Shown here one piece after another: positions 1 to 64,000 of a stretch of DNA of 64,000 nt (position 1 is the first letter of the stretch; each line of letters starts with the position of its first letter). The position numbers were made by a program, and so were the translations under genes. The DNA lies in the NCBI GenBank assembly GCA_002269645.1, contig NIVC01000787.1, positions 1 to 64,000 on the forward strand. Reading direction: 5' to 3'. The notes under the pieces are model-generated. The model was not told the DNA's origin and did not search any database. It saw only the letters and a program-made list of their open reading frames with translations. This stretch comes from Macrostomum lignano (lineage: Eukaryota).

Positions 1-99
1 CTGCGATTGTTCGATAGAGAAAAAAGCCATCAGCTGAGATTTTAACTATAAAAGCTTTTCTCGTAAAACTGTCACTCACGGTAAAGCTACTCACAGTAG

Positions 100-3000
100 T
101 CACTGCTCTACCGGCGACACACCACCAGAAGGCCGAGGCGATCTGACGGGCGGAAGCGTTTTCTGCTTCGAAGAATGAGAAGCAGCAACTGGCTGCTCCT
201 GTGGCTGCTTTGTTGGCTTCCTTTGATCTTTAGCGGCTTGTGCCTCGTCAGCTGCGAAAGCTGCCGGTTGAGCCTCCCCGGCTGGGGTAGCTTCCGGTTG
301 AGCCTCCTCGGCTGGAGCAGCTTCCGGTTGAGTCTCCTCGGCTGGGGCAGCATCCGGTTGAGCCTCCTCGGCTGGGGTAGCTTCCGGTTGAGCCTCCTCG
401 CTGGGGTAGCTTCCGGTTGAGCCTCCTCGGCTTGAGCGGCTTCCGATTGAGTCTCCTCGGCTGGGCAGCTTCCGGTTGAGCTTCATCAGTCACTGGCTGC
501 GCATCATCGGCTGGGGTAGCTTCCGGTTGAGCCTCCTCGGCTTGAGCGGCTTCCGGTTGAGTCTCCTCGGCTGGGGCAGCTTCCGGTTGAGCCTCCTCGG
601 CTTGAGCGGCTTCCGGTTGAGTCTCCTCGGCTGGGGCAGCTTCCGGTTGAGCTTCATCAGCCACTGGCTGCGCATCATCGGCTGGGGTAGCTTCCGGTTG
701 AGCCTCCTCGGCTGGGGCAGCTTTTGGTTGAGCTTCATCAGCCACTGGCTGTGCATCATCGACTGGAGCATCTTCCGGTTGAGCCTCATTTTTTGGGATA
801 GCTTCCGGTTGAGCCTCATCAACCACTGGCTGCGCATCCTCGGCTGAAGCAGCTTCCGGTTGAGCCTCGGCTTGAGCGGCTTCCGGTTGAGTCTCCTCGG
901 CTGGGGCAGCTTCCGGTTGAGCTTCATCAGTCACTCGCTGCGCATCATCGGCTGGGTAGCTTCCGGTTGAGCCTCATCAACCACTGGCTGCGCATCCTCG
1001 CTGAAGCAGCTTCCAGTTGAGCCTCCTCGGCTGGGGCAGCTTCCGGTTGAGCATCGTCGGCTGGGGCAGCTTCCGGTTGAGCCTCATCTTTTGGGGTAAC
1101 TTCCGGTTGAGCCTCATCAGCCACTGGCTGCGCATCCTCGGCTGGGGTAGCTTCCGGTTGAGCCTCATCAGCCACTGGCTGCGCATCCTCGGCTGGGGTA
1201 GCTTCCGGTTGAGCCTCATCAGCCACTGGCTGCGCATCCTCGGCTGGGGCGGCTTCCAGTTGAGCCTTCTCGGCTGGTGCAGCTTCCGGTTGTGCCTCAT
1301 CAGCCACTGGCTGCGCACCCTTGCTTGGGTAGCTTCCGGTAGAGCCTCCTCAGCTGGGCCAGCTTCTGGTTGAGCCTCATCGGCTGGGGCAGTTTCCGGT
1401 TGAGCCTCCTCGTAGAGACAGCTTCCGGTTTAGCCTCATCGGCAGAGGCAGCTTCTGGTTTAGCCTCATCGGTAGAGGCAGATTCCGGTTGAGCCTCATC
1501 GGTAGAGGCAGCTTCCGGTTTAGCCTCAGCGGCAGAGGCAGCTTCCTGTTTAGCCTCATCGGTAGAGGCAGCTTCCGGTTGAACTTCATAGACTTGGGCA
1601 GCTTTCGCTTGATCCTCACCAGCCACTGGCTGCGCATCCTCGGCTGGGGCAGCTTCCGGTTGACCATCATTAGCGGAGGCAGCTTCTGGTTTAGGCTCAT
1701 CGGTTGAGGCAGTTTTCGTTGAGCCTCATCAGCAACTGTCTGCGCATCCTCGGCTGGGGCAGCTTCCGGTTTAGCTTCTTCGGTTGAGGCATCTTCTAGT
1801 TTAGCCTCCTTGGTCAAGGCAGCTTCCGGTTGAACCTCATCAGCTTGTGAAGCTTCTTGCGCTTGAGCCTCATCGGCTTGAGCAGCTTCTTCTGGTTGAG
1901 CGTCATCGGCTTGAGCAGCTTCTTCTGGTTGAGCGTCATCGGCTTGAGCAGCTTCTGGTTGAGCCTCATCGGCTTGAGCAGCTTCTGGTTGAGCCTTCTC
2001 GGCTGGAGCAGCTTCCTTTTGAGCATCATCGGATTGAGCAGCTTCTTCTGGTTGATCGTCATCGGCTTGAGCAGCTTCAGATTGAGCCTCATCGGCTTGA
2101 GCAGCTTCCTTTTGAGCATCATCGGGTTGTGCAGCTTCCTTTTGAGCATCATCGGATTGAGCAGCTTCTTCTGGTTGAGCCTCATCGGCTTGAGCAGCTT
2201 CCGGTTGAGCCTCACTGGCTTGAGCAGCTTCCGGTTGAGCCTCACTGGCTTGAGCAGCTTCCGGTTGAGCCTCATCGGCTGGAGCAGCTTCCTTTTGAGC
2301 ATCATCGGATTGAGCAGCTTCTTCTGGTTGATCGTCATCGGCTTGAGCAGCTTCCTTTTGAGCATCATCGGATTGAGCAGCTTCTTCTGGTTGATCGTCA
2401 TCGGCTTGAGCAGCTTCCTTTTGAGCATCATCGGATTGAGCAGCTTCTTCTGGTTGATCGTCATCGGCTTGAGCAGCTTCAGATTGAGCCTCATCGGCTG
2501 GAGCAGCTTCCTTTTGAGCATCATCGGGTTGTGCAGCTTCCTTTTGAGCATCATCGGATTGAGCAGCTTCTTCTGGTTGAGCCTCATCGGCTTGAGCAGC
2601 TTCCGGTTGAGCCTCACTGGCTTGAGCAGCTTCCGGTTGAGCCTCACTGGCTTGAGCAGCTTCCGGTTGAGCCTCATCGGCTGGAGCAGCTTCCTTTTGA
2701 GCATCATCGATTGAGCAGCTTCTTCTGGTTGATCGTCATCGGCTTGAGCAGCTTCCTTTTGAGCATCATCGGATTGAGCAGCTTCTTCTGGTTGATCGTC
2801 ATCGGCTTGAGCAGCTTCAGATTGAGCCTCATCGGCTTGAGCAGCTTCCTTTTGAGCATCATCGGGTTGTGCAGCTTCCTTTTGAGCATCATCGGATTGA
2901 GCAGCTTCTTTTGGTTGAGCCTCATCGGCTTGAGCAGCTTCCGGTTGAGCCTCACTGGCTTGAGCAGCTTCCGGTTGAGCCTCATCGGCTTGAGCAGCTT

Positions 3001-4618
3001 CCGGTTGAGCCTCATCGGCTTGAGCAGCTTCCGGTTGAGCTTCATCGGCTTGAGCAGCTTCCGGTTGAGCATCATTGGCTTGAGCAGCTTTTTCTGGTTG
3101 AGCGTCATCGGCTTGAGCAGCTTCCGGTTGAGCCTCATTGGCTTGAGCAGCTTCAGGTTGAGCCTCATCGGCTTGAGCAGCTTCCTTTTGAGCATCATCG
3201 GCTTGTGAAGCTTCCTTTTGAGCGTCATCGGCTTGAGCAGCTTCCGGTTGAGCCTCATTGGCTTGAGCAGCTTCCTTTTGACCATCATCGGATTGAGCAG
3301 CTTCTTCTGGTTGAGTGTCATCGCTTTGAGCAGCTTCTTTTTGAGCGCCATCGGCTTCAACAGCTTCCTGTTGAGCGTCATCGGCTGGGGCAGCTTCCTT
3401 TTGAGCCTCATCGGCTTGAACAGCTTCCTGTTGAGCGTCATCGGCTGGGGCAGCTTCGTTTTGAGCCTCATCGGCTTGAACAGCTTCCTGTTGAGCGTCG
3501 TCGGCTGGGGCAGTATCAGGTTGAGCGTCATCAGCTGGAGCAGCTTCCTTTTGAGCATCATCGGATTGAACAGCTTCCGGTTGAGCCTCATTAGCTTGAT
3601 CAGCTTCCGGTTGAGCCTCATTAGCTTGAGCATCTTCAGCTTGGGAATCATTCTCTTGTGCGTTGTGCTCTTGATAAGCTTCTACTTTAGCTTCATCAGC
3701 TTGAGCAGCTTCTTTTCGCTGAGCGTCATCGCCTTGAGCAGCTTTCGGTTGAGCATCGTCGGCTGGAGCAGCTTCCGGTTGAGCATTGTCGGCTGGAGCA
3801 GCTTCTGGTTGAGCATCGTCGGCTGGAGCAGCTTTTGGTTGAGCCTCATCGGCTTGAGCAGCTTCTAATTGCTTAGTCCCTCCAAGGGCTCCGCAGCTGG
3901 TTCAGGTGCCGTGTCCTGTCTTACTGACACTCTGTCGCCTTCACTACGGCCGTTCTTAGGGCTCTGTTGACGGATGAAAAAGTTTGGAAGTGACAAATAT
4001 GTTTATAGTCGAGTACATCGATAGGCTCGTACTATGGAGTAGACAAGTAGATTTGATTGGCTGTTATTATGCTCGTAAATAGTGCAAAAATATAACGTCG
4101 GTATCAAATGCGTATGAAATAATAAAGCGGTGATGTAAACAGGCCTTCCTTAAAGTGTGAGCAGATCGCTGACTTTCGCGCCACCCTGTGTGAGCGCGTG
4201 TGCATGAGTGCGTGCCTGCGTGCAACATTGGCGAGCTCGTATGTGCTCAGGAGTGAGCGGAGACGATGTCGCTGAAGGCATGTTACCGGGGTGCCCACGG
4301 ACCTTTTGTACTCGTAATAATAATTATTATTATTATTATGCTAGTAATTCATTTTTTGGTAACTCTGTAAGACTCAGTAATGAAAGACTCAGTTATGAAA
4401 TGTTTTGAGCACAAGTATTCAACTTCATACGGTTATAATTGTGCAAATTTGGCTACAGAATTCACGCTAGCCAGCAGGTAACCTATTGAAGTTAGTGTTG
4501 AAGCGCTTGCAAACTTGCTATGTCGGTAATGCATTTTTCAGAGAAAACCAGCAATGAAAGCGAAGCAACTCACCGCCGCCCGCTGCTCAGCAGCCAACTC
4601 AGTCGAGGCTTCTGTCAT
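100..4618 (-). CDS. Large acidic low-complexity repeat protein (~1300 aa; DEAQPEAAQA-type 10-11 aa units), 2 coding exons, several apparent 1-bp indels
   Basis: Exon 1 4618-4574 (MTEASTELAAEQRAA, GTGAGT donor). Exon 2 follows a CAG acceptor and runs 3963-100 (SPKNGRSEGD..., then 30/33-bp coding repeats, unique C-terminus ...RSPRPSGGVSPVEQ*). The frame is restored only by assuming single-base indels (e.g. ~3880, ~2709, ~1720, ~990, ~465). Confidence 0.7.
4183..4315 (+). repeat. Dispersed repeat block, copy A (homologous to ~14790-14960 + and ~33715-33830 -)
   Basis: ccctgtgtgagcgcgtgtgcatgagtgcgtgcctgcgt...acgatgtcgctgaaggc...ggggtgcc aligns by eye with the other two copies. Confidence 0.7.
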
Positions 4619-4819
4619 CTCGCAACTTCGGTGTGACTGACCCTACTGGCCCGCGTTTTTAACTTTTTGACTCAAACGAAAGTCTGTTACGAGCTAAAGC
4701 TAACCAACTCGCTCCGAGTCTGAGACCGCCGGAATTTATCAGCTGTCACCCACTTTATTGTCTCTCTCTCTCTTCACTATGACAACGGCGGGCGTTCTTC
4801 ATTTATCTTTAGGACTGGA

Positions 4820-4854
<35 letters not shown>

Positions 4855-5054
4855 GCTGAGATTAGACAACTAAACTAACAAGTTCAGACCCAGCAAAGAA
4901 TCGACAGCAACACAGTTTGTTCGCAAGTGCAGGTTAATAGAGAGAAAGACACGATTAAGAGACCAAAAAAACACACGCAGCAATGCTTGCTTGCGTTCAC
5001 TCCTTGCCAACCAGCGACTCGAACGTCGAGCAGGGGGGAGGGGGAGAGTTGGCG

Positions 5055-5068
5055 GTTTCCATAACAAC
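5055..5068. promoter_or_regulatory. RFX X-box-like motif GTTTCCATAACAAC
   Basis: Close match to the X-box consensus GTNRCC-N0-3-RGYAAC, ~440 bp upstream of the ATG of the acidic repeat gene. Confidence 0.5.
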
Positions 5069-5830
5069 CGGTGTGAAGCGGCGAGTGACGTTTCTGTGTC
5101 ATAATCATATCTTTGCCAATCTAGCCTAGCAGTACCTCTCCCCCAGAGTGCATTAGGGTGCGAGACCGCGCTGTTTCATAATGAATATCTGGCAGTTTCT
5201 GCTGGGCAAAAACGGCTTACATGTATTCTGGCAGTCAAAGTTCGCTTGATAAATATTTGTTCTTGGAAAATATTCTTTAGAATAAAAACTGGAACGTTGC
5301 TACAAAGCGTTGCGCTTCTCTAAGTAAACTTGGTTTGTTTTCAGATGTTGCTGGTGTACGAGTATAGTAAATGGCTTTAGAATGTATTATATATTTTCTA
5401 ACATGAAGCAGTATGACTATACCGGTAGGTAAGGATAAAGCAGTAATTTTATTCGGTTATGCATGTTCATTCAACAGTGTCTTGGTGGTTGATTTACAAT
5501 AATTCTATACATGTAGGTTCGATCTTTTATGCGGTCAGAGGGGTCGTGGGCAACGATGCCCAATAGTTATTAATCACTTATAATAAACAACTAAATAATA
5601 ATATTATTAAAGTATTAATTTACTAAGTTATTATATACTATATTTATTATAACAAATATTAATAATAACTTCATATGAATGTTAATAACAAGATAATGCT
5701 GTATACTAAAAGAATACTTAATTATAATAAAAGTAATATTTGATACAAAAGATATCTAATAATAAGTTGTCATGACTACAGATAGAATTAACGCAGTACC
5801 GCGGACCCCTTAAAGACATTGTATACAGTT

Positions 5831-8800
5831 CTATAATTTGACATTGTTGGACCTCGTCTTGCCAATTCCGGTCCGTAATTTTGAACTGGCAACGGAGGCG
5901 CCGCTAACGCTGCCAGTCTCCGAGTCGGAATTGTACTTGGCGTCCTCCGCAGGCGTCACGCCAAGGATGCGGGCCTGCTGTCGTACGCCGGCCGGCTTGA
6001 ACCGGTCCGGCGGGGTGGCTCGCTCTATTGTTGCAACAGTTTTCACGCCCTGTGGATGTAAATATAATATTAAGGCGTATATCAACTGTCTTTGCTAAGG
6101 CCCGTGCCGATCTTGAACTTGAAAATGCTGACAATAAATATTCCAAATATTTAATCATCCTTTGGTAAAGAAACAATAATTTTCTGACTTTCTGAATACT
6201 AAACTAACAAACCCGGAGAAAATTCACGAATCCTGAATTAACAAACGCTGAGAAAATTCAGAAACCTTAAGTTATCAAACTCCGAGACATTTCACGAATC
6301 CTAAATTAACTACCGTGAAGGAAATTCAAATTCACGAATCCTACATTAACAAACCCGGAAAAACTCACGAATCTTGAATTTAAAAAATCCAGAGGAATTA
6401 ACAAACACGAAAGTAACGTCTTGAAGCTGTGAAGCCTTCATTCCTTACCCATTCATAGAAAGCAAAGGCGGCAGCACTGCGCTGTTCAACCTCTTGAGCG
6501 TCGATGCCGTCTAGGATCTGCTTGCTTCTGGCAGCGATGCGCGGATCGACGCGGGTCACGTCCAGCGCGTCCATGTCGTGCAGGATGGTGCGGAGCAGCG
6601 GCTGGCAGCGCTTCCATTTCTGTCTTTTGGGAAACGGGGTGGATATAGTTTCAAACCGGTTCGTTTGGGGCAGTACATAATAATTTGTTTACCGAGAAGC
6701 AGAGAAGAACACATGCAAAGGCGTTAAATTGACAAGTCAAGTTTAGAGGCCTGATCTCTTTAGGTCTGTAAGAACTTGCATGAGGATATGTAACACATTT
6801 TGGATGCAGGATCTGTATGAGCTAAGATTCGTAGGACTTTAAGAATCTGTATGACCTGTAGGGTTTCGTACGGTCTGAAGGATCTGTGTGACCTGTAGGA
6901 TTCACAGGACCTTCAGGATTTGTATGACTTGTAGGATTCTTAGGACTCGAAGGATCTGTTTTACCTGTAGGATTTCGTAGAACTCGAAGGATCTGTTTGA
7001 CCTGTAGGATTCGTTAGGACTCGAAGAATCTGTATGACCTGTAGGATTTCATAGGACTCGAAGGATCTGTATGACCTGTAGGATTTCGTACGGTCTGAGG
7101 ATCTGCGTGACCTGTAGGATTTCGTACGGTCTGAGGATCTGTGTGACCTGTAGGATTTCGTACGGTCTGAGGATCTGTATGACCTGTAGGATTTCGTACG
7201 GTCTGAGGAGCTGTGTGACCTGTAGGATTAGTAGCACTCGAAGGATCTGTATGACCTGTAGGATTCGTTAGGACTCGAAGGATCTGTTTGACCTGTAGGA
7301 TTCGTTAGGACTCGAAGGATCTGTTTGACCTGTAGGATTCGTTAGGACTCGAAGGATCTGTTTGACCTGTAGGATTCGTTAGGACTCGAAGGAACTGTTT
7401 GACCTGTAGGATTCGTTAGGACTCGAAGGAACTGTTTGACCTGTAGGATTCGTTAGGACTCGAAGGATCTGTTTGACCTTGTGCAATCATGCCCTTTCTC
7501 GCCCTCCTGCCCCGCCCCAACCCTCCAGTCTGCCCCACCCCTCCAATCAATAATCAATGCGTACGCCGATCACGCCACCCCCCCACCTCCCCTGCTGTAC
7601 CGTACATTTGTTCTTAAGTTATATTCATGTACGCGTAGGACCAATGAAAAATATATAGTCGCTGTCTGGAGGGCAGACTCCTTCCCTTGCGCGCGTTGGG
7701 CCGCCTCCGTTGGCTATTGAATAAAACGACTCGTCGATCTACCATAAAAAGTGCACGGCGAACTGCATCGGCTACGGTGTGTAAGTTCGTGTTCGCGAGT
7801 TATTGTCCTTTTTCTGCTTCTCCCTAGGGCGCGGGACGGGAGCTCTGACTGGGGACCTGGGGGTCGCAGCTTCCCGACAGGTTAAAGCTGTAGGCGTTGC
7901 TCCGGAGGACGGGCTCACAACAACTGGTGCCGTGACCAGGATTCCAGTTAGGGTTTCCGTAGGATTTCCACGGTCTGAGGATCTGCGTGACCTGTAGGAT
8001 TTCGTACGGTCTGAGGGATCTGTATGACCTGTATGATTAGTAGCACTCGAAGGATCTGTATGACCTGTAGGATTCGTTAGGACTCGAAGGATCTGTTTGA
8101 CCTGTAGGATTTCTTAGGATCTGAGTGACTCTAAATTAGTATCTAAAGAATCAGTCGAATCCCTCGATTTCTTAAAGGACCAAAAGTGAACAACAGTAAA
8201 AACTGGCCGCCAACTCGCCCTAGTCCGCTTCTCGTAGTGTCCGGCCAGCAGCAGCACAGCCTGCACGGCACCGTGGACCGCGTCCTGCGGACTGGAGTAC
8301 CGTCTGAGCTCCGTGAGGCTGCGCGAGTTCGCTCCCAGCCGGTGCCGCGGCTGCCTCGCGCGCCGATTGTAACGCCACATCGCCTGTCGAGCTGCCGTCG
8401 CCTCCGCCGATACCAGCTTGGCCGCAACCGACGTCTTTGACATCGACGTCGCCGCGGTTGAGGTCAGGCCGAGATCGTCGAGCTCGCTTAGTAGGCGACG
8501 AAGCCGATGAACATCCGTCTGTTCGACAGCGCGCTGAAGATCTACGAGCGTACATGTAAAAGCGTAGAACGTTTCAGAAGTGTCCCGAATCTATGATTAT
8601 TATCCAATTATAGGTAGCTAAATACGCCACGCAAAAATATACGTGGAAAGCTAAATTTACCTACTGAATCCAACTGCACGATTAATTTAAGCTGAGTTGC
8701 TAACAGGAACCAATTAGCTAAAGGACCCAATGGCGTACGCAGGAATTTTAATTGGACTGAGCGCCCCAATTTTTCAGTGTCTTGGTTGACACCTCAATCT

Positions 8801-11800
8801 TCTAGGTGGGCGCCCCTGTCTTCTGGTGGGCGCCCTTGTCTCTTGGTGGGCGTCCCTGTCTTTTGGTGGATGTCCCTGTCTTCTGGTGGGCGCCCTTGTC
8901 TCTTGGTGGGCGTCCCTGTCTTTTGGTGGATGTCCCTGTCTATTGGTGGGCGCCCCTGTCTCTTGGTGGGCGCCCCTGTCTCTTAGTGGGCGCCCCTGTC
9001 TCTTGGTGGGCGTCCCTGTCTTTTGGTGGGCATCCCTGTCTCTTGGTGGGCGCACCTGTCTCTTGGTGGGCGTCCCTGTCTCTTGGTGGGCGCCCCTGTC
9101 TCTTGGTAGGCGTTAATCAACGTTAATTTAAAAGTGTTGAAATCTATATATTTCTAAACAGAAGAAATACCAAGTCATTGTTCCGACTGTCAAACGACGC
9201 TGACATTTTTTCTGTTAGAAGGTGGGATTTTTCCTAAAAGCGCTAGATTATTCAAAACAACCCCTGGACGCCTCAGTACAGCCTTGCCAAGCCTCCAAAT
9301 TTCATCACATGTCCCTGCACCAAACTCTGACTTCGTTGATCACTGACCTTTACCCATGGGAAACTTCTGGACCTTCAACAGATGGCACCAGGTTACTCTA
9401 CTGGACACTCTATTTCGAATTTCTCTAGTTTCGCTGAGCAAACCTCAACTGCTGGGCTCATTCACTCACCAACTTTGAGATCGATAGCAGCCAGCACTAA
9501 GCACGCCTTGCCAGCCAGCTTCCGTGACACCGCCGCTCCCTGCTGATCCTTCAATGCCGCTTCTATCATGTCCGAATTCGCTGCCGCTATCGCCTCTTCC
9601 AGACGCTGACACGCCGCGGTGTCGGCCGCAGCAGCCGCGGCAGATGCAGCTTCCTCGTCGCCCTCGCCCTCGCCGTCGACTCGCCATCGCCGCCAGCGTC
9701 GCTGTCGCCGTTGCTCAATCAGCCTTACTGTCTCCAGTCGACTCTGACGTCGAGCTAATCGATTTGCCGCCTCATCCAGGAAGTCGCTGGCTCCGATCTC
9801 CGAAGTGGTTATCGACCCGAAAACTCTGACAGGATGGCAGCGGAGCACACGCCATTCGCCGTCGCCATTCCGGGCCCCGGCTGAGCGCAACAGTTTTAGC
9901 AAATAGTTGCCAGGCAGGCAAAATCGACAAGAAATTGAGCTGCCATCGACAGACAAAGTTGCAACGGCTCCCTCTGCCGGCACCAAATCAGCCTCGGCCT
10001 CGGCCATCTCGCCGCCATGTCGCCGTCGTTCCCAACCTCGAGGGCGCCAGGCCACGCGGAGCAGCTCGACACGTTCAACTGTCTCCTTTACCGTATCGAC
10101 AGGCACAGACAGTTCCGCGGCAGTTGTCGCTTTGTACGGCTCGCCAAAGACGTCTTTGGACGCGTCTGACGCTGCCGACTCCACCAGGCGCTGCCAGTTC
10201 GGCTGCGGCTGCTGCCGCCAGGCGGCTCCGTCGGCGTCGTCGGCGCCGCAGTCGGCTGCCACCAGGAACTGACAGACGGGCCGGTCGCGCAGACGCAACA
10301 CCAGAGCGAGTTGGCCGCCGCCGGCCGGTGCGTAAAAATGTACACCGAGTCTGGACAGGTAGGCCGTGCCGGGAGGGGCCAGACGATCACCCTGCTGGTA
10401 GACACGGCAGGTGAGCCTCAGGTAGCCATCACCGTCAATGTGCATCAATGCGACGGCCGCTTCACCATTTGATGCCGATAGTTCACCGTTGGCAATGTCG
10501 CAGCCGAGCTCTAGACTGCCACCTGTAGCGGTGTTTCTCGTTGATATGTAACTGTGATTTCGTAGTGTGGTCTTCATTAAGGATACTCTCTAAAGTATTG
10601 TGAGAATTGTGGTCTAATTGGTACTGATCTAGCTGTAGGAACTGTGGCCTAATTGGTACTGATCTAGCTGTGGGAACTGTGGTCTAATTGGTACTGATCT
10701 AGCTGTAGGAACTGTGGTCTAATTGGTACTGATCTAGCTGTGGGAACTGTGGCCTAATTGGTACTGATCTAGCTGTGGGAACTGTGGTCTAATTGGTACT
10801 GATCTAGCTGTAGGAACTGTGGTCTAATTGGTACTGATCTAGCTGTGGGAACTGTGGTCTAATTGGTACTGACCTAGCTGTAGGAACTGTGGTCTAATTG
10901 ATACTGATCTAGCTGTGGGAACTGTGGTCTAATTGGTACTGATCTAGCTGTAGGAACTGTGGTCCAATTGGTACTGATCTAGCTGTGGGAACTGTGGCCT
11001 AATTGGTACTGATCTAGCTGTGGGAACTGTGTGGTCTAATTGGTACTGATCTAGCTGTGGGAACTGTGTGGTCTAATTGGTACTGATCTAGCTGTAAGGA
11101 CTGTGGTCTAATTGGTACTGATCTAGCTGTGGGAACTGTGTGGTCTAATTGGTACTGATCTAGCTGTAAGGACTGTGGTCTAATTGGTACTGATCTAGCT
11201 GTGGGAACTGTGTGGTCTAATTGGTACTGATCTAGCTGTGGGAACTGTGGTCTAATTGTAAGGTCAAAAGGGTCAAACCTGAACTGTCACTCCTGGGCGG
11301 CCCAAACTCGGACAGCTCGCCAGACGGGAACCCGCAACCGCCGTCGCCGCTCCCGCACCCTACTGGCAATGCAGCGCAAAGCCAACAAAGCAATCGTCAT
11401 ATTGATAGTCATCGTCTTCCGTTAACAGCCGAATCTCCAAGTAGAATTTTCCTGGCCAAGGCGGCTCCACCTTGAATTTCAACACGCCGTCTCGATCGGT
11501 GCGAATTGGCCGGCTGACGCTGCAGTCGCCCGGCTGACGGCCGTCGATGGTGTTCGACAGACAGCGAAGGACGCTCGTGTAGCGACAGGGCAGGTGACGC
11601 CTTTGTTGAGTCTCTTGGAGCTCCAACTCGAGCAGCTCGCCCGGCCGGCCAAGGACAACATTCCACGGCCAGTTTAGGACGGCTAATCGGCCAGAGTGGC
11701 GCTCGAACTCCCCAGCCGTGCCGCCGGCGAGGTAAACGGGCATCCGGTCGAACTCCGACTTGGTGAGCGGTCGGGCGAGCAGCTGCCAGACGGCTGGTGA

Positions 11801-12658
11801 ATCGGTACTTTTATCGTCGCTATTAGCATCAAGCTGGCAGGGCAGGTGGGTGATGACGAACTGCTCCGGGTCGGTCAGGAAGAAGAACTCCCTGGAGTCT
11901 GTGTCGGCCGCCATCGCCGCCCAGCCAATGTCAACCAGTCGCCATTCGCCTCGCACAAAACAGGCAAACCAGCTGCCGCCCACCGGGGTGCGAAAGCCGG
12001 GGGCCAAGCCGGCACCTTTCTTGTACCCGAGAACTCGTTGGAACGGAATGCCAGCCTCGCTGCGTGGAGATGCGAAAGTTGGTTTTCTACTTAGTCAGAT
12101 GATCAAACAGCTATTTTAAGCATTTCCACAATCTTAAACTGAAGTCACGTTAATTACCAACCTGAGCAGTTTGGCAAACACCTCAGAGTGTCTGTCCTCT
12201 CCCTTGGAGTCAGTCGATTCCGCCATCCGTCGCAGAGTCCTATAGACCGTCAGTTGAAGTTCCGACTCCGTCTTAACGAGTCTCCCAGGCCTGTTGCTGA
12301 CTGCGCACACAAACCCGAACGCCGCTCTCAGTCGTTCGAGGTCGCCGCTGCATCGTCTGTACAGACGTTGGCACAAGCTTGCCCAGCTGTCATCTGGCTG
12401 CGGCAACTCCTCGGCTGACTGAGCGTCAATTGTCACAATGTCCGCTGGCTGTTTTTGAAACTGCAGTAGCAGCTCAGCCTTGGTGCGTCGCGGCGGGAAC
12501 GGAGGCGGTGGTGGCTGCCGGACGTCGTCAAGCTGCTGCTGGTCCTCTCTGGGCGGCTGTCCCAGCTTGCGCTGGCTTGTAGCCAGGCTCTGCGGCGTCG
12601 GGTACTGGCCTGACTGCAGCCGCTCACGAATAGAACTCGAGTGGTCTAATGCATAGTC
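5831..12658 (-). CDS. Hillarin/kyphoscoliosis-peptidase-like protein (transglutaminase-like fold, probably inactive, with C-terminal helical domain); 5' end not located
   Basis: Exons ~12658-12162, 12059-~11288 (apparent frameshift near 11362), ~10589-9470, 8541-8219, 6619-6449, 6049-5831. Motifs GDLERLRAAFGFV, EAGIPFQRVLGYKKG, GEWRLVDIGWAA, FFFLTDPEQFVITHLP, WQLLARPL, ELRRYSSPQDAVHGAVQAVLLLAG..KW, SAAAFAFYEW match the KY/Hillarin family as I recall it. Splice phases are consistent across the 3' exons. Confidence 0.8.
6195..6410. repeat. Degenerate ~40-bp tandem repeat (aacaaacccggagaaaattcacgaatcctgaatt)
   Basis: About 5 diverged copies in the last intron of the Hillarin-like gene. Confidence 0.6.
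6830..8120. repeat. 36-37 bp minisatellite (tgacctgtaggatttcgtacggtctgaggatctgtg and variants), interrupted by an LTR fragment
   Basis: Visible tandem units at ~6830-7479 and ~7950-8120. Confidence 0.9.
7480..7944 (+). mobile_element. LTR (TG...CA, ~443 bp) plus tRNA-His primer-binding site; truncated 5' end of an LTR retrotransposon
   Basis: Begins TGTGCAA at 7480, contains AATAAA (~7719), ends CACAACA at 7922. It is followed 2 nt later by TGGTGCCGTGACCAGGATTC (7925-7944), largely complementary to the 3' end of tRNA-His. Confidence 0.7.
8790..9115. repeat. 21-bp minisatellite (gcgcccctgtctcttggtggg)
   Basis: About 15 tandem units, intronic. Confidence 0.9.
10600..11260. repeat. 35-bp minisatellite (ctgtggtctaattggtactgatctagctgtaggaa)
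   Basis: About 18 near-identical tandem units filling an intron. Confidence 0.95.
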
Positions 12659-12964
12659 CTGCGGAGATGTTTAATTAGTTAGACTAATTAGCCTAAAATT
12701 ACCGATGGAGTCATCAAACAAAAGCAATTTCTACTAGATGGTAGCTATTTTTCTAAATCGATTTGAAGGCTGGTTCAAGCAAATCTATTTGATACTTGAT
12801 GGGAAATGTTTTATAAAGATTAAACCAAGTTCCTCAAAACAATCGTAGCAGCTTTTCATAGCAAAAATAAATTTACACCGTCGTCAAAGATTACAGTCGT
12901 CGAAACTCGACTGAGGACAAGGCCCGCCTGAAGACCCTAAAAAAAGCCAAAAACGTTTGCTCGC

Positions 12965-14250
12965 AATGAACCAGAGGCGTTCTCTTGCGACGAACCAGAG
13001 ACGTTCACTCGAGACGAACCAGAGACATTCACTCGAAACGAAATCAGAGACGTTCACTCGAGACGAACCAGAGAAATTCACTCGAAACGAAATCAGAGAC
13101 GTTCACTCGAGACGAACCAGAGACATTCACTCGAGACGAACCAGAGACGTTCACTCGAGACGAACCAGAGACATTCACTCGTAACGAAATCAGAGACGTT
13201 CACTCGAGACGAACCAGAGACATTCACTCGAAACGAAATCAGAGACGTTCACTCGAGACGAACCAGAGACATTCACTCGAAACGAAATCAGAGACGTTCA
13301 CTCGAGACGAACCAGAGACATTCACTCGAGACGAACCAGAGACGTTCACTCGAGACGAACCAGAGAAATTCACTCGAGATGAAATCAGAAACGTTCACTC
13401 GAGACAAACCAGAGACGTTCCCTCGAGACAAACCAGAGACATTCACTCGTAACGAAATCAGAGACGTTCACTCGAGACGAACCAGAGACATTCACTCGAA
13501 ACGAAATCAGAGACGTTCACTCGAGACGAACCAGAGACATTCACTCGAGATAAAATCAGAGACGTTCACTTGAGACGAAATCAGAGACGTTCACCCGAGA
13601 CGAACAAGACGATCGATCACCAGACGTTCACTCGAGACGATCACCAGACGTTCACTTGAGACGAAATCAGAGACGTTCACCCGAGACGAACAAGACGATC
13701 GATCACCAGACGTTCACTCGAGACGATCACCAGACGTTCACTCAAGACGAAATCAGAGACGTTCACGTACTCGAGACGAACCAGACGATCGATCACCAGA
13801 CGTTCACTCGAGACGATCACCAGACGTTCACTCAAGACGAAATCAGAGACGTTCACGTACTCGAGACGAACCAGACGATCGATCACCAGACGTTCACTCG
13901 AGACGATCACCAGACGTTCACTCAAGACGAAATCAGAGACGTTCACGTACTCGAGACGAACCAGACGATCGATCACCAGACGTTCACTCGAGACGATCAC
14001 CAGACGTTCACTCAAGACGAAATCAGAGACGTTCACGTACTCGAGACGAACCAGACGATCGATCACCAGACGTTCATTCGAGACGATCACCAGACGTTCA
14101 CTCAAGACGAAATCAGAGACGTTCACGTACTCGAGACGAACCAGACGATCGATCACCAGACGTTCACTCGAGACGATCACCAGACGTTCACTCGAGACGA
14201 TCACCAGGCGTTCACTCAAGACGAAATCAGACACGTTCACTCGAGACGAC
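12965..14250. repeat. 24-bp minisatellite (ttcactcgagacgaaccagagacg) changing into a 90-bp higher-order repeat after ~13600
   Basis: Tandem units visible; the 90-bp periodicity is seen at 13861 vs 14041 (2 x 90). Confidence 0.9.
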
Positions 14251-14374
14251 AGATAGTGACTCACTCGCTTTCTTGGAAGGAACTACATGTACTGTACATG
14301 CATGGGCTAACTTACAACAATGATTAAATCCAGCTTCTAGGATCGATAGTGCTGGCTTCAGGAACCATCTAGCA

Positions 14375-14960
14375 ATCTAGTGCCCCCCTTCGGGGCGCGC
14401 AATTAGCGAGGAGCAAAAATTATTCATTGAAAACAATTCAAAGGCACATTCTTCACTTTTATAAATCACCTTATTCGAGTAAAGCAAGCATCCTGCAGAT
14501 AGCAAGCATCCACCCAGATAGCAAGCATCCCCCAGATAGCAAGCATCCACCCAGATAGCAAGCATCCCCCAGATAGCAAGCATCCACCCAGATAGCAAGC
14601 ATCCCCAGATAGCAAGCATCCACCCAGATAGCAAGCATCCCCCAGATAGCAAGCATCCACCGAGATAGCAAGCATCTCTGGATGGAAAGAATCCCATACA
14701 TGTAGATACATGTAGCCAGTACCCCCTGTCCCACAAAGCAAGTACCCCCTGCCCCTCGAGAGCAAGCATCCCCCGATAGTAAACATATACCTGATGATTA
14801 GAGAGCCAAAGGGGCCGCTGTACACTCTGTGTGAGGTGCGTATGAGTGCGTGCCTGTGTACAGTATTGGCGCGCTTGTGTGTGCTCTCAGCACTGGTTAA
14901 TTTCGGGACAATGTCGCCAAAGACGTTGAGATGGGGGTGCCTGCAGTACTTCTACAATTA
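14375..14960 (-). mobile_element. Putative non-autonomous Helitron/Helentron-like element with internal 19-bp array (cagatagcaagcatccacc, ~14490-14680) and conserved block copy B
   Basis: The conserved block at ~14790-14960 is shared with 4183-4315 and 33715-33830. At the other end the minus strand reads gcgcgccccgaagggggcactag (GC hairpin followed by CTAG). Confidence 0.4.
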
Positions 14961-15923
14961 TTAACTTTAGTGCGAACTAACCTGCAGTGGAATCTCAGCT
15001 TCCGTTAGCCGGTAATGTCGATAGTAGCTCAGAGTTTCCAGGAAAGACATCTCAGAATGCTCTCTCTCGATCGCTCTCTCTCTCTCACTGAAGTTCTCCT
15101 CCTCCGTTAGTAGAGCTTTCTAAACATTTTGGTTGCTAAGCATAAAAACCTGACTTGAAAAAATTTAAGTAAGGAGCCACGTGTGTGCATGGCTAAGGAG
15201 CATTCCTAACACGCTCGTACTCACCAGAGCCAGCGAAATTCTTCGCAGATTCTTAGCTGTTCTTAGATTTCTTAGCCTCGGGTCTTCTGAGCCCCTGCAG
15301 TGGCTGCAAGACTGAAGCACAGGCCGCATTGGCTTATCTGGTTTTAACTTTGCATTTTTCCTTCTCTATACTTGCAGCGTATCGTTAAAAATGTCACTTC
15401 TCTGTACTCTGCGATGTACAGGCACCGGCTAGTTTATACTCTGTATAAGTCTTTAGTGAGTCTTTAGTGAGACAATAACTTTATCGCCTATTTTGGTCCA
15501 AAATATTGAGAAAGCAATTAAAGTCCATGTCGATAATTTACCAACCAATTAATTAGTGGTGCGAAATTAACAATGGAATTTTGTAGCACCTGTTTTGCGA
15601 TCTTGTGACACAAATCAGGGTGCTGTTTTGATATGAATCAGCGCATTTTGTGGCATTATCAAAATGTATATTGTTGGCTTGTGACACCAATTTAGGACTC
15701 CAATTATCTTAATGGAATGTAATATCAAAAGAAGCATTTAAAAGTGCTTTTATCTATTTAACATTACACGCAAATAGCATTTCAATGAAATCCGGGTTTG
15801 TTGAAATGTTTTTTAAACACGCCAGGAGTCCTAAACTTTTACCAGAAATGCAGATCTGCAACAACCATCAAGGTAAATCACAATTATGATCATAACTATA
15901 CAAGTTAGGTATGTAGGTCAAGG

Positions 15924-18900
15924 TCACATTTTCGACTCAGCTGTAGACGCATTGCCAGATCCTTGATTCGTCACGTGACCATTGCCGTTTGCGTGCTCTG
16001 CGACCTCCTGTAGCTTCTGTTGCTCATGTAGCTGCTGATGCTCTGCTTCTGGGTCACCAGTCAGAGCCGACTCAACCCGCCTGAGCGCTGCTATGCCTGT
16101 CAGCCAGACATGGGATCGGCAAAACCCTGCCATAGTTACCAACGCCAGGACAAAAGCGCTGCACAATAGCCAACCGATGCAGAAGCACTGGATGCTGAGC
16201 GGTTGCAGCAGCAGACTGCACGGCAGGCGCACAGCGTCGGCATAAATCTGGTGCAAGCTGCCGCATCGAACTACGGAGCTGAGGAATTTGGCGCCGATGT
16301 GTTTGCCAATCTGCACTGACCCAGCCAGAGTGCCCAGCATGATGTGCCGCTTGTACTCCGAGGCCGCCGTCTGCACCCACAGAGTTCGGTTCAACAGGTA
16401 CACATCCACAGCCTGCGGTGGAGTGACGCAGTTTTTCTTAGAATGCGTTTTGATTTGTGAATCTGGTTTAAATACTCGTTCGAGCTGGGATACAATGGAC
16501 TATGAAATTCTGAGGACCCGGTGGAATGCTGAGGACCCGATGAACTGCTGAGGACCCGATGGAACGCTGAAGACCCGATTGGAAGCTCTGAGGACCCGAT
16601 GGAATCCTGAGGACCCGGTGGAATGCTCTGAGGATCCGATAGAATTCTGAGGACCCGATGGAATATTTCTGAGGACCCAATGGAATGATTAGGGACCGAT
16701 GGAATGCTTAGGGACCGATGGAATGCTTAGGGACCGATGGAATGCTTAGGGACCGATGGAATGCTCTGAGGATCCGATGGAATGCCGAGATTCTAGTCGT
16801 TGTCACTGCTAATACAAGTGTATACATGATACTGCTGAATGCTTCATACCTGATTTCGCACAATCACTTCGTCAATGACAGCGTTGACGTCTTTCTCAGC
16901 TTCCAGAGTCAGCATCATGCCGCCGACCTCGTTAGCGTAGCGTCGCAAGTAGTCGACCGCAAGCAGACTACGGGCTGCGTTTCGAGAATTCATCGTCGAC
17001 AACTGCTTGACGCTGCTCTCCGATTCTGGCAGCAGTTTGTCCACGCGCTCGTTGAGTCGGCTGAACTCATTTAGCTGGACCTCGAGCTCCGCTGCCGAGA
17101 CTGCTCGAGGCTTGAGCCTTCGTTGTAACTCGACGAAATCGGTGGACGTGTAGGTGCGAAAGAACGGCTTGAGGTTCTGCAGGTCCTCCGTTACTTTTTC
17201 GTCGCGCAGCTGGTCCAAGTTGACTGCCTGCATCTCTCTGATCAGAATAGCGAGTCCTTTGGCCTGGAACTGCTTAGTCTCGACTGTCTTATCCAACACT
17301 GCTTCATCGATGTATCGATCGGCTCCCAATGCAGTTAGCAGTGGCAGATTGCTTTTGCACGAGTGCTGCAAGGCGTACTGAATCGAACCCACAGCCGTGA
17401 TGGGGATTTCAGTGGCGTTCGGATCGCCAGCGCTCCGGGCGCGCAGCTCCGCAAGAACGCCGTTCACTTCCGGCACGAGAAATTCATCCGCCTTGGACTG
17501 ATTCCCCGACGACTGGGTGTCCCACAGGTAGCGACAGGCCTCGGCCTGCACAAAAGCAGTTGCTGTAGACATTGCCGCGTTGAGAACGATGGCCAGTCCA
17601 ATAAGTATGAAGCTGCATAAGTACAGGGTGCCAACAAAGTATTTGGTCCGGGAACCAGTTTTTATTGACTTAAGCACGAACGGGGTAACCCCAGTCGCCA
17701 GGGCAATCGTCGAGATGAAGAACAGCATCAGAATAAACAGGGTGATACCGAATCTTGCACTCTCTGGACCGGATGTCCAGCTGGTGTACGAGTTGGAGAA
17801 CTGTTTCCGGAGTTCACCAAGACCTTCTCTACCTGCGCTAAGCTGAACTTCCATCTCGATTAGCTGCGACTCAATCGAATCGATGAGGAAGGCTGTGGAG
17901 TTCAGCTCCCGGTCGAAGACGGCGCTAATGTTGGCGTTCATCTCGTCTCCGACACGAAGCTTTTGTCGGCGAATCTCCTGCTGACGTGCTGGTGTGTTAC
18001 CGCTACCGTCCAGGGCGCCCACGAGCTGGTAGACGAGCTTCGTGATGTTCTTGGCGTGCGTCTCCAAGCTGCTTGACTGTCTCTTGTCGCTTGACGAAGA
18101 TGCGTTGACTGTTGTCCAGTCATTTCGAACTGCCTGCACCGCTAAAACGAGCTGCATTGCCGCCTGACTATGATTCGAGCACAGGTTGTCGGTACCGTTG
18201 TAGTACTTCCGGCAGGTGTCTTCGTAAGCAAAGAACTGCACATTTTTCAGATCACTCAGAGCCGACTGCAACATCTCCATGGCGATGCTGAGATTCTTTC
18301 CCGAATAGTAAAAATCGCTCATTCGACGAAGCAGCTCGTCGGAGACGGCCAACAGCTGGGCGGCTCCCGTCGACTGTTTGAAGGCGGTCTCGTACGCGAC
18401 CTGAGCTCGAGACTTGAGCTGGTCGGTGAGTCGCTGAGCCTCTAGAATCACCGGGGCTGCCTCAGAGCGAATCTGGTCGCCGAGACCGGCCATGAAGGCG
18501 TCCACCTTGCCCAGTAGGCGGTCCACGCTGCTCGACAGGCTGTCCTCCTTGTGCCCGTCAGACCCAGCTGTCAGGCTGTAGTGCAACCGGAAGTTCGCAG
18601 CCGAGGCCAGGATCAGCGGCATGAGAGTGACAATCAGCAGCAGCAGGCAGAGCACAGCCAGACTGCAGGACACTGACTTGGCCCGTCCCGACTCCCGAAT
18701 CTGCCTCCGGCGCAGTGCCAACATCGACGCGTACGATCCCGGCCTGCTGCGCTCCTCCCTGTCGCGTCGGACAGTCCGCCAGGCGCAGCCGAAGATGCAC
18801 AGACCGAACAGCAGCATTAGAAGCGAGCTGACGATCGCCAGGATCAGCATTGCCAGGCTGCCTCCGGCGAATACGCGGCCTGGCAGGTCAGCCAGCAGGG

Positions 18901-19039
18901 CATCGAGCGCGGCCCCTGTTCCATTGTTCGTCAGCGTCTGCAGCAGGCGTTGCTCGCCAATCAGACGGAACAGACCGCCGTCGAAGGGCCGACCGCTGTT
19001 GAATAAAGCGATGGCAGATTCGTGGACTGCGGTCTCCAT
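15924..19039 (-). CDS. PROM: Prominin (CD133) family pentaspan membrane glycoprotein; N-terminal exon(s) not located
   Basis: Exons 19039-16850 (CAG|GTATGA donor) and 16412-15924 join in phase 0, giving ~892 aa. Hydrophobic segments in the prominin arrangement, AEACRYL after the TM pair, and a C-terminal CGSLHQIYADAVRLPCSLLLQPL followed by a TM. The ATG is immediately preceded by a CAG acceptor. Symbol is at family level only. Confidence 0.8.
16515..16785. repeat. 20-21 bp minisatellite (gaggacccgatggaatgctct) in the prominin intron
   Basis: About 12 tandem units. Confidence 0.85.
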
Positions 19040-19458
19040 CTGTGTTCAGCAATTAGATTTGTATCTAAAAGCCAGGCTAAAGTTTAGTAAGTTTTTTCTT
19101 TTTAAGATAGAGATGTGCATCTAGGAGGACTTACACGACATCTTTAGTCTGTTTTCTGCATTCTAATTACAGCCCTAGCGCCAGCCTCTGTCTATCTCTG
19201 ACCCTCCCCTCCCCGTTGTGTGCGCGTAGACCTTATAATGCACGGAGTCGAAGGGTTAAGGCTAATGAGAAATATTCATATAATATCACGCCAGGTTTTA
19301 ATAAGGCATGCCATGCCATATACGGCCAGTGCATTTGCAACGCCCTCGTGATGAGGAGGGGCGGCACAAGAATTCCCCTTTGGCGCATTCGAACGCACAG
19401 TCACACTTGTCTGTCCGACCCCCTCCACCACCCGCTGTTCTCGACAGAGAAGAGCGCG

Positions 19459-19495
<37 letters not shown>

Positions 19496-20129
19496 TGCGT
19501 GTGTGCATTGAGCTGTCTTAGCTAGTAATGTGCTTTATCTCTTTCTCAACCCTCTCAGATAGTCTACGAGGGTAATACCTCGTGTATAGAGGAACAAACT
19601 CGAATTATAACTTGTTAACAAACTCAATTAGTTTCTTTCGAACCTCTCGGAGATTTATAGGTTATTAAATAATAAATGACGCACGCTTTCTAGGGGGGGG
19701 GTTAAAATTAACTTTTTACCTTTTACCCTAGAAATAAAAACCGCCCCCGATACCGGAAGGACTCGTTGACCTCCAAAATTACCACTAGCACCTGACGCAT
19801 ACTGGAATTCAGAAATTGCTTGAGCCAGCAAAATATTATTTGCTTAACTTTCCCACGCACTTTCCCGCTCATAAAGCAGGTGTTGCATGACCACCTTCTC
19901 GTAGTTAAATATCCGGTATGTAGCACCAAAATGAAAAACTTTTACTTTCAACTCAGTCACGCAACGCAATGGCAGCTACAATATCCTTTATTAACTCGGA
20001 CACAGTGTTACAGTATAAATACACCACTGTATTTGACCGCAAAACGTTATCAATTTCAGGAAAGTTCGAGCTGCCTAACGCGTCTTGATTCGATCTGGAT
20101 TTTAATTGACTGTAAGTTGGGAGCGTACA

Positions 20130-20677
20130 GGGGGGTGTTTCTCGAAACTCACGTAAGTTCTATGGTAAGTTAGATCGTAAGAAAGAAATTTACGTGTAGC
20201 GTAAGTTTGCTCGTAAGACGCTCAAAACTCCTCAAAACTTCTCAAAACTCACTTAGACTTTGCGTGGCTTACGCTGTTCGTAAGTCGTATCTGAAACGAA
20301 AAGTTGCATGTCTATGGTCATAAATCTGTAAATATCTTTACTTTGTCTATCGTAAGTTGCTTTCGAGAAAGACCCACCTTCGATAAAGTTTAACTTGACT
20401 TGGCTTGACTAAAGCTTCACGTACTATGCGATTAGTGTTTAAGTGCGTCTTACGACTGATACCGAGCAGTCGTAGGGTTAAGATCAACCTTACGAAAGAC
20501 CATAGACATACGAACGTTTCGAGAAACAGTCTTTTGCGCAAAGTTACGAACTCGTAAAGTTGCGATCAATCTTACGCATAGCTAGAGTACTTGCGAGCCC
20601 TTCGAGCAACCCGTAAGTGTAGCTTACCCAACTTACGTCTATGGTCGATCGTAAGTTGCTTTCGAGAAAGACCCCCC
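20130..20677. mobile_element. MITE with GGGGGG(T)..TTTCTCGAAA terminal inverted repeats (PIF/Harbinger-like)
   Basis: ggggggtgtttctcgaaa at 20130 and tttcgagaaagacccccc ending at 20677; a second copy of the right end at ~20350-20378. No clear TSD. Confidence 0.55.
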
Positions 20678-20709
20678 AAAACTTTAGGGCGAATTTTGTA
20701 GGAATTTTC

Positions 20710-21510
20710 AGTCCCTATCCAGGAGTTCTCAGTGTCCCTATCCAGGAGTTGTCAGTGTCTCTATCCAGGTGTTGTCAGTTTCTCTATCCAGGTGTTGTCA
20801 GTGTCTCTATCCAGGTGTTGTCAGTGTCTATCCAGGTGTTGTCAGTGTCTCTTACCAGGGGTTGTCAGTGTCTCTATCCAGGTGTTGTCAGTGTCTCTAT
20901 CCAGGTGTTGTCAGTGTCTCTATCCAGGTGTTGTCAGTGTCTCTATCCAGGTGTTGTCAGTGTCTCTATCCAGGTGTTGTCAGTGTCTCTATCCAGGTGT
21001 TGTCAGTTTCTCTATCCAGGTGTTGTCAGTGTCTCTATCCAGGTGTTGTCAGTGTCTCTATCCAGGTGTTGTCAGTGTCTCTATCCAGGTGTTTTCAGTG
21101 TCTCTATCCAGGTGTTGTCAGTGTCTCTATCCAGGTGTTGTCAGTGTCTCTATCCAGGTGTTGTCAGTGTCTCTATCCAGGTGTTGTCAATGTCTCTATC
21201 CAGGTGTTGTCAGTGTCTCTATCCAGGTGTTGTCAGTGTCTCTATCCAGGTGTTTTCAGTGTCTCTATCCAGGTGTTGTCAGTGTCTCTATCCAGGTGTT
21301 GTCAGTGTCTCTATCCAGGTGTTGTCAGTGTCCCTATCCAGGTGTTTTCAGTGTCTCTATCCAGGTGTTGTCAGTGTCTCTATCCAGGTGTTGTCAGTGT
21401 CCCTATCCAGGTGTTTTCAGTGTCTCTATCCAGGTGTTGTCAGTGTCTCTATCCAGGTGTTTTCAGTGTCTCTATCCAGGTGTTGTCAGTGTCCCTATCC
21501 AGGTGTTGAC
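20710..21510. repeat. 23-bp minisatellite (tccaggtgttgtcagtgtctcta)
   Basis: About 35 highly homogeneous tandem units. Confidence 0.95.
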
Positions 21511-21673
21511 TTTAAATCTAACAGGATGTTGTCAATCCCTGTAGCAAGACGTTCCTTTGTCCTGGTTACGTTTCATAAGTCCCCCTGCAACTGGTGCTGT
21601 CAGGGCCTTTCTGTATATCAGTATGTTGTTTAAAAAACCTTACAGGCTTAATAAAGGACTCAACTCAAACGAA

Positions 21674-23144
21674 ATGGCGCTCCGGCCAACACTAGCTTTG
21701 CTCCTAGCCCTGTCATCCGTGCTCACTCTAACAACCGCTGTACCCAGCGACTGGATTGAGTACACTCCGGGCACGTGCAATATCGTCATCTCCTCGCCGC
21801 ATGGCGGCTCCAAGCGGGTGTCCGAAATCCCGGACGACCGAACCGACGGCTGCTTGGACGGTGGCAACGTCTGCCGATGGGAGAAAGGCTGCAGCCCGGC
21901 CGATGGCAGCAAGTGCAGGGCGAGCACCTTCAGGGACTCCTACACTCAAGAGGCAGGTTACCTGTGGCTAATGGTCAGGAAGGATGCTAAAGGATACTAC
22001 GAGCTATGCTCATATTTCGAAGGACTTTAGAGTTCTGCATACAGAAACTTTTTCAAGTACCTTCGTGAAAATCAAGCGTTTAAAATACACGACGGCATTC
22101 CACTGCAGATTGCGGCCATGGTTGTGCAGCACCTTAGCGATACCTACGGTTGCCAGCCACACTTTGTCCGGTCCAACGTGCACCGTAGCAAGATGGACCC
22201 CAATAGGGAGCCGGCCGAGGGCACACAGGGAGACCCTGTCGCTCTGGAGGCCTGGCAGAAGTACCACGACGAGTACATGTCATCGGCGGTGGCCGCCATT
22301 CGATCCCAGTGGGTCAAAGGTCTGGTCTTCGACATCCACGGCCAGACGCATGCTGAGCAGTGGACTGAGCTGGGATACCTGTGCGTTGCATTGTTGCTTT
22401 TAGACACTTTTATTTAGACTCACATCCACTGAGAATGCAGTGTGTGTCTCTAGACATGCACTAACATCCACTGAGAATGCAGTGTGTCTCTAGACATGCA
22501 CTAACATCCACTGAGAATGCAGTGTGTACATCTAGACATGCACTAACATCCACTGAGAATGCAGTGTGTGTCTCTAGACATGCACTATAACATCCACTGA
22601 GAATGCAATGTGTGTCTCTAGACATGCACTAACATCCACTGAGAATGCAGTGTGTGTCTCTAGACATGCACTATAACATCCACTGAGAATGCAATGTGTG
22701 TCTCTAGACATGCGCAAACATCCCCTGAGAATGCCCAACACTGAATTCTCAATCAACCATTGGCGCAGAGTCTCCGGCTACAGACTGGACAACACTCCCA
22801 GCGACCTCGCTAGCAGCAGCATCCGTGGCCTGTGGAGCCGCAGCGGCGCTGACTCTGCCGCCACCAGCAGCCTGCTGACCGGAGCCAAGAGCCTCGGTTC
22901 TATGCTGGAGAAGCGAGGCCAGAAGGTGGTGCCTGGCCCGACCTACCCGTCACCGAACGGCGGCAACTATTTCAGCGGCGGCTACATTGTCGAACGGTAC
23001 GGCTCGCTGGCCTCCGGAGAGGTCGACTCCATCCAGGTGGAAATTCCGCGGGAAATCCGATTCGACTCTGCCCGAAGGGCCGCCTTCGCCGCCGATCTGG
23101 CCGCTTCGATTGACGAGTTTCGAAAGTCGAATGGCTACGCCTGA
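21674..23144 (+). CDS. Secreted N-formylglutamate amidohydrolase-like (Zn-exopeptidase fold) protein, ~308 aa
   Basis: Exons 21674-21952 (GC donor), 22109-22380 and 22769-23144 are phase-consistent. Signal peptide MALRPTLALLLALSSVLTLTTA; motifs IVISSPHGG, RDSYTQE, HRSKMDPNR, FDIHGQTH, ELGY, YFSGGYIVERYG, IQVEIPREIR. Confidence 0.75.
22405..22725. repeat. ~42-bp minisatellite (catccactgagaatgcagtgtgtgtctctagacatgcactaa) in intron 2
   Basis: About 7 tandem units. Confidence 0.9.
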
Positions 23145-23427
23145 GACCGGATGAGCACGAGTATCTCTTGGCGGTGTTGGAGAACCATGGTGAAGGGATC
23201 CAAGAAAGAACTCAAAAAAAATTAAATAGATGATGGGTCAATGTTCCAGCATATATCCGATCATTTTTCTTTGCTTTATCATTCATATTTTTTAGTCGCG
23301 ACTGTACTATAACAAAGAGTTTAGAAGAGAAACAGAGCACAGAGTAACAGTCACAGCTTGTTACAAAACAATTTAGTGGCAAAAAAGGAGAGCCTGCTGT
23401 CTTCTAGAAGAAGCAAAACATAGATTT

Positions 23428-24782
23428 TTAAAACTCAATCTCGCGCAGCAGTTCCGCTTTGCTTTCAACGATGTCTTTGAGCCATTTCTCACGGAATCTG
23501 GTCTCGCCAGGCCGGTGCACGAGCCGGTTGGTCTCGAATACGTAAAATACATCCACTAAGTGGTCCTGGTGGGGGAAAATGATAGATCGATAGATTTATT
23601 GATTGGTTAGTGGCTTGATTGATTGATTGATAACGGACTGATAGATTGATTGATTGACTGGTTGATTGATTGATTAATTAATGGACTGATTGATTGATTG
23701 ATTGACTGATTGACTGATTGACTGATTGACTGATTGACTGACTGACTGATTGGTTGATTAATTGATTGATTGATGGGTTGATTGGTTGATTAATTGATTA
23801 ATTGATTGATTGATCGATTGGTTGGTTAACTGACTGACTGACTGACTGATTAATTGACTGACAGGCAGCTACTCACGGCAGGCTTGATCCTGGACACAGA
23901 GAAGGTGAAGTACACGCAGGCGGTGGCCCTGGGCACCGGCTTCCGTCTAGTCGGCACACTCCAGCGCACCCGGAACCGGTGCCGGTTGTCAAACTCGGCC
24001 GCGTCCTCGCCCAGGTAGTCGATGCAAAAAAGCCAGCTGGCGTCGAACTCCCAAGTTTCCTGAACGAAAAAAGTCACACTTATAAAAACTGTACGCGCAA
24101 AATCAATAAACAAAGAGCGCTGAAAGTTATCGTTCTGTCAGGACGCACTATAGTGTTTTATTTGAAGGCCTAATTCGTAGAAAGCTGCACTGGATTTCTT
24201 AGAAAAGAGATGTTAGAATTTATGCAACGGTAAATTTGTTGGATCGCTAGTGCTTTTGGTATGCTTTTTAGAGAACGCATAGTGATAAACTGGGTTCGGC
24301 CATAGACAAATCGGTCAAGAGAAATAAAAAATCCAGCTTGATTTCAAGTTTAACGATCAAGTTTAACGATTTTCTGCTGCAGGTGTTCATGAGGTTGGCC
24401 TTCAAAAAAACGTTTTTTCCATTTTAACACGAATGAAACTTTAAGATGTCTTTGTCAATCAATTGAATGAATAGCCTCTCAGTTGATTTTTCTCAGTGAG
24501 GCTGCTCACCCGAATGAACTGCTCAATCTTGGCCTCGGCCCTGTCCACAGAGAATTCGCCAATCCTCAGCCAGTCAATGTCTGGCACCGGCTGCTCCGGG
24601 TACTGGCTCAGGTAGGTGCCGCCGCGTTTCTTAATGGCCGAAGCTTCTCTGGAGAGTCCGGGCACCGTGGCCACGCCTTCAACGGCGTTGTCGGTGACCT
24701 CGGCAAGCTGTTGGACGGCGAAATCGATGGCCTGATCAACCAGGTAGTTCGCCTGGCCCAAATACGCGTCGTCGGCGTCCAT
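23428..24782 (-). CDS. AKAP14: A-kinase anchoring protein 14 (AKAP28 domain), 197 aa
   Basis: Exons 24782-24510, 24059-23877 and 23565-23428, all GT-AG phase 0. Motifs IDWLRIGEFS, WSVPTRRKPVPRATACVYF, VFYVFETNRLVHRPGETRFREKWLKDIVESK. Confidence 0.9.
23590..23860. repeat. (TGAT)n/(TGAC)n microsatellite in AKAP14 intron
   Basis: Degenerate tetranucleotide repeats. Confidence 0.85.
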
Positions 24783-25643
24783 TTTTTAAATTTAATTTTA
24801 TTGTTTGCGTGCGAACTGCACTACTGGAATTGATAGTTTAAGTAGTGCAGCGTGAATAATGCGAGTATTTTACGAAAAACACAAAAATTTTTATGTTGGG
24901 TATGCTTTCAACGTTTTGATAAATAAATTCAATAAAATAATATTGTTTACGAATGCAAAGAAAAACTTTGCTGTTAAAACGTTTTTATTAGCCTTTCAGC
25001 TGGTCTAGTGCTAAAAAATTATTTATGATAGAATTGAGATTACTGATTGGTTGGAATTTTAATTCGGAGTGTGAGATTCCCAACTGTGACAACATCGATT
25101 CTTCGTAGATATGGACAAAGTTTGCGTGTAAAACTTCTGTTATTTTCGTAAATCAGAAATAAAAAAATTCAGCAAATTGTCTTAAGCGTCAAAATCGTAA
25201 GCAATATTTTTAAAAGGCTGGACTTCTATAAAAAACGAAATTTCTAAAATCATCATGGAAGCCGAATTCTAATAATCAGTTCAGCTCTGTTGGAGCAAAA
25301 TGTGTTCCATAATATCCATGAAGAGAACATTAACAAAAGAAATTATTGTCGAAATATGTGACATAAACTGGGGTATTCGAGATCGCTCTCGAGGCTAAAT
25401 TGTCCAGCAGTGCAAGAATAACAAACTGGCGTCAAGGTCATAGTGCTTCTGGAAGTGCCGGGAACTACTTGACAGGGAAGCCTTGGAAGCTGAACTTGCA
25501 ATTGTGCAGTCTTCAATAATAAAATATATCGCATAAATCACTGATTGATAGGCAGACTCATAGCTTGATTAATATCCATAATACAAGACTGTAAGCGTAA
25601 CGCTGTAAAGCGATTTAAAGCGAAAAGTCTACTAGGACAAAAT

Positions 25644-25842
25644 GTTGCCACCTGGTTGCTAGGGAGTTTTTCCGGGTAACATAAATTAACGATTGATTAG
25701 GTTAGAAAAGCGTGGTACTTATTAGCAATTACTACAGACTATTAATATGGAGGAGTGGCAAGGTTAACACGCACCGATTACATCGCGTGCAGAGCGTGAT
25801 TGATGCGGGCCGGTTGCTAGGGGAACTGAAACTGGTTGCTAA
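25644..25842. promoter_or_regulatory. Cluster of RFX X-box-like motifs (GTTGCTAGGGAG 25655, GTTGCTAGGGAAC 25813-25825, GTTGCTAAG 25834)
   Basis: Repeated GTTGCT/GTTGCC half-sites ~0.9-1.1 kb upstream of the AKAP14 ATG; AKAP14 is a ciliary gene. Confidence 0.45.
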
Positions 25843-26141
25843 GCTAGTAGGGGAAGGCTTTGAAGAATAGAACGGAAGCTGCGCGCCCCTATGTGAATTT
25901 GAGCTGGTTGGAGTCGACGAGATTCAGTGCAGCAACTTGAGAACCCGCAGTTGAAACTGGCCTACACAACTGTGAACACTCAAAGTCTGTGCAACTATCG
26001 CTAGAAAATATAGAAGAAAGGGAACTCAGCTACGTCAGAAATCCCACTCAAACAGGAATAATGGGCCGGATTAGGAAAATCTAGAGTTAACTACAAAACG
26101 AACAAATCAATTCAAAAGCATGTTTTACAAGCTGTGGCAAA

Positions 26142-26360
26142 CGGTCTGTCTTCAGTTCAAACCACAGATCGATAATGTACATCCAGCACAACCCACCCAT
26201 TCTACAGTCGGTCTGTCTTCAGTTCAAACCACAGATCGATAATGTACATCCAGCACAACCCACCCCATTTTGCAGTCGGTCTGTCTTCAGTTCAAACCAC
26301 AGATCGATAATGTACATCCAACACACCCACCCCATTCTGAAGTCGGTCTGTCTTTCGTTT
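26142..26360. repeat. 67-68 bp tandem repeat (~3.3 copies)
   Basis: cggtctgtcttcagttcaaaccacagatcgataatgtacatcc recurs at 26142, 26209, 26277; partial copy at 26344. Confidence 0.85.
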
Positions 26361-26582
26361 CAGTCCACCCCATTTGAACACATGTCTACGGCAACAAAGA
26401 ATACTTGAAAATTCACAAAAGTTGACAGAAAAGTACAAAGCATAAAAAGCAAATCCAGATTAAGCATAGCGACGTGAATTTTTATATAAGCAAGAGACAA
26501 AACTTCTCAACTAAGAACTTGACAGTTTTAGTTTAATATCCTTTGTTCAATTGAAAGGCCCAACGTGAAACTCCGGTGTTTC

Positions 26583-29500
26583 TCATTCCTTTTTCTGCTG
26601 TTCAGGGGCATTGTCATCGTCCGCAGATCGCTGCTGCTCCTGCTGCTGTTCCTGCTGACGCTCAGTCGACTGCTTGCCGTCGTCTTTCCGTCGGCCCGAC
26701 TGGCTCTCCGAGGACCGAGTCTGCGTCTTCTCCTGACAGAGTGACAGAGTGACAGAGTTAGAGTGACAGGATTGGCTTGCGAATCTTTGGATTTGGGCGA
26801 GACTGACTAAAATTTGGAATAGATACTTTAATTTGAGATTTTAGATTTCGGCGTGAAAGATTTCAAACTGGGCATCTTGGTGACCTTTAGATGTGACAAA
26901 TCTTTTTGTCACAGATTTGGCTGTAACAGACTTGGATGTGTGACAGACGTGGGAGTGTGACAGAATTGGCTGTGACCGATTTAAGAACGTGAGAGACTTA
27001 GGTGTGTGAAAGACTTATTTGCGCGACTGACTTAGGTGTGTGACAGACTTGGGTGTGTGACAGACTTGGGTGTGTGACAGACTTGGGTGTGTGACAGACT
27101 TGGGTGTGTGACAGACTTGGGTGTGTGACAGACTTGGGTGTGTGACTGATTCAAGTTGACGAACCCAGAACAGAACCAGAACTTAATTCTAAATCGTTAC
27201 AAAATAACAGAAACATTAAATTTTGATTTTTCTAAACTCATCAATACTGCATGTTATGCTATGCTAATGACAGTATGTAATGTCCAGTATGTCAAGTATC
27301 TGACTTTCTCTCTCTTAGTTTCACTGCCTACAATAAGAAGCAGTTTGTTTAACTATTGTGCAGTTATAATGTTTAACTTTGCTGCTGTCAAGTTCTTCTT
27401 GAGCAAACTTTCATGCGACCGGGTATTTTTTACGCATTACGCGTTCAAACAAACAGAAGGAACAGGAGTTGCTAGTGGCACAGTAGTTATGAGAGCAGTG
27501 GCTTTTGCTGCTATGAGGGAAAATATCTGGTTACCACTGGCAACCATTATACGCTTATAGAAACTTTATAGTATGCTTGAAGTAGGATGATGAGCTTTAT
27601 AGGGAAGCAGTTTGCGATTTTTATGAACCTTTGGGATTTTTATTTTGTTTGCCTTTTTCATCTATTTTGTTTGACTGTTTGACACTTTGATGTCTCAAGC
27701 TCTAAGTCTGTCCCCCTCTGTTCCCCTCTGCTGCCCTCTGTCCCCCTCTGTTCCCCTCTGCTGCCCTCTGTCCCCCTCTGTTCCCCTCTGCTGCCCCATG
27801 TTCCCCTCTGCTGCCCTCTGTCCCCCTCTGCCGCCCTCTGTCCCCCTCTGCTGCCCTCTGCTGTCCCCTCTGCTGCCCTCTGTCCCCCTCTGCTGTCCTC
27901 TGCTGTCCCCCTCTGCTGCCCTCTGTCCCCCTCTGCTGCCCTCTGCTGTCCCCCTCTGCTGCCCTCTGTCCCCCTCTGCTTTCCTCTGTCCCCCTCTGCT
28001 GCCCTCTATCCCCCTCTGTCCCCCTCTGCTGCCCTCTGTCCCCTCTGCTGCCCTCTGTCCCCCTCTGCTGCCCTCTGTCCCCCTCTGCTGCCCTCTGTCC
28101 CCCTCTGCTGCCCTCTGTCCCCTCTGCTTTCCTCTGTCCCCCTCTGCTGCCCTCTGTCCCCCTCTGTTCCCCTCTGCTGTCTGTTACCCCCCCCCCTGTT
28201 CCCCCTCTCTGCTACCTCTGTTCTGAGTTCTGAAATGAATGTGGGGGCCGCTCACGAATTGAACCAGCTGGTCAAGGAGCCAGGTAGCAACTAGATTGAT
28301 TAATGATTAAAATATTATACGAATTATCTCGTTCACCTTTTCCCACCAGCCCTTGGGAAAGCGGCTGATGTTGTCCATGTAGCTGAGGTTCATCTGCCAG
28401 TCTTTCTTCCAGTCCAGCTCGCTGGGGCCCATGGACTTTTGCAGGATTCGCTCCATCATAGCTTTGTTCTCGCGCGTCACCCGCAGCAGCTCGCGTTGAC
28501 GCCTCGATCGGTTCAAGCTGCGGTTGTCATGCGGACGGGGATAAAAGGATTGAACAGCTATTGAAATTTATTGAGAGCAAACAAATCGTAAAGATTAGAA
28601 ACATGTATGCAGCCTCTTAATTGAGTTAACATGCTCCCAAAATCCCAAAGCCCCGATGGCTAAACCGATGGACAACATCCATTAAACTAACCTGTCATAA
28701 ACCGCATTCAAATCCAGCACCGGCTACTTGAGCTATATAGCCCTTGAAAGTTGGCAGAAATTTGCTTTAAAAAAGACAGACAGCAACTGTGGAGGATGCG
28801 GTCTGTGAAACAAGTGCCAAATAGGAGAATTGTAAGCTTTTATTGGGAGACCCGTGTCTCTATATTTCTAGGAAGGCCACCAGCATTTTCGAGGTTAAGC
28901 AGAACTGACTGCGGTTAGTACAAAGGCACAATTAAATTAATAATTAGTATTAATTGTAATCCTGACCTCTTGGTCATGTAGTTGTTGACATTGTCAATTC
29001 GACCGCCAGTTCGCATAATCATGGACATCTTCTCCAGCAGGATCCGGTTGTCGCGTTCAATAATGGCCAGCCGCTCCTCTTCTAGCTGAAGCTTCTTCGG
29101 CTTCAGGTGCAGATGGATGTAGGTCTGCGGCGGCTTGGTGTCCACCATGGCTTTCACCCGCTTCAACTGTGCGCATGAGGCGGGTATAGGAATTATGAAT
29201 GCAGCATTTAGTTCGAAATACTGTGTCTCTTACAGTAAAAATGAATAGATTTAATATCGGCCTAACTTCTTTGCTTCTAAGTTTGGCATGGCATAAGACA
29301 ATAAAACAATTGAAAATCTGACTTAAAACCATTTAAAGGCTTTGGTAAATAATGGAAAAAATAGTACACTGTGAATCACAAAATACTAAAACAGCTTCAA
29401 AGCCAAAGGTCCTGTACATTATTTTTGGCTTTTTATGACTACTACTAGTCTACTGTTATTTTTTTCTGTTGTAAAAGTAAAAAAGTAAAATCAGTTACTT

Positions 29501-29891
29501 ATTAAGAATAAATATACAAATAAATAAATTTCACAGTTGAATTTACAAAAAATAATTGAGTTTTAGAAAACATTTTATTTAACATTTACTAGGCTAAATA
29601 TTAACTTTTATACAACTCAACACAAGTGATAAAAATGACTCGGCAACATTATGATTTTATAGTTATGCACGCAAAAAAGTCATTTTATGTGAAAAAGTTA
29701 AAAAATGTGTTGGTTTACTAGCTTTGACTCGTGTTTTTATTCTTAAAATTCCGTTTCATGGCTCTATCCTCAATCCAAAAGAAATTATTTACCTCTTCTC
29801 TGTGACGTTTGTATGCAGCTTCATCATACTGCATCTGCAGCAGACGATTTTGGCAGGGAAGAACAGAATAATAGTAACGATGACGCTGCAT
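26583..29891 (-). CDS. CFAP97D2: CFAP97/KIAA1430-domain protein (CFAP97D-like), ~209 aa
   Basis: Exons 29891-29793, 29166-28967, 28517-28337 and 26732-26583 are phase-consistent. Motifs VLPCQNRLLQ, VDTKPPQTYIHLHLKPKKLQLEEERLAIIERDNRILLEKM, SLNRSRRQRELLRVTREN. Paralogue assignment (D1 vs D2) is uncertain. Confidence 0.85.
26920..27148. repeat. 17-bp minisatellite (gacttgggtgtgtgaca), degenerate at the left
   Basis: Tandem units in CFAP97D intron 3. Confidence 0.85.
27705..28222. repeat. C/T-rich low-complexity repeat (ccctctgtccccctctgctg)
   Basis: Irregular tandem units in CFAP97D intron 3. Confidence 0.9.
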
Positions 29892-31914
29892 TCTGAAGCA
29901 CAGGCAACAACAAAGTTCAAAACACAACTAAAATACTTAAGCCCCGCTACTGCTCCTAAATTGCGACAAGCGTATAAGTTAAATTAGTGCTAAAATGCTG
30001 TCCATCGTTACGGAACGAATTTGTTATAATGCTCCGTAACTAAGCTTCAAAACTCACTCAGACTCTTGAATAATAAGGTTTTAATGAATTTAAGCAAAGA
30101 GCTAGTTTACATTATCTTCAAAATAGATATCACTTTATTTTCTGTTGTGACGTTTTTGAAATTTGTTAACTCATCTTTCCCGAGTCACAAATGCAAATGC
30201 TATCAAATGCGGTATTAGTATAGACCTCACTATTAGTATTCTACTCTGGCAAAAACTATGAACGACGTGACTTGTTAATTGATCAGCAGATCAGGCTACA
30301 AGCTACGTTTCAGTTACTGTTTCTAGAATAAACGAAAAAACTCAAAATATTCAAACAGGGATCGTATGTATATGAATAACCCGAAGGTCTAACCCGAAGC
30401 CTGTGAGTCAGCATCAAAACATCATATATTCTTGAGACTTGAACTTTTTATAATAAAAAATTCTCTTTCTCACCACAATTAGCTAAATCAATTTAAGAGC
30501 ATGAATGAAAGTTAAGGTGCGTTATAAAAAGCACACGCACAAAACTATAGCTAGCTAGTTGAAAGATAACTTCTAACTGATTGAGTCAATTGGTATTAGT
30601 GTATTTTGATAGCCAGGTCAAAAAAGCAGAAAAAACTGACTAAAAAACAAATTAAAAATGTGGCAGTAGCTATCAACCGTGTACATTTGAATTATCAAAG
30701 CAGCACAGAACAACATCAAAATTGACAAAAAAATTAAAGGTATATAATTTATTATTTACGTATCTGTGTACAAGATATACAGAAATTTATTACTATTACT
30801 TCTATTCAAGAAAATATACGATGAAAACTTCACACCTATCTAAAATTTCTGCCTGCAGTAGCAGCAAGCCTACTTGAAAAAGTACGCTAATTTAAAGTAA
30901 AGACAATTAAAAGGTTAATAAAATAGCCGACGAAAATAATCCATAAGCATCGCCCAGCCAAAAAACAACAGGCACAAAATTCACAAAAAGTATAAAATCG
31001 CTGACGTTTATCAAGACTGTTACATAAAGCATTGATCTAAAAAGATGTACGAAACACTTACATAACTAAAGCGCCTTTGTGGTCGCAAAATTTGTGATAA
31101 AAATTTTTACTAAATGAAAGTTGAATTACCTAAATTTATAGGATTAACAGAAATACAATGCTGTAAAAGTTTTAAGTTCAAGTTCGTATGATGACGTAAT
31201 CAAAAAGTAAAGAAGCGATAACTTTAAGCTATACTCATGAGCAACTGCTGAATTCTGCAACGAGCAGGATATAGCGAAACAGATTAACAATGAATCACAA
31301 ATAAATTATAAACAGTTTCTAAAATTATCCTATAATTTATATTAAATAAGTCCATACAATGTCGATTCACATTTGTCTCTTATGACAATAGCTAGCTACA
31401 AGATAAAAAAGCTATACAACAGTTGGTATATAATACTAATCCATATACTAAATTATAGCTAAAATCATACTAGATGCGAAATTGACACAAGAGTATAATT
31501 AAAACTAGATTTAGCAGCTATTGTATAAAAATCATGAATTATTCATTACTACAGCGGCATCAGCATAAATGAATTATGAAATTTATAAAGTAACTAAATC
31601 TATTTAAAGAATCATAAATTTATAGTTTCTCTATTAAAATAACAGAAATCGAGCTTTGGCCCTTATAAAATGGCGACAGTGCCATGCAGCTTGCAGGCAA
31701 TTTTCCCGAATCCACTGTCTCTGTGCAGCAATCCAAAGATAAAAGTACAGGACTTCGATAGTAAAATGAAGCGAAGTTGTAAATAAAAAGATCAATTCGC
31801 ATTTTATAGCTATTTTACCAGTAGTCTATGCAGTATATACGAGAGTCTTACAGAGACAATTAATAACTGGAAATTCATGGGTCTACGGCAATCCACTGCC
31901 AAAAGTTTGACCAC

Positions 31915-32150
31915 CGAACCTAACCCTAACCTAAACCCTAAACCTTAACCTAAAACCTTATTCTTCAATCCAAACTTGAAAGCTAACCTAACCCCAAACC
32001 TAAACCCTAAACTAAACCTAAATCTAAACCCCAACCCTTAACCCTAGTAGTAAACCCTAGATCTAACCACTAACCCTAAGCCCTAAACCTAAACCTAAAA
32101 TCTAATTCCTAAACCCTATTCTAAAACCAAACCTAAACCCTAACCCAAAT
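31915..32150. repeat. Degenerate (TAACCC/TAAACC)n telomere-like tract
   Basis: cctaaccctaacctaaaccctaaacc... over ~235 bp. Confidence 0.75.
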
Positions 32151-32471
32151 CACCGGCAGTCAGTTGTGGTGCTCCAATTCTTTGTACATCATGACAAGAT
32201 TTGTAACGCGATATTTCAGATTATCTTTAGATTTTATAATACTTCTAGTATATGGTGATAGACGAATGTAAACTGGATAATCTGTTGCAATTGTCCAATG
32301 CCAGACTTGCTCGTCTCTCAATGGAGTTTCTCAGTCAGAAATGCGCGTGCTGTCTATGGCCCAACCTGTTTTTACTCTATAGACTTTCAACTTCAGATTT
32401 CCGTTTCCTAACTCTGCATGACATACAGACAATGCTGAGCAAACTTTTGTTTACATGTAGTAGCTCAAGGC

Positions 32472-34912
32472 TTAAACAGGCGTAGCGGCTGACGTTCCAG
32501 CTGAGTTTGCAGTAGCAGTAGCCATCGAGCTGCCGCCGGCGCCGCCGTCAGCGCCTCGACAGGTCAGACTGACAGAGCGGACAAAGTGAAAATCGGCTGT
32601 GCGGCAGTGCGGACACGCCAGCGGCTGCGAGAATTGGGAAAACGCCGTCGGCAGATCGCCGGGCTCCGTGACCAGCGGTCGCCGGCAGTGGCTGCACAGA
32701 AGTCGCTCCGGGCAGCAGGGCGAACAGGCGAGTACGTCGAATGTGTAAATTCCGCCAACTAGCAGGTGCGAGCCGTCCCAGGTGTGCTGACAGTAGCGGC
32801 AGCGACTATGCAACTGCGGCTGTCTGGTACGGCAGGCGCAGTGCAGACAGACGGCGTGCAGGAAGCCCTTTCCGCACGCGGGACCGTCCGAGCTCCGGTG
32901 CCGCACCGGGCTGAGAAAGAACGTCCCGTCAATGAGCGGGAAATGATCGTACACGGGCATCTGATGGCCGCAAAGGACGCAGGGAACTTGCGGACTCCTA
33001 CAAGCAGTCAGCGTGGTGAGCACCAACGACTTAAGCTCGTCATTCTCGGTCGAGCTGTCGTCCTCAGTGACGATGTGGAATTTGTTCTGCTTGCTCCTCG
33101 GCAGAACTTTCAAGCTGTCGAAGTTGTCCAGCCGGCGGCGGAATATGTTGCCGCGGTTGCGCAGCTGGTGCTGCAGGGCCGGCTCGGCGGGCGGCGGCTG
33201 TTGCGAGTAGACCAAGGAGGTGAATGGCACCGTTGAAGTCTCCGATCTTGTCGGGCTCAGACTGAACGCGGCGCCGAAGCCGCCGTGGCTTGACGAATTG
33301 CTGAGGTTCCGCAGTCTTTTATTAAGCATGTCTGTCGGACTGTTGTAGGAGCCGACGCCGCCGCCACCGCTGCTGCCCATGAGGTAGTAGCCATTGTTGG
33401 ACCCAGCTGTCTGCTGTTGCCGTCTACGGCCGATCAACTGCGGCTGCGAGGCGGCGGTCGCAGATCCCGGATGCGAATGATCTCTCACCAGCTGGCCCTT
33501 GCCGCAGGGGCAACGGAGGAGCTTCTGTTGATCGCCACGAACCGACTGAGTTGGCGACATTGCAGATGCAGACTTTTGATGACTGCCGCTGGCGGCTGAG
33601 CGCTCCCACCGGTTGAGACAGTCCAGATGGGCCCACAGAACTGCATTCGGTATTCAAAGTATTCTTGAATTATTCTTCTATTCTTCTATTCAAAGTATTC
33701 TGCCCATTTCGCAGTCACATACAAGCGAGCTATGCAATACTGTACGCAGGCACGCACTCATGCACACGCTCACACAGGGTGTACAGCGTCCAGCTGACTG
33801 TCTAATCGTCAGGCATGTACACTCTCTGCAGATGTACGTGTTGCCTGTGGGTAATCTACGGTATGGATGAGTTGCCTGTGGGTAATCTACGCTGTGGATG
33901 AGTTGTCTATGGGTAATCTACGATGTGGATGAGTTGTCTATGGGTAATCTACGCTGTGGATAAGTTGTCTATGGGTAATCTACGCTGTGGATAAGTTGTC
34001 TATGGGTAATCTACGATGTGTATAAGTTGTCTATGGGTAATCTACGCTGTGGATGAGTTGTCTATGGGTAATCTACGATGTGGATAAGTTGTCTATGGGT
34101 AATCTACGATGTGGATGAGTTGTCTATGGGTAATCTAGGCTGTGGATGAGTTGTCTATGGGTAATCTACGCTGAGGATAAGTTGTCTATGGGTAATCTAC
34201 GCTGTGGATGAGTTGTCTATGGGTAGTCTACGCTGTGGATGAGTTGTCTATGGGTAATCTACGCTGTGGATGAGTTGTCTATGGGTAATCTACGCTGAGG
34301 ATAAGTTGTCCATGGGTAATCTACGCTGTGGATGAGTTGTCTATGGGTAATCTACGCTGTGGATGAGTTGTCTATGGGTAATCTACGCTGTGGATGAGTT
34401 GTCTATGGGTAGTCTACGCTGTGGATGAGTTGTCTATGGGTAGTCTACGCTGTGGATGAGTTGTCTATGGGTAATCTACGCTGTGGATGAGTTGTCTATG
34501 GGTAATCTAAGCTGTGGATGAGTTGTCTATGGGTAATCTACGTCTAGTACCTAGTAGCGTAGAAATCAAGCCAATTGTATATATCAGAGAAGAGCTCACC
34601 CTGACCACAGGAGTGCCCCGAGCACACCAGTTTAACAGCGTCTTGACACTCCTCCGGATCCGAGATGACGGCCGAATTCTGTCTGGTCTGATTCGGCGGC
34701 AGCAGATGGGAATCGACGGAGTGCAGACAGCAGGTTACGCTGCTCAGTTGATGATTATGATAATGATGATGCTGGTTGTGATGATGATTGGTGTTGAGAC
34801 CGTTCTCGACCGCCCTCTGAGCATCCTGCAGCTTGCCAGCTGGCCTGAATCGATAGGCTGTCATTCCCCCAGAGCCGCTGCTGTTGCTGCGAGGCTGCAG
34901 GGAGGTGGACAT
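32472..34912 (-). CDS. HECA: Headcase protein homolog, ~493 aa
   Basis: Exons 34912-34600 and 33640-32472 join in phase 1. Motifs DAVKLVCSGHSC, AHLDCLNRWE, CPCGKGQLVRD, CVLCGHQMPVYDHFPLIDGTFFLSP, CRYCQHTWDGSHLLVGGIYTFDVLACSPCC, CPHCRTADFHFV. Confidence 0.92.
33715..34545. repeat. Dispersed block copy C (33715-33830) followed by a 31-bp minisatellite (tctacgctgtggatgagttgtctatgggtaa) in the headcase intron
   Basis: The reverse complement of 33715-33830 matches copies A and B; about 22 tandem units follow. Confidence 0.85.
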
Positions 34913-35516
34913 TGCCTCGGTGACTTTTGAGTAAAACAATCAGTGACTGAAGTATGGTATGCCGTTGAAAACAAAGTAGCAGAGCCCGCTAAACGGCCGT
35001 AGACTTTCGGACGCGGCTTTTGTAAAAAAACAGAGAAAGAGAGAGAGACCGAAATGTGGTGCAGTTGTAGTTAGCCTGTGTGTGGCTCTTCGTCGAGGGG
35101 GTGTGGGCGAAGCGACAGAGGGAGTGAGAGAGAGAGAGAGGGGCATTGTAGACAAGACAGAGTATTAAGAGCTCTAACCCGCCTGGCTCTCTCGCCTTCA
35201 GTGCACATTTGCATTCAGTACAGCTGGCCTTGCCCACTGTCTTCATGAACTTTTAGTGCGCGCACTGGACGCATGTGCATGGGGCTGTCGTTGCTGTAGT
35301 GAGGGGAGAGAAATGACGAGTGGAAGAGAAAAACAGCTCGTAGAGACGCAAAAAATAGCCAAAAATGTACACTGTGTGTACGCAGACACAGCAGCGCTGT
35401 GTTCAATCCCGACTTCCTCGCTTCCTCCAACGATTGCACTAAAAGCTACTTCGGTACACGCAATAAGGAAGGCGCGTGACAATTCATAAGGACAGTTGAA
35501 CTAGTGGGGATTCATA

Positions 35517-36165
<649 letters not shown>

Positions 36166-36769
36166 CAGACGCCCTATGACATGACAAAGAAGATGCAACT
36201 GAAAATTACTTCAAAGGCAAAGCCAACTGAAAGCCAAATGCCCCAATTACAGGGGACTCGCGGCAAGAGGTCCCAAGTCCTCATTATCCAGGTCTGCCAT
36301 CAAAAACTTCAGCTCATAATTTCAGGTTGTCTGCCGGTGGCCCGCACCATGTACTTGTCTATCAGGTTGACTGTATGATGAGAAAATTGCAGAGTCCCTG
36401 CTGAGCTCTCTGCTGCTCTCTGTCTGATCCGACTGAAGAAGTTTGAACGAAACGGTGCACTATATGAGGTCAATTGAGACAGCTGTGAAGCTGGATAATT
36501 TCTCAATCTTTCTCTCCATCTGTCTTCTAAGCCTGTCATTCTAGAGTTAGTTGCTTCTCAGGAATTTTCTAGTGACTTTCGGAGTCCTTTGCGGCTGAAT
36601 TTCAGGTTTATAATTTTTTTCTGAGAAAGTACCCGGCAAAAATTTTAATCGTTGCGGTGAATAAATTCAAAACACGCATTTAGTCTACTCTTAGTAGCAC
36701 GAGTACAAACTGTTTAGCTCTATGTGTTATAATTAGCTGTCATGGATGGGAAAAAATTAAAATTAAGTA

Positions 36770-37400
36770 AAACTGGCGCCACTCGTGACAAATCTGGCGC
36801 CTCTTGAAATTAATCTGGCGTCATTAGGATAAATCTGGCGCCATTTGAGAGGAATCTAGCGCCACTTGGAATAAATTTCATGGAATCAATCTGGCGCCAC
36901 ATGGAATCAATCTGGCGCCACATGGAATCAATCTGGCGCCACTTGGGATAAATCTGGCGCCACTTGAGATAAATCTGGCGCCACTTGAGATAAATCTGGC
37001 GCTACCCGAGATAAATCTGGCGCCACATGGAATAAACCTGGCACCACTCGAGATAAATCTGGCGCCACATGAAATAAATCTGGCGCCGCATGGAATAAAT
37101 CTGCCGCCACTTGGGATAAATCTGGCGCCACTTGAGATAAATCTGGCGCCACTCGAGATAAATCTGGCGCCATTTGGGACGAATCTGGTACCACATAAAA
37201 TAAATCTGGCGCCACATGGAATAAATCTGGAACCACATGAAATAAATCTGGCGCCACATGTAATAAAACTGGCGCCAGTCGAGATAAATCTGGCGCCACA
37301 TGAAATAAATCTGGCTTGTGGCGCCATATTTGGTACGACTCTGGCGCCATATGGAATAAATTTGAAATGAATCTGGCGCCACTTAGGATAAACATGGCGC
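36770..37400. repeat. 21-22 bp minisatellite with palindromic core (ataaatcTGGCGCCActtgag and variants)
   Basis: About 28 units; the variable part is only 5-7 nt. Confidence 0.9.
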
Positions 37401-38124
37401 CTTTCATATACATGTAGGTTCAGTTGACATTAAAACAGCGTTGCAAAAGCAGAAGTACTACAATATATACAGTACCTGATAAACTGTGGAACAGGTTGAC
37501 TTCAGGTAAATTATAAAAATGCAGTCAATAAGGTTTGCCCAAGGAAAACTACCTGATCCATATGAGATATACCTCCATACCACCATATACATGCAGGTAT
37601 CTAAGCCCTTCTCTAATAAGCAGAGACGAAAAGCAGTGTTCTCTACAGAACACTAAATTTTATAGAGGGTTATGCAAGCCCCAAACAAACAATTTATGAA
37701 ATGAATTGTCCATTTTTTCTCCATCGGCTCCGAGCGAGCTCGTCTGCCTTGAGTTGAGTTTTGTGTAAATCTTAAATAGAGCTTGCTATGTCAAACGCTT
37801 GCTCATTTAGAGGCAAACCTCTCTTGCTGTTGGAGAGTATAAAACCGTTAGAGCAGACTCATAGCCAGGGAGAGAGTGGCTGCAGTATTCGGCTGTTTTT
37901 ATATCTCTTTCTCTTATCTCTGTTTGAGCACCGAATACTATTAAGAGATTGAAATAAACACTCTGCTCATTTGTTTTAAGTTTTTGATTATAAGGGTTTT
38001 ATTATATATGGCATTAGACCATTAGACATGCCGGAGCTTGAAAGAAGCTCGACCACTGTTGCTGCTGCTGCTGGCTGCTCAACTAACGGAAGAGGAGAGG
38101 AGTTGATCAGACGATCCATCACCA

Positions 38125-39780
38125 AGATGGACTGGTGAGTTGCTGAGTAAATGGAGGTGAGTTGCTGAGTGAATGGACTGGTGAGTTGCTGAGTAAATGG
38201 AGGTGAGTTGCTGAGTGAATGGAGGTGAGTTGCTGAGTGAATGGACTGGTGAGTTGCTGAGTGAATGGAGGTGAGTTGCTGAGTGAATGGACTGGTGAGT
38301 TGCTGAGTGAATGGACTGGTGAGTTGCTGAGTGAATGGAGGTGAGTTGCTGAGTGAATGGACTGGTGAGTTGCTGAGTGAATGGACTGGTGAGTTGCTGA
38401 GTGAATGGACTGGTGAGTTGCTGAGTAAATGGAGGTGAGTTGCTGAGTGAATGGAGGTGAGTTGCTGAGTGAATGGACTGGTGAGTTGCTGAGTGAATGG
38501 ACTGGTGAGTTGCTGAGTGAATGGACTGGTGAGTTGCTGAGTGAATGGAGGTGAGTTGCTGAGTTAATGGACTGGTGAGTTGCTGAGTGAATGGAGGTTA
38601 GTTGCTGAGTGAATGGACTGGTGAGTTGCTGAGTGAATGGACTGGTGAGTTGCTGAGTGAATGGACTGGTGAGTTGCTGAGTGAATGGACTGGTGAGTTG
38701 CTGAGTGAATGGAGGTGAGTTGCTGAGTGAATGGAGGTGAGTTGCTGAGTGAATGGAGGTGAGTTGCTGAGTGAATGGAGGTGAGTTGCTGAGTGAATGG
38801 AGGTGAGTTGCTGAGTGAATGGAGGTGAGTTGCTGAGTGAATGGAGGTGAGTTGCTGAGTGAATGGAGGTGAGTTGCTGAGTGAATGGACTGGTGAGTTG
38901 CTGAGTGAATGGAGGTGAGTTGCTGAGTGAATGGACTGGTGAGTTGCTGAGTGAATAGAGGTGAGTTGCTGAGTGAATGGAGGTGAGTTGCTGAGTGAAT
39001 GGAGGTGAGTTGCTGAGTGAATGGAGGTGAGTTGCTGAGTGAATGGAGGTGAGTTGCTGAGTGAATGGACTGGTGAGTTGCTGAGTGAATGGAGGTGAGT
39101 TGCTGAGTGAATGGAGGTGAGTTGCTGAGTGAATGGAGGTGAGTTGCTGAGTGAATGGACTGGTGAGTTGCTGAGTGAATGGACTGGTGAGTTGCTGAGT
39201 GAATGGAGGTTAGTTGCTGAGTGAATGGACTGGTGAGTTGCTGAGTGAATGGACTGGTGAGTTGCTGAGTGAATGGAGGTGAGTTGCTGAGTGAATGGAC
39301 TGGTGAGTTGCTGAGTGAATGGACTGGTGAGTTGCTGAGTGAATGGACTGGTGAGTTGCTGAGTGAATGGAGGTGAGTTGCTGAGTGAATGGACTGGTGA
39401 GTTGCTGAGTGAATGGAGGTTAGTTGCTGAGTGAATGGAGGTGAGTTGCTGAGTGAATGGACTGATGAGTTGCTGAGTGAATGGAGGTGAGTTGCTGAGT
39501 GAATGGAGGTGAGTTGCTGAGTGAATGGAGGTGAGTTGCTGAGTGAATGGACTGGTGAGTTGCTGAGTGAATGGAGGTTAGTTGCTGAGTGAATGGACTG
39601 GTGAGTTGCTGAGTGAATGGACTGGTGAGTTGCTGAGTGAATGGAGGTGAGTTGCTGAGTGAATGGACTGGTGAGTTGCTGAGTGAATGGACTGGTGAGT
39701 TGCTGAGTGAATGGAGGTTAGTTGCTGAGTGAATGGAGGTGAGTTGCTGAGTGGATGATGATGATTGCTGAGTAAATGAT
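38125..39780. repeat. 22/24-bp two-variant minisatellite (gtgagttgctgagtgaatgga-g / -ctg), ~1.65 kb
   Basis: About 70 tandem units of two interspersed variants. Confidence 0.95.
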
Positions 39781-40082
39781 GGCAATCGAGACGCCAAGTA
39801 GATATTGAAGAGATATTGAGTGGATAGTTGTGAGATACTGAGCGGATAGCAGTGACGATGCTGAGAAGATGGTGCTTAGATGCTGAGCTGAGCATCAAAA
39901 CCTTAGATTACACTTTTGTATTCTGTGGCGGTATTGGCCAGCGCTAGCGCATACAACCCTGGATAAATCACAACGCACGGAAGTTTTTGCACTGAGACGT
40001 CAAGAAGCCTCACCTATGAGGGCAGCTCAGCGTAATTAAGTTTAATAAAAAATGATGGAGACGGACTCACAACTGACGGTTG

Positions 40083-40495
40083 TGTAGAGGACCTGCAGTT
40101 GGTGGGCTCTATAGGTTCTTAGTTACAATAGCACTTGTGACGCCTTAGGCCGCTCAAAGCTGCACTGACGGACTGAATCGGTCAGTGCAATTGTTGGCAA
40201 CAATACCAATTGTTGGCAGGGGAGCTTGGGAAAGATTGGCCTCATGGGATTTAACTGTACAGTGTACTCTCCCATCTTCCAGTCTCACCTCATCCTATAT
40301 AGAGCCTCATCATTGGTATGGGTGCACACGTTTAAAGTTAAGACACGCAAGTCCGCGAGTCAGTCAGGCTTCATTAAAAACATTACTAGCTACTATAAAG
40401 CCAAGCTGGTACGCGGCTAGCTGACTGTATTGTATAGATGAGTGTAACGATAATTACATTGCGCATCTCTACTATCAATAGTTAAGTAGCCTACA
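40083..40495. mobile_element. Solo LTR (413 bp), TGTAG...CTACA termini, 4-bp TSD GTTG (Gypsy-like)
   Basis: gttg|TGTAG at 40079-40087 and CTACA|gttg at 40491-40499; TATATAG on the minus strand. Confidence 0.65.
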
Positions 40496-41311
40496 GTTGA
40501 TTTGTTACCGGACCAGCTCCCGGTAGATTAAGGCTTTTGTTGAACCAATCTAAAGAGATTGTGCAGTTGTTTCCGGGGTTGAAGGCGGAGAGGCGGAGGC
40601 GGAGGTAGAGGAAGACCAGACAATCTGTCTGGTCCGCCTCTTCTGTCAAGAGCAACGCCGCCAAGGTATTTAAACTCAAACTGAGCCAGAATTTCGACAT
40701 GACCAATCCGCAAGCAAGACCTGTCACTGACACTGATAACATCAACAATACTAGTAGCACTGGTTCGTTTCTGCAGTATCTAGTCGAGCTATTCGATTTT
40801 GAGGAGACCGGCCGGCTGTTAGCTGAGTGCGAAAGGCAGTGAGTAATAACAACATAAGGCTTGTCGTGTGTGTGCACAAAAACTGTTATTCATGCTTTTG
40901 ATACATTTAGGAGGCAGAAGTCCGAATGTTAATTTTTGTGCCGTGCGTTGCAAAAAAGGCACAACTCAGCTGAGAATGATATGTACTAAACAAATAAGAA
41001 GTCGACACGTTTCAGAGTGCGCAGTAAATTCTAGCTCAGCATTGTCTTTTAAGTGACGCAGAGCTGGGCTGGGTGAGGAGGGATTGGGAAGAGCGGAGGG
41101 CGAAGATCGGATCGATTGAAGCTTCCGCCCGGTTTTCATTGCTTTTTTCAAGCATTTTTTAATATCAGAATGGTTGGCCAGGTGAAAGACATTGGTCGAA
41201 AGACACTCCTTCTTTCCAAGAAACGTTATAGTCTCGCGCCCTTCTAGTTGAGTAGTCATTGATCTTTCTGCAAGTGGGTGCTAAAGAGAGTCGGCGGACT
41301 GAGTGCGTAAG

Positions 41312-42341
41312 ATGTTTCACTACAGACAACCAGTTGAACCTTCTGCACAAAAGTAGAAGACACGAAGTAGACAAGTGAATTTGCGGCATCAAAGTGTTTT
41401 GGGTGATTAAAAAAGTTCGAAAGTTTGAAATTTCACCCCGCAACAACCGCAGGCTGAGCACTGCCCGGCTGACTCTGCAGCTCAACGAAGAGGAGCGACG
41501 ACGAGCTGCCTGTCTCGGCAAGCTGCAGTACCTGCAGACCCGGCTGACAGCATTCGAGCAGAGGAATCAGCTTCATCAGCAACATACTGAGCCTTCGATA
41601 TCGGCTCAACCTCCAACGCCGTCTTCGTGTCAATCAACGCAAAAGCCGCAGCATCAGCAACAACCGGAGCTGCTGAGATCAGCCACAGGAATGCGCCTGA
41701 CTCCCAGCACGCATCTGCTAGCCCAGCAGGAGCGCGATCGGGATATTCAACAGCGCCGTCGTCGCCGGGTTGGTCGCCAGCTACCGTCGACGATGAGCGG
41801 CGCGCCGCTACTCGGCCGGTCGCTGCAGCAGGCGGCCGCCGCCGGCAGTGAGAGGTCGGCCAACTCAGCTGTCGAAGCTTCGCTGCCAGCACAGACTCCC
41901 GAGATCACTGCAAGCCGACAACAAGCTGCTCTGCCGCCTCCGGCACCGCCGCCTCCTCCTCCGGCAACAACGCCGCAACCGCCGCCGCTGCCAGAGTCAG
42001 TGACTCGATCTGCCGGCTTCTACAAGCTGGGCTTCGCGCCTGGTGAACGGGGCGCCGCGGCGCCGCCTCTCGACGGTCGGCTGGACGGCCAACGGGCCAG
42101 CCTGCAGCGACAGCGGCAACGGCATCGAAGGAACGGCGGGGACAGCGGCGGCGGCGGCGGCTTTTCCTATCTGGACGGTCAAGCGAAGCGATTCCTGAAG
42201 GTGACAGCCTCGTCATCGGGGCACCAGCATCAGCAGAGGCAGCCGCCGGATTCAATAGCCGTTCGGCTGGCAATGCGAGACTACGAGCGCACCTTTCTGC
42301 AGCCGAGGAATCCGGTCAACTCACCCGAACCGGACGCTTAA
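41312..42341 (+). CDS. Uncharacterised Q/P/R-rich protein, ~309 aa (probable 2 exons)
   Basis: Long GC-rich ORF 41394-42341; a plausible model is exon 41312-41352 joined in phase 2 to 41453-42341. No family recognised. Confidence 0.5.
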
Positions 42342-42909
42342 CGACACAGCATTGCTTGAATCATTTCGTATACGAGTATGTTTACCAATGGCCTTACTCT
42401 ACTTTTCAAAACAAAATAATAAATACAAAGAATAAACGAAGAAAACAATTCTCAATTAATATTTGACAGCTATTTGGAATCTGTAGCTGATTAATTATAC
42501 TCTGAATATATATTTAAGTATGAGCAGTACAAGCGTGTTAGAATTAGAAGATAGAAGAGAAGAGAAAAAGAATGAACTGTGTATTCAGTAATAAAAATTA
42601 GGCAAAACCAATTCAAATAATATACATCAGATGGCGGGAGCTTACTAGCTACTATTAGTAGAGCAAATTTGATAGCATAGTGTAAATATTGTGTCAAATA
42701 ATCGGTATCACTTTTAGATTTCAGTCTTTTTATAAGATATATAGAATTTTAGGTCAACCAGTGTCCAATTTTTGTTTTCGTCTTGCTTAATAACTGACGG
42801 CTTGAATGTACAGTCATTCAAATGTACATTCGCGGGGGTAGGAGTGAAGGAGAGTGGGATAGATGGGTAGAAAGTCAGAGAGCGAAGGCTCAGCCAATCA
42901 AAACGCGCC

Positions 42910-47969
<5,060 letters not shown>

Positions 47970-48463
47970 GAAGAGTTGATAATAGAATAAGGCACTGTAG
48001 TAGTTATAAAAAAATAATTGTAGGAAAGATGTATATTGAAAAGAACAGTTTTAAATTTGAACTTTGCTTTGTTGTTTAGGTTACTTTATTAGCTAGCTTA
48101 ATCGACTGATTGATTCTTGAAGCCTGGTGGTATCTCAAAGGATTAGGAAATATGCAACTCTAACGTTAATTTTTGCTTAGGGGTTGTGTGTGGTGGTTTC
48201 CTGGATTTAGTGAACCTTTAAAAAGGTAAAGAAACGTATTTTCCATCAAAAACTCGAATAAGCTAAAGCCGAGAAAATCAGAATTCACAGTTATATTTTC
48301 TAACTTGCAAAACAGTTATAACTACATAGGATTTATTACGTCTCGAAAGTCAAAACGTAGTTTTTTATACTGTTTGTCTTTCCATGGATCTCTATTTTAA
48401 AAAACCGAAACTTTTTGGCAATATATTTTTAGCCTGCCTGATTTGCCAAGCACTGCACTCACA

Positions 48464-49357
48464 ATGGACTCTACGTTGGGCAGTATGACCGTGCAGGCCC
48501 TCAAAGATGCCTTACGCGAGAAGGCCTTACCTACAAGTGGCAATAAAGAAGAGCTGATAGGCCGCCTGCTCGCTGCAAGCCAGGCCGAACGAGCTCCCAG
48601 CGATGACGACGGTGACGACGACCAGGACGAGGATGACGTGCGCCGGGCTGCGCCAGCGGAGGAGGCCACAGAAGCGCAGATTCGGCAGACTCAGAAGAGG
48701 ATCGAGCTGCTTAAACTGCAGAAGGCTGAGGCCCAGTTGCGGGATGAAGTGCAGTCGATCCGCAGTGGCGCCGCATCGCCCCCGCTGGCCAGAGGAGGGC
48801 CGGACATCTACGCCAGCCTGTTCGGGGACCAGAGCCGACAACCGAGGTTTGATTCGGCCGGAGCCCAGCGGCCCCCATCAGCGCTGCTCATCCCGGAATT
48901 TCTGGACGAGAAGCAGCAGTCGGGAGGATGGCTGACACAGGAACGTGGTCGCCTGACTCTGAAAGGCGCAACGCCGAGCCTGTCCGGAGTCAACTTCGGC
49001 CAGTGGGTGGCTGCCAACGCGCGGATCATGCAGCGACTGCTGGAGACCGGCCAGCTGGTGGCGCCCGGTACGGATGGACAGCCCGACTGCAAGAGTCTGA
49101 ACGCCTACCTCAACTTTAACATCCACATCGGCGAGCTGATCGACGCTGGCTACGACTGGAAGGTGGTGCTCCAGTACGACCAGGACATGAGGCTGCAGCA
49201 GCACTCGCGACAGCGCGACTGGGACAGCCCCGATCTGAACCTCATCATCAAGCATATGACGGCGCCCAAAAACCTGCGAGCTGCTGGCCCAGTCGCGGTC
49301 GGTCAAGGAGTCCAGGGTCACCGTAGCAGGGGCCAGCTAAAACGGCGACTTATCTGA
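48464..49357 (+). CDS. SAP-domain + DIRS/Ngaro gag(ORF1)-like protein, C-terminally truncated (~297 aa)
   Basis: SAP motif TVQALKDALREKALPTSGNKEELIGRL. The downstream GQWVAANARIM...YLNFNIHIGEL...WKVVLQYDQDMR...W pattern resembles ORF1 of tyrosine-recombinase retrotransposons. The ORF runs into a LINE RT fragment at ~49340. Confidence 0.6.
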   Translation: MDSTLGSMTVQALKDALREKALPTSGNKEELIGRLLAASQAERAPSDDDGDDDQDEDDVRRAAPAEEATEAQIRQTQKRIELLKLQKAEAQLRDEVQSIRSGAASPPLARGGPDIYASLFGDQSRQPRFDSAGAQRPPSALLIPEFLDEKQQSGGWLTQERGRLTLKGATPSLSGVNFGQWVAANARIMQRLLETGQLVAPGTDGQPDCKSLNAYLNFNIHIGELIDAGYDWKVVLQYDQDMRLQQHSRQRDWDSPDLNLIIKHMTAPKNLRAAGPVAVGQGVQGHRSRGQLKRRLI

Positions 49358-51169
49358 GCCCATCCCAATCAACAAAGGTGTACTTCAAGGTAACCCACTA
49401 TCTACCGTTCTCTTTGAGATCTATATCAATGACTTAGTTGAATACCTTGAAACCTCTACTTATCGAATTTTTTTCGTCGCACCCCCTTATCCACATACTA
49501 CTCTTCGCAGATGATCAAGCCATACTAAGCAAAAACAAAACTGACCTCCAACACATGTTCCGCACAATGGAAACCTACTGTAGACAGAACTACCTCAAAA
49601 TAAATGCCAGCAAAACAAAATACATGCAAGCCTGCAAGGGTAAAAACAAGCAAATGCAAAACGACACCGAAATTCTTTACGAAATGCAACAGATAGAAGA
49701 AGTAAATGAATTTAAATACCTGGGAATCATCTTTGAACCCAATAATAGTTTTAAAAAATGCATTGCTTATCAGATGAAACAAGGTAACTCCGCCATGTTT
49801 TCACTGCTACACAAAGTAAAAGACACCACGCTGGATATTATACTTATCAGTAGACTATTTAATTCTTTGGTCACACCAGTTATAACGTATGGTTGTGAAA
49901 TCTGGGGACCTCTAGCAACCTGTACTGAACTCAAGAACATCGACAAAATCCAAACAAATTTCTACAAATACCTCCTTAGCCTACCTAAAAGTACCTGCAA
50001 CTCTGTTTTATACGCAGAACTTAATTTAACACCTATCTCACTTACCATCTCGAACTTTTTTCTTACATACTGGCTCAAAATCAAACATAAAAAACTGAAT
50101 AGTACCACTATAGGCATCTTCGAATCAAACAACTGCCCAAACAACCCATGGAAAACCAACATCACTAAAAAACTACAAAACCTTGGTTTATCTCACCTGC
50201 TTAATTTACAAACATCGGACCCTGGTGACAGCTACAACAAAGATAAAACAACAATGACCACACAACTACTCATCTCCTGGGAGCGTGAACTCTTCAAAAA
50301 AATAGAAAACCACGCGAAAGTCATGCATTACAAAAATTGCTTCATCTATAAGAATATTTTCAAGCCTAACTTAAAAAACTACTTTCCCAGTATTTTTAGA
50401 AATAAAAAACTCCTAGAAATTCTGCTTAAGCTTAAAACTGAGTTCTTACCAAGCAAATACACCCAAGAAAAATGCAAACTTTGTGGCAGAGATTCAGGCA
50501 ATAATATCTTACACTATACAACTGAATGTGTCGGTATACTAGATGTCAGGAAAAAATACTTTAACCAAAGCCACCTGAGCACAAGACACTTTTACAGTTT
50601 AGGCTATGCTACAAACGAAAACAAAAATAAAAAAGATTTGCTAGCTATTGAGAAGATCTATAAACTCATAGCAAATCTCCCTCCTTAACCGACATGAAAA
50701 TTATAGAGAACACCATGTGTACCACGCTGTTGCTGACCGTCTTACACCAATTGAATCCCTGGTTACCTTGATACTCTACTTGCTATTCCCTCTTGCTACT
50801 ATGCATCTCTTGCTATTAAGTCCCTACCCCGAGTAAAATCGAGTAAACAATACCGGTGCAATCCATCCCGTATTACGCGTTTATTTATGTAAAAATTATC
50901 TTTTTCTAATCGCGCCTTATTTTTATTTAAGCACTCTATTTTTGGTTATTTATTTCTTACATATTTGCTTCAAAAATACCCTTCATATTTAATGCCTAAT
51001 AATTGCCAGCAATCCTTTCATCTGATTTTTTTGTCTGATTAATACATATAAACTTATTTTTATCACCTACGAATTCAAGTGACACCATACTTGTCTTTTA
51101 ATCCCTTACTTAAATACTTTTTGCTTTGTTTGCCGTTAAAGATTTTTGAAGTTTCGTAGAAAAAAAAAA
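49340..51169 (+). mobile_element. 5'-truncated non-LTR retrotransposon (RT C-terminal half + zinc knuckle, AT-rich), 3' UTR and possible poly(A)
   Basis: NGDLSEPIPINKGVLQGNPLSTVLFEIYINDL (frameshift) LLFADD..., KINASKTKYM, FKYLGI, YGCEIWG, CKLC..H..TEC; stop at 50688; A10 run at 51160-51169 (the 3' end is tentative). Confidence 0.85.
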
Positions 51170-51229
51170 TTGGCGCCCTTTCAAATACTATATTATTGTA
51201 AAACTCGCCGCACAGATCCCATTCTATCG

Positions 51230-51839
51230 AAATAATATTAATATTAAATACACTGACATATACTGGCCAAACAGGCTTCTTGCCTGAGCCAAATTACTAC
51301 TACTACTATATGTACAGTGCATCCACTTCCACGTGCACTCTTCAATAGCTTGATTTCGAGCTACACCAGAGTGCAATCCTCTCGCGATGTTACTGCCTTC
51401 GTCTTTTCTAAGACCTGCAGTTCGTGAACGAAAATTGCTTGTTGGGCACCGTTCAAACGCCCTTGGTGCTTTTGATGCACTACTTAGAAATGCATAGCAG
51501 CTGCCCAAGTGTGGCGCGCGGTCTGCCACAATAAACCACAATAATTGCTAGGTTTTTGTAGCGATTTTTCGGAGCTTCATGTCGCGTTGCACCATCTCAT
51601 GCGACACATGAACTTAAAATTCGAAAAGGGACATAACCCCGTCCTAGAACTGCAACTGCTGCAGATTCTACATGTACTCCGTGTAGCGATGCTTTCTGTA
51701 ATATTCCACCGGCTCCCGGGCGAACTCGTACGCTCCACTCCAGCATTCCAGGTGAGCCATCAGGGCCAGACTGCGGACAAAGGAAAACTTCCCCGCCCCG
51801 ATTAGACCTTCGATCACGTAAGTTCGAGTCTGAGGCCAT
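51230..51839 (-). pseudogene. Deoxynucleoside kinase (dNK/TK2/dGK family) pseudogene, intronless
   Basis: Frame from 51820: YVIEGLIGAGKFSFVRSL (P-loop), FAREPVEYY, IVADRAP..CYAF, then a shifted frame VHQKHQGRLNG...DCTLV*LEI. Several in-frame stops; the ATG at 51839 is out of frame by one base. Confidence 0.75.
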
Positions 51840-52577
51840 TTGCTGAAATGAATAATTAGACGGAATCAGCTGCTTGGGGAAAATGTTGGAAAACCTCCTG
51901 CAACACTTGCTTCAGTTCCTCGAGATTTTGAGGACCGCAGACTATAAATTTCCTACTAAAAACAGTTAGGTTCAGGAATAGCCTCGGGAATTGCACTGAA
52001 GCCTGCAGAGGAGATTGTCATAAGGAAATTTTCCTTATCCATGCTTAAACAATACAGCAGCTCTCCAACTTCAGTGTAGTATAGTACCCGAAAACAGGGA
52101 CTCCAGGAGAAGAGTGCGGACAGATGAACCTAGGCTTCCACCATAAGTGCTTGTCTACACACGTACAGACTCGTATCCATGCAAACCGGCAATAGCTCGG
52201 CATAGCTCGTTTATGAAGTACGCGGGCACCTTACTGCTTGGATTTTAGATTTGGCACCAAAAATTGTTACTCGGTCTCGGTCTCGGTCTCGGCTCAAACT
52301 TGATCAGTACACAACTGGCATCGAAGGACGCCCAGGATAGAGTTTTGCCTCCCGCCCCGCAAAAAGTATAGCTTAGACTTTAACGAGCTCCACGACATGT
52401 TGCAGCAGTCTCTGAATGAGACAAGGAACAGGAAAACACATTTCTTGATTTCTTCTTTTTTAACTCAATGAGATGTTCTAGGCGTTTATTTGATTTGCAG
52501 CAGTCGATGCACTCGAATCGTCCGGCACCCAGCTGGCAGTCCCGGTCGGCGCGGGCACTGCAGCTCGCGGGCCATAG

Positions 52578-52623
52578 CAGGGCCAACTAAAACTACCCTG
52601 GGTCAGGGTTTAAGTTGTCCCTG
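52578..52623. mobile_element. 46-bp minimal P-superfamily-like element (CAGGG termini)
   Basis: cagggccaactaaaac...gtttaagttgtccctg; flanks ggccatag/gaccatag (8-bp TSD, 7/8); ends nearly identical to the TIR tips of the 57956-60949 element. Confidence 0.7.
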
Positions 52624-53019
52624 GACCATAGTTGTCCCTCTTGACCGGCCGCGTAGACCCTCCGTTTGGCGGGAGACTATGCGGAACATCTGCATGTCGT
52701 ATACACGCCTTCCATCAGCACGGCAGAGCGAAGGGTGAACAACACCTTCCACTTGTCGTTGGCGCGAGGCGGATTAAACAGGCTGCCTGGAAGGTTATAG
52801 ATGGTAGAGTCCCGACCAATTGAACAGCTCCGGCAGCTGAGCCTCGCAGAAGACCTTGCCGAAGAGAATCCAATCCAAGCCAATCCTAAACAAAGAACTT
52901 CACTTTCGATATAAGCTTAGATGATAAGGGAGATGCAGCGGAGAGGATACACTCCGAAAACTTCGATATCTATTTTCTTCCTGTCTTTATATACTATCAT
53001 CTAAAATTTAATTCAAACT

Positions 53020-53747
53020 ATGAGCGACCAGCTGAATGATTTTTCACGCGCTGCCAGTGCTCCAAACGACCCCAGGCGGGGTCTCTCACGTTCGCGAAAT
53101 GTGAATGAAGACCACGACGATTATTTCTACGAGTTTTCGGATATCGAATACTTAAACGACCTATGACGCATCCCAAGAGATCAACCGACGAGTAAAGTTT
53201 GGCGCACGCTTGATTAATTTTTACACGTAGGTTAACCTGATTAAAATAAAAACATGATCAACTCCTGTGACTACCCACCGCGGATGTCACCCATCCTGAA
53301 CTGCGCGGCGGACATGGACGCTTGGCGCCGTGGGCGTGGGCGTGGGCAAGGGCGCTGTGGAACAATGGCGCCGTGGGCGGCGGCAACCATGGACGTGAGG
53401 TTAGCGTTGGCGCTGGATCCGCCGAGGGTGCTCATAGACGATCGAGAGATGAACCTTCTGCCCGGAGCGAGGGAGCTATGGGCGATGGCAATCATCCATG
53501 GTACCCTGAGCCTTATCCATGCAGCGTCTCGCCTTTACGGCGTTCATCGCCCCTTGATTGGCGCGGGCATGGACGAATCCGTAGAAATGGTGAGACCTGG
53601 ACAATCGTCGCTGAGGAGCCCCTCTACGAATTCTGGTACCCGCTAATATGCCTGGACCGTCTATTCGGCGGGCAGCTGCTGATGATCCGTCTGAATCGGG
53701 CCTCGGCGAATGATAAGACATGCACCGTTCATGCACCAACTCAGTAA
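53020..53747 (+). CDS. Two short intronless orphan ORFs (53020-53166, 48 aa; 53254-~53747, apparently frameshifted)
   Basis: Both ATGs follow A-rich leaders (ttcaaactATG, aataaaaacATG); no family recognised. Confidence 0.3.
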
Positions 53748-53984
53748 AATCAAAATCACTGCTCTCAGCATTATAATCGATTTAAGTCCAGTAATGGCGT
53801 GTGTGTCTGCGCGCAAATACGAGCGTAAATAATAAATACTCTGTGCTACGATCAGACGAGATCAGAATACAAGCGTTCTTTACATTATTTGTGCAATAAC
53901 CATGTTTCTATCTAACGTAAAGCAAGCTTGGAGATCGTCTAGGTCTTACACTAGAACTATTGAGGGAATTTAGCCCTTGCCTGC

Positions 53985-54235
53985 GGACCAGATGAGAGTG
54001 AAAAAGAAAGGGAATGGAAGACAAAAGATGAGAGAAGAGAGGAGAGGCGGGGAATGGTATGAAAGAAAAGATAAAAGAGGAGAGAAGACGGGAGAGAGGG
54101 CAGAGGGATCGAGAGAGAGAAGAGGAAAAGAGAGAGAAGAGAGGGGAGAGTGGAGAGAGAGGGGAGAGGGAAGAAGGGAGGAGAGAGAAAAGAGAGAGAG
54201 AGAGAGAGGAGAAAAAGATGAGCAGAGACACAAAC
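53985..54235. repeat. GA-rich polypurine low-complexity tract
   Basis: Almost entirely A/G on the + strand. Confidence 0.85.
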
Positions 54236-54589
54236 CTTGAGCGGGCCGGATTGCCATTGTGAAGTTTCAATAAAGGACCTGAGGGCCGGATAGAGAGGCT
54301 TCGAAGGCCGCGTATGGCCGGTGGACCGGAGTTTTGCCTTGATCGAGGCTATTAAAATTTGGTTTTATACAAAAATATACTTGATGAAAAATTATAAGTT
54401 TATTAAGCATGAGTATTAATAACTAATAAGGAAATGTAGACGTAGAACACCAAAAAGACAGACAATTAGAGATTGCATGGCACATTTGGCCGTATGAATA
54501 AAGTGAGTAGTTTCTCAAACTGCGAAAGTTCTAGCAATGTCCAACACTATTTTGGTTTCCGGAGTTATGTTGTTTCGTGTTTATGATAT

Positions 54590-54905
54590 TTCAGGTTTAT
54601 GATACTTCGGGTTTTTGATATTTCGGGTTTATTATACTTCGGGTTTGTGATATTTCGGGTTTGTGATATTTCGGGTTTATGATACTTCGGGTTTGTGATA
54701 TTTCGGGTTTATGATACTTCGGGCTTGTGATATTTCGGGTTTATGATATTTTGGGTTTATTATACTTCGGGTTTGTGATATTTCGGGTTTATGATACTTC
54801 GGGTTTGTGATATTTCGGGTTTGTGATATTTCGGGTTTATGATACTTCGGGTTTGTGATATTTCGGGTTTATGATATTTCGGGTCTGTGATATTTCGGGT
54901 TTGTG
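54590..54905. repeat. 16-bp minisatellite (gatatttcgggtttgt)
   Basis: About 19 tandem units. Confidence 0.9.
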
Positions 54906-55083
54906 ATGGCGACCCAAAATAACTGGAGGCTGGAACAGCTGATAATGGCTGCCAACCGAGTCTAAGTATAATAAATGAAATCCGGTCATAACGCTTTGTT
55001 TCCAACGGTGCACCGCGCGCGCTATGGCAAGACGGCCCGGACCGCCAGTGGTTGGGACTTCAGCGTGAAGAACATGCAATCAT

Positions 55084-55831
55084 TAGGCAATACCAGATTC
55101 CGAGTTTTGTCAATCCCGGGATCCCGGGACTTAAAAAGTTTCTAATCTTTGTTGGTGCAATTTGGGTTTACGAAGCCATCTAACCTGATTTTAATGGCTT
55201 TCAGTGATAAAAGTATAGAACAGAATAAAATATTTTGCCAACAAGAAACTGACAATGAGCCCTGAATTGGAGTGTGATTTACGGGCTAGCGTAACAGACG
55301 TGTTTTTTTACATGCCAGTATCAGCTCAGGAAAATCACACTTGATTGTGATTGTGATGTCACCTGGGGAATGACAGCCTACAGAGCTATGGCCCGAGGTA
55401 CTGAAGTACTCAACCTCCCAGGGGCACCTGCCCTAGATGGAGAATTATTGGTAGCTATTGGTTGTGGTCCGAATGCAAGGTCCCACTGTTCTAATCCCAA
55501 CTACGGCAAAGGAATTTTGAAGGTAGGGTCTGTTTAAAGTAGTTCTACGAGTACATTATTACACCTTAAATAAGCTCGTAACCTTGCAACCTGCGAACAG
55601 CTTCAGTGTTGTATCCCTGCAGCACTATAGCTTTCTACTCACTAGCCTACATGCTTAAATGATAAGAAATAAAATCAAACGAGAACAACTGGGTTAAGAT
55701 TTTGAGTTATCCCTCGATTTGATTATTGAGTTATTACAAAGCGAGATCGGGATCCCGATGGTCAATCCCGGGATTTTCGAATATCCTGGGGATTTTTAGG
55801 CCTTATCAAAATCCCGGGATTGTATTCCCTA
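55084..55831. mobile_element. hAT-like MITE (TAGG(G/C)AATAC TIR, subterminal atcccggga repeats), 8-bp TSD
   Basis: taggcaatac at 55084 and gtattcccta ending at 55831; flanks gcaatcat/gcaaacat (7/8). Confidence 0.7.
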
Positions 55832-56788
55832 GCAAACATAACTGATGCAGGCTGGGAGTTCCGACCCGATGAAAGAACAACGAGGAAAATAGTCGAAGCT
55901 CGAGGGGATTTCCCAGCATCGGAACACGCGCATTTAGGCAAAATGGCTGAACCTCAATTGAATTAACTAGCCATGCAAAAATTAGAAATCAAAGAGAATG
56001 TGACTGACCGCGACCGCGAGCCTAGCAAGAAAGTGGTGGGGACGAGGTTTGGAAATTTCTGAACATCAGATCAGGCGCTGGGGCAGGATGGAATGCGGTT
56101 GGGACTTCTTAGCGGAACGGCCGGAGGGAGAGAGCAAAGGCAACAATTGGAGAACACGAGCAAAACGTCCTACCGCTCCTACCGAACCAGGTTCGTAAAG
56201 TATGGGCAACTTACGATCGGCACGAGTATATTTGGAAACCATTCGAAAAACTATTTGGAAGAGTAAAAGGTAAACGAAGCGAAAGGAAAAAAGAAGTTGC
56301 AGAGATTGCGAGAAAGGGGGGCTAAAAGCAGGAAAAAAACGCACGCAAGCTGGCGAGGAGAGGCTGAGGCGGGCACAACCACAAGGGGCTAAAAAAGGCC
56401 CCACAGACACCCACCCCCGGACCAAGTACCCCCAAACAAGGGCGACGACAAGCCCCCCCCCCCGGCCCCGCTAACAGCGATTGGCCAGCCAATCTACACT
56501 TATTGGTTTCGCCATGCAAAAACAGGCTATGCGTAAAAAGCACTACTTAGGACAGCGTATACATTAAACATGGAATGTATTGGAGCACAATTCTAAATTA
56601 AAATCAAGTAAACCTTATGTAATTGACACTGCATTCATGTGTATAATTGGGAATCCGAGTGATTATTTTCATTTTTGTCTATGTCTAAATGACGACCACT
56701 TTCATTAGATAATACTACTGAATTAAAATATATATAGCGTGAATGATTTTTTACATATGCGTATTGAGAAGCCATAACTATAAATTGA

Positions 56789-57460
56789 ATGGACGAGTTA
56801 ATTAAACCAGTTGTCGTTAGACCAGCAGATAGTACATGTTGCTGCAAATGCTGCTGCTGCAAGTGCAGTAAGTGTGTAAGCAGCCGTCGAAAACGACACC
56901 AGGACGATACCATCAGAGCATCATCAGCCGGATTAGCAGCAGATCAAGCAGAGCGGGCGACAGCGTCCACGCTGTCAAGCGGTGCATCCACGGACACCAC
57001 AGCAGATGCCGCCACCGCAGCAGCTGCAGGCGACGCCGCGGTACAAGTGGACTGTCAGCAGCGCGGCTCCGATCAACGGCTTCGCAGGATCTATGCGCCA
57101 GCCGGCACTGGGCTTGAGAATCAATCCAACGATGTTGTTGAACGATCCCCACTTTGTCGAGTGATCCTGCCACGACGGGCGGTGGTCTCCAGCGTGTCGC
57201 GACTCCAGATGGCGAAGCAGCATCGCTGGCTCGGCTCGACTGTCCTCACACTTGGTGGTTGTCGTCTGTTCGTGCCGCCGCAAGCTCTGCAAGGCTTCGT
57301 GCCGCTGCTCAATACGCGGAGCCGCTCCCAGTCGGTGACTCCACATCAAGGCTCTTTGATGGCAACCGCAGATGAAGCGCAGTTCAAAGCTGCGGTGTCT
57401 AGCTCATCCGAGATCTTTGAAGTTGCCGTTTACGTGCCGGAAGAGGATGAAAGTAATTGA
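56789..57460 (+). CDS. Uncharacterised 223-aa protein with an N-terminal Cys cluster
   Basis: Single GC-rich ORF in AT-rich flanks; STCCCKCCCCKCSKC near the N-terminus; no family confidently recognised. Confidence 0.5.
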   Translation: MDELIKPVVVRPADSTCCCKCCCCKCSKCVSSRRKRHQDDTIRASSAGLAADQAERATASTLSSGASTDTTADAATAAAAGDAAVQVDCQQRGSDQRLRRIYAPAGTGLENQSNDVVERSPLCRVILPRRAVVSSVSRLQMAKQHRWLGSTVLTLGGCRLFVPPQALQGFVPLLNTRSRSQSVTPHQGSLMATADEAQFKAAVSSSSEIFEVAVYVPEEDESN

Positions 57461-57955
57461 TAGCTAGCTAATTTATTGCACCTGCAAGCGATAGAGTTAA
57501 TTGCTTGGGGTCGGATTCCACCCGTGAGCTGGCGGACAAAGGAGGCAGTAGACGGACACAGGCTTGATGAACGAGAAACGTAAATTTCTACGATAAGACC
57601 AACTCGGTCTTGAAGTTTTGCTGCAAGCAGGGTGGCTACTCATTGATGTATTTATTCAAGAGCATGCTTTGCGCTGTGTGTCAGCAGAATTTGGTTGTGA
57701 ATTATATTGTCTTGCATTGAAAAAATAAACTGCATTTTAGTCTGAAATCTTACATTAGATACAGTATGATGTTTTTATTACACATTTACTATATATAGTT
57801 TTCTTGACGTAAATGTGCTCATTTTATGCTAACAAAAATTTTGAAAATGTTGTGTTGTGTTGTGCTTTTTGTGACCAAATTCAATAGGTTTATGCATGTA
57901 CAAGCGGGCCAGTAAGGATACAAGAAGTTAAGATTATTAGTGAGAGGTACGAACA

Positions 57956-60949
57956 CAGGGACAACTAAAACCCTCGGGACGCGAAACGAGCCAATTCATG
58001 GCATAAAATCTGAGGGGCTCGCTTAAAAGTATTGTTCTATGGCTTTTTCAAGTCTTCTCTGCTCTCTTCTCTTCTCTGCGGCCAGCAGTGAAGCTAAGCT
58101 GAACTATATCAAGAGAAGCATTTTTTATTCACTTGATGAAATGCCAAGAAAGTGCAGCGTATTTCCGTGCTCGTCAAATTACAACTCTGAAGCCGTTCGA
58201 ACACGGATATTTGCGTTTCCCAGAGATCCACAGGAGCGAGAGCGATGGAGAAAGGCGCTGCCAAATATTCTCCAGGTAAGAAACCAGATCATTTGCTGTC
58301 ATTTCTGCTGCATAATTCCGCTTCAATTCTGCATGCCAGTCTCGTCCAAACAACTTGAAACCCAAAATTTATTATTTTAGAGAGTGACTGACAATATGGG
58401 CGTGTGCGTAAAGCATTGGCCAAGCGATGCTCCAATGGTCAAGAAAAACTCTACCGAAAGGCCAATTAATCCTCCTTGAGTTCCTAGCTCGTGTTTTGTT
58501 CAGAACCAAGGTACGTAACTTAAAGATTGCTCAACACTTAGCGTCTATATCGATTTTGCCGCTCACAATTATCTTACTTTTATTTTTACTCTTATTTTAG
58601 ACCAGGACCGACAGGCCGAAAAGCGCGGTGTTCTTTCTGACGCGAGGTGCGGCGACATCGATGAGATGTACGCTTTTCAGCTGCTTGATTTTTTGCCGGC
58701 ATGGGTAAGTTTTTGAGCTGAGGTGAAAAATTCGGATGTCGTATCTCGACATGCACTGAACACAGCTATTCTGAACGAAGACGTTTACTTGTTTACGTTA
58801 GATAAAGATGGAGACTTGTCTATTCGAATTTTTGTCTCACCCAACTTTCTGATTCGTGCATTCAAACTGCATACACCGATTTCGGTTCGAGACTTGTTGG
58901 GATTTCAACCGACACTTAAGCGCTGGTCGCAACTGGATGCTGTTGTCGTGCGGTGCAAACATTCCGACGCCAATCCCCAACGTGAAGTCGAAGCGTTTGT
59001 TAGTAGAATCAGTGATGATATAGATTCTGACTCTGATTTGGATCCGTCGCTTCAGTTTTTGATTCGACAACTTAGCCTTACATTAGTAAATCGGAACAAT
59101 CGCCGCTATGATATTTCACTAGTGCGACAGTAAGCATTGCTCTACTTGATCAGTAGTTCGGCTTACTCTTACCTACGAAAGCTATTAACATTGCCTCATC
59201 CCCGAACGCTGCAGCTGCAACTAGCAGGTACAGGAGAAGTTGGCACAGAAACCGACGCAGCCGATGTGATCCAGTCAGTTTTTGCTAGTCTATCAGGAGC
59301 TCAGCGAAACTGCGTAATTATGTTTGACGAAATGTACATACAACCGTCCGTTCGATATCGATGCCGTCACCTTCTGGCTCGAGCCGTCGACGATCCGGAC
59401 CAGGTTGCTAGGACAATTTTGGCCATAATGGTAAAGCCATTACTTGGTAGAAAACCGTTTGTAGTCCGACTATTGCCGACATACATTTTGTCTGCGGAGT
59501 TTCTGCGAAAATGCGTCAGCCAATGTATTAAAGCAATTAACAACAACGGTGGCCGTGTCGTTGCTCTCGTCAGCGACAATCACCCTACCAACCGCAAGTG
59601 TTTTGCTTTATTTAGCGATGGAAGAGAGAAGCCATGGATTGGAACGGATGCTGCACAGGAGTCGGAATTCTTCATGCTGTTCGATTTCGTTCACATTATC
59701 AAATGCATTCGCAACAATTGGCAAATGGAAGCGAATGGAATTCTAAGCATTCAACCTCCTGGCGCTGACCCACGAATCAGCTACGTTCTGCTGGCTGACT
59801 TTCACAGTGATCCACTTGAGGCTGAGTTTGGCGTGTATCGCCAAATGAGCGGCGGCAACTACTATGTATCTGTGGAGCAAGTGCTGCTCAGTGCTCGACT
59901 CCGACGAATGAAATTATTCGCATCCCTTGAATTAGCAGACTACAATCACGATCGGAGCAAATGTTGCAATGAACAGCTGAATAAAATTGAACTGGCGACC
60001 ATTGATAATTGTGCTGCTAAATCAGAGGAGCTTTCCATTTCGGAGATGGCTTCGCTCTACTATATCGCAGGTAAGCTGGATATTAATTAAAATTTAATTC
60101 ACAACGAGGTTTTACACAATCTCATAAAAACAATTTAAACCGTGCTTAATTGGAAATTGACAGGTTATACAGCGACTAAAGAAGGCATCAAAGGAACAGA
60201 TTTGATATCAGAGACGAGCATTCCAGCCAGCGAATTCACTGAAGAGTTATCTCGCGGAAAGCTTTGTCATCCTCCACAATGGCTGTTGGACTTATCCTGT
60301 CTCTGCTACAGCAGTTTTATTCTGCACTCTCCTACGTGCGCAACTCGCGTGCAGAAGCTGTTTTATGTTATTAAGGACTTTTACTTTCCAACTAAGACAC
60401 AGTTCAGCATGGACAGTGTGTCCCGTCGGCTAGCCAACGTTTTTTTCAAAGGACTAGTAAGACGCTCGTCAAAACTTCCACCAATACCGACGACATCCCA
60501 TGTTAGAAAGCTTCGGAAGTTAGATGCTCAGTAGGTGAAGTTCCAGCGTTTCCTTTATGTACGAGCTACTGACTGTTTGTGTCGTCTTGCCCTTGGAGTT
60601 CCGTATTTGCTTCTATCTTCTTGCCGTTGGAGTTATATCTTTGCTTTCATCTTTTATCTTCTTGCCGTTGGAGTTATATCTTTGCTTTTATCTTTTATCT
60701 TCTTGCCGTTGGAGTTTTTTTGTTGATATGGCGGTTACTTTATTGTAAATACATTGTAATTATATCACTGGTTCCTATTCTTTAAATTAAATACTCGATA
60801 TTGCCTCGCTTTACTATTTAATCTAACCGTTAATGCCTGATAGCAGAGAAGACTTGAAAAAGCCATAGAACAATACTTTTAGGCGAGCCCCTCAGATTTT
60901 TTGCCATGAATTGGCTCGTTTCGCGTCCCGAGGGTTTTAGTTGTCCCTG
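57956..60949 (+). mobile_element. P-superfamily (THAP9-like) DNA transposon, internally deleted and inactivated, ~107-bp TIRs
   Basis: TIR cagggacaactaaaaccctcgggacgcgaaacgagcc...cttctct at both ends; direct flank gtacgaaca duplicated. THAP MPRKCSVFPC...RW...CVKHW split by introns; transposase motifs FDEMYI, VSDNHPTNRK, FDFVHIIKCIRNNW, FHSDPLEAEFG.YRQMSGGNY. Premature stops at ~58478 and ~59131; ~41-bp repeats at 60590-60720. Confidence 0.92.
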
Positions 60950-61351
60950 GTACGAACAGGTAAGATAAATCAGTCAAAAGTTCGAGAAGGTAAGAATAAT
61001 TGAAAGCTGATTAATAATGAATAGAATTAAACAACACAATGGTGACGATTTAGCTGCAATAAGTTGCAATTTTCTTGAATTTTATTGTTGTTCTGGAATT
61101 AAAATTAGTTTGTCTCATACGGGAGAGTTCATAAAGGTATTTTTATAATTGGCTTTGACACTGATAAACATATATAGACCCTTAATGGAATCAGTTTATG
61201 TGAAATTTTAGTGAAATATGGACAGTATAAATATCCGAATTACACGAAGTTAGCTATATGAAAGAGGCAAGAGAAGACAACGCCTAAATATAGTAATGTG
61301 AGTGATTTCTTTGAAATTTAAATAGTTGACAAAACTTCAGAATTTAGAAAC

Positions 61352-61842
61352 GCTCAGAGACGTTCAGTTCAGGTCAGGGACTACTCAAACACCGGGACGG
61401 GAAACTAGGAATTTTTTACGAGGCTGGTATTTTTGGCAGCTGACGAGGCTGGCTGGCTTATTTTCATAGAGCTGTGTTACTTTGTTGTCTATGGTTATTT
61501 TCTACTGCTGCTAAAAGACCAGCCTCGTAAAGAATTCCAAGTTTCCCGTCCCGGTGTTTAAGTAGTCCCTGGTTCAGGTTCAGTGACGTTCGGTTCAGGG
61601 GTTCAGAGACGTTCAGTTCAGGTTCAGAGACGTTCAGTTCAGGTTCAGAGACGTTCGTTTCAGGTTCAGAGACGTTCAGTTCAGGTTCAGAGACGTTCGG
61701 TTCAGGTTCAGAGACGTTCGGTTCAGGTTCAGAGACGTTCGGTTCAGGTTCAGAGACGTTCGGTTCAGGTTCAGAGACGTTCAGTTCAGGTTCAGAGACG
61801 TTCGGTTCAGGTTCAGAGACGTTCAGTTCAGGTTCAGAGACG
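61352..61842. repeat. 21-bp minisatellite (gttcagagacgttcagttcag), split by the MITE
   Basis: About 13 units after the MITE and 1 before it. Confidence 0.9.
61375..61571. mobile_element. 197-bp P-like MITE (CAGGGACTACT termini, ~55-bp TIR), 8-bp TSD gttcaggt
   Basis: Inserted into the 21-bp minisatellite; perfect TSD at 61367-61374 and 61572-61579. Confidence 0.9.
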
Positions 61843-61904
61843 GCATGCAGATGTCATAAGACGGCATCGTGTTTCTCAGTGAGACTCTAATGCTGTCTCC
61901 AGGA

Positions 61905-63462
61905 TCAGTAAATGTATAGAGACAGGCGGATGGCCCTCAGCGACCTCCGGGCTCCGTCGTAATACCAGGTCATCCATATTAGGCCAGACTTCTCCGTAGG
62001 CGAGTACTCACCATTTGGATTAATTAGTGTACAGGCTTTAAACCACCAGCCACTTTTGCCGTGGTAGGCGTTCGAGCAGGAGCCACCAAATCTGTCATTG
62101 TCTCGATCCTTGGTGGAGAACTTCATGCCATTGTGGTAGTGAAGCCGACCGATCTCAAGGTTTGAACGCGCGAGGTCCAGTTGTCCAACAGTCATAGTAT
62201 AATCAGTGCTGCCGTTTTGCACGTGAAAGTCAGGATACACCTGGTATAGAGTCCCGTTCTGCCACGTAATCATTTGAACAAGCAGATCGACACCGCTTGG
62301 ATCCCGCGAGGTGAGCTGGTGAAGGGCTTGCAGACCTGATAAGATTTACCAGTTACAGGGGACTATTAGCTCAGAACAAAACTCCCAGTCTAAGTGTTTA
62401 ATCTGCTCATCAATCCAATAGTTGACATCGTCGCCGAAGCCAGACTCGTAGACGCTCCACGGCTGCTGGAAGCTGGTGTCGCTCACTCGCTGCTGGACGG
62501 GGCAGAACAGGCCTCCGTCTATCGCAGCCACGACGGTCCGCTGGCACGGAGACGATGAGGCTGCAATTGCAAGTTTTGTCTCGTAAATAGCATTGGAAAG
62601 CGAGTTCTTTTCTGCAGACGGCTCTCAGGTGCCGCCGTACATCAGGGCAACGAAAGTCGACCAACAGTCAGCAAGGAGGCGAGTAGCTACACGCGTGCCA
62701 ATTTAGCTGACCTCTGAGCACTCACAAGGATACTTACTTACACGCCGGCACAACTCACACAGCTAATGAAAATTGAAACTTTACATGTTCAAAACTGCAC
62801 ATTGTCATGAAGCCTTGCCAGTCATTTCTACTGAAGTGCTAACCAGATCCTGGGTCTAATGGTGCCTTCCAGCCATTGTTACAGCCGCACTGCATCAAAT
62901 CCGTCTATCCTTGATCTCAATAAGCTGAATTGCCCTTCCAGCTTTCCTGTGAGCTCACCTGCTCGCCGTCTTAGGCCCGAGTTGTACACTAGAAGGTCAT
63001 CAGTGGCGAGGCCTCCAGGCTCCTCGTTCGACATCTGGCACTTGGAGCTGGCCGGTGAGAAGCTGAAAGTCAGACAGTTGGTGCGCTGGCTGCACAGAGA
63101 GGCGCAGTGGAACTTGTTTTTGGCGACCAGTCTGGTGATCTCGGCGAACTCGGCGGCCAGGTTCGGTGGCGAGTTCGGTTCCGGCTCGAACACGCGACTC
63201 ACTGCAAGTTGGAAAGAAAGTTGCGGAGAAATTTCAGTTGCTCAGATTTCTTTAACAGCAATTTTTTAATTTCCCTTCGAGTTTTGTTGTTCCCGAGGTG
63301 CATTTTAAGTTTACATGTTGTTTTGTAAACAGGAATTTACTCAAGACAATTGAGACACTTACATTGAATGACCGCGACTGCAGAAAAGCAAATGCTGGAC
63401 CAGATAAGGCAGAAGAACACCCAGGTGCAGTGGAGATTGCAGCTAAGCTTAGTTTTGTGCAT
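61905..63462 (-). CDS. Secreted PAN/apple + fibrinogen C-terminal (FReD) protein, ~324 aa; intron 3 has a non-canonical AT donor
   Basis: Exons 63462-63363 (signal peptide), 63201-62959 (CASLCSQRTNCLTFSFSPASSKC), 62611-62411 (QQRVSDTSFQQPWSVYESGFGDDVNYWI) and 62335-61905 (HNGMKFSTKDRDND, GWWFKACTLINPNG). All phase 1; total 975 nt. Confidence 0.8.
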
Positions 63463-64000
63463 GCTTGTAAAATAGATTGCTTGCAAGGGGTGGAGAATCT
63501 TGTCAACAAGGAATGCTTTTCACAAGCTCTAAAGCCATGTTTTATACTCCAGCAAAGACAAAGAGCCCTGTTAAGACAATGGACATGCGCCAGGGAATTC
63601 AGCTTCTATAGCCGAAGATGGGACTATGCTAATGCCGTTCATCAGGAGTCTGCTGCACCAACCAGATTACTTTTTAGCTGGGAATCCTTTGTGGCTGTGA
63701 ATGGCAGAGATATATCAATGTGCTTGAGTAAGACACAGGTCCAAAAGACTCTACCCTGTTTCTACATAGAATCTCAATTTTGTGAACAAAAAGCTTTATG
63801 AATATCAATAGAGCAATAAGAAAAGCGCAACATATCAAAAGATGAGCATTGGATCTGCCTCCTATCGAAAGCAATAACAATTGTTGTGCTGAAAAGATGA
63901 AAACTTCCCCATCTGTCGTATTTTTCGGCGAAAACCAGCCTCTAACTTTTTATAGGAAACGTAGTTTCCCGTCCTTCTAGTTGAGTAGTCCTTGGGTCCT

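Follow-up and report, generated by a model that had tools for sequence, protein, structure and literature searches.

Closest described elements

PLA2 and pX-like genes are typical of the virion modules of Alpha adintoviruses (Starrett et al., 2021; PMC8502044). The same paper reports genes for a TBP-like protein and a dUTPase in the related midsize (MELD) viruses and places adintovirus sequences in all eumetazoan phyla (PMC8502044).

The DNA considered here, called the window, comprises the first 64,000 nucleotides of contig NIVC01000787.1 of the flatworm Macrostomum lignano (assembly GCA_002269645.1). An original prediction, made from the letters of this stretch, proposed that a decayed deoxynucleoside kinase (dNK) gene and a cluster of intronless ORFs at 51,200-53,800 were left by a DNA virus. 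Within that interval, the minus strand at 51,364-52,916 is very probably a non-functional fossil. Judged by sequence comparison, it would represent the truncated left-end gene block (gene A, a TBP-like gene and a dNK-like gene) of a Maverick/Polinton-type, Alpha-adintovirus-like family of integrated dsDNA viruses in the Macrostomum genome. The notion of a fossil virus or virus-like element appears sound, as three colinear decayed genes have relatives in blocks that bear a protein-primed PolB (pPolB). The features are collected in Table 1.

Table 1. Features in and around the proposed viral fragment (positions in the window)
Feature	Position	Strand	Remark
Non-LTR retrotransposon, 5'-truncated, AT-rich (RT-domain tail and 3' region)	49,340-51,172	+	Ends in poly-A
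dNK-like pseudogene	51,364-51,839	-	N-terminal ~55% only
TBP-like (TATA-binding-protein fold) pseudogene ("ORF2")	51,856-52,372	-	
"Gene A" remnant	52,680-52,916	-	3' part of "ORF3"; function unassigned
Rest of the originally proposed interval	52,917-53,800	.	No support as genes or element part
Short ORFs	53,020-53,166 and 53,254-53,646	+	No gene support

Three decayed genes in one block

The identification of the kinase remnant as a dNK pseudogene was correct. Its frame matches P0001, an M. lignano "DNK domain-containing protein" (A0A1I8G0Y7), with an E-value of 1.4e-36. When P0001 is searched against the window with tblastn, 93 residues align at 78% identity (E 2e-40), and a further piece of 12 aa aligns in a different frame. 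Membership in the dNK family (PF01712) follows from an HMM whose sole input was three dNK-like proteins from Macrostomum other than P0001 (P0002-P0004); it finds the window at E 4e-21 over profile positions 1-121 of about 225. Taken alone, the window frame is marginal against Pfam dNK (E 0.18) and has no match in the PDB. The peptide strings quoted in support of the original prediction are all present on the minus strand.

Relative to P0001 and its clade, the remnant has two frameshifts and four to five in-frame stops, and it therefore lacks the open reading frame of a working enzyme. Its P-loop keeps the glycines and the lysine, but a Phe follows the lysine where the relatives have Ser or Thr, so that the GxxxxGK[ST] pattern is no longer intact. 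The remnant lacks the C-terminal ~45% and with it the Arg-rich LID motif. Residues 120-204 of P0001 have no tblastn match anywhere in the window, and a profile search recovers no clade-profile position beyond about 160. The ATG that matches the Met of P0001 follows the stop codon of the next decayed gene upstream by 16 nt, in agreement with the spacing of less than 20 bp noted at the outset.

This upstream ORF (~52240-51858), already regarded as decayed, corresponds to the TBP-like gene. An HMM of the genes upstream of the dNK in the related loci L001, L003 and L004 ranks two pieces of it first and second among the 2,844 open stretches of the window, in colinear order. In pairwise comparisons, the pieces reach z 10.7 against L004 and z 5.3 against L003, and none of 1000 shuffles scored as well. 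The relatives' genes themselves pass the Pfam TBP cut-off of 22.9 bits, with 29.1 and 31.5 bits. The window copy has at least three frameshifts, at least two in-frame stops and a short simple repeat within it.

Further upstream, the third proposed ORF (~52980-52400) stands in part. Its 3' part (~52,680-52,916) probably derives from gene A, which precedes the TBP-like gene in the relatives, while the remainder is unsupported. An HMM of a conserved block of gene A from L001 and L003 has its top window match here (E 0.021). One piece scores z 7.2 against L001, and a second piece, in another frame, scores z 5.2 against L003. HMMs of the other two conserved blocks, 1 and 2, find no match at the expected place, and the 5' part of the gene has left no detectable trace in the window. 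The block 1 HMM has its best match near 5.8 kb; it spans 10 residues, is due to chance and is as strong as the gene A match. Support for gene A is modest. The remnant has at least one frameshift and one stop. Together, the three decayed genes span about 1.5 kb, all on one strand, and reproduce the gene order of L001 and L003.

Surroundings of the fragment

The outer third of the interval (52,917-53,800) had been included in the element, but it has no similarity to L001-L005. The two short ORFs that were noted there at 53,020 and 53,254 do exist, both on the plus strand. Pfam gives no match for them, they resemble nothing in L001-L005, and they lack statistical support, as an ORF of 130 aa arises in 24 of 300 dinucleotide shuffles and its length is thus within chance expectation. 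Exact look-ups of the ORF at 53,254-53,646 and of a SAP-domain ORF returned no record. A link of the SAP-domain ORF to L003 was suspected and rejected.

On the other side, the truncated retrotransposon comes to within about 190 bp of the dNK remnant. Its ORF at 49,438-50,688 matches Pfam RVT_1 (E 4e-10), with the RT frame extending upstream to about 49,340, and the poly-A run at 51,163-51,172 marks its end. A target-site duplication was not found for it. Other repeats in the window include a 16-bp satellite at 54.6 kb and, at 59 kb, a P-element-like transposase. The satellite has a match of about 89% in an M. lignano contig, which, together with P0001 as the nearest protein, bears out the flatworm host assumed in the original prediction. 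The satellite was considered as part of the element and rejected; it also occurs upstream of L002, yet it is absent from L001 and L003.

No PolB, capsid, ATPase, integrase or other viral gene was detected anywhere else in the window. No tRNA genes were found, and no terminal inverted repeats around the fragment. When the relatives' loci were compared with the whole window by tblastx, the dNK N-terminus was the sole match.

Relatives of the fragment

The intact relatives of the dNK remnant retain the P-loop, an E/D-R-S-like motif and the Arg-rich LID motif. They match Pfam dNK with E-values from 4e-15 to 5e-24, and their profile finds insect dNK (Dm-dNK) in the PDB at E 3e-18, aligned almost from end to end, followed by dCK (8e-17) and dGK (3e-14). 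Identity with the cellular enzymes is only about 30-45%. Among 1.84 billion representatives, the best match beyond the clade, a mite dNK, reaches only E 8e-11; the clade is therefore tight and centred on Macrostomum. Two distant relatives, P0006 and P0007, come from compact contigs that are rich in AT and resemble giant-virus DNA. A scan of JGI metagenomes with the dNK clade was empty, IMG/VR scans with the clade, a 318-aa ORF of the relatives and their PolB yielded no relatives, and an exact look-up of P0001 gave no record.

The genomic context of the relatives was read in L001, L002, L003 and L004/L005, taken from the M. lignano assembly and two Logan contigs. The locus of P0001 is not among them, so that the lineage of P0001 and the window has not been seen in a full element. 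In every readable locus, the dNK gene is flanked by the TBP-like gene and a gene with Endonuclease_7 and DNA_pol_B_2 domains. The whole block is compact and same-stranded and comprises, in this order, gene A, the TBP-like gene, the dNK, the endonuclease-VII/protein-primed PolB, a dUTPase, a parvovirus-type PLA2, an A32-like ATPase and an adenovirus pX-like protein. Downstream in L001-L003 follow the dUTPase, Phospholip_A2_4, a weak Pox_A32-like ATPase, an ORF of 318-330 aa and a weak Adeno_PX-like protein, and L001 and L003 are colinear at the protein level over about 12 kb.

The polymerase, which occurs in the relatives only, matches PF03175 with E-values of 1e-20 to 4e-20 in L001 and L002. 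In the same two loci, the PLA2 exceeds its cut-off (PF08398, 35-37 bits), and Adeno_PX, on an ORF separate from the PLA2, stays under its cut-off with 21-22 bits. The ATPase-like ORF is also under the cut-off (Pox_A32, E 0.006-0.02); Walker A and B motifs can be recognised in it, and L001 and L002 share them. The 318-330-aa ORF after it has no Pfam or PDB sequence match. Profiles of the ATPase-like ORF, the 318-aa ORF and the PolB brought no informative match from the PDB, and a homologue search with a 223-aa ORF of one relative found no match.

The 20.8-kb loci, from contigs NIVC01002529.1, NIVC01001668.1 and NIVC01000362.1, end about 10.8 kb past the dNK start and cover one side of each element, and the relatives' family membership therefore rests on the pPolB, the PLA2 and the weak ATPase and pX matches. 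Neither an integrase, a capsid gene nor a terminal inverted repeat was seen in these loci or in the window. The contigs of L002 and L003 measure 253 and 653 kb, and L002 adjoins an intron-bearing host gene, which implies that the relatives are integrated in the genome.

Origin of the fragment

The fragment was probably left when an old integration suffered deletion or rearrangement, and it has drifted neutrally since. Going by the domains of the relatives, the parent element would have replicated by protein priming through its endonuclease-VII/pPolB protein. Its dNK and dUTPase may have boosted and cleansed the dNTP supply for replication, and its TBP-like protein may have aided transcription of the element's genes. 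PLA2, the pX-like proteins and the A32-like ATPase would have served entry and genome packaging. None of these functions can operate in the window fragment. As fuller copies exist elsewhere in the same genome, the fragment is a genuine but ordinary viral fossil.

The fragment might instead have been carried to its place by another repeat, for instance inside a composite unit or a segmental duplication, and would then not stem from an integration at this position. Only 1.5 kb survives, amid the transposon debris and satellites described above, and neither an element end nor a target-site duplication is visible around it. However, the window holds no second copy of the fragment or of its flanks, and mere proximity ties it to the neighbouring retrotransposon, which makes such a transfer improbable. 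An origin from pseudogenised host genes, that is, a duplicated or retro-copied host dNK with host neighbours unrelated to any mobile or viral element, is quite improbable. It would agree with the resemblance of the clade to cellular animal enzymes, with insect dNK as the closest match of the profile and mite dNK as the next-best representative, and the M. lignano genome is rich in duplicated DNA. Against it, every readable relative belongs to a compact virus-like block and has a protein-primed PolB as its neighbour, and the window keeps the element's three-gene order. The dNK is one of three colinear decayed genes with intact relatives in such blocks, and it is therefore not a lone processed host pseudogene. 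A processed copy with homologue-less neighbours, the counter-scenario named alongside the original prediction, is at odds with the two conserved neighbour genes and with the 3' side of the dNK, which has no poly-A tail; the nearby poly-A belongs to the plus-strand retrotransposon.

The original prediction had looked to herpes-, irido-, nudi- or pox-like viruses, and dNK and dUTPase are indeed common accessory genes of large DNA viruses. The giant-virus-looking contigs of P0006 and P0007 would also suit such a source. The close relatives, however, have a polymerase of the PF03175 type together with a PLA2 of parvovirus type and a pX-like protein, a set typical of Mavericks/Polintons and adintoviruses (PMC8502044), and neither the window nor L001-L005 yielded a hallmark gene of the large viruses. 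A remnant of a large dsDNA virus is thus highly improbable, and the Maverick/Polinton-type fossil remains the preferred reading.

Significance

The fragment itself is functionless, and its value is that of a pointer to an element family. It shows several diverged Maverick/adintovirus-like lineages to be present in the Macrostomum genome, with a salvage pair (dNK and dUTPase) and a TBP-like gene. A literature search found no account of such elements in Macrostomum, nor of a dNK in adintovirus-like elements. For annotation, the findings warn against reading M. lignano "DNK domain-containing protein" models as salvage enzymes of the host: they are genes of elements, and some have decayed.

As a speculative extension, which is doubtful as a whole, the window fragment and P0001 could form a fourth lineage of a flatworm-borne adintovirus/Maverick-like group with an unusual module (TBP-like protein, dNK, endonuclease-VII-fused pPolB and dUTPase), some members of which were perhaps recently active in the laboratory model M. 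lignano. Recent activity may hold, since two copies are 99.8% identical across 9 kb, most ORFs of L002 are open, and identical contigs with three open genes appeared in two independent sequencing runs. If this were true, free-living flatworms would have their first associated DNA-virus lineage, and the adintovirus-like viruses their first group equipped with a nucleoside kinase of its own.

Comparison with known systems

The accessory dNK/TK genes of large DNA viruses presumably play the same role as the dNK of the relatives, namely nucleotide salvage paired with a dUTPase. In the present case, however, a midsize pPolB element and not a large virus carries the gene, and herpesvirus TK belongs to another Pfam family, which is unmatched here. 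With the animal multisubstrate kinases (Drosophila dNK and human dCK, dGK and TK2; PF01712), the clade shares the fold family. It differs from them in being long-branched, Macrostomum-centred and borne by mobile virus-like elements, and the copy in the window is disrupted and has no LID region.

Compared with Mavericks/Polintons and Alpha adintoviruses, the window holds only a broken three-gene fragment. The relatives share with these elements the pPolB, the parvovirus-type PLA2, the pX-like basic protein and a putative A32/IVa2-like ATPase, as well as compact one-strand genes and integration in an animal genome. They also differ from adintoviruses. Their PLA2 and pX-like domain lie on separate ORFs; their polymerase has an endonuclease-VII domain just ahead of PolB and no OTU domain by Pfam; and they carry a dNK-family kinase, of which no mention was found among the accessory genes in PMC8502044.

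Kinase remnant and its clade

The peptide strings quoted in the original prediction are all present on the minus strand at about 51.2-53.0 kb. Long open frames are absent there, and dinucleotide shuffles yield ATG-started ORFs as long as the longest in 51,200-53,000, so gene claims in this region need homology. For the deoxynucleoside kinase (dNK) pseudogene, such homology bears the prediction out. The P-loop frame of the window alone gives E 0.18 against Pfam dNK and no match in the PDB, and its single match in a collection of 5.8 billion proteins is P0001, the M. lignano "DNK domain-containing protein" A0A1I8G0Y7 (E 1.4e-36). With tblastn, P0001 aligns to the window at 78% identity over 93 residues (E 2e-40), plus a 12-residue piece in another frame; its last 85 residues have no tblastn counterpart in the window. 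An HMM built from three further relatives (P0002-P0004), with P0001 left out, matches the window frame with E 4e-21, covering profile positions 1-121. Set against P0001 and the clade, the copy in the window carries two frameshifts and four to five in-frame stops, has a substitution in the residue following the P-loop lysine, and is missing the C-terminal ~45%.

P0001 itself is a genuine member of the dNK family (Pfam E 4e-15; best PDB matches insect dNK, dGK and dCK). When 1.84 billion representatives were scanned in full with HMMER, P0001 yielded only three close relatives: P0002 (M. lignano PAA57108.1, E 6e-27), P0003 (M. lignano PAA65279.1/PAA84796.1, E 5e-26) and P0004 (two Logan assemblies, E 4e-18). 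An ordinary mite dNK ranks next (E 8e-11). The clade belongs to the animal-type dNK family as a divergent offshoot, since the four-protein profile matches Drosophila dNK (E 3e-18) and human dCK (E 8e-17). Some 50 residues around the E/D-R-S-like motif, which all the relatives possess and the window copy retains in part, are missing from P0001. Its gene model has probably left out a damaged stretch, and P0001's own locus may therefore also be a pseudogene. After the mite enzyme, the next nearest dNK relatives lie on two Logan contigs (L006, SRR30564012; L007, SRR25638219), which are AT-rich, intronless and gene-dense, encode AP endonuclease 2, PP2C and BTB proteins, and have a giant-virus-like look.

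Gene order at related loci

Five loci of dNK relatives were compared: M. lignano contigs L001 (NIVC01002529.1), L002 (NIVC01001668.1) and L003 (NIVC01000362.1), and Logan contigs L004 and L005. In all five, the dNK is flanked on the same strand by a TBP-fold gene upstream and a polymerase gene downstream. The TBP-like gene scores 31.5 bits in L001 and 29.1 bits in L003 against Pfam TBP (cut-off 22.9 bits). The downstream gene (1,269-1,482 aa) has an Endonuclease_7 domain directly before DNA_pol_B_2, the protein-primed polymerase type, and its ~600-670 N-terminal residues have no Pfam match. In L001-L003, it is followed by a dUTPase and then by a PLA2 gene of the parvovirus-VP1 type (PF08398, above cut-off). 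Next come an ORF that carries Walker A and B motifs and weakly resembles Pox_A32, a conserved 318-330-aa ORF that gave no matches, a basic protein weakly similar to Adeno_PX, and a 223-aa ORF. Gene A, which precedes the TBP-like gene in L001 and L003, has no Pfam match.

Protein-level colinearity of L001 and L003 extends over ~12 kb, from ~1.7 kb upstream of the dNK, and L002 is 99.8% identical to L003 from within the TBP-like gene onward. The elements are integrated, because L002 borders on a large host gene with introns and the contigs measure 164-653 kb. No integrase, capsid gene or terminal repeat was seen in the loci, in DNA reaching ~10.8 kb past the dNK start. Over the part read, no intact copy occurs among the three from M. 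lignano: L002 has neither gene A nor the first half of the TBP-like gene, the L003 polymerase is broken into three ORFs, and in L001 there is a frame change within gene A. In L001 and L004 the dNK is one ORF without interruption; in L002 and L003 it forms one continuous ORF with the TBP-like gene, with no stop between them, and the NCBI dNK gene model at these loci splices out an in-frame 117-bp stretch. L004 and L005 were sequenced in two independent runs; they share 100% identity over 3,857 bp and have open TBP-like, dNK and polymerase-start genes.

Remnants upstream of the kinase

A TBP-like HMM, built from the L001, L003 and L004 genes, was searched against all 2,844 open stretches in the six frames of the window. 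Its best match (E 0.0034) is the stretch ending at the stop just before the dNK, and its second-best lies ~300 bp upstream of that one. When stops are masked, three pieces, each in a different frame, are colinear with profile positions 29-74, 88-103 and 140-179. In Smith-Waterman comparisons, the C-terminal piece scores z 10.7 against L004 and the N-terminal piece z 5.3 against L003, each with 0 of 1,000 shuffles as high. The decayed ORF predicted upstream of the dNK (ORF2) is, on these grounds, a decayed TBP-like gene with three or more frameshifts and two or more stops. The ATG equivalent to the P0001 methionine follows its stop by 16 nt, as close as had been proposed.

For gene A, an HMM of the best-conserved block has its top window match (E 0.021) within the next upstream ORF, ORF3, in the expected place and strand. 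Pairwise, an ORF3 piece scores z 7.2 against L001 and a second piece, in another frame, z 5.2 against L003. Another block gives an equally strong chance match elsewhere in the window, and the other two conserved blocks are not detectable there. The evidence for a gene A remnant is weaker than that for the dNK and TBP-like genes.

Surroundings of the fragment

The window DNA is eukaryotic (table). Beyond ~52,916 there is no similarity to the relatives' loci. The two short ORFs that had been included in the element (53,020-53,166 and 53,254-53,646) have no family matches and are better left out: the longer lies in GC-richer DNA with several overlapping frames open, and 8% of shuffles reach its length. 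No PolB, dUTPase, PLA2 or ATPase remnant occurs anywhere in the 64 kb, and neither a tRNA gene nor a terminal inverted repeat flanks the fragment.

The SAP-domain ORF, whose end is cut by the non-LTR retrotransposon, is possibly a gag-like gene belonging to a different mobile element; an exact look-up in the gene index gave no record. Four satellite arrays lie within 6 kb, and the G-rich one accounts for the strong GC skew at 38-40 kb. The 16-bp satellite matches an array in L002 at ~88-90%; together with P0001, this match (~89% overall) is the basis for assigning the window to M. lignano. The two arrays have the same orientation relative to the dNK-bearing element, and each sits a few kb upstream of it. 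This position is taken as a coincidence, since L001 and L003 have no such satellite.

Features of the window and of related loci
Feature	Sequence	Position	Strand	Remarks
ATG-started ORF, 731 aa	window	16,844-19,039	-	longest in window; no Pfam match
Headcase exon	window	32.5-33.6 kb
Satellite arrays	window	34,000-39,800		31-bp unit x17; (ATAG)n x164; 21-bp unit x21; 22/46-bp G-rich unit x72
Vta1 exon	window	42.9-43.7 kb
SAP-domain ORF, 304 aa	window	48,443-49,357	+	N-terminal SAP E 2e-9; GC-rich DNA
Non-LTR retrotransposon tail	window	49,340-51,172	+	5'-truncated, AT-rich; poly-A at 51,163-51,172
16-bp satellite	window	54,565-54,907		about 21 copies
P-element/THAP9-like transposase ORF	window	59,137-60,090	+	TNP-like RNase H N-terminal domain E 6e-11; P-element HTH weak
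Element polymerase	L001	11,963-15,772
Element polymerase	L002	11,098-15,546
Element polymerase	L004	2,295-4,232
16-bp satellite array	L002	5,165-5,745
TBP-like gene + dNK	L002	9,494-10,804		one ORF
TBP-like gene + dNK	L003	9,425-10,804		one ORF

Origin of the fragment

Because the three remnants are colinear, 51,364-52,916 is a fragment of one element copy. The conserved element synteny of these remnants speaks against a pseudogene of a host dNK, which is unlikely, and upholds the proposal of a virus-like fossil. A herpes-, irido-, nudi- or pox-like source, also proposed, conflicts with the type of polymerase and the virion accessory genes seen in the relatives. It is possible, though unlikely, that another repeat carried the fragment here passively. 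The stretch is functionless today, and the remainder of the element has been lost; the retrotransposon tail ~190 bp away has no target-site duplication linking it to the break. Together with P0001, it represents one lineage, at ~55-60% protein divergence from the L001, L002/L003 and L004 lineages.

Going by its domain families, the parent element would have lived as Mavericks/adintoviruses usually do, replicating by protein priming with its own polymerase, with the dNK and dUTPase supplying and cleaning dNTPs. The TBP-like factor would have served its own transcription, and the PLA2/pX proteins and the ATPase entry and packaging.

Decayed Maverick/adintovirus-like insertions are known across animals. 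The dNK-family kinase, the endonuclease-VII domain fused to the polymerase with the OTU domain undetected, and the flatworm host may be new features of this family; a literature search of incomplete coverage found no report of them. By gene content, the relatives would belong to the Mavericks/Polintons, more precisely to the Alpha adintoviruses. All eumetazoan phyla are said to harbour adintovirus sequences, and TBP-like and dUTPase genes have been reported from related midsize viruses (PMC8502044). PLA2 and pX-like genes are described as characteristic of Alpha adintoviruses (PMC8502044); in the relatives studied here PLA2 lies above the cut-off and the Adeno_PX similarity is weak.
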